The notes beneath the pieces were generated by a model. The model was given only the letters and a program-made list of their open reading frames with translations, was not told the DNA's origin and did no database searches. Shown here in pieces: positions 1 to 64,000 of a stretch of 64,000 bases of DNA; the first letter of the stretch is position 1, and every line of letters begins with the position of its first letter. A program made the position numbers and the translations under genes. This stretch comes from Eledone cirrhosa (lineage: Eukaryota): the NCBI GenBank assembly GCA_964016885.1, contig OZ024740.1:113956001-114020000 (forward strand), given 5' to 3'.

Positions 1-833
1 AAGAAACCTTGAAATAAATAAATAATTAAGAGAAAAAGAAAAAAATGAGAAGAATTTGAATGAGTTAATATGAATAAAAGAACGTTTTTTTTTAATGTGT
101 GATTTGAACGAAGGAACGAATTAAAAGAGAAAAATTAAAGAACAGATCGTATGACGGACAGTAAAATGAAAGAATGCTCGGAGAAATGAAATAAATAAAT
201 GCCAAATAAATTATAGAAGGAAACAAAGGAAGAAAATTAATCAGTGGTAAATTTAGTATGGTTCAACAGTGTGTAAATAAATCTGTTCTTAGCCAGTTTA
301 ATAACACATCCTTCATTGATCCATTCACTTCGATTCAGCATATATATACACATATGGCGTATGTAGCGACGAATAAGTAGTGTTGTTTAAGGGTCGGTTT
401 AAGAATCTTGGCACTTGTTCAACTCACTGCACTCTAAGTTCGAATCTTATCGAGTTCAAATTTGCCTTTCATCGATTGAGTCCCAGCACAAGGGCGATGG
501 ATTCGGTGAATTGATAAAGAATCGGACGATCCATCTCTGTTCCGTCTGGGTTCAAGTCATGTCCTTTTCTTTCAGAAATTGCAAGCGGCAAATAGTATCA
601 GCCTACTATAGAAGTGGCGAACAATTGTAGTAAAGTATCCATTAGAAAAATGCTTTTAAAAATTATTTTGGGGATTCTTTTTATACTTTCATTCCTCGCT
701 GTCCACTCGGAATATTTGTATAAAACATGTTAGTACGGTTAGTAATTTTGCTTCGCAACTACAGAGTGAATAGATAGAAAGATAGATAAACTGACAAGCG
801 ATCGGACAGAGAGACGGCCGAATTGATATATAC

Positions 834-835
<2 letters not shown>

Positions 836-873
<38 letters not shown>

Positions 874-964
874 AAAGTGTGAGTGAGTGAGTGTGATAGA
901 GTGAATGAGAGAAAGATAGTGAGTGAGTGAGTGAGTGAGAGAGTGAATGAGTGAGTGAGTGAGG

Positions 965-999
<35 letters not shown>

Positions 1000-1015
1000 T
1001 GGATAGATAGATAGA
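836..1015. repeat. Compound (GA)n/(GAGT)n/(GATA)n microsatellite
   Basis: Directly visible tandem repeats. Confidence 0.95.
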
Positions 1016-1542
1016 CACTTTTCTATCCTTTATCGCATGATAGATTAATAAATAGGTAAATAGCTATAAATAGTTGTTCTTGAAGAACTGATCAACTTGT
1101 CAACATAGATTGAGAAAACGGTATGATGAAGATATGAAATGACCATTTCCCAAACAAATCTAGTATAAATTGTTTGTCACGTGACATATGTTTTATTATA
1201 AAACTATATATTCACACTCACACATGCATATATATGCATGCATAAGCACTATTTTTATAAATATTTATAGAAGTATATACAAGTATGTTTGTATTCATAG
1301 CATAGGTACTGGTATAGAATAATTTACTGCCTAGCTGAGAAATATTTTACTCTTTTTATTATTTGTGATTTCCGTGAGAATATGGCGGTATTCTACATGT
1401 GGCACATGTTATTTGCCACAAAACTTGTTTAAATTCTATTCCCCATGAGACCCAATCAATGTTTTAGTGAATATTTCTAATGTTTCTACTGCTTACTCCT
1501 GCTGTGTATTTATTTGAAGTGCACACTACTGTTTGATAGCAT

Positions 1543-1728
1543 GGTGGATTGGCAGTATCGGTAGAGGGTCGGACGCCATGCTTTCCAGCATAGTTACGTC
1601 CTTTACGATCTGAGTTCAAATCCCGCCGAGGTTGACTTTGCCTTTCATCCCTACGGGGTCGATAAAATAAAGTACCAGTAATGCACTGGGTAATTGCTGG
1701 CCTTGTGCCTAAAGTAGAAACAATTATT
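1543..1728 (+). mobile_element. tRNA-derived SINE, family A (copy 1)
   Basis: A-box-like TGGCAGTATCGG and B-box GAGTTCAAATCC. The body (ctttgcctttcatcc...gtcgataaaataaagtaccagt) recurs at 27849, 59190 (-) and 59581, with a 3' piece at ~8803-8855. Confidence 0.85.
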
Positions 1729-2259
1729 AAACAATAACATACAACTCAATGCGAATGATGTTTCTTGCTGTTGAACATGAAGCGATTCATATTAGTCTTC
1801 CTTGTCATGCAGAAAGGACAAGTATAAGACGCAAATATTTAGCGAGTATAGTATTATATATTGGCAGTTGTTATTTGTAAAAATTTGGAACTAGAATTTG
1901 TGATTTTATGATTACCGAACGCCTGTGTTGACTGTTCTACGAATATCATCAGAATTATACGTATGTTCTTTACTGTGAAGAAACATTTAGGGGCGTGATT
2001 ATGTATGCTCACAGAGAAATCGTCTATGAAGCCTATGTGGGTTTTGGGCTTGTAAATATTTTTATTATTTATATAAGAAAAGAAAAATGACATAAAACAT
2101 ATATATATATAAACAATAAAATGAAAATTGAAACAATGAAAAATACCCCAATAGTGGGGAAACCGCAGAGGATTACTCGTGGTGAAAAACCACACAAAAG
2201 ACCACGGTCACCCTGACTACCAGGGCAAGCGCCCTCTCCCAATTTTTCCATCTCTCAAA

Positions 2260-5200
2260 CTACAGACGTATATTCCGAGTGGTCCCGTTCACTCGGATCA
2301 TTATCGCTACATTCACCCACCTTTCAACAAACTTGCTAGAAAGCAGCACTTGCTTCTCCACCCTGATTTTCCTCTTCAAGTGAAACTTGAAAAAGTTAAT
2401 CAGGGATTCGCCGAAGAGGAAAGTGTTTGTCTTTAATCCTTTTAACCTTGTCCACCACACAATCTCTTTCGCCATGGCCACCAGGCAGATGAAAACCGCC
2501 TGCCCTTCCTCCTCAAAGGAAGACGGCGAGACCATCTGCACAATGGACTCAGTCGACAACCGGATCAGTCCTACACGTGACAGCAACTGTTCGACATAGC
2601 TCCACAAGTCAGCAATGCTCGGGAACTGAACGAGTGCGTGCACAACGGTTTCGTCGCTATGCGCGTAGCTCGGACAGGCTCGGCTGACGGCACTTCCGTG
2701 CCTGTAGAGCTTATCTCGAACCGGCAGCGCTCCCCGGTAACACTGCCAGGCCAGGGATTTTTGGAAGTTATCCATAGGCCCCGGGCTGAAAGTTCTCCGG
2801 AAGAGAGCAAGCAGCTGATCGTCTTCGACGCCCAGGATCTCTCCGAGAACGTCGTCGCTCTTCCCCTCCACTAGTCCTCTATAGAACGCCGAGGTGGATG
2901 TTCCTCCGATACTGGTGCCCAACTGGGAGAGGGCAGTGAGCGTATGGAGACATTCCAGTTTCCAAGCGCTATCCCTCGGTCTTTTTCTGACCCAGGACTG
3001 CAGCTCCGTCAAGGAGACGAGCTGTGGGAAAATGTGCCTGGCGAACGGCGACCACACCCGTTCACCATCAAGGAAGCACCAGAAATGTCGCAGCCTCAAC
3101 GCATGTTTGTTTGCCCATCATCAGCCATGGCATACCCAGTCCTCCACTCAACGGGTGTTGACAGCAGATGGATCGTATGACCATGGGAGCGCGTCCCTTC
3201 CACAAAAAGCGGAAGAGGAGGCGCTCCATTTTGGTGAGAGTTGGGCTGGAGCAAGGGACGACGGTGAGGCGGTAGCAGATAACGGATGCGATGTACACAT
3301 TCGCCACTCCCGCCCGGCCTTTCAGGGACAGCTTCCTCTCAGCCCAATTCTGGGTGAGGGAGGCCACCCTCTTCGTCACCTCGTTCCAATTTTTCTCCAT
3401 CTGGAGGTCCGGTCCGAACCAGACCCCGAGTAATTTAACCGGTCCGTCCGTCCAACGCCCCACGACGCTGTCGGACGGCATGGACTTGCCTCTCCAGGTG
3501 CCTAGCTACAAACCCACCGACTTTTCCTGGTTTATCGTTGCTCCCGTCACCGTTTCGTATTCCTTGAGAGCGGTGTCGTGCATCTGGACGTGTCTGGTGC
3601 TCGACACCACCACGGTGACATCGTCAGCGTAAGCCCACTCGGATTTCCCGCATCCTAGTTCGCGTGGGACGCCCCTCATCGACCCCAGTTTGTGCAGTAA
3701 CAGCTCGAGAGCCAATACGTACAAGAGGGACGAGAGGGGACAACCCTGGCGGACTGAGCGCATGATGGTAAACGGCTACGACAGGTGACGGTTCACCCTC
3801 ACAACTGAGCAGATGTCGCTGTACATTGCTGCGATCTAACGCCTGAAAACGGGACCGAAACCGGCTGCCTCGAGGACCGCCGCCAGGTACCGATGGTCGA
3901 CCCTATCGAATGCTTTGGATTGATCCAAGTTGATCAAAGCCCCACCCTTGCCAGGTTCCTTAACCACCCTCTCTATGATGTATCGCATGAGGTGGAGGTT
4001 GTCGTGTATGGATCTGTCTGGGATGGCGCATGTCTGCGCCTCTCCCACCAGACCCTTGACGACAAGCGCCAACCTAGTTGCTAACACCTTGGCCAAAATC
4101 TTGAACTCTGCGTTTAGCAGAGTTATGGGCCTGAAATTATCAATAACATCCCTCTTGTTCGGGTCTTTTCTCAGCAGCGCCACTGCTCCCCGGCTCACAA
4201 AACTGGGAATGGTCCCGTTCTGCTGCCAGTTGCAGTAGACGTCTGCCAAGAGGGCACCGAACAAGTCTGGCATAAATGCATAAAGCTCGTAGGGCAGACC
4301 ATCTAAACCTGGCGATTTACCTCTTGTGCAGTTAGCCATCGCTTCCCGTATTTCACCGGCTGTTATTGGCTTTTCGCAACACTGTGCTGCGGTCGTCGAG
4401 AGGCGAGGCAGTCCGTTGAGGTATGCACTGAAGTCCATGTCCCGATCCGGGCCGCCGCCGCTCCCGAACAGTTCAGCAAAGTGCTGCTGAAAAGCTTCAC
4501 ACATCCTCTCGGATTCGAGCATCAGGCACCCGTTTTGGTCAGACAAAGACCGAATTGTGGCTTTATTGCCACGTCGCGCCTCTGCCACCCAGGCCCATTG
4601 GACGGCTTTTGTCCCCTCGTGTTTTATAGCACGCGCTCTAGCTCTGACAACGCAGCCTTCGTGTTTTGCGTTGAAGAATTGGTCGAGTGCCAATCTCGCC
4701 GCAAGCACGTCGGTTGCGATGCCTGTCCTAAACGCCTTTCTGACTAGCTCTCCCTCTACTCTATTTTCCTCTATCACTACTCCTTTGCTAAACCTACTCG
4801 ACTCTACTTTAATTGCCCTTTTCAGGGCGAACCACCACCTCTTGTTGACGACCGCTCCCGTCAACGCCCGCTTAATTAATACGCTAATCCGGTCTCTGTA
4901 GGCCTTGCGCGCCGGGAAAGACGCGTTCAGCTTCCAGTAACCAGGCCCTTGTCTATGAAGTCTGTCTATGTCGATCTCACAGATCACAAATTTGTGGTCT
5001 GTGTAGTCGACTATTTTAATTGTGGACAACGTATACTAGCCTTATCTAGTTCCCTGCAGAATACCCTATCTAGATACGATCTGGATGACCCGATGCGGTT
5101 TGTCCATGTCCACATTGGCACATTCGGGTGATTCAGTCGATTCCTGTCAGACAGTTCAAAACGTCTGAGCAGGTTGGTGAGGCTCTTGCACCCTCCTCCC

Positions 5201-5673
5201 CTATCCACTATCCCCACACGATCCCATCGTGCATCCAAGATACCGTTCCAGTCGCCCACTAACACTAAAGAGCGGGACGTTCCAAGAAAGGTCTCTAGAC
5301 GTCTGAAGAAATCTGGCCGCCCTTCCCCTGTTGGGGCGTAGACGGCAACTAACCTGAAAGCATTGCCTTCAATGCCGGTCACGTCCAGCACCACCGACTT
5401 ACCTTCTGGGTCCAGGAAGATGGCCCGTATCGCGAGATCCAAGCCTCTCCGAAAAAGGACGGCAACCCCTCCTCCCAATCCTGGACGGCTGGGAGATGCG
5501 TATACATCGTAGCCGCCGAAGATCGGTGCGAAGGCCCGTGCCTTGGAGATTCTGGTTTCACTGATCGCCACCACATCTATATTTAGTGACCTGAGGTCAT
5601 TGAGCAGGTGACCCTGCTTCCAAGATGTCCCCAGGCCACGTGCATTTATACTGCCTATTCTGAGTATCGCCAT
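2260..5673 (-). pseudogene. Tx1-type ORF2 (AP endonuclease + reverse transcriptase + C-terminal Cys/His region), frameshifted
   Basis: Motifs SINARG, AVYAP, GDWN, YLDR, TDH, GYWKLN, KSPGLDG, RPITLLN, DQSKAFDRVDH, RQGCPLS, YADD and ETVVHAL, spread over ORFs 5011-5709, 3836-5029, 3506-3763, 3068-3481 and 2260-3099. Confidence 0.9.
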
Positions 5674-5705
5674 GTTGGATGAGAAACGGGGCAAATGAGA
5701 AAGGG

Positions 5706-7712
5706 TCACTTACCTTGTTCGTGTGGTGAAGGGACAGTAGAACCGTCCCTTTCGCTGGTCATGGGTGTTTCCAAGAGGATGTCAGTGTATATCCTCTTGG
5801 TAACCGTCCCTCTGAAGTCTCCAACTGCGTTGGGGAATTTTTGTTTTAAAAGTTTGTATTGTTCTAATGAGATTTCGATGATGCTTATGTTTGTCGGGAG
5901 AGTTCTTGGTGTTGGTGGGGTGTAGTAATTTTTTTCCGTGATGTCTGTGTGCTGCTTTATATATTTTATGAGTTCTTTTTTTGCTATGTTTATGGCTGTG
6001 TACTTTTTGTGGGGAGCGGTGATTTTGTTGCCGTTTTCTTCTTGTTGCTGTTTGGTGTGTGTGTCTTGCGTTTGCGTTGTTGATGTTTGTGGTGGTGTTG
6101 CTGCAAGTTTCCTTGCTGCCTTTACTCCTCTTTGTATGCCTTCGCTTTTGGAGGGTGAATCTAAGGGTTTTTTTCTTTTTTGTTTTTTTGTGGCAGACTG
6201 TTTGCCACGTTACTCCCGCCTCAAACTCCATGTCGGAATCTGTGGCGTCTGGGAGGGGTATGTGATCCACGGCTGTTGGTGGTGGTAGTGGAGCCCTCTT
6301 CGGCAATGTTGTTGCAGGTGGTGCTATTTCAAATGTAGCTATTGGTGATGCCGCTACTGATGATGCTGCTTTAGTCATCCGTGGCCTTGGTACGGGTGTT
6401 ACGGACGTTGCCCTCCTACTCACCGTGGAAGGGGCTTCTTCGTTTGTTGCCTGTCCTGCTCTTGGTAGCAGCGGACCAGGTATTGGAAGAAGAGGGGCCC
6501 TCTTCGGTGTCTTCTGCGGGCAAAAGGCCCTGAGGTGACCTTTCGACCCACAGAGATAACATTTTGGCCGTCTTCCTTCTACACTTATAGGGAGTTAGAG
6601 TCCTTCTCAAAGTCTATGATATCGGGGATAGCCTCGATACATTCCTGGTCAGTTTGTATAAGCATTTGCATGCTTATACCTGACCAGTTCTCTCTCACTA
6701 TTTTTTCTACTTGCAACATAGTCGCCCTGTCCTCAATTCCAGCAAGGACAGACGCGGCCAGCCAAGTTATGGGCAAGTCGGGTGGGATCTGGGTCACTTT
6801 GACCCTCACAATTTTCTGCCCGCAGTAGGAGGGCACCAAGACTAACTCCTCACTCTTTGGGGTTTCCAAAGAGTGAGACTTTGCTTCCTGGGGTGTGGCG
6901 AAAAGTACGTCTACTGTGGCGTACTTTCTGCCTCGAGTGATGTGGGTTTTGCGTGCCCAGACGCACCCCAAGGTCTTTTGGATTTGAGCCTCCGTGGCTC
7001 TCTCCACTCGATGTGAGATTTTGCTTACGGTGCGGTAAGTCACCGTTCGTAGCTGCTGGTCCTTGAAAAAATCGGGTGGAGGTTTCAGGGAAACTCTATT
7101 TGCGCTTCTTGGCACCATGGCCCTTGCGATTGCCATCTCTTCCTCTGTGACTAACACTGTCTCGATATTTCGGGCGACACCTGCAAAAGAAGTGGTCCCT
7201 TTTTCAGCAGCACCACTATTGCTGCCGCTATTGGTCTTACTGGTGGTGCTGAGGTCGCTATTACAGGTATCGGTGTCATTGTTGTTCTTTTCGCTGGTAC
7301 AGTTGTTGGTGTTGTTTTCGTTGATACTGTTGCTGCTGTTACTGTTATTGTGGCTGTTGTTATTATTGTTGTTTTTGTTGATACTGTTTCTACTATTATT
7401 GTTGTTGTGGCTGTTGTTATTGTCATTGTTATTGTCGTTCTCGACCTTACCGCTGTTATTTTTGTTATTGTCGTTCTCGACTTTACCGCTGTTATTTTTG
7501 GTGTTGTTGTTGGTGATGCTGTTGGTGTTATTGTTGGTGTTGTTTGTTTTAGGAATATTTGTTAATTTTAAATCTGTAACAATCTTGTTTTCCTTTGTAA
7601 TATTTTCGTTTATATTTAACACCGCTGGAACGCTGTCTTTTTGACATGCTGATAACGTCTCCCTCTCTCTGTGTTTTCTGACAGCGCTCTCTCTCTTTTT
7701 TGTGTTATCCAT
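5706..7712 (-). pseudogene. Tx1-type ORF1 (gag-like, Asn-rich N-terminus, CCHC zinc knuckle), frameshifted
   Basis: ORF 6585-7712 shifts near 6590 into the frame of ORF 5782-6423, which reads VEGRRPKCYLCGSKGHLRAFC (~6561-6520). It lies directly upstream of ORF2. Confidence 0.8.
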
Positions 7713-7922
7713 GTTGAAATTAAATATTTTTACACAAATACGAATACGACACCCCGTAAAGGGGTCCCGTGTTATTTACTAGTGAAACCCCATTATGTGG
7801 GTCACTTCTTCTAAACTTTTATCAAATTTAAAACTTGTATAAAAGGTTTAGAACAGTTGAAAAAGAGGTAAAACGTTGAAAAAGACTGGAGGCGATAAGA
7901 AGCGTGTCTTCACCAACCAATG

Positions 7923-7960
<38 letters not shown>

Positions 7961-7962
<2 letters not shown>

Positions 7963-8017
7963 GACGCACGAGGGAAGGGAAGAAGACGCACGAGGGAAGG
8001 GAAGAAGACGCACGAGG
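7961..8017. repeat. ~22-bp unit AAGACGCACGAGGGAAGGGAAG x2.5, next to (AAT)n
   Basis: Visible tandem copies at the Tx1 5' flank. Confidence 0.85.
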
Positions 8018-8939
8018 TGGTAGAACGTCACGAAATTGCTCCCGTAAGTTTTTTGATTTTTAACATATTTAAATCAATTGTGAAAGAACAATTCTTAGCA
8101 CAAATGTTGCATAGGCACCGAATGAGGTCCCATAAAGTTTCGGATCCATATTATATTGTTGTATCGCTCAAATATTCAATTTTGTATTATATATTTTGTA
8201 TTCAAAAAAAGAAAATGGTTATAAATGGAACAAAACACCCTCTGTCTACACTATATAGAACAGCGGCAATTTCAATTTCACCAACACCAGAAACTTGATA
8301 CACTACCTATCCCATCACACTAAATATAACGGCAACTTCACCGGCATCATAATAATAATTACTATTATTATTGTCTCAAATTTAAAAAAATGTTTAATTC
8401 AAATTTTACGGGAATATGTCAACACAAAATATAATGAAAATATATATTAAACATACGAACACAAACTCATAGATACTATATCAGTAACCACAACACCACC
8501 GCTGCCACCACCCCACCACATCCATCATCGCCGCCACCACTCATTCAATGCTACTGACACTATTCCCCTGTTAACTTGAGAGAGAAAAGGGAAGGTGGTG
8601 GTAGCACTAGACAAGAGAGAGGCTAGCAAAAGATATAAATAGATTGACTTGGTGACCTTGCCACGGACAAACGTCTACATCAACAATTATGGGACTGCTG
8701 GCTCACCCCTTCCTCACCAACAATATAAAAAGCCCCGACACCACCACCGACATAGCCAGCAGCAATAACAGCCAACTACAACAAAAAGTATATTATATTA
8801 TTGTAATGCACTGGGTGATTGCTGGCCTTGTCCCTGGAGTGGAGACAATTATTAATAATTTCATTCTTAAGCCACGCAATGCTCACATTAAGGAACCACT
8901 CATGATAATAACAATTTAAAAAAAACAACAAAAAGAAAA

Positions 8940-11900
8940 CCCCGTGACCAAGAAATACCGGGATGGCGGCCGGCGGGGAATAGCCATGTCTCTAGGGGAG
9001 AACGACCCCTCTAGCCTTGGTTGACACTCGTTCTAGAAGTGGTAACACGAAAAGATTACCCCTTGGCGGATAAGGATAAAACGCGACAAAATAAAGTAGA
9101 TGTCTAATGATGAAATCTCATACCGGATCGGCCGTCACCCGGGTAAAAAAGGGCCGCGTCCCTCAGAGAGGAACCAGACTGGGGTCGAAAAATCAGCTAA
9201 TGGTTCAAACCTTCCCATCACTTCGGAGCTGGAGACCTCCCATAACCGGAATACTCCTACTGTTGGCCCTCCATGCTCACCACCAAGAAATCCAAAGAAA
9301 AAGAGAGAAAAATGGTCAAGGGAAGATAATAAAGAAGTCCTTGAGGCTTTCTACACTGCCATGTACTACCCATCAAATACATCGAATACAGAGCAAACAT
9401 ATATCAACTGAAAAAAGAAACATCCCGAAAACAGAGGCTATATTGACAGTAACAAACTAGCCAATATACGAAGAAATATTGTAAGAAAAAAGTTACTAAC
9501 TGATATAGAAATTGATCAGATCAAGCTAGTAGCACAAAGTCAGCGAAGGGAAAATGAAGCATGTGTCAGTGAAAACGAGGTAAACTGTAACACTTCGAAT
9601 CCCAGAGTTGGGGCGGAATCACTGGCAACAGAACAAATTAAAGAAAGGAGCGAAAAAGTGGAGGGAGTGCATGCTCAGGATGAAATTCCAAATGAAAATA
9701 ATGAGATCGTAAATGATAAAGAAATGAATGAAAATGAACTTGCCAACTTGAAGGATGAAATTATGATCGAATGGATGAAAATGAAAGAATCTGACATGGG
9801 GGAACGAGACACCCTCCCTAAGATCCAGAACTCCAAACAGAACCAAAAGATAATACACAAGACTAACATAATTCTCAAAAACATTATCATCACAAACAAA
9901 CTAAACATTACTGACTTAAATCATCTCTATTATGCATCGGCTAAAGTCACCACTCACTTATGTGGAGTGAAGATGAAAAAACAAAGGAATTCCCACAAGA
10001 AATCTACTTGGCAAGATAACATCAATCGCCAAATAAACCTTCTCCGATCTGAGATAGAAATTTTAACAAACTATAAAGTAGGTGAACATGTTAAACAAAC
10101 TAAACTTAGAAAATTGAAAAAAAAGTACAGTATAAGATCAACATGTGACATAGACATGCTGATAGAAACAATCAAGCAAAAAGTGTCGGCCAAAGCTGCT
10201 CGTATAAGGCGCTTTGAAAAACGATCTAGATTCTATAAGGACAATAATATGTTCAAAAACAACCAAAGAAACTTCTACAGAAAAATTGGTAAGTCAACAA
10301 TAACTGCTAAATCAATACCACCCAAGGAGGAAGTGCAAGAATTCTGGGAAAAGATCTGGGCCGAAGAAAAAGTTCATAACATACATGCCCCATGGATAGA
10401 CAGACAAATGAAAGAAAGAGCTCACCTTGAAGAACAAACATGGGAAAATATAACAGTTGAACAGCTGCGCTTGGCTCTAAGAAAAACCAGCAAATGGAAA
10501 TCCCCAGGAAAAGACAAAATACAAAACTTTTGGATAAATGCCTTCACAGAGTCTCATGAGCTGTTAGCCCAACTTTACAATGAAATAGTTAAGGAGCCAG
10601 AAAAGATACCATCATGGCTAGTTAACGGCATTACATTCCTGCTACCGAAGAATGATGAGACAAACAATCCCAAAAATTACAGACCGATAACCTGCTTGAC
10701 CACAATGTATAACATTTTAACATCAGTCCTAACTGAATACACATATGACCACCTGATAACAAATGACCTATTTCCCATTGAGCAGAAAGGGTGTAAACGA
10801 GGCTTATATGGCTGTAAGGATCAGCTTCTGGTTAACAAAATGATACTGGAAGATGGTCATAATAGACACAAAAATCTATCGATTGCTTGGATAGATTATA
10901 AAAAAGCATTTGATAGTTTGCCACACAGTTGGATTGAAAAATGTTTAGAGATTTTCAAAATATCCCCCGTTGTCAGAAGCTTTTTGTCATTCAGTATGAG
11001 GACATGGAGAACGACACTCCTTTTGAATAGTGAAACAAAATCACTGGAAGCTGGAGAAGTTAACATTAATTGTGGAATTTTTCAGGGTGACTCTTTATCA
11101 CCGCTTTTATTCTGCATCGCACTTATACCATTAAGTAAAATGCTCAATGAAACAAAACATGGATATAGAGTCTATGACAAAACCATTAATCACCTGTTCT
11201 ACATGGATGACCTGAAACTATTTGCAAAAAATGATGAACAATTGCAAGGGCTATTATCCACTGTGATGCAGTTCAGTGATGACATTAAAATGGAGTTTGG
11301 ACTGGATAAATGCGCCAAAGCAACGTTCACCAGAGGAAAGCTGCTGAAGAGTTCAGACATTAATCTTGATCGGGGGAACGTGATAAGAGAGCTTGATCAA
11401 GAACAAACTTACAAATATCTAGGTGTTTGTGAAGGAGACGGAATCAAGCACTCGACAATGAGGGAAAGGATAAGGAAGGAATGTTACCGCAGAGTCAGAG
11501 CAATCTTAAGAACGGAATTGAATGCAAGGAATAGGATCGATGCCATAAACACGCTTGCCATACCAGTAGTAACCTACAGTTACAATGTCATAAACTGGTC
11601 AAGCACAGAGATCCGTAGGCTCGATACAAAAATCCGAAAATTCTTAACCATGCACAGAATGCATCACCCTAAGGCAGACATAGATAGAATATATCTCCCT
11701 AGGAAAGAAGGAGGACGTGGGTTAATCCAGTTAGACATTGCGTTGAAAACTGCAACAATTGGATTATCCACATATCTAAGGGAATCACATGATTGGATGA
11801 TCAAACTCGTTTTGAAACACGAAAGCACCAAAAGATCATATTCCATTACAAAAGATGCACAAAGATACAGTAATGGACTACAAATTTCAGAAGTCCCATT

Positions 11901-12890
11901 TACTGCTGAAATGGAAAACACAGAAAAAGCAAAGCAGGTAAAAGTAACTGCAAAGAAAGAACTGCTACAGAAACTGGCTAAGAAATGGCAAGAAAAGCCT
12001 CTGTATGGAAAATACCCAGAGCGAGCTAACAATCCTGATGTTGACAAAACTTTAACCCATCAGTGGTTGGCATCCTCTGGACTGAAATCGGAGACTGAAG
12101 GACTGATTATATCCGCACAAGATCAGTGTCTGCCAACAAAAAATTACCAAGCCAACATAATAAAAAATGGGTGCAGCCCATTATGCCGTGTATGCAAAAA
12201 ACAACCAGAGACCATTGACCATATAATTTCAATGTGCAGTCCTATAGCTCCAACCGAATACCTAAACAGGCATGACAGAGCTGCACAATACATACATTGG
12301 ATAATGTGTAAGCATTTTGACCTGCCCCATCAAAAGAATTGGTGGGAGCATCAACCACCTCCCATACTTGAAAAAGATCACATCTCAATCTTGTGGAACT
12401 TTAGCATCCAAACAGACCGAAAAATAGATGCAAATAGACCTGATATAATATTGAAGGACTTTCAAAGGAGGGTATGCCTGCTAATTGATATGTCTGTTCC
12501 AATAGACAAGAATGTATCTATAAAAACATTTGAAAAATTGAGCAAGTATAAGGACCTGGAGATAGAAATTGGAAAAATGTGGAAATTGAGAACTAAAACA
12601 ATACCAGTGGTTGTAGGCGCTCTGGGAATGATACCTAAGGGGTCTAACGACTACTTATCGCAAATCCCAGGAAACCCGCGTATAGGAGAAATACAAAAGA
12701 TAGTACTAATGGGAACTGCCCATATACTAAGGAAGATCCTGTCAATATAAGTACATCACAAGTCTAAACACTAAGGATGCATGTGTGAATATGTGTGTTC
12801 TTTCTTGAACATGGCGGACCTTGTTGTCTCTTGAGGTCACTGGGTGTGACTTGGTGATAACTCGTATAAACATAAAGCAAGATAAATGCA

Positions 12891-12930
<40 letters not shown>
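8940..12930 (+). mobile_element. R4/Dong-clade non-LTR retrotransposon with restriction-like endonuclease, apparently full length
   Basis: GC-rich 5' UTR, a single long ORF, a short 3' UTR and an (AAT)n tail at 12892-12930. Confidence 0.9.
9100..12750 (+). CDS. R4/Dong polyprotein (Myb-like N-terminus, RT, CCHC, PD-(D/E)xK nuclease), ~1216 codons with one in-frame TGA at 9409-9411
   Basis: ORFs 9100 and 9658 share a frame and 9412-9657 has no stop. Motifs KWSREDN, KSPGKD, YRPITCL, DYKKAFDS, QGDSLSP, YMDD, CRVC..ETIDHIISMC, RHD and RPDII..LIDMSVP..K..KY. Confidence 0.9.
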
Positions 12931-12932
<2 letters not shown>

Positions 12933-13249
12933 AATGATGATTGATTTTATATACATATTTAGAGAGGAAAGTTCATGAAGTTCTGAGAGCGAAAGAGAGC
13001 CTCTAACAGAAATATAAAATTTCCTCTCTAAATATGTATGTAAAAATTAATAATTTTTTTTCTCCATTTTATTATTATTCATGCAATTTAACCGCATTTT
13101 ACACTTCCGTCTTTGAAAAAGCATATAATGCTGAAACGAGTATCACGATTAAATGCGGAAATCCCCACTATATAAACAAATGTTTTGACATTATACTGAA
13201 ATATCCCTCCAGCGCATTTTCTACTGTATTTTTCTCCTTGTTACTATTT

Positions 13250-13293
<44 letters not shown>

Positions 13294-13297
13294 CTTT

Positions 13298-13616
13298 AAG
13301 TCGTTTGGAAGCCTCGACAATGCAGATGGGTAAATCTCCGGGTAACAAGATCCGGTGGTGGAGAGAGAGATGTAAGTGGGTGTACGTTGAGATGCGTGGC
13401 GTGTATAAGACTGTAACGTGTAGAGGAATGAAGGAAAGAGCGTAAAGAATAAAAATAAAAATAACAACACGAGAAAGAGTTACCTTGGGAGAGATTTATT
13501 TGTCCCTATATATTTCGGATTCACATCCATCAACCGGGGTTTTTTCCGGGGAGGGGGGGGGGAGGATGTCTGTCGGAAAGCTGCGAAACGTGTCCTCCGC
13601 TGTTCGTTGTTCAATG

Positions 13617-13620
<4 letters not shown>
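13298..13620. repeat. TA-flanked interspersed repeat, family B (second copy at ~43769-44330)
   Basis: Shared blocks agtcgttt(t)ggaagcctc..aatgcagatgggtaaatctccgggtaacaa and gatt(t)cacatccatcaac. Confidence 0.75.
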
Positions 13621-13685
<65 letters not shown>

Positions 13686-13747
13686 GGAATAGAATGAAAC
13701 GAAATTTCATTTCTCACTCTTAGTACGGCAGTTACTTAAATGTAAGT

Positions 13748-14400
13748 ATGTATGTATGTATACGTACATACATATATGTATACAGACATACAATAGTATG
13801 TATATATATACATACATGCACACATATATATATATATATATATATGCACGTATCGGTTTACCGAACATTTATTATAATGGTCGGTTTGTTTGTTTGTAAA
13901 CAAACAAACAGCTCGAATTACTCCGTACAGTGTTTAGGCAACCACGTCACCCTTTTGTTCAACACTGACACATGAACGATGTACTAGTTTCATGCTTATT
14001 AGCTATCGTCAGCATCGTATACCTTCCTGCCAGATGGTTGAACGTCTGAAAGTATATACTTTCCTTATGCATATTAACGAATATAAAAGTATATTAAAGT
14101 ATATACCTTCAGACGTTCAACCATCTGGCAGGAAGGTATACGATTTTGACGATAGCTAATAAGCTTGAAACTAGTACAACGCTCCTGTGTCAGTGTTGAA
14201 CAAAAAGATGACGTGGTTGCCTAAACACTGTACGGCGTAATTCGGGCTGTTTGTTTGTTTACAAACGAACAAACCGAGCCTTATAATAAATGTTCGGTAA
14301 ACCGATACTTGCATATATATATGTGTGCATGTATGTATATATATACATACTACTGTACGTCTGTATACATATATGTATGTACGTATAAATACATACATAT
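13748..14400. repeat. Long inverted repeat (arms ~13748-14062 and ~14096-14400)
   Basis: Arms are reverse complements, and ORFs 13748+ and 14171- give near-identical peptides. Confidence 0.92.
13977..14017 (-). ncRNA. Minimal type-I hammerhead ribozyme motif
   Basis: Minus strand reads CGAUG-CUGACGA-uagcuaauaagcau-GAAA-CUAG-UA-CAUCG: 5-bp stem I and palindromic stem III ACUAGU. Confidence 0.75.
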
Positions 14401-14425
14401 TTATATATATATATTAAACGAATAC

Positions 14426-14491
<66 letters not shown>

Positions 14492-14496
<5 letters not shown>

Positions 14497-16500
14497 TTCT
14501 TGGTTGTCCATCGTAAACGATGATGACATCTTCTTTACTTTAGTTCCCGTCTGCCATGGGCACGAAATTTGCTGTGGAGGCCGATCCTTGACATGCAGGT
14601 CCGGGGACAGTGGGGGGAAGAAAAAGAGACCTGAGTCGATTGGGGCAGTTGTTGATGTCTTTCTCCTCCTTTCACGGGCCTCAGTGACCTCTGCCCATCT
14701 CTTCTCTTCAAAAGTGTTTTTGCGCGTCTGGTAAGGGCTCGCCACTCAGTCCTGTCCTGAGCATGAGACTCGAGCTGTTTTGGCACGATTCCAGTGTTGT
14801 GATACTGGACTTCACGTAGTCTTTGAACATCTTGAGAGGGCTGCCCAGCTTTCGTTTCCCCCGAACAGAGTTCCCCATACATCAGTTGCTTCGGAAGCCT
14901 GTGATCGTCCATCCGGATGACATGTCCCACCCATCGAAGTTGGCTCTTCAGTATCATAGCTTTGACACTGGTTGTCTCAGCCATGTCAAGAACTTCGATG
15001 TTGGAGATCTTGTCCTGCCATTTGATGTTCATGATTGACCGCAAGCTGCGCATGTGGAACTGTTCCAGCTGCTTCAGGTGCCTTCTGTACAGGGTCCATG
15101 TCTCACATCCGTAGAGGAGGCTGGTGAGAACAACAGCCCTGTACACCTTGAGCTTGGTGGACTGCCTGATGTTGTGCTGGTCAGGACGCGTGTCCTCAGG
15201 CGGCCGAGGGCTTGACTGGCCTTGCAGATTCTGGCGTTTATCTCCTCGTCGAGGCTTCCATCACTGCTGATGACACTGCTGAGTTACTTGAAGTCGTCCA
15301 CCGTCTTTAGCTGGGTTTCATCCGATGGAGATAGAAGGAGGGTGGGTGACGGAGGCAGGTGCAGGCTGGAACAGGACCTCAGACTTGCCAAGGCTAATTG
15401 TGAGACTGAAGAAGCAGGAGGCCTCCACGAACTTGTTGACGATGAGTTGGAGGTCAGACTCCCTGCGGGCCATGAGAGCAGCACAGTCGTCAGCATTGCC
15501 TCCTTTCCGTTCTGCTACTGATCCTTCTTCGGCAAGTCTAGTCTCGCTGAGGGCGGCTATGTCGATCCGGTAGCGATCTAATTCCCTTGCTATGAGGGCA
15601 GTTCTTCTCTCTCCATGAGGGCGCGCACATTCCATGCGCCAAGAATCAAGTTCTTCTTTCTATTCTGTTGGTTTCGACCGCTTGCAAGGGGAAAACTGCC
15701 AGCCGCGGTAGACTGGCCGGCTTTTTGAAGGACGAGCATTTTGTTAGGGCTCCTTTTATCGCCCCTCGCCTCGTGCGAGGGTGAGTAATGCTCGCCTGAA
15801 AAGGGGTGGTCAGTCGCCCGGTGGAATGCCTGACCTCCTCTGTCATCCCAGAATCAGGGGGAGAACGACTTGCGCATCCAGGCCGCCCACGTGTGGGTTT
15901 GAGACTGACAACTCCCAGAGGACCCCCACCTGTTACCTCCGCCCCTCGGCCATCGCGGCAGGGCTTTGGGAGTGTACGCTAAAGAAGAAACCTGTGCGGG
16001 AAAGGTTTATAGTGGGAGGGCCAGTGCACAGTGACGGTCCCACTCACTTGGCCGCAGAAGCCAGAATCCGGGGGTACGGAGGACCGTCACGACGAGGGAC
16101 TTCCTAGGCTGCAGTGGTTGGGTACGACATTTGTAGTGCCTTGCCGTGCCCTAGCGCTCCACACCGCTTTCTGTCGCCGCCTTCGTGACTGTTGGGACGA
16201 TGTTGTCCTCCTCCTCCACTCACTCCGCCGGGTCCAGTCTTCGCATGCAGGGTCAGGCATCCCTTATCTAACTCACCGAGGGGTTTCAGACCCATCCGGC
16301 TACCCTCAACCTGGTGTGGCCCGCCAACCAAGGCGGTTTACCAGGGTGTGGCCGCTGTCACATGCTACAGCTTCTTGGGGCCACAGGTGAGAGCTGATTG
16401 TCAGGTCGGACCCAATGCAGGACGAGCTGTCCTGAAAAGGGCATGGCTATTCCCCACCCCCCTCCCACAGAGGTACATGCCACTTTCTGACCCCCCCCCC
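14492..16500 (-). mobile_element. RTE-clade LINE with large internal deletion (bipartite, non-autonomous)
   Basis: A GC-rich 5' UTR and EN start (ERRTALIARELDRYRIDIAALSETRL) join directly to ADDCAL near 15497, then LLYGCETWT, LRWVGHV and the terminal CPRTC..H finger. Confidence 0.88.
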
Positions 16501-16544
16501 AGGCATATACATACACGTACAAATGTACATGTGTATATACATAT

Positions 16545-16730
16545 TTAAACATTTTTGGAAGGCCGTTGGCTCTTATCATTTCTTCCGCCCCTTGTCAGGT
16601 TTTGTTTTTGTCCTGCAGGGTATCCAAAATCACCCTCCTTACCAAGTAAACTTGATGGGGTTTCCAGTTTAGTCGCCGACGCCCATGCGACAGGTTGTAC
16701 TGGTTTACATGCTACCAGTAGCACTCAAGA
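16545..16730 (-). mobile_element. 5' fragment of an RTE-derived non-autonomous element (relative of family C)
   Basis: Reverse complement matches the start of 32707 and 55802 (gtgctactggta..ccagtacaacctgtc..ggcgactaaactgg..ctgcaggac.aaaaacaaaacctg). Confidence 0.8.
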
Positions 16731-16749
16731 GTGATATATATATATATAT

Positions 16750-17063
16750 ATATATGTTAAACGAAGAAGTATATATATTTCTATACGAGTATAGATAAAA
16801 GTGTACATACATAAGAGCGTCCAACTCTACTAAGTTTGGTTCTATGAAAGAGTTAATAAAATCAACAGATTCACTCACTTTACTCACTCACTTTAATGTC
16901 CCTACGACATTGAGAAAATAACGATAGCCCGACTAGAGCATCTTGTTTGCTTTTCCCATTATAATAGGCTCTGAATCTGTTGATTTTATTAACTCTTTCA
17001 TAGAACCAAACTAAGTATCAGTTGGACGCTCTGTATGTACGTATCTATATTTGTATCTATACT

Positions 17064-17095
<32 letters not shown>

Positions 17096-17110
17096 CTTCT
17101 TCATTTAATA
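16750..17110. repeat. Inverted repeat (arms ~16750-16873 and ~16972-17110)
   Basis: gtttggttctatgaaagagttaataaaatcaacagattca is paired with its reverse complement. Confidence 0.88.
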
Positions 17111-17264
17111 TATAATATACTCCCCTATAGTAGAGTGAAAATTTGGCCGAATTGAACTACTTCCTAGTAGCACATAGCCTACCATTGTCCACATTTGCTA
17201 CTCTCCTGTTGGCCACTTGTCACATGATATTTCATTCATTCGAAATTTTCACTGGATCGAGAAA

Positions 17265-17341
17265 GTCTCTTGATGATTTGAAATTTCTTGCGATACACTA
17301 CTCGGTGTATTGTTATTTCTCAATGAAACTGCAGTAGGGAC
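17265..17341 (+). ncRNA. Hammerhead-like motif with extended stem II
   Basis: GUCUC-UUGAUGA-[long hairpin]-GAAA-CUGCAG-UA-GGGAC. C3U core and palindromic stem III. Confidence 0.55.
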
Positions 17342-17995
17342 ATTAAAGTGAGTGTGTAAAGAATTTTTTCTCATCTTGTTTGCTTTTCCTATAGATATTT
17401 ATATATATGTGTGTGTGTGTCTGTTTGTGTGTGTACACAAACGTGTATATATATACAGAGAGAGAGAGACATATATATTCCAAAACTCTAAACAAATATT
17501 TTCAGATTACTTTACTTTAGAGGAATATAAATTAAATTAAAATATATTTAGATACATATGTTTAAATATTTATTGTTTATTGATATCAGAGGCTGGTTAA
17601 TATTTCAAAACCATTAAAATGTTACAAAATAGTGCTTACTTATTTAGGATGAAAATAAACGAGACCATAATATTAGAAGATTGATTTTAAAATTTTATAA
17701 TATGAGAAATTTAAAGATAGCAGAGATATAAATTGGAATTATAAAGTATGATGAAAACAAATTATACTTTTTGTTAACAGGAAAGAAAATAGGTGGAAAA
17801 TTAAAAAGATACATTACACATATATATACATATGCATATATATACATATGCATATATACATACATATACATTACACATATATATACATATGCATATATAT
17901 ACATATGCATATATACATACATATATATATATATAGATATAGATATATGCACATGTATAAATCTTTTCCCCTCTCCCCGTCTCTCTCTCTCTCTA

Positions 17996-18026
<31 letters not shown>

Positions 18027-18090
18027 ATACATATATATATATATATATAGAGAGAGAGAGGGGGGAGGGAAAGAGATTTATGCCTGTGCG

Positions 18091-18144
<54 letters not shown>

Positions 18145-18226
18145 GATATTTACATATCAATACTTGAGTATATGGGTGTATTTAAATATATATATATATT
18201 TTTGAATGAGAGTGTGCATAAATATT

Positions 18227-18284
<58 letters not shown>

Positions 18285-18428
18285 TAGATATATACTTAGA
18301 GTGAGAAACAGAAAGAGAGAGATGGGAAGGGAAAGATCGGGAAATATCGTTATTGTAAACATGTGTTAGGATGTTTGTGAGATTGTTTATGTTTGTGTAT
18401 GCGCTTGGAATTTACGTGTGTTAGTGTG

Positions 18429-18490
<62 letters not shown>

Positions 18491-18999
18491 TGCCTCCGTG
18501 TGTCCGTATTCGTGTTTAGGAATGATATAAAACCATATTCATTGAACCAAGCAATGAATATACTTGTATAGAACATTAAAATTCTATTACAAATTCACCA
18601 AAAGTATTTTTTTAAATATATATATTTTTGAAAATTAATATATTTTAAATTGTTTTTAAATTCAAATCAAAAGTTAGTTTAAAATTTCCGCTTGAAATAT
18701 CGCTGAATTGAAGAAGAAATTGGAGATGGAAAATAGAATATGGTGTGGAGGGCGATGGTGGATTGCGCGAATGAGAATGTAAAGAAATAAGAGATAGAAA
18801 GAGAGCGAGAGAGAAACAAGAAAATGATGCAAATTAAAATGTCAACATATATGTGGCTCAAATGACGCTTACTTTTTTAATTATTCAGTGATTTAGTGTC
18901 AAACCAAGCCTGAAATATATGGTATGATGTGTGCGTGTATGTGCTGAGTATCATGGTGTGTGGGAGCATAATTCTCTCTCTCCCTCTCTCTCTCTCATT

Positions 19000-19036
<37 letters not shown>

Positions 19037-19047
19037 GATATATATAT

Positions 19048-19159
<112 letters not shown>

Positions 19160-21131
19160 GTGTGAGAGAGAGAAACAGACTGTGTATGTTTGTATGTATA
19201 AGTAGAGAATAACTCTTTCAAACATGTTACATAGAAACATGAATGTGCTTCAGATTTAGTATTTTTTCCGTGTTTTCTTATTAATACTTAATGCTTAGTT
19301 TAGCATTCCTAATGTGTACATTAATATTTTTAAGCCTTTTAAAACCATCATCAGAATAACAAAAGTACATTTAACATGTAGTTAGTTATTGTCATCCCTA
19401 GTATGACCATTCTGATACTGATCATGGAGCTATGGAGGCCTGGAACGGTTAAAATTTAGGAACTTTTGGAGTAAGCATTAATAACCGAAAAAGAAATACA
19501 AAATGTCCTTAATAAAAATCATTAAACTGAAGCACAATCAGGTTTTCAATGTACACACACACATACCCCCCCCCCGTGTACACACACACACACATACCCC
19601 CCCCCCCCCCCGTGTACACACACACACACATACACAGATACATGAACCACTCGGACAAATTCTTTAGAAACTGGTCAATATCTGTAAGGGTGAAGTTTTA
19701 ATATAGATAGACTAACAGAGACAAGGAGAAATAGATAGACAGACAGATAGCTAGATATATTGATACAGAGGTAGGTAAATAGATAGATAAATAAAAAGAT
19801 AGATAGATATTTTTCTATATTTGCCACAGGGGCGCACACGAATTGGACATTACAAGACGTGACGGCGGGGGTTTTACATAAAATCTTTAACAATGATAAA
19901 TAACAATAAACCATATAAAAATAAATAAATAAATAGATAGATAGATAGATAACTGGACGGATAGATGGATTAAAAGAAAGAAACCTTACGATTTTAATCA
20001 CAATCACACAATGTTATCTTCACTGGGAAAAGTAAACATGCTAATTAAAACAGCGGATTTTCCTCGAATAATCCTCAAAAAACGAAACTTGGAGTTGCAC
20101 TCAACACAATATATATAATAAATTAGACAATTCCCTTACTCCTCTCTGTCCACAATAAACGTTCGCAGCTCTTGTGCGTTGGACGCTCTCCTTCTTAGTA
20201 GACTATCAATGTAGATGATGTTACACCTGCCTCGATCTTTCACTTAGTGTCCGAGCACTAGCTTGCTCATGATCTCCTACTTAAGGCATATGTAGTGGCC
20301 AGAGAGTCTCCTCCATTTCTGCATCTTATCGAACATCTTCAACAGATCTTTATAAACTTTCTGACTTGTGTGTTCCTATCTCGACGTAATTGCGACCATA
20401 CGAAAATACACACCCATATAGTTGTCTATTCAGTGCTTCCATGGTTATCTACGCTTCTGCTCCGTATAATTCTGATTCTACTCTTGCAGTGAATTTTCTT
20501 AATTTGATTTTCCTTGAGAGGTCTGAGGTCTGATGTTCATCATCTCGTTGCAAGCATTGCTTACTAGTGAATTTCTGACCTCCATGTACTTTATCTGAGC
20601 TCTCTGTCCATCACCAAAAATGTATAGAGAAAATATCTGGCTGGTGAAATCCTATCTGATGGTTTAAAAGTACGTTACATATGTCATGAAAATACGTATA
20701 ACAGTTATTACGTATACATAAAATGTTGGGAAGTATGACTTTATTGCACTCTTCTATAGTATTATACCAATACACACACATATTTATCCCACCCTCTCTC
20801 TCTTTCTCTATCTGTCTATATTTCTATATATATATACAACGAAGGAGTTGTGGTATGGGAAGCAGGTGGACCATAACGCACCAGAGTACTCAATAATTAG
20901 GGTAGTAGAGTGAGTTATAGGAACATGTATGACCCCGACGGCAGAGCTCAAGACGTTTCGGGGTCATACATTTTCCTATATATATATATATACATATATG
21001 CTGTCGAAACGACAAGAGCTCATCCAACTGGTTCCGACACTCAACTATCTTAAGTAGCGAGTACTCTGCTAGATAGTGTGCTTGATAGTTTAAAACTTGC
21101 ATAATCCTGATATATATATTCATACACACAT

Positions 21132-21185
<54 letters not shown>

Positions 21186-21953
21186 TGATGATCTTTCAAT
21201 TTACTAAGTTAAATCAATAATGAATTATGTTATAAATAGATTTGAAAATCAAAACATTGTGATATATATTCAAAATATTCTATTTCAAAAATATTTAAGC
21301 TTCTAAAAATACAGCGCAATATTCCAACTGTGAAATACTTTTTCCAGTTAAATTATTCTCGATAAATTAATTCAAAAAATATTAGAAATATTAGAAATGA
21401 AACATACTGAAATAGATTCTCATCAAACTTTATGTTAAAATATTGAATTTAATATATGAATTAAATTAAACCTGTGTGCAAGACCCTGGAAAGAACTTTC
21501 GAGTTATTGCACATTCGTTTTGCGAAAAATTTAATCACATTATGAAAGTTTTAATTTATTATATATTACATGAAACTGTAGATAAGGGAGAGGTCGCTGT
21601 TACTATATGCAATGTTCCAGATGCAGATTGTTTCTCGCCAAAGTATCACATTTTGTTTTGAATGAAAGAACATTACCAGGAGAGAAAATTGCATGCAGAA
21701 AAACAGTGTAGTAATCAAATATTCCTCTTGAGATTTCTAACTGTCACTTTTATTCTTTTAATGGTGTGTCATTAGACCTCGGTCACGTTGGTGTACCGCC
21801 CTGATTTAATTGATCATATCAACGCCAGCACTTATCTAGTATTTATTTTCTCGATCTTACCTTTCTCGAGTGCTAAGGTACGGGACAAGAACACAGACAC
21901 AGACATAAACAGGTAAACCAAACAACACAGAGACACCCATATATATATATATA

Positions 21954-22890
21954 CTAGTTGAATGACCCGGAGTTGCCCGAGTTACTACCGTTCTTATTCG
22001 GATTAGTAAACAATAAATATGAAGATATGATTTTTTTCTCATAATCATTTTAAAATATCTATATTTTATTTAAAAAATATCGAAATTGTAATGATAATAA
22101 CATTTAAAAATGAAAATCTGTCAATTTTGAAGCACCTTAGGGTAAACAATATTCATTCAGTCATTTTTTGTTGGTGTCCAAATGAATAAAATGTTGCTCA
22201 CACACACATACACTCACACACATATACACTCTCACATACACTCACACACACTCATATACACTCACATACATATACTAAGACAGACACACACACACAGACA
22301 TACATTCACACACACCTGTCTGTCATAACATATGTATCTGTATGTGTAGATGTGTGTGTGTGTTTAATTGTCTGTGTGTAAAGATAATGTGTATGTAAAT
22401 TACTAACGCTCTATGTATGTGTGTTTTTAATTTTCTGAGGCCTAACGTTAAATTAAAAATTAGCACACATACACTCTCACACATGATCACTCACTTGCAT
22501 ATACCACGACAGACACACACAGACATACATTCACGCACACCTGCCTGTCATCACATATGTAACTGTATGGGTAGATGTGTGTGTTTAATTCTCTGAGGCA
22601 TAACCTATGTAATGAACTCGTAAGAACACACACGCACAGGCATATACACACTCATATAATATGTGACATCATCGTGGTCGTCGGCGGCGTGGTGGTTTAC
22701 TATAGTGCACTATAGAAAGTTAATTTTAGATAAAATATTATATTTTTAAAATCCAAATGAAAATAAAAATCACATGTTCACACTCCCGGGGTCTAATAAT
22801 ATTACCTTGTAAAATCTGATTTGATTTGGTCAGCCGTTTGCCACAGCATAGGAACAGACAGACAGACATAGAGACAAAGAATTTTATGTA
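21954..22890 (-). mobile_element. Non-autonomous Helitron-like element
   Basis: Minus-strand 3' end ctcgggcaactccgggtcattcaaCTAG|T (hairpin plus CTAG). The other end has a (TCTG)n tract after an AT-rich start. Internal duplication at ~22280-22370 and ~22508-22590. Confidence 0.7.
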
Positions 22891-24149
22891 TGTATATATA
22901 TATATATATATATTAATATATATATATATATATACATCTGTGTGTGTGTGTTTATCGATGAGCTGCTGGAATTTTCGCTACCAATTTATTGATCAACCCA
23001 TGGACGTAAAATATACTTATCCAAGGCACTGCTCAACGAAACTCGATCCGAAGACATGTGGTTGCGACGCGAAATCATTAACATAGGCATACAATTATAC
23101 TACTACTACTACTACTACTACTACAACTACTACTACCACTATTACTACATTGAATTTATTTCTGCAGAATTCTCATATTTATATTAATGCACCGGATTCA
23201 AGTTTTTTTCATATTCACGCCATGTCACATTTGACAGGTTGTCTACTAATATATATTATTGATGTGTATATAAATATGAATATACACGTAATAACGAAGT
23301 AAAAGAAAACCATGAAATATGGTATATTTTTTTAAAAGCAGAAATAAGATGTAAAAAATATTTCAATATTCGTGAGTTGGTGATGCTTATTCACTGATGT
23401 GTAGAGAGATTCCTGTTCTATAAAACTATATTTGGTAGACATGCACGCCAGATTTTATTGGGCTTGTCACGCTCAATTAATCATTATTTGAAATATATAT
23501 ATATATATGTATGTATGTATGTGTGCGCGTGTGTGTGTATGTAGGTAAACTCACATACACATATTGTTCGTATATACCTGTGTTTATACATATAACATGA
23601 CTGTGCAATCATATATATATATATATATATATATGCAGTATATAAATATATATGTGGATGTGTGGCTGTATATATGCGCGCATATATATTGTGTGTGTAT
23701 GTGACTATATGTATTGCTATATATCACTCCCACGCAATCCAACATGACGAAACAAAGCATATTCAATCACATATGGAATAAAATATTTCGATAGTAAGCT
23801 TTATTATATAAACTCCCAATTTACTGGGTTAATCATCACTTACGCATGTGGTCAGTGGTTCTTAAACCAATGGCATTTAGCTAGCAGGGGGGAATTTTAA
23901 CTAAGAGAGGAATTGGCGTACCAATATATCTAACTATAAAGATGATCTCAAATTAACAGTTTATAGATAATTCTGCTTCCTATTTAATCGCATTAAGGAT
24001 ACTAGAGTTATTGAGGTTGGTAAAGCTTGTTAATAACGTGCCCGGGGTAAACGTTGCTAGAATGGAAAGGAATTGAATAAGGCTGGCTTCTTTTAACGTT
24101 CCTTCATTTGACACACATCCGTATACTCCCTTTTCAGCTTCTTAAGAAT

Positions 24150-24300
24150 GTTCGTTCTCCATGTCAAGAACCCTTTTTCTGATAAACTCCAGTTCTACCT
24201 CAGTTAACCACCCATACATTCTAATTGCTCTAGCCTGGTCGCATATTCTTTGTTCAGTTCTTTAAATATCCCCTTCCTTATCATTGCCTGCATCCCCTGC
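24150..24300 (-). pseudogene. Decayed R4-like LINE N-terminal fragment
   Basis: Minus strand reads [30 protein letters not shown], similar in pattern to NKLANIRRNIVRKKLLTDIEIDQIK of the 9100 ORF. Confidence 0.5.
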
Positions 24301-24837
24301 TACATCTTCCTTTATGATTAACAGGATTACTCGTATAGTAGTATTCAATGTCAACAGCATTGGTTTTTTTGCTCCAGCTCAATCTTGCATCTTCACTAGC
24401 AGTTAATGGATGGCGACCGGACTCACCCTGCTCAAAGCATGACACCTACGGGCATGATACATACACCAGTGATGGTTTTTGTATTATTCACGTCGTTTCA
24501 TTTTACTTCATCTCGATTCTTCATTTTTCTCTCAAAATTTGAGTTGTGTGCATTCCCAATGCATTTTTAAAAACTCAGTTCAGTTATAGAAATCCCAAAT
24601 TCATAACCTACAATGTTTTACTATATTTCTTTAAAATCCTAGGTGTATCGAGAAGTGCTGTTTTCTGCATGCCCTGAAACCTTGCATGAATTCCGATTAT
24701 ATTTGCACAGTCCTCAAAACTGTCCGAATGTATCCTAGTGCTCAGATCCCTATTGGAACCACAGAACACCTCTTCATGCCCCACTTCCTTCCAACATCCT
24801 CTTTCAGTGGTTCATACTTTACTGCTGTACATAATGG

Positions 24838-24975
24838 TTCTTCTTCTTCTTCTTCTTCTTCTTCTTCTTCTTCTTCTTCTTCTTCTTCTTCTTCTTCTTC
24901 TTCTTCTTCTTCTTCTTCTTCTTCTTCTTCTTCTTCTTCTTCTTCTTCTTCTTCTTCTTCTTCTTCTTCTTCTTC
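24838..24975. repeat. (TTC)n microsatellite
   Basis: Perfect tandem array. Confidence 0.98.
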
Positions 24976-25414
24976 ACTTTCTACGTTCCAAGATGTTTAA
25001 TATGCCTCCCTAATTCGTTAAATTGTTCTCTAAATATCCTCCTCCGCCAAGTTTCCTTCGTATTTTCCCCATTGGATTGCTATCTAAATCAACATGGGTG
25101 TTTTACCCGATTTTCTAAAAATGTCCTTACGAGTATTTTCCTACGATCGTCATTTTCTGCATTTGTATACTTTGACGCTAAACTCCGCCAGTTGCAGACT
25201 GTGCATCAACATGAGATATTGTTCTCCACAAAGTTCGGTCACCAACAGCCGAGTTTAAAGAGCAAAGATCAAGTAGAGTTTATAGGTTTACATTATCAAG
25301 CTAACATTTTGGCCGGCCTCGTCTTCGCTTACCAGCCTACCATCCTCCTAGGCATGACCTAGTTGACCTTTTATATAACCGAAGAGTTTGAGTACTCTTC
25401 ACTTGAAGTGAATG

Positions 25415-25620
25415 AAATAGCGAATGGTCTTCTAAATGTTTTTAATTAAACATACGGTATATTTCCAGATATACAATACATACATTCATATATACATCGC
25501 TATTTCAGAGCACCAATACTAATACCTGAAATAGCGATGTAAACATGAGTGTATGTATAGTATATTTGGCGATATACTGTATGATTAATTAAAAATATTT
25601 AAAAGACCATTCCTATTTCA
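25415..25620. repeat. Inverted repeat (~95-bp arms, ~17-nt spacer)
   Basis: catcgctatttcag/ctgaaatagcgatg inner pair and gaatggtctt/aagaccattc outer pair. Confidence 0.8.
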
Positions 25621-25749
25621 GAGCACCAATAACTAATACCTACTTTTTTTCTGGACCGGCAATCGCTCTGTGTAATCAGCTCCTGATTATTACTAGAATT
25701 CTATAAGAGTCCAGCTTCTATAATTTTCGGCAAAAGCAAGGGAGTGCGT

Positions 25750-25790
25750 GGTTTTGATAAACGGCAAACACCGAGAAATAGATGTCAGCC
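25750..25790 (+). ncRNA. Variant (U3-A8) hammerhead-like motif inside hairpin 25724-25813
   Basis: GGUU-UUGAUAA-aCGGcaaacaCCGa-GAAA-uagau-GUC-AGCC. Stem I is extended by gggag/ctccc and ttttcggcaaa/tttgccgaaaa. Confidence 0.55.
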
Positions 25791-25932
25791 TGTCTCCCTG
25801 TCTTTGCCGAAAATAAGCAAGTAATATAGTCACCACTTTAAAACTGATAGCGAATGGTCTTCTAAATGTTTTTAAGTAAACGGTATATTGCCAAACGGTA
25901 TATTGGCAATTGACTATATATATATATCTATA

Positions 25933-26004
<72 letters not shown>

Positions 26005-26516
26005 AAAGAATAAACACACCACACAAGTTATTATATATTGGTAAACGGAATAGAAAATTCTGACAAATTGTTCACAGTGAAAAATAGTTTAATTAGGAAT
26101 AAATGAGAATTAGTAATTGTATTGGTTAGTATTCAGTTTTGGTTTTAAGTTTTACCGGTTGCGCATATGCTTTTCAAAAATAATTTTGTGATAGAGCGTC
26201 CGTGATGTTTGCTCTGAAAAGCATTTAGAAATGCGCAACCTTCAATTTGGAAAAACATCAAATGCTCTGTATAGTCTTAAAGACTATTTCATGAAAACTT
26301 TCAGTGGAGATGGTCACGGTTGGATTTCAATCGTCAGCAGAGCTCAACCAGATAACCAGGACTCTCGCATATTTATAAGCCAAAAAGGGAATATTAAAAC
26401 TGGCTAGTTCACCATCATGCGTGATTATGAAAAACGCACATGAGGAAAACAGGGCTATTGACGTCAGAATTAAATATATATATATATATATTTCACTCTA
26501 CTGACTTATATTCATC

Positions 26517-26702
26517 ATGCAGAAACAACATCTGAATATTTCTACAAAGAACATACCCGTACCAAGCAGGAAAACATACCTAAAACTCCTGATACAGAAA
26601 ACAGACGCGTTCATTAAAAGGTTGCGTTGGCGTGCCTTTTATTTCGATAATCCGCGAAAAGCAGAGAACAAAGAGGATAAATTTGGATTTAAAACCTATA
26701 AT
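26517..26702 (+). pseudogene. N-terminal fragment of a Penelope-like element ORF
   Basis: STKNIPVPSRKTYLKLLIQKTDAFIKRLRWRAFYF..FGFKT resembles PLE N-termini (recognised from memory). It is truncated and lies near hammerhead-like motifs at 26150-26240. Confidence 0.6.
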
Positions 26703-26891
26703 CCCGTTCTTTACCAGCGAACGTTTCCACGAACCAAAGTATCGTCTTCCTGTCTTCCTCTGGTTGCAACGTTTTTTGAAATATCCAGTTCTGCGTTTAC
26801 AGATTGACTTTGTTAGTTTCAGAAGATCCCGTTAAGGGTGAAAGCTGCGATTCTTTGCTTAAACTTTAATCTGTTATTTTAATAAATAATC

Positions 26892-26958
<67 letters not shown>

Positions 26959-27124
26959 AATATATGTGTGTATATATATATATATTTATATAATATATAT
27001 ATATTTATTTATATATATATATATATATGTATGTATGAATATATATATATATATATATAATATATATTTATTTATTTATATATATATATAATATATATAT
27101 ATATATAATATGTATATATTTATT

Positions 27125-27180
<56 letters not shown>

Positions 27181-27743
27181 GCAAGGAAGCAAGTGAAAAT
27201 GAAATAAGAAACTATATCTTGTCATTAATCAAAAGGGCGATAAATGCTAGATTATTTTCCTTAGTAAAAACAAACCTAGCGGATAAATTTCAATTAAATT
27301 TAGAATATCGTATTTTGCTTACCGATAAGCATAATTTAGAAAATGTTTTAAAACAGACGTGAAATATTTCCTTCCTACTTATTGGCTGAATATTTGTGGG
27401 ATTGAATGTGTCTTTGTGTATGTCGCTGGGAGTTTGTTGTGTGCGTATTTGATGTGTGTATGTGTTTGCATGTGTGTGGAGACATTAACAATGAACTATA
27501 TCAAATATCAAAATAGCATTTTTCAATTTATATGTGTGTGTGCTTGTATGTATATATACACTAATGTAGGTACAAACTCAAACACCTACATATATACATA
27601 TATCTATATATAAACAACCATACAGTGCATATCTCTTGGTCTCTTACAAAGCGCTGAGAAAATAAATTTATTATATAGAATCATAAAATATCGTATAAAA
27701 TAGGGTAAAGATCCTTAATAGATGGAAAAAGAGTTTCCATCAA

Positions 27744-27813
27744 CCACTACGAGGAATTGAAACCTGTATCTCACAGATACCGAGTAGGCACTTTTAATCA
27801 TTGAGCCAAGGAT
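27744..27813 (-). mobile_element. Degenerate tRNA-like SINE head
   Basis: Minus strand tggctcaatgattaaaagtg...caggtttcaattcct carries A- and B-box-like motifs but no acceptor stem. Confidence 0.45.
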
Positions 27814-27848
27814 CCGTGACAACTATTATCGTATTAAATTAGATTAGG

Positions 27849-28037
27849 GTGGTGGATTGGCAGTATGGGTAGAGAGTCGGACGCCATGCTTTGCAGCAAA
27901 GAGTTGTGGTCCGTAATGGTCTGAGTTCAAATCCCGCCGAGGTTAACTTTGCCTTTCATTCTTACGGGATCGATAAAATAAAGTACCAGTAATACACTGA
28001 GTTAATTGCTGGCCTTGTGCCAAAACTAGAAACAATT
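27849..28037 (+). mobile_element. tRNA-derived SINE, family A (copy 2)
   Basis: Collinear with 1543-1728. Confidence 0.85.
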
Positions 28038-28569
28038 AAATTAGATTGACAGCTGAATCACAGCTTTCAGATATCAACAGATATATTTATGTAAAAAAAC
28101 GGACTCTTACAAAGCACTGAGAAGTTAAAGTGAAAATAAAGAATGATGAGCTTATGTACGGAGATGCTATAAAATGAGTATATCCCTATATATGTAATAC
28201 ATCACAATATATGTAAGACCACTGCGTCACACCTGAACAAAACACTACAACCTTCATTATTCTGAAATGTTAAATTTGAAATGATAATATTCATAAAAAC
28301 TAAAGAACGCTATCGTTTCAAACTAAATTATGAACTTATATGGAAATATTAAATATTCTTAACTAAAAATCCAATTATATATATATAATTAACTTTTGTA
28401 AAGGAAGGGAGACCACAGAAGAGAAGGTACATAAATTGAAGATTAAAATCATTTCTGTATTGATAGAACTGTTGTATTCGTTTGAAACCAATTAGGAGGA
28501 TGAAGCCATCTCGTCAATCATTGAAACATTATATGTATGTTCTTCTGGTTTTATAATTTCACAAATATT

Positions 28570-31500
28570 TTCCCAATAGCGAGAAAGTCGGTTTCTAACA
28601 TAGACACAAGACTCTCTCATTGGAATTTACACATCAACTAGGTAGATTATGTATGCATTCATGCATGTGTAGGTATGGATGTTATTGTATGTGTATGATT
28701 TGAGTTGTATGTGTGCATGTATATATGCTTTGTATATGTACATGTGTATAAGCAGTTATTGGATGCAAAACCTTTGGAATGTTTTAAATATTTTTACTGT
28801 TCCATTAATGGATTGTACTTGTAATTTCCTAACTAGTTGTGTTCTCTCTGTTCCTGTGAAGCCTAGCTTCTCAAGATTTGTATTGAGGCAGTTACTAACA
28901 TATCCCAGTGCCCCAATAATCACAGGCATAAATCTGAAGGTGTAATCAGGTTGGAGTATCGGCAGATTTCTCATCAGTTCTGCATAAATATTCTCCCTTT
29001 CGCTAATCTTTGATATTATATTGGCATCTGCTGGGCAGCTAATTTCGACTACTGAGCATGCTTTCTTCTCCCTGTCCCATATCATAATATCTGGTCTGTT
29101 ACGCCTGCATTTTATTCGGGTTTTTACTGGAACATTCCATCAGTACTCTTTCATATTATGTACATGGATGTCTTCCACTTTGCTGTAGGTTTTAATGTGT
29201 TTATTATCGGGGCTATCTTTTTTACGGACTGCATTATACAGTGTTTTGGCCACTACATCATGCCTCATAGATAGATATTAGCGCGATGACATCTTTGGAC
29301 AGCTGTTTCATGATATGGGTGATATCCGCGATGGTAGTTCTACAGAGTCTGCACTTGTTATCACATCTAGGTGTTTTGCCTGCATCTCTATCTCTTTTGT
29401 GAATCAGATATTTCATGTTAATTTCCTGTTCTTGGATTGCAAAAGCGTATCCTTCAAAGTGGGAGCCAATATAGCGGTTGTTGGTCCAAGATACACTACT
29501 TTCCTTACCTATATTACTCTGACTCTGGATCTTCCTGGCAACATATCCATGCATGTTCTTTTGCTGATAAGCATGCAGTTTTTCATCCATGGATTCACTG
29601 TTTAGCGACTTCCGTGGGTGTGTGATTGTGATTATCACACAGGGAATATTTCTCGAGGAGTTCCTTCCCAACTCTCATGACCTTATCTGTTTCATGCAGA
29701 TAGACTTGCTCGAGAGACGAGCTTCTACGCTTCGAGGTTTGTAGATGTTGTCGGAGGGATATGATGCGACATTCAAATGCTGTCTGGACTGATGTTAGGC
29801 CTCTGCCTCCCTGCTTGCGTTTCAAGTAAAGGCGGTCTGTGTCACTGTTGTTGTAGAAGTTTCCGGTGTTTTTTAGTATTTTTCGAGTTCCAACATCAAC
29901 TGCTCGGATTTCGTCTATCGTCCAATTGAGTATTCCAAACGTTGATGTTAGGACAGGCACAGCAAACACATTGTGAGCCACTGTTTTGTTTTGCGCAGAG
30001 AGTTCCGATGACCAGATCTTTCTCAATCGGTTGTAGTATTCCTGGTTACGCGTTCCTTATTACAGATACCATTATAGGATATATTCTCATCTATCCCCTT
30101 GGTATCTCTAGCAGTTCTCATTAGATATCGGTGAAAAGGTTAGGCCATTGAAGACAATGTTGCTAGATTGGGTGTTGTTTTTCCCCGCTTTAGAGTCATG
30201 TATGACCATTTATCTTGGCCAAACTCCATTCCTATATCCATTGAGAACGTTGTAACCAGGTCAAGATTTTTCTTCATCCCATCCATGTTCTTGGCATAGA
30301 GGTTCAGATCACCCACAAAGAATTTATGGGTTAGGTTCGTATTTCTGTCCTCCCGTGATCCAATGATGTATACCTCACATTTCTAGAGCAGAAAAGACAA
30401 GGGGTTTAATGACAAGATGTATAATATCACAGATAAACTGTCTCCCTGAAATATACCCCTGCGATATTTTATTTTATCAGTGAAAATAGAGTCCTTCCAC
30501 TGTCTTTAACCTTAGGATAGTAGCCCAAGAAGAAGACAGCTTCTCTATGGCTCTCATAATAATGTCTGGCACTTTAACAAGCTGGAAGGCCTCTATCATC
30601 CAAGAGTGGGGAACAGAATCGAAAGCTTTCTTGTAGTCCATCCAGACTGTAGCCATATTCTTCCTAAGTTGTCGCACCTCCCACATCGCAGTTCTGATGA
30701 TTAAGAGTTGTTCAGCACATCCCCAAACCCCTTTCTTTCCAGCTGCTTGTTCATCTGTGATGATGTTATTATTTTCAGTGATCTTGGAGGAATAGGTTCA
30801 GGCAGCGTGTATACATCTTATACATCAGTTTGTGTCATGCAATGGTTCGGTAGTTTTTTGCCAAGTGGGTATATTTGTTGTTGGGGACCTGTAATGTGTG
30901 TGCTAATGTGAACCATTCTGGTATAAGTGTATCTCCCTTAAGAACTTGTTGGTAGAGCTCAGTAAGATACCGCCGATAGAATATCAGTTTTTTGTACCGG
31001 TAGCCGACAATGATGTCTCTTCCTGGTGTTTTCTTATCTTGAAGTTTTCCTATCACAGTCTGAAGGGTACCCTCACTTATTTCGTATGGTTTCATCGTGT
31101 AGGAGCAATAGTTCTTTCGGATTTCTCTCAGCCACACTGCATCTTGGTTGAATTTTTTCTTTTTTCACCCCATATTTTGCTCCAAAAGGAATCTATGTCT
31201 TTCTGGGATGGGGCCTCAGTGACACTTATTATTTTGTTCTTCATATCTCTATAGACTGATGTTTGGTTTCGTCTGAATCTTTTATTAAGCACTTTTCTCT
31301 CATCTAACTTCTTCAGGTATCGGCGTTTTTCGCTAACAGCTCTCAATTCTTGTTTGAGGGTGATCAGCTTATATTGGAGAGTTCTGGTTCTACTGTTACC
31401 AAACATCGTCTCTATTTTATTTTTCACTCTTTGTTGGTGAGGAGTGAGGTTGTTTTGTGTTTGTTTGCATGTAAGGAGCATTGTCACATATCCTATGGTT

Positions 31501-31615
31501 TTTCATAGGGCAGCAATCTTTTTTTCTATTTTAGTTATATATGATTGTATTTTTGGTGGTGTTCTGTTGTTGTTAATATCTCTGCTATCACCAAGATAAT
31601 GCTTCACTGTCGTTA
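28570..31615 (-). pseudogene. Decayed R4/Dong-type LINE
   Basis: Fragments KTPGRD, NYRTIA, WMDYKKAFDSVPH, RKQGGRGL, AIQEQEI, KCRLC and VVEISCP..IIGALG, with many frameshifts. Confidence 0.88.
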
Positions 31616-31689
31616 CTAACTAAGGCATATAAGCAGTATGTATGTTATCTCTTTCTCTTAATTTCGAGTATATTGTTTTGACCGGCCAC

Positions 31690-32585
31690 CTTCCTGGTGG
31701 CAAGGTTGTAAAAGAAAAGAAATGGTCATCCCTTGAATCGCAAGAATGTTTTGCAAATTTTGAAGGTGCCAGCTATCGCAGCCATTTGTAGACTATGAAT
31801 TAGGGAGCTGCGCTCTTTGTCCGCAAATCTAAGTTCAGTCATACTTTGGTCCAAGCGGGTTGGTATATAACCCGTAGCTCCAATAATGATGGGTATGAAG
31901 CTAAAGGTGTATCTTGGATACTGGATTTGTAAACTCCTCATCAATGGTCCGTAGATGTCCCCCTTCTCCTGTATTTTTCTGACAACGTTTACATCAAGTG
32001 GGCAGCTAATCTCCACAACAGAACAGGTTTTCAATGTGTGGTCCCAAACAACAATATTAGGCCGGTTGTGCTTTAATTTGGTGGCAGATTTTTTTGATTT
32101 TCAGGTTCCACCAGTATTCCTTAGTGCCATCTGTCTCAATATATTCTTCCTCGTTTGTTGTTAATTTTGTTTTCCGAAGTGCGTTCAAGGTGGTTCTAGC
32201 TATCCCATCGTGTCACATGGGAGGTAGTAGCGAGATGACATTCTTTCGCAGCTGGCAACAATGTTACTTACATCCTCGCTCTTTGTTTTACATAGCCTAC
32301 ATTTATTGTCAGCTGATGTCCCTCCCCTTTTGTGAAGCAGATATTTGGTAGGGAGTTCTTGTTCCTGTATTGCATAGAGATATCCCTCAAGGTGTGATGT
32401 CATAAAATTGTCGGAACTCCATGCCAGGCATTTTGAGTGGTTCATCCCTCTATGGTCTGTGTTTTACGTCTCAAGTATCCATGCACAACTTTTTCTGTAA
32501 ATTGGTCAATTTTTTCATCTTGTTTGAACATTGAATAGGATCTTCCGATTTCTCTGGGTGGGAGATTTATATCAGGCTTTATTCC
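31690..32585 (-). pseudogene. 3' fragment of a second decayed R4/Dong-type LINE
   Basis: EGYLYAIQEQE, KCRLCKTKSED, VVEISCPLD and IIIGATG. Confidence 0.85.
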
Positions 32586-32706
32586 ATTATGTATGTATGT
32601 ATGTATGTATGTATGTATGTATGTATGTATGTATGTATGTATGTATATATGTATGTAATATATGTCAGGTCACAACTTGGTGGTCACCACTTGTCAGGTC
32701 ACCACT

Positions 32707-33318
32707 ATGTCAGGTCACCACTTGGTGCTACTGGTAACATGTATCCCAGTACAACCTGTCTCATGGTCGGGTCGTTGGCGACTAAACTGGCAACCCCACC
32801 AAGGTTTCTTGGTGAGGAGGGTGACTTTGGACATCCTGCAGGACTAAAAACAAAACCTGTCAAAAGGCAAAGGAGCTCTTAAGAGTCAATGGCCATCCAA
32901 AATCACTGGGAGAGATGACCCCTTAGCCTTTGTCAAGGCAGAATTCTAGGAGAAGGAAAACTCTGATATAACACCTGCCACCCTGATGGTATCCAATGAT
33001 GTTGACTTGTTCTTCTTTTTGGTAAATATCATCTTGGTTAAGAGAGTGGGACTGGCTTTGTGCAGTGCCTTTGCTCACTATAAATGCGTCACGGCACAGC
33101 CATTGCTTTGTATCTGGAGATCTCTCTGCACTTGTCGTCACATGGTACCAAAGGTAAAGCACTATGTGTCAATAATTGTCACAAGTGTAGTGTTTGTACC
33201 AGAGTTTTCAAGTCGCTGGCTGGACTAAAAAGTCACACTCGTTCAGCGCATCGGTAGGGGTTCTCCTACATGGATATAAAGTAGTGGCAGTACTCGAAAA
33301 CGAGTTGGCAGCCACCAT
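32707..33318 (+). mobile_element. RTE-derived non-autonomous element, family C (copy 1)
   Basis: Near-identical to 55802-56403. Carries the RTE-type 5'UTR motif ttagcctt..ctaggagaagg and a 3' end encoding a C2H2 remnant. Confidence 0.85.
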
Positions 33319-33659
33319 GTAATATATATACGATTATATATTACATATATATATGCAATTATAATAATACTGGACTGTAGTACGATCGGCTTCAACTATA
33401 CAAACTCTTGAAAGTCAACAGTTGACATAATCTTGTAATCTTGTATCAGTAATGACGGTAATATATATATATATATATGTGTGTGTGTGTTTGTGTGAGT
33501 AGAGTAGCGTGTGTGTGGTTGTTTGTATGTATGAGTGTTGCTGTGTGCGCGCATATGTAAGCGCGTGTGTGTATGTCGTACGTATAAGTGTCAATAAGTG
33601 ATTTTTTTTTATTTTTTTTTTGCGCGGGGACATATAAATAATCGGGTTGGATGCCCGAT

Positions 33660-33905
33660 CGCGCAGTTAAACCACTGGGAGAGAAGAACACCTAGCCCTT
33701 GTCAGGGCATTCTTCTAGGAGAAGGCATCTCAGGAAACTGTGTTAACTCCGACATAAAACCTGCGGCTCAGTAGTTACCGATGATGTTGATCTTTTCTTC
33801 TTTTCGGGTTATAGCTACTGTCGCTCAGAGAGTGGGATTGGCTCAGTGCACAATCTTTCCTCACTTTAAAAATATTCGTCACGCACAGGCATTGCACGAG
33901 AGCAT
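33660..33905 (+). mobile_element. Diverged relative of family C, middle fragment
   Basis: aaaccactgggagag..ctagcccttgtca..ctaggagaagg..atgatgttga..gagagtggga.tggct. Confidence 0.65.
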
Positions 33906-33993
33906 TAATAATTGTTGATAGTGTACTATTATTATTATTATTATTATTATTACTATTATTATTACTTTTTTTTTTTTTTTTTTCCCCAATTCA

Positions 33994-36900
33994 ATGATGT
34001 TCCAGAACAATATAAAAGAGATAATTGGCAATTTAGGTTCTGGAACAAAAAAGATAATTGGCAATAAGGGCAGGGGCCCCAGGTTATCACAGCCTGGGCC
34101 CGCTCGTCATCGTGCCATTGTAATAGAGCCAAACAAGGGATTTAGTCTTGGCTGCTGGAACCTACGGACGCTGCTTGACAGGGATTCCTTGGGGCGTCCT
34201 GAACGAAGGACCGCTCTTGTTGCAAAGGAGCTTCGACGTTACGATTTTGACATCGTGGCTTTATCTGAGACGAGGCTAGCTGGATATGGTCATCTTACGG
34301 AATTTTGTGGAGAATATACATTCTTCTGGAAAGGAAGAGATGAAGGAACCAGAAGAGAGGCTGGGGTAGGATTTGCTGTTAAGACTGTGCTTGTGAACAA
34401 ATTAGAAGAATTCCCAGTAGGGATTAGTGAGCGTCTTATGTCCATGAAAGTTCCGCTGGACAAGGGAAGATATGCTACCCTGGCGAGTGTGTATGCTCCA
34501 ACTATGAGTTCTGTCGATGAGGAAAAGGTGTCCTTTTACCATGCCTTGAAAGGTGTTTTAAGAAATATCCCTCAGGCAGACAAAGTCATCGTGCTTAGTG
34601 ACTTTAATGCTAGAGTGGGTAGGGATTTTAACACATGGAATGTAATAGGAAGGCATGGGGTGGGAAAGTGTAACAGCAATGGTGTGCTCCTGCTGCAGAT
34701 GTGTGAGGTGCTGGATCTGTGTGTTACCAACACCATGTTCCAACAAAAGAACAAATTGAAGACCACATGGATGCATCCTGCATCTAAGGAATGGCATATT
34801 TTGGACTACCTCCTAGTCAGGATGCGTGACAGACAGGATGTGCAGTGTGTTCGTGTTCTTCGTGGAGCTGAGTGCTGGACGGACCACCGCCTGGTACGCG
34901 CAAAAGTGAAACTAATCACTAAACGTAAAATCCGGACTCCTGGTGTTGCCCTGCCCAAAAGATTGAATGCTGCTCGTCTTAAGGATAAAAATGTGAAGAG
35001 GACATTGGAAGAAGAGATGCAGGCTGCAGATCTTGGTGAGGATTGGCCGACCCTTAAAAAGTCGGTTTATGATGTAGGCAGGCGTGTTCTGGGATTGGCG
35101 CAGAGGAAACATCAGGACTGGTTTGATGAGAATGATGTACATATAGAAGACTTGTTGGCTGATAAGAGGCGTGCTCTGTCACGCTACTTGACGGCAAAGC
35201 CACAGGAGAGGAATACGTTGCATGAGGATCTCAGGGATGTAAAATCACGTGTTAGGCGGAGTCTTTCTCAGATGAAGGATCAGTGGTGGAGTGAGAAGGC
35301 TGGTGAGATACAAACTGCGTCTGATTCCAATAACACAAAGCTGTTGTACAGTCTCTTGCGTGAGGTTTATAGACCGTCTTCTTCTCTGGTGACACCGCTT
35401 CGCAGCAGGGATGGCAAAGAACTTCTTCGTGACTCACAAGGAATTCTACGAAGGTGGCGAGAGCACTTTGATGATCTTTTAAATCAGCTGTCTGTCGTCA
35501 GTGAAGATTTCTTCAATCTCATTCCAGAAAGTCCTGTGAAAGTAGCTCTCGCAGAACCTCCGACGCTTGTGGAGGTTGCAGTGGCTATTTCGAAGCTGAA
35601 CGGTGGAAGATCTCCAGGTATGGATGGCATACATGCTGAGCTCCTACAATATGGTGGTGAGAGACTCCTGCAACATCCTCACTCTTTGTTTGGCAGGATA
35701 TGGGCTAATGAATCCGTACCTGAGGACTGGAGAGATGCAGTAATGGTGGTCTTGTACAAGGGAAAGGGTAACAGGAACGATTGTGGGAACTACAGAGGTA
35801 TATCATTGCTTTCTGTCGTAGGGAAAGTTTTATGTAGGGTGCTTCTGGACCGTCTGCTGACACACATTGCAGATTGTGTTATTCCTGAAAGTCAATCTGG
35901 TTTTCGTGCTGGACGCGGCACTACTGATATGATCTTCTCAGCTAGCTCCAGGAGAAGTGCATGGAACAAGGCTTGGATCTGTATCAGGTTTTTGTCGATC
36001 TGACAAAAGCTTTCGATACTGTTAACAGAGATGCATTATGGAAGGTTCTCCAGAAACTTGGTTGCCCTCATAAGTTCCTTGCTTTAGTTAGGTCTTTCCA
36101 TGACGACATGAATGCTTGGGTTAGTGTCGGGGGTAACATGTCGAAGCCTATCTCAGTAAAAAATGGAGTGAAACAGGGGGATGTTCCAGCACCGACCCTG
36201 TTTGCCATATACTTTGCAATGGTTTTCTGTATTGCATTCAGGAATTGCGAGCATGGTGTTTACATCCGATATCGAACCTCAGGCAGCATATTTAACATCA
36301 GGCGCTTTACTGCGAAGACAAAAGTATTTACATCAATCATAAGAGACCTCTTGTATGCAGATGATTGCAATCTTGTAGCGCACACAGAGAGTGATATGCA
36401 GCACATTTTGAATGCATTTTCTGACGCTTGCACTGCCCTAGGTCTGACTGTCAGTCTCAAGAAAACCGTCGTCATATACCAACCTGCCCCTGGTAAGCAG
36501 TACGCTGAACCAAACATCTATGTGTATGGCAAACGACTTGGAGTGGTTGATCAGTTTGTCTACCTGGGATACACTGTCTATCGATACAGCAACCTTGACA
36601 GTGAAATCTCACTTAGGATTGGGAAAGCAAGTGATGCTTTCGGAAAGCTAGAAAGGCGACTCTGGGGTCGGCGAGACATATGCAGGAGGACAAAGGTAAA
36701 GGTGTACAGGGAATGTGTGCTCTCTTGTCTTCTTTATGCCTGCGAGACCTGGGTCACATATTGACACCACCTTAGGCAATTGGAGCGTTTCCATCAGAGG
36801 TGTCTTAGACGGATCCATGGCGTTCGCTGGAGGGACCACATCAGTGATGTCGAGATTTTGGAAAGCTCTATGTGTGACAGTATAGAAGCTCTTGTGCTTA

Positions 36901-37535
36901 AGCAACGACTCCGTTGGAGTGGTCACCTTGCCAGGATGAAGGATTCTAGAATACCAAAACAACTCTTTTATGGAGAGTTGGTTAAAGGAAAACGACCGCC
37001 ACATAAACCAAAAAAGAGGTATAAGGATTCCTTGAAAGCCTCTCTGAAAGACGCTAACATCTCTGCTGATACATGGGAGAATATTGCTGCTGATCGAAAT
37101 AAATGGAGAAAGACTGTATATGGGGGAAAAGTTGCCTTTGAGGCATCTCGAATCGCATACGAGAAAGTAAAGCGGGATGTGAGGAAGGGCATTGCTGTTG
37201 CACTTCCAGACGGCGAGGGTCCTCTTATGGTGCTGACATGCAGCGTATGTGCGAGACTCTGCCTAAGCAAAGCTGGACTCGAAAGTCATCTTCGCAGTCA
37301 TAAAGTAAGACCAGTGGTTCACTACCAGGCTGCTGTTGGAGATGCTACTCATCATGATTGCCAAACATGTGGTAGAGAATGTAAATCAGCAGGAGCGCTC
37401 AAGCGACATGCAAAAGTACACGAACTCCAGCCACAGCCGACTATTCCCAGTGAATGTTCTGGTTGCCGACTCTGTGCAAGACATTTTAGATCATTGGCTG
37501 GGCTAAAAATCCACATTCGATCGCAGCGCTGTTAG
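33994..37535 (+). pseudogene. RTE-clade LINE ORF (APE + RT + three C2H2 fingers), one frameshift (~35945) and one stop (36762-36764)
   Basis: WNLRTL, ALSETRL, YAPT, DFNARVG, TDH, YRGISLLS, DLTKAFD, GVKQG, YADD and LRWSGH. True start uncertain. Confidence 0.92.
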
Positions 37536-37543
37536 TTGCTATC

Positions 37544-37575
<32 letters not shown>

Positions 37576-37757
37576 GCTTATGTGTGTACGTGTGTGTGTA
37601 TATATATATGTATATGTATATTATTATTGTTGTTGTCGTTATTATTATTGTTGTTATTATTATTATTATTATTATTGTTATTAATGTATGTGTGTGTGTA
37701 TATGTGTGTGTGAGTGTGTGTGTGTGTGTGTATATGTGTATGTATATGTATATAATC

Positions 37758-39611
37758 TATGCTGATCCTACGGAGGAGAGGATGGAGACTGTGGAGGTGA
37801 TGAGGGAAGAGCTCTGTACCGCTTACACTGAGGTCAGAGAGGAGGCACTGATAGAGAAGATCAGAAGTGTGGAGAGAGCGGTTGACAGATCTGGATGTAA
37901 GGAGAGCTGGATGATCATCAACGAGATCACAGGGAGGAAGAAAAGGTGTTCGAGTCTGATCCAGGGAACGGGGCCCGAGGATAGGAAGAGGAAATGGCTA
38001 GACCATTTTAGGACCCTACTAGGAGAGCCACCCTCCACAGCCCAGAGCACTGGGGAGATCAGGCGGCTGTTTGAGGAACTAGATGTTGAGACAGAGCCCT
38101 TCACCAGAGAGGAGCTTCAGAGAGCCAAGAAGAAGATCAAGGAGGGCAAGGCTCATGGAGAAGATGGAGTGGCATCAGAGGTGATGAAGAGGTGTGATTT
38201 TAATGATATCATCCTGGGGTTCTGTAACGGGGCACTGGAGAAAGGAGTTGCCCCGAATCAGTGGAGGATCAGTAACATCGTCCCAGTGCCAAAGAAGGGA
38301 GATCTCTCTAACACCAACAACTACCGGGGGATCTCACTGACGTCACTTGTGGCAAAGACCCTCAACAGGATGATTCTTAACAGGATCCAGCCTGAGATGG
38401 AGAAGAAGCTCAGGGACAACCAGAACGGCTTCAGAGAGGGTAGATCAACCACCAGTCACATCCTGATGCTGAGGAGGATATTAGAGGGAGCTAGAGCAAA
38501 GTGCCTTCCTGCGGTCATGGTTTTCATTGACTTTAGGAAGGCCTTTGATTCTGTGGACCGTTACTGCCTGATGAAGATCTTACAGGCTTATGGATTCCCC
38601 AAGAGGATAGTGGACCTGATATCACTGCTCTACACCAACACCAAAGCCCAAGTCATTACACCTGATGGGATGACAGAGTTCTTTGAGATACTGGCTGGAG
38701 TGCTCCAGGGAGATACATTGGCTCCCTACCTTTTTATCATCGTAGTGTACTATTGTATGCGCCTTGCACTGGAGAAACACCAGGACACTGGCTTTACTGT
38801 AGCACCGGCTCAGAGCAGGAGAGTTGGGGCGAAAAAGGTATCGGATGCTGAATTTGCCGACGACATAGTTTTGGTGACAAATACAGTGAAGGAGGCAGAG
38901 GATTTGATGCGGGAGGTTGAGACTGTGTCGATGAGTGTGGGGCTGAGAATGAATGAGACTAAAACAAAATATCTGGTAGAGAATGTTGAGAAGCCAGAGG
39001 GGATCAATAATGTAGGCGGGAAGCCGCTGGAATTGGTTGAGGACTTCCTGTATTTGGGAGCAAAGATTGGGAATACGGAAGATGATGTGGTTGAGAGGAA
39101 GAGCAAGGCCTGGGCGGCGTGTCACAGCTTGAGATCGGTGTGGAAGTCGGACCTCCGTAGAGACCTGAAAATCCGCCTCTTCATTGCTGTCGTGGAGTCT
39201 GTGCTGCTGTATGGGTGTGAGACTTGGACACTGACCAAGAGACTCACTCAGATGGTGGATGGGTGCTACACGAGAATGCTGAGGATGGCTCTGAACATTA
39301 ATCAGTATACACTGAGGATGAAAAACTCAGAGCTGTATGGGAGCATCCCAAAAGTCAGCTCAAAAGTGACACAGAGGAGACTGAGGTTGGCTGGACATGC
39401 TCACCGACATCCAGAGTTGACATTGCACTCAGTGCTCCTTTGGGAGCCCCTACATGGATACACTAGAAGAGGAAGACCAAGGTTAACATATGTTGATGCC
39501 CTAAGGACAGACACTGGTCTGTTGGAGATGCAGGATATGGCAGCGATAATGAGGGACAGAGACCGCTGGAGAGAACTCGTCCATGGATCTCGGGAATTTT
39601 ACCCGCCTTAG
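37758..39611 (+). mobile_element. 5'-truncated RTE-like LINE with uninterrupted RT frame (~615 codons)
   Basis: YRGISL, DFRKAFDS, GVLQGD, FADD, LLYGCETW and RLAGH. No EN domain. The stop runs straight into a (TAGA)n tail. Confidence 0.92.
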
Positions 39612-39739
39612 ATAGATATATATATTTCTTTTTTTTTATTTCTTTTTTTTTATTTTATTTTTATTTATTTATTTATTATTATTTTTTTTTTTTTTCTCCT
39701 CGTGCAATGGCCATACTCGATAGCGAGGGGGCAGCCATC

Positions 39740-39772
<33 letters not shown>

Positions 39773-40191
39773 TGTATGTATGTATGTATGTATGTATGTA
39801 TGTGTGTGTGTATGTATGTATGTATGTATGTATGTATGAATGTATGTATGTATGTATGTGTGTATGTATGTATGTATGCACGCACGCACGCACAAGCACC
39901 CACCCTTACACACATATATATACATATACACATATGTATATATATATAAGGATGTATATATATATATATATATATATAAATCCGTATGTGGTTGACGGCT
40001 GAGGCATAGGCGTACTCAATACCGAAGTAGATTTTTAATATTCAATGTGTTAAGGCTGTATAGTTATTTTTGCTAAATCAACTGAGATGACCCCGAGATA
40101 AACGGGCGAAACTCCAGAGTAATAAGACACACTATTCAGCCTTAATAAAATGAATATATATGTATATATATGTATATACATACACACACGT

Positions 40192-40261
<70 letters not shown>

Positions 40262-43200
40262 TTTATATATATATAGTTGATATCTGGGGTTTGTTCAACG
40301 AATGTTTAAGTGTAATCAAAATAATCCTTTAGACGTATATATCGTCGAATTTAAGAAATTCTTATTGTCATTTTCCATTTGTCGTGTTATGCATATATTT
40401 ACGCGTGTGTATATATGTGTATTCATGAATGAATTGTTGTGCTTTTACATACTATTACAGTGAAGCCGGTTTTAAAGAGTGATAACATCTTCTCTCCACA
40501 ATAAAATGTCTCAAATCTGAACCTATTACACGGTAGTGTAATAGTTTTCTTCCTGCCGACAAAATGTTTGTGGATGTAACATGACCTGTATTTAATAATT
40601 TATAAACTCTTATTTGTCCCATACTGACACGTTTAATTTTCACACGGATTACAATTCTAATCCAATTATTTACACTATAGTTAAAATTTAAGGGGTTCAA
40701 ACAAATACAAAATGGAATCTTTATCACGTATAAAAACAAACAATGATACTTATCAATGTGTTTGTTAAACAGCTGATGTTTATATCTGCATATAGACAAT
40801 ATAAGAGTAAGCGAAAGTGCGTAGATATGTAAATATATTTGCATATTCAATTATTAGACATGTATATATGCCAAACTTACGTATTTTCCTGTTAATTGAA
40901 AAATAGTTGACATGTTTGCTAATCCACCGTAGAAATGGAGGCTGACATCATGGCTAAGAGTGCAGGTGAAATGTTAAACAGATTTATCACTTCCGTTCAA
41001 CGTTATACTAAAATACAAACTTTTCATCTTTTTTTGTGTTTTCTGTTTTGCTATGTATTTATATTTATTGACATGAATAAATAATATTAAGTGCCATTTA
41101 CAAAATTATCGCGAAAATTTAGCAAAAATACTGAAACAATACTGAAAAATTTAGCAACAATACTGAAAGTGTTAACAAATTTAGAAAATTTATAACACAC
41201 AATTAGAGCAAATTATTATTTATTTCTTTTTAAGACCAAGGTCGAGTGTAATGTAGTGTGTGATACAGTTTACACTTCATTGACTGCGGAAATACTTGAT
41301 CGGTAAAAAAATTGTTAATTCCGTCGTTTTTAAATATAGAACCTTTGTTTTACTTGTATTCATTTATTTTATTTTTTTTTACAGAACTGAATATCATGTT
41401 AAACACAAAATTTTATTCTTGCTAAATCCAACGTTTACCAAATGAAATTTAAATATAGTCTGAAAGACACCCACACACGGTTTAAAAGCAACCACCTTCA
41501 ATATGGCCGCATTTCTAATGGTTTTAAACAGATTCAGGATATTTTTTGAAATCATATAATTTGACAATGAGAAGTACTAATTTATAATAGAGAAATTCGA
41601 CAAATAATGAAATTATAGATAAGTAGAAGAAATGGAGCAAATTTTTACATTTAGCTTGGTTGGTTCCAAAAGAAGCTACGAAATTATGTTTGATGACATC
41701 AACAGCTGATTGTTTGCATCAACGTGACAAAGAATATGCATATTCTTTTACAAATTTCAGTCAATAGATTGTAGCTATGTTTGGTCACCATTTTGACGGG
41801 ACTTTCTAAATCATATCATCTCTGGTACTTTTTGTTTAAGGTTTAGTAGCTATTTTAATGATCGCCTTATGTCGAAATGCTAGGGCTTCTGCACATCACC
41901 GATTCTGCATTCAGAATTTCACTAGGCTAAAATAGAAGATGCTTGCCCAAATGGAAGTGCATTACTGGAACTTAAATGTCCCAGTCAGCGTGAACTGTGT
42001 AGTCAGCAAGAGTGACAAAAATTAGATTCGTTAGCTAACAAAATTCTAATTTGTAATTATTTGATTTTAGAGAATGGGGCGCATAATATGTCGCTAAATA
42101 GTCATGCACTGCCTCTTACATATAACAATAGGAAAAATGAAGGCAGCCATTAAGAAAGAGAGAACAATTCATTACATCGATTCTCCTGTAGATTTAAAGG
42201 TAAGGAAATATATATTGGATTTGAACACAGAACGAACAGGGCGTTTTGTTTGGGATACTATCGATGTCACGTTAATAGACGCATTTCAGAATGTTGGTAT
42301 ATGTAACGCGGGATAAATATATCTAGAAGCCAACCGGAGGGGATTTTTCTTGATGCTTCTGTCAATATTTTTAATTTCATTCACCACGGTCAACGATTTC
42401 ATCATAAGCTTGTACGTATGCTACATCTGTATTGCCTAAAAGCCGTGATTCTATATATTATAAAAGAAGTATAACGTAAAGTATGATATTGGTATAATTT
42501 ATACATTTTTATAACTTTGTTAATAGACAGAAGGCCAAATCTTTACAGGGAAGAATCGTAGCTGCTTGAATCGATCTAATACAACGTTGGTACTTATTTT
42601 ATATTTCCCGGAAGCATAACATTTGAATACAAACGCAGCGGGTGTTTAAATGAGTAACATGTGTCAACTAACTTTTTTTTATCTACAGTAGCTAGAAGGT
42701 TTTAAATCAATTTCAGCGTCTAGAAATAAAATAGAACATTCTCAATGAAACTTAAAAGTTTGAATGACACTGTTGGAAAAAAAGAAGAAGTGAAAGAGAG
42801 AAAGAAAAACAGAACCGAAATAAGGAAGGATATTAATCGTATCTCTGTGTCTTCTCCTCCATGATTTTCTTTATATTATCGCCAAAGCTTTTCTTGCCAT
42901 CAGGGTATAATATGAAATCCTGCGTGAAAGCAAATGAAACACATATGTAAATATGGACGCAATAAACGTTAAAAATAACTTTAGTTTTGAGGTCTTTGCT
43001 CGAAACGTCCCCAAAGTCATATGAAGTTATTCAAATATACAAACATTCGTATTATATTTTGTCAGTGCATACTGCAACTAGTTTTCTGGGAGTTTAGTTT
43101 CTATTTGATGCTGTTATCACTGACTAAACAACGTTATAGATGTTGTAAAAGTAGCAACAAATCCCCTGCTGCTAAGTGGTAAATCTTTTACACTGCAGTT

Positions 43201-43621
43201 TGACATACATCATTAACTATTTGTCTCTCTCCCTAATAATCTGAAAGGTCCTGTAAAGTAGATAAGGTCGGATAGAATTTATAAATTAATATGATTTTTC
43301 ATTTTTAATGTTTATAAAATGAATATTATATTTCACAATTATCTTCCAGAAATAAATGGTATTTGGTTCCAGTTTGAAAAGAATGAGTAAGTTTTATCTT
43401 GTAATTTATGGGTTTCACAGGTGCAGGAATAAACCATTTCAACAATTCCTGCTGCGACAGAGCAGGACTTACCGGTGCAAGTCAGTCTACTATCTTAAAG
43501 TGCTTTTTATTATTAACTAAAATCTACGCATATACGATACGATTTCCGACAAATGCAAACATACGCAGATGGATTTACACAGCCAGACAAATACACGTAT
43601 ACACACACCGCACAAACAACC

Positions 43622-43659
<38 letters not shown>

Positions 43660-43967
43660 ATACATACATTAATACCTACATATATTATACATACTCATAC
43701 ACACACACACACACACACACATACACAGATACACACACATACACACATATATATATGTATATGAAAAATAGTCGTTTTGGAAGCCTCAAAAATGCAGATG
43801 GGTAAATCTCCGGGTAACAAAATCAGTTGGTATTAAGTTGGGGGAGAGAGAGAAGTAGGTGGAGGAAGCGTAGAAAGAGACGTAAGGAGCGTAAAAGGGC
43901 GTAAGAAAGGTGTAAAAAATAACAAGAGATAGAGTTACATAGGAAGCGATTTAATAGTCCCTATTAA

Positions 43968-44107
43968 GGCGCATGTCTTAGTGGTTAGAGTATTGGGTTT
44001 GCAATCGAAAGGTTGTGAGTTCAATTCTCGGACAGGGTGATGTGTTGTTTCCTTGAGCAGGGCACTTTATTTCACGTTGCTCCAGTTTACTCAGCTGTAG
44101 AAATGAG
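43968..44107 (+). mobile_element. tRNA-derived SINE (different family) nested in the family B repeat
   Basis: A box cttagtggttagag, B box gagttcaattc, and body ccttgagcagggcacttt..actcagctgta. Confidence 0.75.
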
Positions 44108-44339
44108 ATGATAGGACTCGGGTCCCTATCATTAAATCACCCAAGACACACCTCCAACGAGATATACCTTGGTGGAGGCCGGCTAAATCTGCATAGGTGT
44201 GAGCTGTCACTTACTCACACACATATTTCTGATTTCACATCCATCAACAGTGGAGTTTTCCGAGGGGAAAGTGTTGTATTGGTGAAGGACAACAGGTGGC
44301 CTTCGTTGTTTACCGTGTGCGTATAGGCATAAAACACAC

Positions 44340-44380
<41 letters not shown>

Positions 44381-44429
44381 AATATGAATTTATAATTGTA
44401 ACATCATTGTTCTCCCTGATCAACACAAC

Positions 44430-44502
<73 letters not shown>

Positions 44503-44983
44503 GAATATATATATATAAATATATATATATACCGAATCGCAGATTTATTATAATCATAGTTATCACTTGCTTATGGAACATATTACTCATTCCATTGTAT
44601 GACACTGTATAACATTATATCACTATGTCTTGTTTCTTTTTATCTTGTTAAATGTCACTGTTTCCTTGTATGGATGGAAGACTAGAATGTACAATTGACA
44701 ATTTTATTTCTGGCTTACTATACCGGGTTGATACTGCTGATTGTTCATCACCAATACCAGAATATTATATAATACTTTGAATGGGATGTCTATTTTGTTA
44801 AATCTATTTGTGTAGTTGAAGCCACCCGCGATAGAGTACTTGTGTAGGACAAAATGACTAATGGTGTGTGTTAGACCCCAATTATGCTCTAATTTGTTCC
44901 AATCTCCATGTTACATTCGTTTGAATGGAACATTTGTTTTTTTTTTAATCTTTTGTCCGTAGATGAAGCTATCATTAATAAAG

Positions 44984-45200
44984 TACAGGGTGGTCCGAAA
45001 TCTTGTCACGCCTACCAAAAATTAATGTGAAAAACAGTTTATGTTCCCATTGCAGTATCGTCCTCTTCGGAGGAGTTGGTTTGCCGAATTTTACAGTGAA
45101 GTCATGTCGCACACCCTCCATGCTCTTGCCAGAATTCACACGATCATGTGCCCATATACTTGCAAGCAGCCTCTCTTCCAAACTGTAGGAGCTCTGAAAT
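44984..45200 (-). mobile_element. Tc1/mariner remnant
   Basis: TA-CAGGGTG TIR-like end, and an HTH-like peptide VRHDFTVKFGKPTPPKRTILQWEHKLF. Confidence 0.6.
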
Positions 45201-45242
45201 AGAAAATTATATTATTATTATTATATATTATAATTAATAATA

Positions 45243-45846
45243 TTATATAAAACATAGGATGTATGTGTGTGTGTGTGAGTTTGAATCCCTAAAACTCGAG
45301 AAGTAGCCAACCGATTTTTTAAAAACTTTACATGTGTATTACTTATCTTTCCGGGAGTGTTCTGCATATAACAACATTCAACTTTTTGATCCCCTAAGGC
45401 CCGCATTAGGTGAAAAACTGCGATTTTTTCAGCCTTTTATGGGTTTTTTGAGGCGTTACGTCAGACCAATTTCCTTGAAATTGTAACTATGTATTAGTGT
45501 GTCTCTTCTTCATACCGTGAGCAATCCAACTTTTCTTTATGGTCTAGGGCCCGCATTAGGTGAAAAACTTAATTTTTTCAGCTTTTTAGGGCTTTTTTGA
45601 GCACATAAAAAAAATTTTGAGCACATAAAAAAAATTCATTTTCTTGATCCCCTTGGGCCGGCATTAGGTGAAAACCTGCATTTTTCCTGCTTCATCGAGG
45701 AAAATCTTAAAGATTATCCAGCCATCAGAGTATTCGGTTTATTTCCTTTACACATTGTCCAGGCATGCAGTTTTTCCACGATTAGATCTGTTGGCGGCCA
45801 GCGTTCCAAAGTACCTTTTCCTGTGCAAAGCCGGGTACCACTGTTA
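45243..45846 (+). mobile_element. Non-autonomous Helitron-like element with three internal repeats
   Basis: Starts atataaaa..(TG)n and ends gtgcaaagccgggtaccactgTTAG|T (decayed CTAG). ggcccgcattaggtgaaaa occurs three times. Confidence 0.6.
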
Positions 45847-46606
45847 GTATATTATATTATTAACACAAAAAATAATGAGGGTTAAAACAATATGTGACAA
45901 GGTGTGACAAGAATTTCGAACCATGCTGTAGTTGGGGTGTTAGACATTTTGTCATTCATCTCATGACTGATAAAATAAATAAGTTAATACAAATGAATAT
46001 AAGCCAGTCCAACGACATTTGAACAGTGGAATAGTTAAAGCATCGGACGAAGTGCCCCATGATACTCATACAGGTCTTTGCGCTTTGATTTCAAATTCTT
46101 CTATCGCTTTACTGGATATAAGACTTAGTCTGTCTCTTGTTTGGAGAAAGGCAATGTGGATTAGAGATGTGAAAGTTTAGTCATTCGGTAATCGTTGAGT
46201 GTATTCGTAGGTGCGTATTGAGTCTGTGTAATACTACACCACTTAGATGTATGTATTATTTTAGGATTCTAATTATTTTGTCCAGCTTGTACATACTAGG
46301 GATTTGATGTTACATAGAACGGTTGTAGATGTTGAGGTATTTAGTGTATGAATGTTTGTGTGTGAGTGTTTATGTGTTTTATGTATATATGTGCGTGTGT
46401 GCGTCTGTGTGTGGGGGGGGGGTGTATGTGTTGTTCATACATGAAAAGTAATTCTTCTTAGATATACTCGATTAAGAGCGAGGAAAGATTCCACTACAAT
46501 TAAAAAGTGGAATTATAAATGAAAAAGTCCGTAATGGAATCCTAGGGGCTCCATATCAGGCACTAGCTAAGTTCTCCCGGGGGGGGGGGGATTGAGAGAT
46601 TGAGAT

Positions 46607-46640
<34 letters not shown>

Positions 46641-46644
<4 letters not shown>

Positions 46645-47480
46645 ATACTTTGGGAGGGTCATGTTGCCAATAAGAAACACACGCACCAGTTGCTTTCAGT
46701 TCAATTTATTATAAATTTCCGGTTGGTTGGTTGGTTCCACAACCGGATGGTTGTTCATATATTGTCAAAGTTCTTTCGCCACACATAGGTTGACCTCTTC
46801 AGTGACTGAGGATTATTTTCTTTGTTTTGTGCCTCTCCTTTTTTCTGGGCTAAGCCATCTTGTTTTTGTGTGTGTTATGTGCTTAGTTTGCGCATGTGTT
46901 ACATCCGGTCGTCTGTGTGTTTTTATTTGTTTATTTATTTGTTTATTTACATGTTACTAGTTAGTTGTTTGTTCTATGTGTGTGTGTTTTCGTTTTGTCC
47001 TTAATTGTAAGTTGTGATGTTGCTATTCCATTCATGTTTTCTATTTAATTTTGGTTGGAGTTCATTTATGTTTATTGCCTCTGTGATTTGTCTAAACATT
47101 GCGTCTTTTCTGTGTATAGTTATAAATGTTATTTCTATGTTCTCTAATTTGCCCTTATGTGCTATTTTACTATGCTGGTGGAGTACTGATGAGTCTTTTC
47201 TATCTTGGAGTTCTCGCCAGTGTTCATTTAATCGTTCTCCTATTCTACGAGCTGTCTTACTTATGCACATTATATTCTTATCTTTACATTGTCCCTCAGT
47301 ACATCTTATGCTATATACTATGTTTCTAGTTTTACAGTTAATATGGGGGCTTAGTTTTCAGATTATGCATTTCCTATCTATAGAGGGAGGTGTTTGAAAA
47401 GCGTATGTATTACTAATAAGTGTTTTTATGGGGGTACCTGGTCTTTCCACTATCTTAATATTTAATTTAAGTTTATCTGT
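46641..47480 (-). mobile_element. 3' part of a Penelope-like element (Naiad-like): linker, GIY-YIG endonuclease and 3' pseudo-LTR
   Basis: Minus frame reads KIVERPGTPIKTLI..KCII*KLSPHINCKTRNIVYSIRC..C..MCISKTARRIGERLNEH..LHQH..H..RQITEAINI..LNRKHEW. Hammerhead downstream. Confidence 0.85.
46764..46806 (-). ncRNA. Hammerhead motif in the PLE 3' repeat
   Basis: GUCA-CUGAAGAG-GUCAac..gUGGC-GAAA-GaaC-UU-UGAC, on the same strand as the GIY-YIG ORF. Confidence 0.7.
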
Positions 47481-47494
47481 ATAGATAGGAAACT

Positions 47495-51575
<4,081 letters not shown>

Positions 51576-52046
51576 GGGAGGGCAATTCGACATTCGGGTA
51601 CAGTATTTTATCAATTTCGAAATGATAAAATGCAAAACTGAACTCTGCCTGATTTGAAATCAGAGTGCAATAAGCCAGAATAAATATTTCGGAACCCTTA
51701 TATCTATATATATAAATAACATTTATTTATGTAAACAAACTAACACAATTCTATATATATTTAGGAATATATATATATATATATATTTATATATTTTAAA
51801 ACTAGAAATGTAAGTCAATATGTTCAAATTAACTTCGCTTATTCATATTCGCCGCAATATATATTACGGTGATAGACATTATTCAACAGCTATGACCTCA
51901 TCAAGCAACTAGAACTGGAACAGAAAAAAACAGGAAAACATAATGGTGGAACACTGTTTACCTCCGTTACATCGTTGACATGCTCATTTCCGAAGTGTGG
52001 TTTTTTCTCATATATATATGTATGTGTGTGTGTGTGTGTCTGTGTG

Positions 52047-52128
<82 letters not shown>

Positions 52129-52611
52129 AATATATATATATATGTATGTGTGTGTGTGCGTATGTATGTGTAAGTGTGTGTATTTTTGTCACTGTGTATG
52201 TAAAAGAAAATATTTTCTCATGAATCAATTACCATTTCCTTTTAGATCTACAAGTTCTCACCTTTGAAAATACATCTTCTTTTATTAAAAAGTAACTGAC
52301 TACGTTTGATAGAGTTGATAGAATAATCATAAGATAAAAAGAACGACTTATCGGTTTCATCTCTATATTTTTCACTGTGACAAGGGACATCTTAAAATAT
52401 CGTGTTTCACACGACACTTTAGCATTACTACAAAGCTAAGCAAATCTAAATTCGTTAACGATTAATCTCATTTCAAATGTTGTAAGGATAAATATACTAT
52501 GCGTGTGTTAGTTGAAAAAACTATATAAATGAAAAACTTGTGCATTTGTGTACACCCACATACATACACGCACAGACAAACATACGTACACATATATATA
52601 AATGTAAATAC

Positions 52612-52647
<36 letters not shown>

Positions 52648-52721
52648 ACTGTAGTAAAAGTTTGTTCGAAATATCCAAGGGTAAGAGCACCCAGTCATAT
52701 ATATATACAATATATATATAT

Positions 52722-52911
52722 ATGAGGAAAAAAGATGAAATGGAAAATGCAACAGGCGTCTTTTCTATAAAAAATATATATTTATTTTGTTCCTTTACCG
52801 GTTTCGGAAGCAAATAAATATGTTTCCTTTACCGGTAAAGGAACCAAATAAATATATATTTAAAAAAAAAAAGACTCCAGTTGCATTTTCCATTTCATCT
52901 TTTTTCCTTAT
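52722..52911. repeat. Inverted repeat (~80-bp arms)
   Basis: aggaaaaaagatgaaatggaaaatgcaac is paired with gttgcattttccatttcatcttttttcct. Confidence 0.88.
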
Positions 52912-54754
52912 AATTTCACTCACGTAGGAAACTCACTTTCTAATATATATTTATATATATTGTACAAATATTTGACCCTTATCATCGATATCACACATAC
53001 ACACATCACATAAACTTACTTCGTATGTCTGTCACTACATACAGAAATATAGTGATAAATGGAATAGTGATTGGAAAAAAATTCTTCGTTTGATTGGCGA
53101 CGTATTTCAGCTCGCGAAATGTGCAAGTAAAAATATATTGAGTTGTATAAACCTACGTCTATCTAATTCAAGTTTATGCTCTGGAAACTACACAAGATAC
53201 GAATTTTCTAATTCTAAGGCAGGCGGGGGTGTATACCTTCTGAGAAAACACAGTCCGGGTGACACAGCTTTCTGCTGGAATCAGTGGTATATTTTCACTA
53301 TTAAGCTACGGCGTATTCCATATTAAATTCAATCTTTCTTCAACTGCTATCATCTCAGTTCTTCTTGACATTTTATTGATTATCCTGCGCAGCAGATGAC
53401 CGGGTATTAATATTGAGGCTAGTCCACCCCTACTCTTATCTACTTAACACTACTCATTCTAGAGCTGAGCATTTGCGGGCGCAGCAGAGTGTTTTCGGAT
53501 ATTTCCTTCACAAAGATCTAGTCCCGGTCTCAAGTTCCACCGAGTGACATCTTCGGCATTCTCTTTACAAAACATTTTCAATGGAATTTGGTTGACAGGA
53601 ATTGTGTAAATGACCTGTGAAATGGATTGTGCCTGTAATCCAAATGTCTAGCGTTGTCATATAGTCTCACGCTGATTCGACGTGAGGATTACGTTATAAG
53701 TACAAGTTGGTATGGAATAATCAATCATTTACATGTTAATTCGCAATGTGGATGTACATTTTATAATGACTATCAGTTACCTATCAAATAACAGAAACGT
53801 AAATTCTGAGTTATTAGAGACCTTAAAGTCTTTTAGATTTCATAAAAATAGTTGTCTTCAAAGAATGTATGGTGAGAGATATGTGAGTTGTCAAGGCAAC
53901 AGGAATACTCTGATAAGGATAACTTATTCAGTTTGACCAGCTGCGGTTCTATGATATACGATGAACTATAAATAAGAACAACACGAATACAAACTATCGC
54001 TTCAGAAAGTATGTGTAGTCAGTCAAAGTATAATGTACAAGTATAGGAGTTCCTTGTAAATACATTTTTCAATACAGAAGCTATAGGTTGATATGCAGTA
54101 ACTGAAGATATTTCCACATACAGATATTGATTCGTTGAAAACAACTTGATATAAGATTAACGAATGTAAACCTAACACTGGATAAAATGAAGAAAAAGTA
54201 AAAGAAAACTGAATGTTGTCAATACGCCAACAGATTCAATGAAACCGAACTCACCGACGTATGACAGAAGAGAGTATCACAAGAGATAGATAAAGAGATA
54301 TATTTTTGGATGGGAAATAAATAAGAAACACAAGCATATACACTGAAAAATTAAGTCATAAAAATAATAACGTGGACACCTATGTGTTATTTTGTTTTGG
54401 TTTGATAGATGTGGAGTAAGGTTTTCTGCTTAGGAAAAGTATAGACTGTCTGAAATAGATGAGATTGATGCTGTTGTTGTTCAGTATTAATAGTTGCGGG
54501 TCGACAACTAGAGGGAGGTGTATGTTTATTTGTTTGGGGAGGGGTAGGAGGGGGTGTATATGCTTAAAAACTTGAATAATTATAGTGTTTATATGACATA
54601 CATATAAAATATACAGGCATACTATCTCACACAAACTGTATATTTAAACACGATTAATACACAGGATCCATAAGCAAACGCATTGAATACACACACAGCC
54701 AAACACTTACAGAGCAAAACAAAAATACCGGAACACACGTATAACATAAATGTG

Positions 54755-54792
<38 letters not shown>

Positions 54793-55444
54793 CACACAAA
54801 TACGCACACAAATATACAGACATAAACACACATGCCAGAGCACACACACACACACACACATTTATATGCATATATATATATATGTATATACACATACACA
54901 CATATAATTCCATATAATTCTGTAATGTAGATGGCGTGGTGTGATGTGGCATCAGATCTTTCTAATAGACACATTGGCAATACTAATTACTATTTCATTA
55001 CAAGTGTGTATCCCGCTGGCTTAATCGGGAGATACTGGCAATACAGATACTGGTTGCACGCAGCTTTGCTGTTTTTCAGAATCGACTTCAGGCCGCTATT
55101 AAGCGCGCATTTCAAAGACATCTTATAGATTAATAATGAGTTCTACTGGACAGTGTCCAATGTTGAAGGGCTAAATTCGATAAAATCACAATGATAATAG
55201 CAGGCATGTTTGACTGACTAAACAAAGCCTAAGAAATGTCTTGGCTTGGCAAACGTGATAGTAATACACACACATGCAAGTTTCCATACACACATATACA
55301 ATATATATATATATATGCGTGCGTGTGTACGTGTGTGTGTGTATACATATATATATATATATATATATTACCATCACTCTCACATAATGATATATGTATT
55401 TATATATATATATATATATATAAACATGCATGCCTACAAGTATG

Positions 55445-55515
55445 TACGAGGGTCGGCTGAAAGGTTCGTATGCTGAAAGGTTCATAGGCTGACCAAGACA
55501 TTGTCATGGAATGAC
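55445..55515 (+). mobile_element. Mariner-type TIR remnant
   Basis: TA-CGAGGG start followed by gctgaaaggttcataggctgaccaaga. No partner end seen. Confidence 0.4.
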
Positions 55516-55801
55516 CAAATGTGTCTCTGTAAAGAAAGAATGCAGTTATTAATTAAAAAGTTGTAAATAATGCATGCACGATTTCCCAGCCCTAGCATCA
55601 CTCTTTCATATTCAACCTATACACTATCCAGCCAACCCCTGTAAGGTCGAAAGCCATTGAAATGACATGAGCTCAGCCGTCGGGCATTACATTTTCTCTA
55701 TACGTACACTTTAATTTTCCAAGAATCGAATACTTAGCTAAACATGTAACCCCTATCAAACAATACATATATGTAGGAATGTATCTATGTATATATATAT
55801 A

Positions 55802-56403
55802 TGGTCAGGTCACCAGTTGGTGCTACTGGTAACATGTATCCCAGTACAACCTGTCTCATGGTCGGGTCGTTGGCGACTAAACTGGCAACCCCACCAAGGT
55901 TTCTTGGTGAGGAGGGTGACTTTGGACATCCTGCAGGACTAAAAACAAAACCTGGAAAAGGAGCTCTTAAGAGTCAATGGCCATCCAAAATCACCGGGAG
56001 AGATGACCCCTTAGCCTTTGTCAAGGCAGAATTCTAAGAGAAGGATAACTCTGATATAACGCCTGCAAACCTGATGGTATCCAATGATGTTGACTTGTTC
56101 TTCTTTTTGGTAAATATAATCTTGGTTAAGAGAGTGGGACTGGCTTTGTGCAGTGCCTTTGCTCACTATAAAAGTTTCACGGCACAGGCATTGCTTTATA
56201 TCTGGAGATCTCTCTGCACTTGTCGTCACATGGTACCATGGGCCCAGCACTATGCGTCAATAATTGTCACAAGTGTAGTGTTTGTACCAGAGTTTTCAAG
56301 TCGCTGGCTGGACTAAAAAGTCACACTTTCAGCGCATCTGTAGGGGTTCTCCTACATGGATATAAAGTAGTGGCCGTACTCGAAAACGAGTTAGCAGCCA
56401 CCA
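55802..56403 (+). mobile_element. RTE-derived non-autonomous element, family C (copy 2). Its 3' part recurs at 56597-56773 and 58245-58285
   Basis: Collinear with 32707-33318, and encodes the remnant CHKCSVCTRVFKSLAGLKSH. Confidence 0.88.
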
Positions 56404-56919
56404 TATGTGTGTATGTGTGTGTATATATATGTATATATATGTATGTGTGTATATATATGTGTATGTATATACGTATATGTGTATGTGTATGTATGTGTGT
56501 GTATATATACATGTATGTATGTGTATATGTATGTATATATGTGTGTATGTATGTGTACATGTATCTATGTATATATATATGTATGTATATATATTCTGGA
56601 GATCTCTCTGCACTTGTCATCACATGGTACCATGGGCCCAGCACTATCTGTCAATAATTGTCAAAGGTGTATTGTTTATACCAGAGTTTTCAAGTCGTTC
56701 AGCGCATCGGTAGGGGCTCTCCTACATGGATATAAAGTAGTGGCCGTACTCGAAAACAAGTTGGCAGCCACCATATATATATATATATATATATATTTCG
56801 TTTCTGAATTTGTTTAGCAAGATTCTTTATCTGAACACGTGTGTTGAAACCGATATTGTTATACTTTGGGAGGGTAATGTTGCCAATAAGAAACACACGC
56901 ACCATTGCTTTCACTTCAA

Positions 56920-57445
56920 TCTATATATATAAAACTGTGGTTGTCTGTCTGTCTATCGATTTTTGGCACACATCTCCTCTTAGAATCTCTCACGGAATTG
57001 CACCGAAATTGCTATACTTGTACATTGAGCCCTAGCGAAGACATCGGAAAAAAATATTTCAAATTGACCCACCCTATGTGACGAAATCGAATATAATGTA
57101 TCGATTTTTGAGCGTAAGTTATCAGTTATTTCCCTTTGTTCTGTTTACATTGAGCGTCTTACGTTGTTTTTCTCTGCGTTGCAGTGTTTATATTTTCGAT
57201 CTTTGTTAATAAATAACCAGTGCAGTTTTTATCCCCAACATCCTCTTTTGTTATAACATTCGGGTTATCGTTATGTTTTCTTAACTTGATAAGGCATATT
57301 GTTGGTTGAGGGAATATTAATCAAAAACACCACATGCAAGTCTGCACAGTAGACACTACAGTTTTTAAGCCAAGAAAGAAAATTAACATTGTAACTTTAA
57401 CACAGCTACTGAGCGACCCCGAGCAACGCCGGGCTTTACTGCTAG
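56920..57445 (+). mobile_element. Non-autonomous Helitron
   Basis: A|TC 5' end, (TCTG)n, subterminal hairpin ccccgagcaacgccggg, CTAG|T 3' end and no TSD. Confidence 0.85.
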
Positions 57446-57519
57446 TTTATTATAATAAATTGAAGTGAAAGCAACAGGTGCGTGTGTTTCTTATTGGCAA
57501 GATGACCCTCCTAAAGTAT

Positions 57520-57571
<52 letters not shown>

Positions 57572-57576
57572 TTATA

Positions 57577-57756
57577 TATTTATTAAAATAACAGATTAAA
57601 TTTAAGCAAAGAATCGCTGCTTTCATCCTTAACGGGATCTTCTGAAATAAAAAAAAAATCAATCTGTTAACGCAGAAGTAAATATTTCGATAAATGTTAA
57701 AAGGGTGAAAGCAGCGATTCTTTGCTTAAACTTTAATCTGTTATTTTAATAAATAT
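57577..57756. repeat. Inverted repeat homologous to ~26770-26888
   Basis: aagggtgaaagc(a/t)gcgattctttgcttaaactttaatctgttattttaataaata occurs at both loci and in both orientations here. Confidence 0.85.
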
Positions 57757-58075
57757 TTGATATATATTTATTCTTATCGAGCCCTCTTTGTTCTTCCTAA
57801 CAGTAACACAAATGTAGAGTCCACTGGGAGCATTTTATCTTGGCACCATAACTAGTATATTCACCGGGATGAAATGTCCGTTATCTAAGTTTTTTATGTT
57901 TTCGTTTTTTTTCCGATCGCATTCCTGATTCTGCTATTTCGCTTGTTATCCTTTCTTGATTTCACCGTTATGCTATCTTTGAACCATTTGTATATTGCAC
58001 TTATTATCATTTCACTATCGTTCTACCTTTCCTTTTAGCACATATTTAATATTTCGGTTACATGTCTCTGTTAAT

Positions 58076-58151
<76 letters not shown>

Positions 58152-58164
58152 ATTAACAATATTT

Positions 58165-58196
<32 letters not shown>

Positions 58197-58302
58197 TGTT
58201 ATACTTTGGGAGGGTCATGTTGCCAATAAGAAACACACGCACCAGGGGTTCTCCTACATGGATATAAAGTAGTGGCCGTACTCGAAAACAAGTTGGCAGC
58301 CA

Positions 58303-58360
<58 letters not shown>

Positions 58361-58570
58361 TTCATTTTCTGAATTTGTTTAGCAAGATTCTTTATCTGAA
58401 AACGTGTGTTGAAACCGATATTGTTATATTTTGGGAGGGTCATGTTGCCAATAAGAAACACACACACCAGTTGCTTTCACTTCAATTTATCATAATAAAT
58501 TTACAAATTTAGGAATTTATAAATTTCCGGTTATTGGTTGGTTCCACAACCAGATGGTTGTTTATATATT

Positions 58571-58613
58571 GTCAAAGTTCTTTCGTCACACCTTCTGTGA
58601 CCTCTTCAGTGAC
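58571..58613 (-). ncRNA. Hammerhead motif (left arm)
   Basis: Exact reverse complement of 58733-58775. Confidence 0.72.
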
Positions 58614-58732
58614 TGGGGATTCTTTTCTTTGTTTTTTTGTGCCTCTCCTTTGTTCTGTCCTACGCCATCTTGTTTTTGATGGCGTAGAACAGAACAAAGG
58701 AGAGGCACAAAAAACAAAGAAAAGAATCCCCA

Positions 58733-58775
58733 GTCACTGAAGAGGTCACAGAAGGTGTGACGAAAGAACTTTGAC
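58733..58775 (+). ncRNA. Hammerhead motif (right arm)
   Basis: GUCA-CUGAAGAG-GUCACA gaagg UGUGAC-GAAA-GaaC-UU-UGAC. Confidence 0.72.
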
Positions 58776-59176
58776 AATATATAAACAACCATCTGGTTGT
58801 GGAACCAACCAATAACCGGAAATTTATAAATTCCTAAATTTGTAAATTTATTATAATAAATTGAAGTGAAAGCAACTGGTGTGTGTGTTTCTTATTGGCA
58901 ACATGACCCTCCCAAAATATAACAATATCCGTTTCAACACACGTTTTCAGATAAAGAATCTTGCTAAACAAATTCAGAAACGAAATATATATATATATAT
59001 GTATATACATATGTATATATATATGTATATATATATATATGTATGTTGTTCTACTTGGGGAGGGTCATATTTGTGTAATATTGCCAGAATTAATAACAGA
59101 ACACACTCACTGTTTGGTTGGTTTTCGCTTTTCGCTTCTGTGTCTTTTATATCCGTTATATATGTATGTATATATG

Positions 59177-59778
59177 AATGTAATCTGAGTTTTTCTAATA
59201 TTAATAATTGTTTCTACTTTTGGCACAAGGGCAGCAATTACCCAGTACATTACTAGTACTTTATTTTATCGACCCCGTAAGGATGAAAGGCAAAGTTAAC
59301 CCCGGCGGAATTTGAACTCAGATCATAAAGGGACGTAACTCTATGCTTCAAAGCATTGCGTTCGACTCTCTACCGATACTGCCAAATATTAATAATAACA
59401 TTCGATTCGTTTGCAATTATGCAAACAAGCCTCAATGTTATAGCCATGTGAGTAGAATGTACCCCTCATTCTTGCCCTTGTGTTGGCATGTGAACACAAG
59501 AGCAAGAATGGAGGGTTCATTCTACTGATATGGCTATAAAATTGAGGCTTGTTTGCATAATTGCAAACAAGTCGAATGTTATCGGTAGGGGGTCGGACGC
59601 CATGCTTTCCAGCATAGTTACGTCCCTTTACGATCTGAGTTCAATCCCACCGAGGTTGACTTTGCCTTTCATCCTTACGGGGTCGATAACATAAAGTACC
59701 AGTAATGCACTGGGTAATTGCCGGCCTTGTGCCTAAAGTAGAAACAATTATTAATATTCGAAAAACTCAGATTACATT
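59177..59778. repeat. Palindrome of two head-to-head family A SINEs around a ~185-bp fold-back core (59397-59580)
   Basis: SINE (-) at ~59190-59388 and SINE (+) at 59581-59752. The core is self-complementary around ~59490. Confidence 0.88.
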
Positions 59779-59813
59779 TATTGTATTCAGCCATGTAGAG
59801 CGGAACATTTTTT

Positions 59814-59911
<98 letters not shown>

Positions 59912-60021
59912 GTTTACATATGTGTGTGTGGGTGTGCACGTGTATGTACCTGTGTATGTGTATACATATATGTTTGTGTACGTCTCTTTGTACAAATCTC
60001 TATCATTCTCTCTCTCTCACT

Positions 60022-60077
<56 letters not shown>

Positions 60078-60379
60078 ATATTCATGTGTGTGTGTGGGTG
60101 TATTTATTTATTTATATATGGAGGGATAACCAGTCATATCGATAGATAGATGAATATATTAGTATGTACGTATTATATGGCACAGCAGTGAATAGTATAA
60201 CGTATTGATTATACATTTCCTGATACCTTGAAATTTGGATATTTGCCATTCATATATGGATGTATTATCATCTGGATGAAACTTAGATATTCAAGCACAT
60301 CTTGAAACGATGTACCTTTTCACAGGCACTCAAGTATAATGAACAACCAGCTGTGTTCGTATGCTATATGCATATGTAT

Positions 60380-60948
<569 letters not shown>

Positions 60949-63900
60949 TGAGGGAGAATAATTGAGAAATTTTATTTTGCGTAACAATTCAGCCAATCAT
61001 AATTCATAATGCGAATATAAGAATATTTCAAATGCGCTTTATATACATCGTATACAAACGGGTATGCGATATAAATTATTACAACATGGATATCGTATTC
61101 ATTCGTCTTTGCTACTGATCAAGCGGCAAATAGGGACATATATGATGAAAAGATGTTGAAGTATCTGATATTCTACATATTATAATTATATCAAACACTG
61201 AGCCGAAAATTCAGCACCAGGGAATATACCTATACTGGTTTAAACACAACTGGTGAAATGCTTCTGGAAGTGAACGTCCATTTATTTTCATAGGATATAT
61301 TAATCTTGGTGAATTATATATTATTTATTTAATATTCGGTTTCATTGGGAATTTTAAATCAATTTTTCTGATATAAAGATGAGAACTCACTCGTGTCATT
61401 TTATATTAGGATAGAAATATATTGACGCCCTGTAGTGTATCTAGGACAGGCTGCAGTACATGTAACCTAACATTCTTGAAATTCTAATTATGGGAGTATT
61501 GGAACTAGATACTATGACTGAAAAAAATCCATCAATTGCAAAGTGAGCATGCTAAAATATTCAGTTTCCTCACTCAGTATAGTGCACTATCATGGTTGAA
61601 TTGTTACGAGGTTCGCTTCATACACATATAGTTCGTGGTTATATTTAAACAATATAGACTACGTAAAATTCACTGACTTTCAAATGTAATACACGGTTTA
61701 CCTCTCTTGTTTCCAGCAATCCAAATATTATAACCTTATCCAAGACTGATTTTAGTCAGCTTGGAGAGATATTCGAACGTATCAAAGGGTACGTGCAAAG
61801 GTCAGATCAAAGTCACGACCAGTAATTCTAGCAGAGTAAATACTATGTAGATTTTGTTAGAAGCTTCATCGATACTTGTCTGAAAAAGTTTAATTAGACA
61901 TTGCTCCATTTCTAGCTTTCATGAACTGTCGCCAATTCACTGTTGTTTTATTTTACACTAAGAGAGACCATTAACTCTCCACAACGTGGCTTTCCGATTT
62001 TAGTGACCGACGCTCCTTTCTTGAAATAATAATTCCCATGATAGGCAGATAACCAGCAGCGGATCACATTTTATGGTACCTGGCATAAATTCTAATTGCA
62101 ATATGTTTGTTTTATTATTGCTAGCATTGCAGTAACAGGTTAGATTTATTGAATAAAATCAGTAAATTGGATCAAAGATTAATTCTTGATTTAATATATC
62201 ATATAAGAACCAACACATTAATACGTTAAACTCGTCACATAAAATCTTTCTACGGGATCACTTTAGTTTTCCCTGCAACATTATAATACTTTAATGTAAA
62301 TTTCCTTCGTTAAAAGCATGAATGATAGAAATGTAATTTTCTCTCTCGCTGAGTATTCGAAATATGAATGGAAACATATAATTACACACAACAATCTGTA
62401 ACCATCATGGAACTTAATCCTAGCTGTTAATTGTATCACATTAAATACTACCGGAAGGTAATGAGTGATGTGTCACATTTTAACAGATGTTATATATATA
62501 TATATATAGAAAGAGTGGTTTTGTGTGTGTTTGTATATATACGTAATTATACCGACACAAAATATGCATATGGTTACGTATATGCATGTATAAAATTTGG
62601 TACATATCCATCGATGTCAAGTTGATGGTTAGCTGTTGTTTAGTTCAGGAACCAGATTTTTCTTCTTCTGATGCACCAAATACAATTCAGTTTCTTTCGC
62701 CGTGTTAAAATATCTTTATAAACTGTTAACTAATGATCCTAATAATTAGGCCCGGATAACAAGTGCAGAGGAAGCAGCGTCTGCATTTAATGTTGCATTG
62801 CAGAAACACACACGCACGCGCGTGCACACACACACACGTGTATATATATATATTGTCAAGTTTTAAGCTAATGATCCACTCTCTCTTCAGTCAAAGTTTC
62901 TCAACATGTATTATTATTTTGGCAACACAAATTATATTCATTTGGAACTTATCGCAATAAAGGAACGACCGATTTTACTGTTTCATTTTTTGTCAGTTAT
63001 TTAAGTTGTGATATTGATATGAGAGAAGCGATGGTATTTAAATTATCACCAATCACCATACCGATGTATGTTCGGTAGTTAATAGATTGTGATGTAATCA
63101 GTGTTTTTTCTAAACTAAGGGAGTTACAACAAGTATCCGTTACCAGATTTTACTTCACGTTTTCTTACAGAGAACATATTTTCTTAAGAAATAAATAGCT
63201 GGGCAGAAATATATGAATGGCAAAGGATGTCAAATAAATCAAAGCAAAATGAAGTTTTAACAAGTATATTTCAACATAATATTTCAAAGCTAATAACTCT
63301 TTTCAATTGTGAAATGGAAACAGTTCAAAACAAAAACGAACGATTAACTGATCTATGTGTCCAAACACACAGGCGTAGACTTGTTATAATGGTCAATCTG
63401 AATCTTACATTTCCAATCTGTATTGTTTATAAAAAAGGTAAAATGCCCAGATGGAGAAATAACTATACAGACAGTGGATTGATTATAAAATCAGATAATG
63501 GTTAGAGCAGTCAGCCGGTGCCTGAATCATACGTAGTTCGAATTTTTTAGCGGCCGCTGGCCACATTTAAATTTCCATTGGGGTATTTTACCCGTATTTC
63601 CTAGCTAATATTTATAGTAACCGAGAGAATTTATAGTTATTTTTGTAACTGAGTTTCTTACATTTTCTATAAAATTGTAAGTGCGTTAATTTAAATATGT
63701 ACACACACATATATATAATGTATATATGCATGTATGTGTGTTTGTATGTGTAAATGTATATATGTATGCATTTATGTTTCTCTATGTGTGTGTGCGCGCG
63801 TGTGCAGGTGTGTGTGTGTATATGTGTTTGTGGGGGGGGGGGGGGTGCATGTTCGGTAATAAATCAAAGATAGAAGCATCAATTTTGTTTTTATTAATAG

Positions 63901-64000
63901 CTGAACAAGTCTTTGATTTTCAAAAGCCTTCCAAATATATTTTTGATATTGCTATGTTAAATTAATACACAATATACACGAACGATGTCCGCAAGGGAAA

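What the first reader, a model, noticed from the sequence alone, without database searches (positions are those of the whole stretch)
58360..58987. ~630-bp PLE-derived palindrome with a hammerhead ribozyme motif on each strand
Seen: ~310-bp arms with only a few mismatches, an 8-nt loop, (TA)n on both flanks and identical hammerhead motifs at 58571-58613 (-) and 58733-58775 (+). Stem II differs from the 46764 copy but still pairs. Known: Penelope-like elements carry minimal hammerheads in their pseudo-LTRs and often form inverted ends. Inference: this is an ORF-less fold-back unit. A transcript from either strand would be a rod-like RNA holding one ribozyme and its antisense, so it could be a non-autonomous mobile unit, an siRNA source or a self-blocking ribozyme.
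Basis: partly seen in the sequence, partly recalled or inferred. Interest (0 to 1): 0.75.

Follow-up and report, generated by a model that had tools for sequence, protein, structure and literature searches.

The report
Double-primed Penelope stump palindrome
This 630-base mirror-image repeat is one of hundreds of short head-to-head stumps of a very abundant Penelope-like jumping gene, likely built anew at each landing by copying the start of one RNA onto both cut DNA ends; the layout is already known, but the copies give a testable clue to how these elements insert.

Summary
The palindrome is real: 310-bp arms, 5 differences, 8-nt loop, (TA)n flanks, one minimal hammerhead motif per strand. 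Each arm is the terminal pseudo-LTR plus 60-bp tail of an abundant 4.08-kb Penelope-like element (Neptune-like motifs). At least 673 head-to-head junctions lie in the same zone genome-wide, and 53 of 55 sampled spacers differ. The 12 copies with this exact apex form no clade, so it is not a self-copying unit. Of pairs with both ends intact, 40 of 40 and 25 of 26 carry exactly one tail, as often on the shorter arm as the longer. Arms share haplotype in 35 of 37. Ends pile up in a 19-nt zone with a cap-like G. Best reading: both cut target strands prime on one capped RNA at its two start sites, both cDNAs run off the 5' end, and they are joined. This copy is a rare two-tail variant. The ribozyme looks like a passenger; no activity was shown. 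Inverted ends, tails and opposite-strand hammerheads are published; I found no paper linking them by double priming. This scan noted the same reading before, in this genome and others.

The parts
58305..58360 (.). (TA)n target, left flank; it follows the 3' end of another repeat at 58244-58304
   Evidence: sequence
58361..58678 (-). Left arm: element end (pseudo-LTR plus tail), sense on the minus strand; the loop bases 58670-58678 are still parent sequence
   Evidence: read-through parent copies carry the same bases
58361..58417 (-). Tail of the left arm: about 60 bp of ORF-start sequence between the two fixed 3' ends
58571..58613 (-). Minimal type I hammerhead motif, left arm
58663..58672 (-). 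AAGATGGCG word (YY1-like, label recalled, not tested) inside the zone where 5' ends pile up; predicted transcription start region
58670..58678 (.). Apex: 8-nt loop with a 1-nt G microhomology joint; the exact 28-mer occurs at 12 places genome-wide
58678..58988 (+). Right arm: element end (pseudo-LTR plus tail), sense on the plus strand
58733..58775 (+). Minimal type I hammerhead motif, right arm; predicted cut between 58771 and 58772
58929..58988 (+). Tail of the right arm (a second tail is rare in this family)
58989..59045 (.). (TA)n target, right flank
46637..47357 (-). 5'-truncated copy of the parent element: end of the GIY-YIG endonuclease frame (47001-47357), 3' UTR, pseudo-LTR with a decayed hammerhead (46764-46806), no tail

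Best explanation
The palindrome is two ends of an abundant Penelope-like retrotransposon joined head to head, likely made in one insertion in which both cut strands of a (TA)n target each primed a DNA copy of the same RNA. Shown: each arm is the element's last 250 or 310 bp; family insertions almost always pair one tailed with one tail-less end; both end points read AATAT in the parent, 60 nt apart; 5' ends pile up 6-24 nt before a fixed anchor. Inferred: the endonuclease cuts both strands of (TA)n; the two 3' ends anneal at the two AAUAU sites; when priming happens in the first pseudo-LTR of the transcript, both cDNAs run off the capped 5' end after 260-320 nt; their 3' ends are joined bluntly or by 1-2 nt microhomology and second strands are filled in. 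The product has no ORF and is likely a dead-end by-product. The hammerhead is copied along and would be masked in any read-through hairpin. This copy has two tails, so here both primings likely used the outer site, or one arm was later recopied from the other.
For: Junction counts by spacer: 433 (10-40 nt), 212 (41-71), 28 (72-102); 69 at a mid-arm control. 5' ends in 90 position-ordered loci: 18 of 82 uncensored at -24..-6; 47 per 100 nt in that bin against 0-13 upstream. One-tail rule: 40 of 40 intact among 55 apex-picked loci, 15 had a broken arm; 25 of 26 intact among 34 adjacent pairs, one locus shared with the first set; 11 of 11 re-mapped longer pairs. Tail on the shorter arm in 9 of 17 and 15 of 25: a fold-back of one cDNA cannot give the copied arm a tail its template lacks. 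Arms share haplotype in 35 of 37; shuffles make 25 of 37 discordant. Arm starts within 1 nt in 15 of 55 (shuffle mean 8.2, p 0.009). 16 of 19 blunt joints read G then A and 10 are perfect palindromes around one G:C pair (simulated p <= 6e-4 and <= 1e-7); untemplated G is a cap mark in LINE-1 (PMC4859970, passages). In vitro a Poseidon PLE cuts and extends both strands, starts at two sites bounding the tail, is predicted to dimerise and does not need its hammerhead (PMC11167929, parts 1-2 of 4).
Against: All steps are read from finished insertions; no RNA, intermediate or enzyme was seen. The central G can also be a templated C of the other arm. This copy breaks the rule: two tails, and a microhomology apex without a cap-like G. 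2 of 37 pairs have discordant arms, so some insertions use two RNAs. Very short palindromes near the priming site are also common (360), and a second end cluster lies at +41..+67 (10 of 82), so run-off at the RNA start is not the only route. Anchor 14-mers differ in how well they are conserved, so the counts compare only roughly. PMC11167929 reports priming without homology to the cut DNA, whereas I infer ATAT pairing here. Many arms show no partner inside the fetched stretch.
Confidence: 0.72

Rival explanations
1. Fold-back or self-priming: one cDNA, or an antisense transcript, folds on itself near the pseudo-LTR start and copies itself; endonuclease trimming then sets the ends.
For: Proposed for head-to-head PLE junctions (PMC3846280, passages); the tail was ascribed to endonuclease resolution (PMC8557442, passages). 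Arms are usually of one haplotype. This copy's looped apex, two tails and private variants on both arms fit a fold-back.
Against: The tail is on the shorter arm about half the time; 10 of 55 junctions have no loop to prime from; 2 of 37 pairs have arms of different haplotype.
Confidence: 0.13
2. The palindrome is a self-propagating non-autonomous element (MITE-like or retrozyme-like) with its own RNA.
For: The exact apex is at 12 dispersed places; all 40 scored top DNA matches of 3,571 candidates are whole palindromes of 540-630 bp.
Against: 53 of 55 spacers differ; same-apex copies are scattered on the tree and carry the tail left, right or on both sides; sizes run on to kilobases; no head-to-tail array as in retrozymes.
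Confidence: 0.05
3. For this locus only: an ordinary one-tail insertion was later symmetrised by arm-to-arm gene conversion or hairpin repair (compatible with the best explanation for the first step).
For: Both arms share variants found in 0-2 of 261 other fetched loci; two-tail copies are rare (0 of 40, 1 of 26).
Against: Two other two-tail palindromes share 0 and 1 non-majority variants between arms, so two tails arise without conversion; a rare diverged source RNA would also explain the shared variants.
Confidence: 0.3
4. Assembly or library fold-back artefact.
For: Palindromes are a known chimera type (general knowledge); no read record bridged this apex.
Against: Arms differ at 5 places and flanks beyond (TA)n are not mirrored; hundreds of family junctions have element-defined, asymmetric ends.
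Confidence: 0.02

Closest known systems
Insertion architecture of endonuclease-positive Penelope-like elements (PMC8557442, passages; PMC3846280, passages; PMC2377424, passages)
   Same: Inverted 5'-truncated copy head to head, tail at one end only, tail made of ORF-start sequence, tandem units, (TA)n targets, internal promoter in the pseudo-LTR.
   Different: Here both halves are cut down to the pseudo-LTR, the tail is 60 bp rather than 30-40, hundreds of junctions share one narrow zone, and this copy has two tails.
Minimal hammerheads of metazoan PLEs (Cervera and de la Pena 2014, PMC4209133, parts 1-2 of 4 read)
   Same: Short helix I, long helix II, extra base between 9 and 10.1, G10.1-C11.1, tiny helix III; the paper already reports pairs on opposite strands 100-700 bp apart in Schistosoma mansoni.
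   Different: Loop 3 is AA, not self-complementary; position 17 is U in 206 of 251 copies (a poor cleavage triplet by recall) and A in 42.
Poseidon element PAc in vitro (Frangieh et al. 2024, PMC11167929, parts 1-2 of 4 plus term search)
   Same: Two internal start sites bound the tail; both target strands are cut and extended; hammerhead dispensable.
   Different: Other clade; the text read does not connect the two sites to inverted insertions (its only 'inverted' is a primer block) and reports priming without homology.
LINE-1 twin priming (cited in PMC4859970, passages)
   Same: Both target strands prime on one RNA and give an inversion.
   Different: In LINE-1 it is occasional and the second primer lands internally (recalled), so the two pieces do not duplicate each other; here both primers use fixed neighbouring sites and give a palindrome.
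Non-LTR retrozymes (bioRxiv 10.64898/2026.07.22.740005, part 1 of 5 plus term search)
   Same: Short, ORF-less, type I hammerhead, related to PLE pseudo-LTRs.
   Different: Defined by head-to-tail tandem units; this is head to head with one motif per strand.

Membership tests
Endonuclease-positive Penelope-like element (parent) | One ORF with reverse transcriptase and C-terminal GIY-YIG endonuclease | tested here: met
   Natural copies L123 and L125 translate to RT motifs followed by a GIY-YIG-like end with two internal Cys (motifs read by eye). Pfam gave only RVT_1 below cut-off (E 6e-4) and no GIY-YIG hit.
Endonuclease-positive Penelope-like element (parent) | Tandem units forming pseudo-LTRs, inverted 5' copy, optional tail | tested here: met
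   4,083-bp tandem period in L125; inverted partners and tails.
Neptune clade | CX2-5CxxC linker before the endonuclease; microsatellite targeting | tested here: met
   CX4CX2C present; (TA)n at the ends. Naiads share the linker but have the endonuclease in front.
Neptune clade | RT groups with Neptune references in a tree | not tested
   No reference set held; Nematis not excluded.
PLE minimal hammerhead | Core CUGANGA/GAAA/NUH, helix I 4-5 bp, long helix II, extra base after A9, G10.1-C11.1 | tested here: met
   core intact in 221 of 252 copies.
PLE minimal hammerhead | Palindromic 15.2-16.2 and loop 3 for dimer folding | tested here: inconclusive
   G-C closes, but the AA loop gives +1.4 kcal/mol for the inter-strand duplex; the GA subfamily gives -1.7.
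PLE minimal hammerhead | Self-cleavage | not testable with these tools
   No assay; no pile-up of insertion ends at the predicted cut.
Non-autonomous element (MITE or retrozyme) | Copies descend from a master with fixed internal structure, or form head-to-tail arrays | tested here: not met
   53 of 55 distinct spacers; same-apex copies not a clade.

The most novel reading that the evidence does not exclude
Penelope-like elements insert as a rule by double priming: a dimer holds one capped sense RNA and starts one cDNA at each of two fixed sites from each cut target strand. Inverted ends, the one-sided tail and hundreds of ORF-less 550-630-bp hairpins per genome then all follow from one reaction. 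The hairpins record the RNA start and could feed long double-stranded RNA against the parent element.
Probability: 0.55. Interest if true: 0.65.

Novelty: new member of a known kind. Interest (0 to 1): 0.42.

Why it matters
As an object it is an ordinary product of a known class. As a population it bears on a question that PMC8557442 names as open: how these elements form tandem and inverted insertions. The one-tail rule, the tail's independence of arm length, shared haplotypes and cap-like G argue for a sense, capped template primed twice, against the published antisense self-priming idea. That can be tested in the existing in vitro system. It also warns against cataloguing such palindromes as MITEs, retrozymes or microRNA hairpins.

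Tried and rejected
Rfam scan: only sub-threshold microRNA-hairpin matches, no hammerhead in the listed rows; the motif was judged by hand against PMC4209133. Sequencing runs: no RNA holder listed. Laying contigs and RAD-seq reads showed the family at high depth but no listed record spanning the stretch or bridging the apex; not used as evidence either way. Hammerhead-cut footprint: 16 pattern hits at the cut against 9 at a +2 control; of 10 fetched, 8 were small deletions and 2 true joints; 2 of 82 ends start at the cut; inconclusive. Selection on the ribozyme among copies: rare-allele rate in the core 1.3%, flanks 0.7-1.4%, no double changes; subfamily differences inside the motif fall only in loop 2, loop 3 and position 17, weak support. 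Folding z-score of the motif -1.05, uninformative. Arm-to-arm against nearest-neighbour distance in the first, query-biased set was not discriminating (5 of 41) and was replaced. Apex calling failed for L011 and L012; six partial loci were dropped. Earlier findings by sequence: none. Target-site duplications cannot be read inside (TA)n. Paper searches for a double-priming model of PLE inversions listed none; subscription papers are not covered, and supplements of PMC11167929 and PMC8557442 were not read and may bear on this.

Full report
Observation. The palindrome is there as described: arms 58361-58669 and 58678-58988, five differences, loop TTGTTTTT, (TA)n on both sides, identical hammerhead motifs at 58571-58613 (-) and 58733-58775 (+). 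The motif has the anatomy of the minimal PLE hammerheads in PMC4209133 (parts 1-2 of 4): 4-bp helix I, 6-bp helix II, an extra base after A9, 2-bp helix III. That paper already notes such motifs in pairs on opposite strands 100-700 bp apart. The stem II difference from the 46764 copy is private decay of that copy, not covariation.

Parent. The genome is 3.0 Gb. The endonuclease frame at 47001-47357 has 31,477 first-look candidates, 150 scored at 84-100% identity. A 22-mer of the arm has 10,373 exact hits and a 14-mer of the ribozyme 12,627, control 16. [quoted passage not shown] That is Neptune-like by the definitions in PMC8557442 (passages); no tree was built and Pfam support is below cut-off. 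Each arm equals the unit's pseudo-LTR and tail. The tail is the first part of the ORF, and both end points read AATAT in the parent, 60 nt apart.

Not one unit but many events. The exact apex occurs 12 times and all 40 scored top DNA matches are whole palindromes. But head-to-head junctions at the same anchor number 433, 212 and 28 for spacers of 10-40, 41-71 and 72-102 nt, and 53 of 55 fetched spacers differ. Eleven same-apex right arms are 6.6% apart, against 6.3% to 22 others, and scatter on the tree; their tail lies left, right or on both sides. Among the first 100 listed anchors, 13 neighbouring pairs within 6 kb are head to head, 1 tail to tail and 1 direct, at 45 to 5,203 bp. The palindrome is the short end of the family's normal insertion form.

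How the two arms arise. Of 55 apex-picked loci, 40 have both outer ends intact, and all 40 pair one tailed with one tail-less arm; none reads on into the ORF. In 90 position-ordered loci, 34 adjacent pairs gave 25 one-tail, 1 two-tail, 0 no-tail and 8 with a broken or cut-off arm (one locus shared with the first set). The tail is on the shorter arm in 15 of 25 there and in 9 of 17 simple apex junctions. A single cDNA folding back could not give its copy a tail it lacks, so two primings are the simpler reading. Arms agree at 13 diagnostic sites (at most 2 differences) in 35 of 37 pairs, while shuffles make 25 of 37 discordant; two pairs differ at 5 sites, so a minority used two templates (test prompted by note e1-9536500).

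Why the apex is here. In the position-ordered sample 18 of 82 uncensored 5' ends fall 6-24 nt before the anchor; 14 more arms ran past the fetched stretch. A mid-arm control gives 69 junctions. A control next to the priming site gives 360, so early stalling is also common. Arm starts lie within 1 nt of each other in 15 of 55 (p 0.009). Of 19 blunt joints 16 read G then A and 10 are perfect palindromes around one G:C pair, far above simulation. Untemplated G at 5' ends is taken as a copied cap in LINE-1 (PMC4859970, passages), and Penelope has an internal promoter (PMC2377424, passages). I infer that this zone is the capped RNA start. The G can also be read as the other arm's templated C, and the YY1 label for the AAGATGGCG word is recalled.

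Mechanism. Inferred: both strands of (TA)n are cut; each 3' end primes at one AAUAU site of one RNA; in the transcript's first pseudo-LTR both cDNAs run off after 260-320 nt and are joined. PMC11167929 (parts 1-2 of 4 and a term search) shows both-strand cutting and extension, two start sites bounding the tail, a predicted dimer and a dispensable, protein-assisted hammerhead, but the text I read does not tie this to inverted insertions. PMC3846280 (passages) explains them by self-priming on an antisense template; the tail-side data and loop-less junctions argue against that as the general route.

This copy. It has two tails, like only L015 and L017 among the top matches to it and L214 in the unbiased set. 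Its apex is a 1-nt microhomology joint. Its arms share variants seen in 0-2 of 261 other loci; these are mixed substitutions, not a run of A-to-G changes. Double priming at the outer site from a rare source, or later arm-to-arm copying, both remain open.

Ribozyme and RNA. In the full hairpin helix II is abolished, in a single arm it forms, so self-blocking is a sound prediction if the locus is transcribed. Nothing here shows transcription or cleavage, and insertion ends do not pile up at the cut.

Verdict. Real, not an artefact; a new member of a known kind. I wrote the double-priming reading before seeing earlier notes; searches then showed that this scan has reached it for other genomes and, for this family's RNA start, in this one. 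Those notes are unchecked and are not counted as support. Interest 0.42: ordinary object, useful mechanistic record.

Noticed in passing
window 56801-56933 and 57446-57527: A tailed arm (-) and a tail-less arm (+) of the same family face outward around 510 bp of other sequence; probably one more one-tail insertion, interrupted.
   Followed up: partly
window 56342-56401, 56712-56773, 58244-58304: 3' end of another repeat (zinc-finger-like frame ending in (TA)n; RTE-like by recall). Two of its TA tails hold Penelope ends, and 56712-56933 resembles 58244-58499 (83%), either a local duplication or repeated targeting.
   Followed up: partly
window 58193-58245: A 53-bp tail-less arm of the family is joined directly to that other repeat's 3' end.
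   Followed up: no
L092, L093, L097, L098, L111, L208, L230, L231: Second cluster of 5' ends at +41..+67, at the 5' half of the hammerhead; a possible splice acceptor (CCCCAG) lies there, as the D. virilis intron end maps to helix I in PMC4209133.
   Followed up: no
L075 (= L117, L122:5535-6091): Palindrome whose arms carry two different clean haplotypes, pointing to two template RNAs.
   Followed up: partly
window 57597-57734, 59190-59770, 13813-14345: Other fold-back repeats of unrelated sequence near the finding and elsewhere in the window.
   Followed up: no
L125, L123, L139: The parent ORF has a long Asn/Thr/His-rich stretch before the RT, recalling the N-rich inserts of PMC3846280.
   Followed up: no
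window 9412-12750: An uninterrupted 1,112-aa reverse transcriptase frame of another retroelement family.
   Followed up: no
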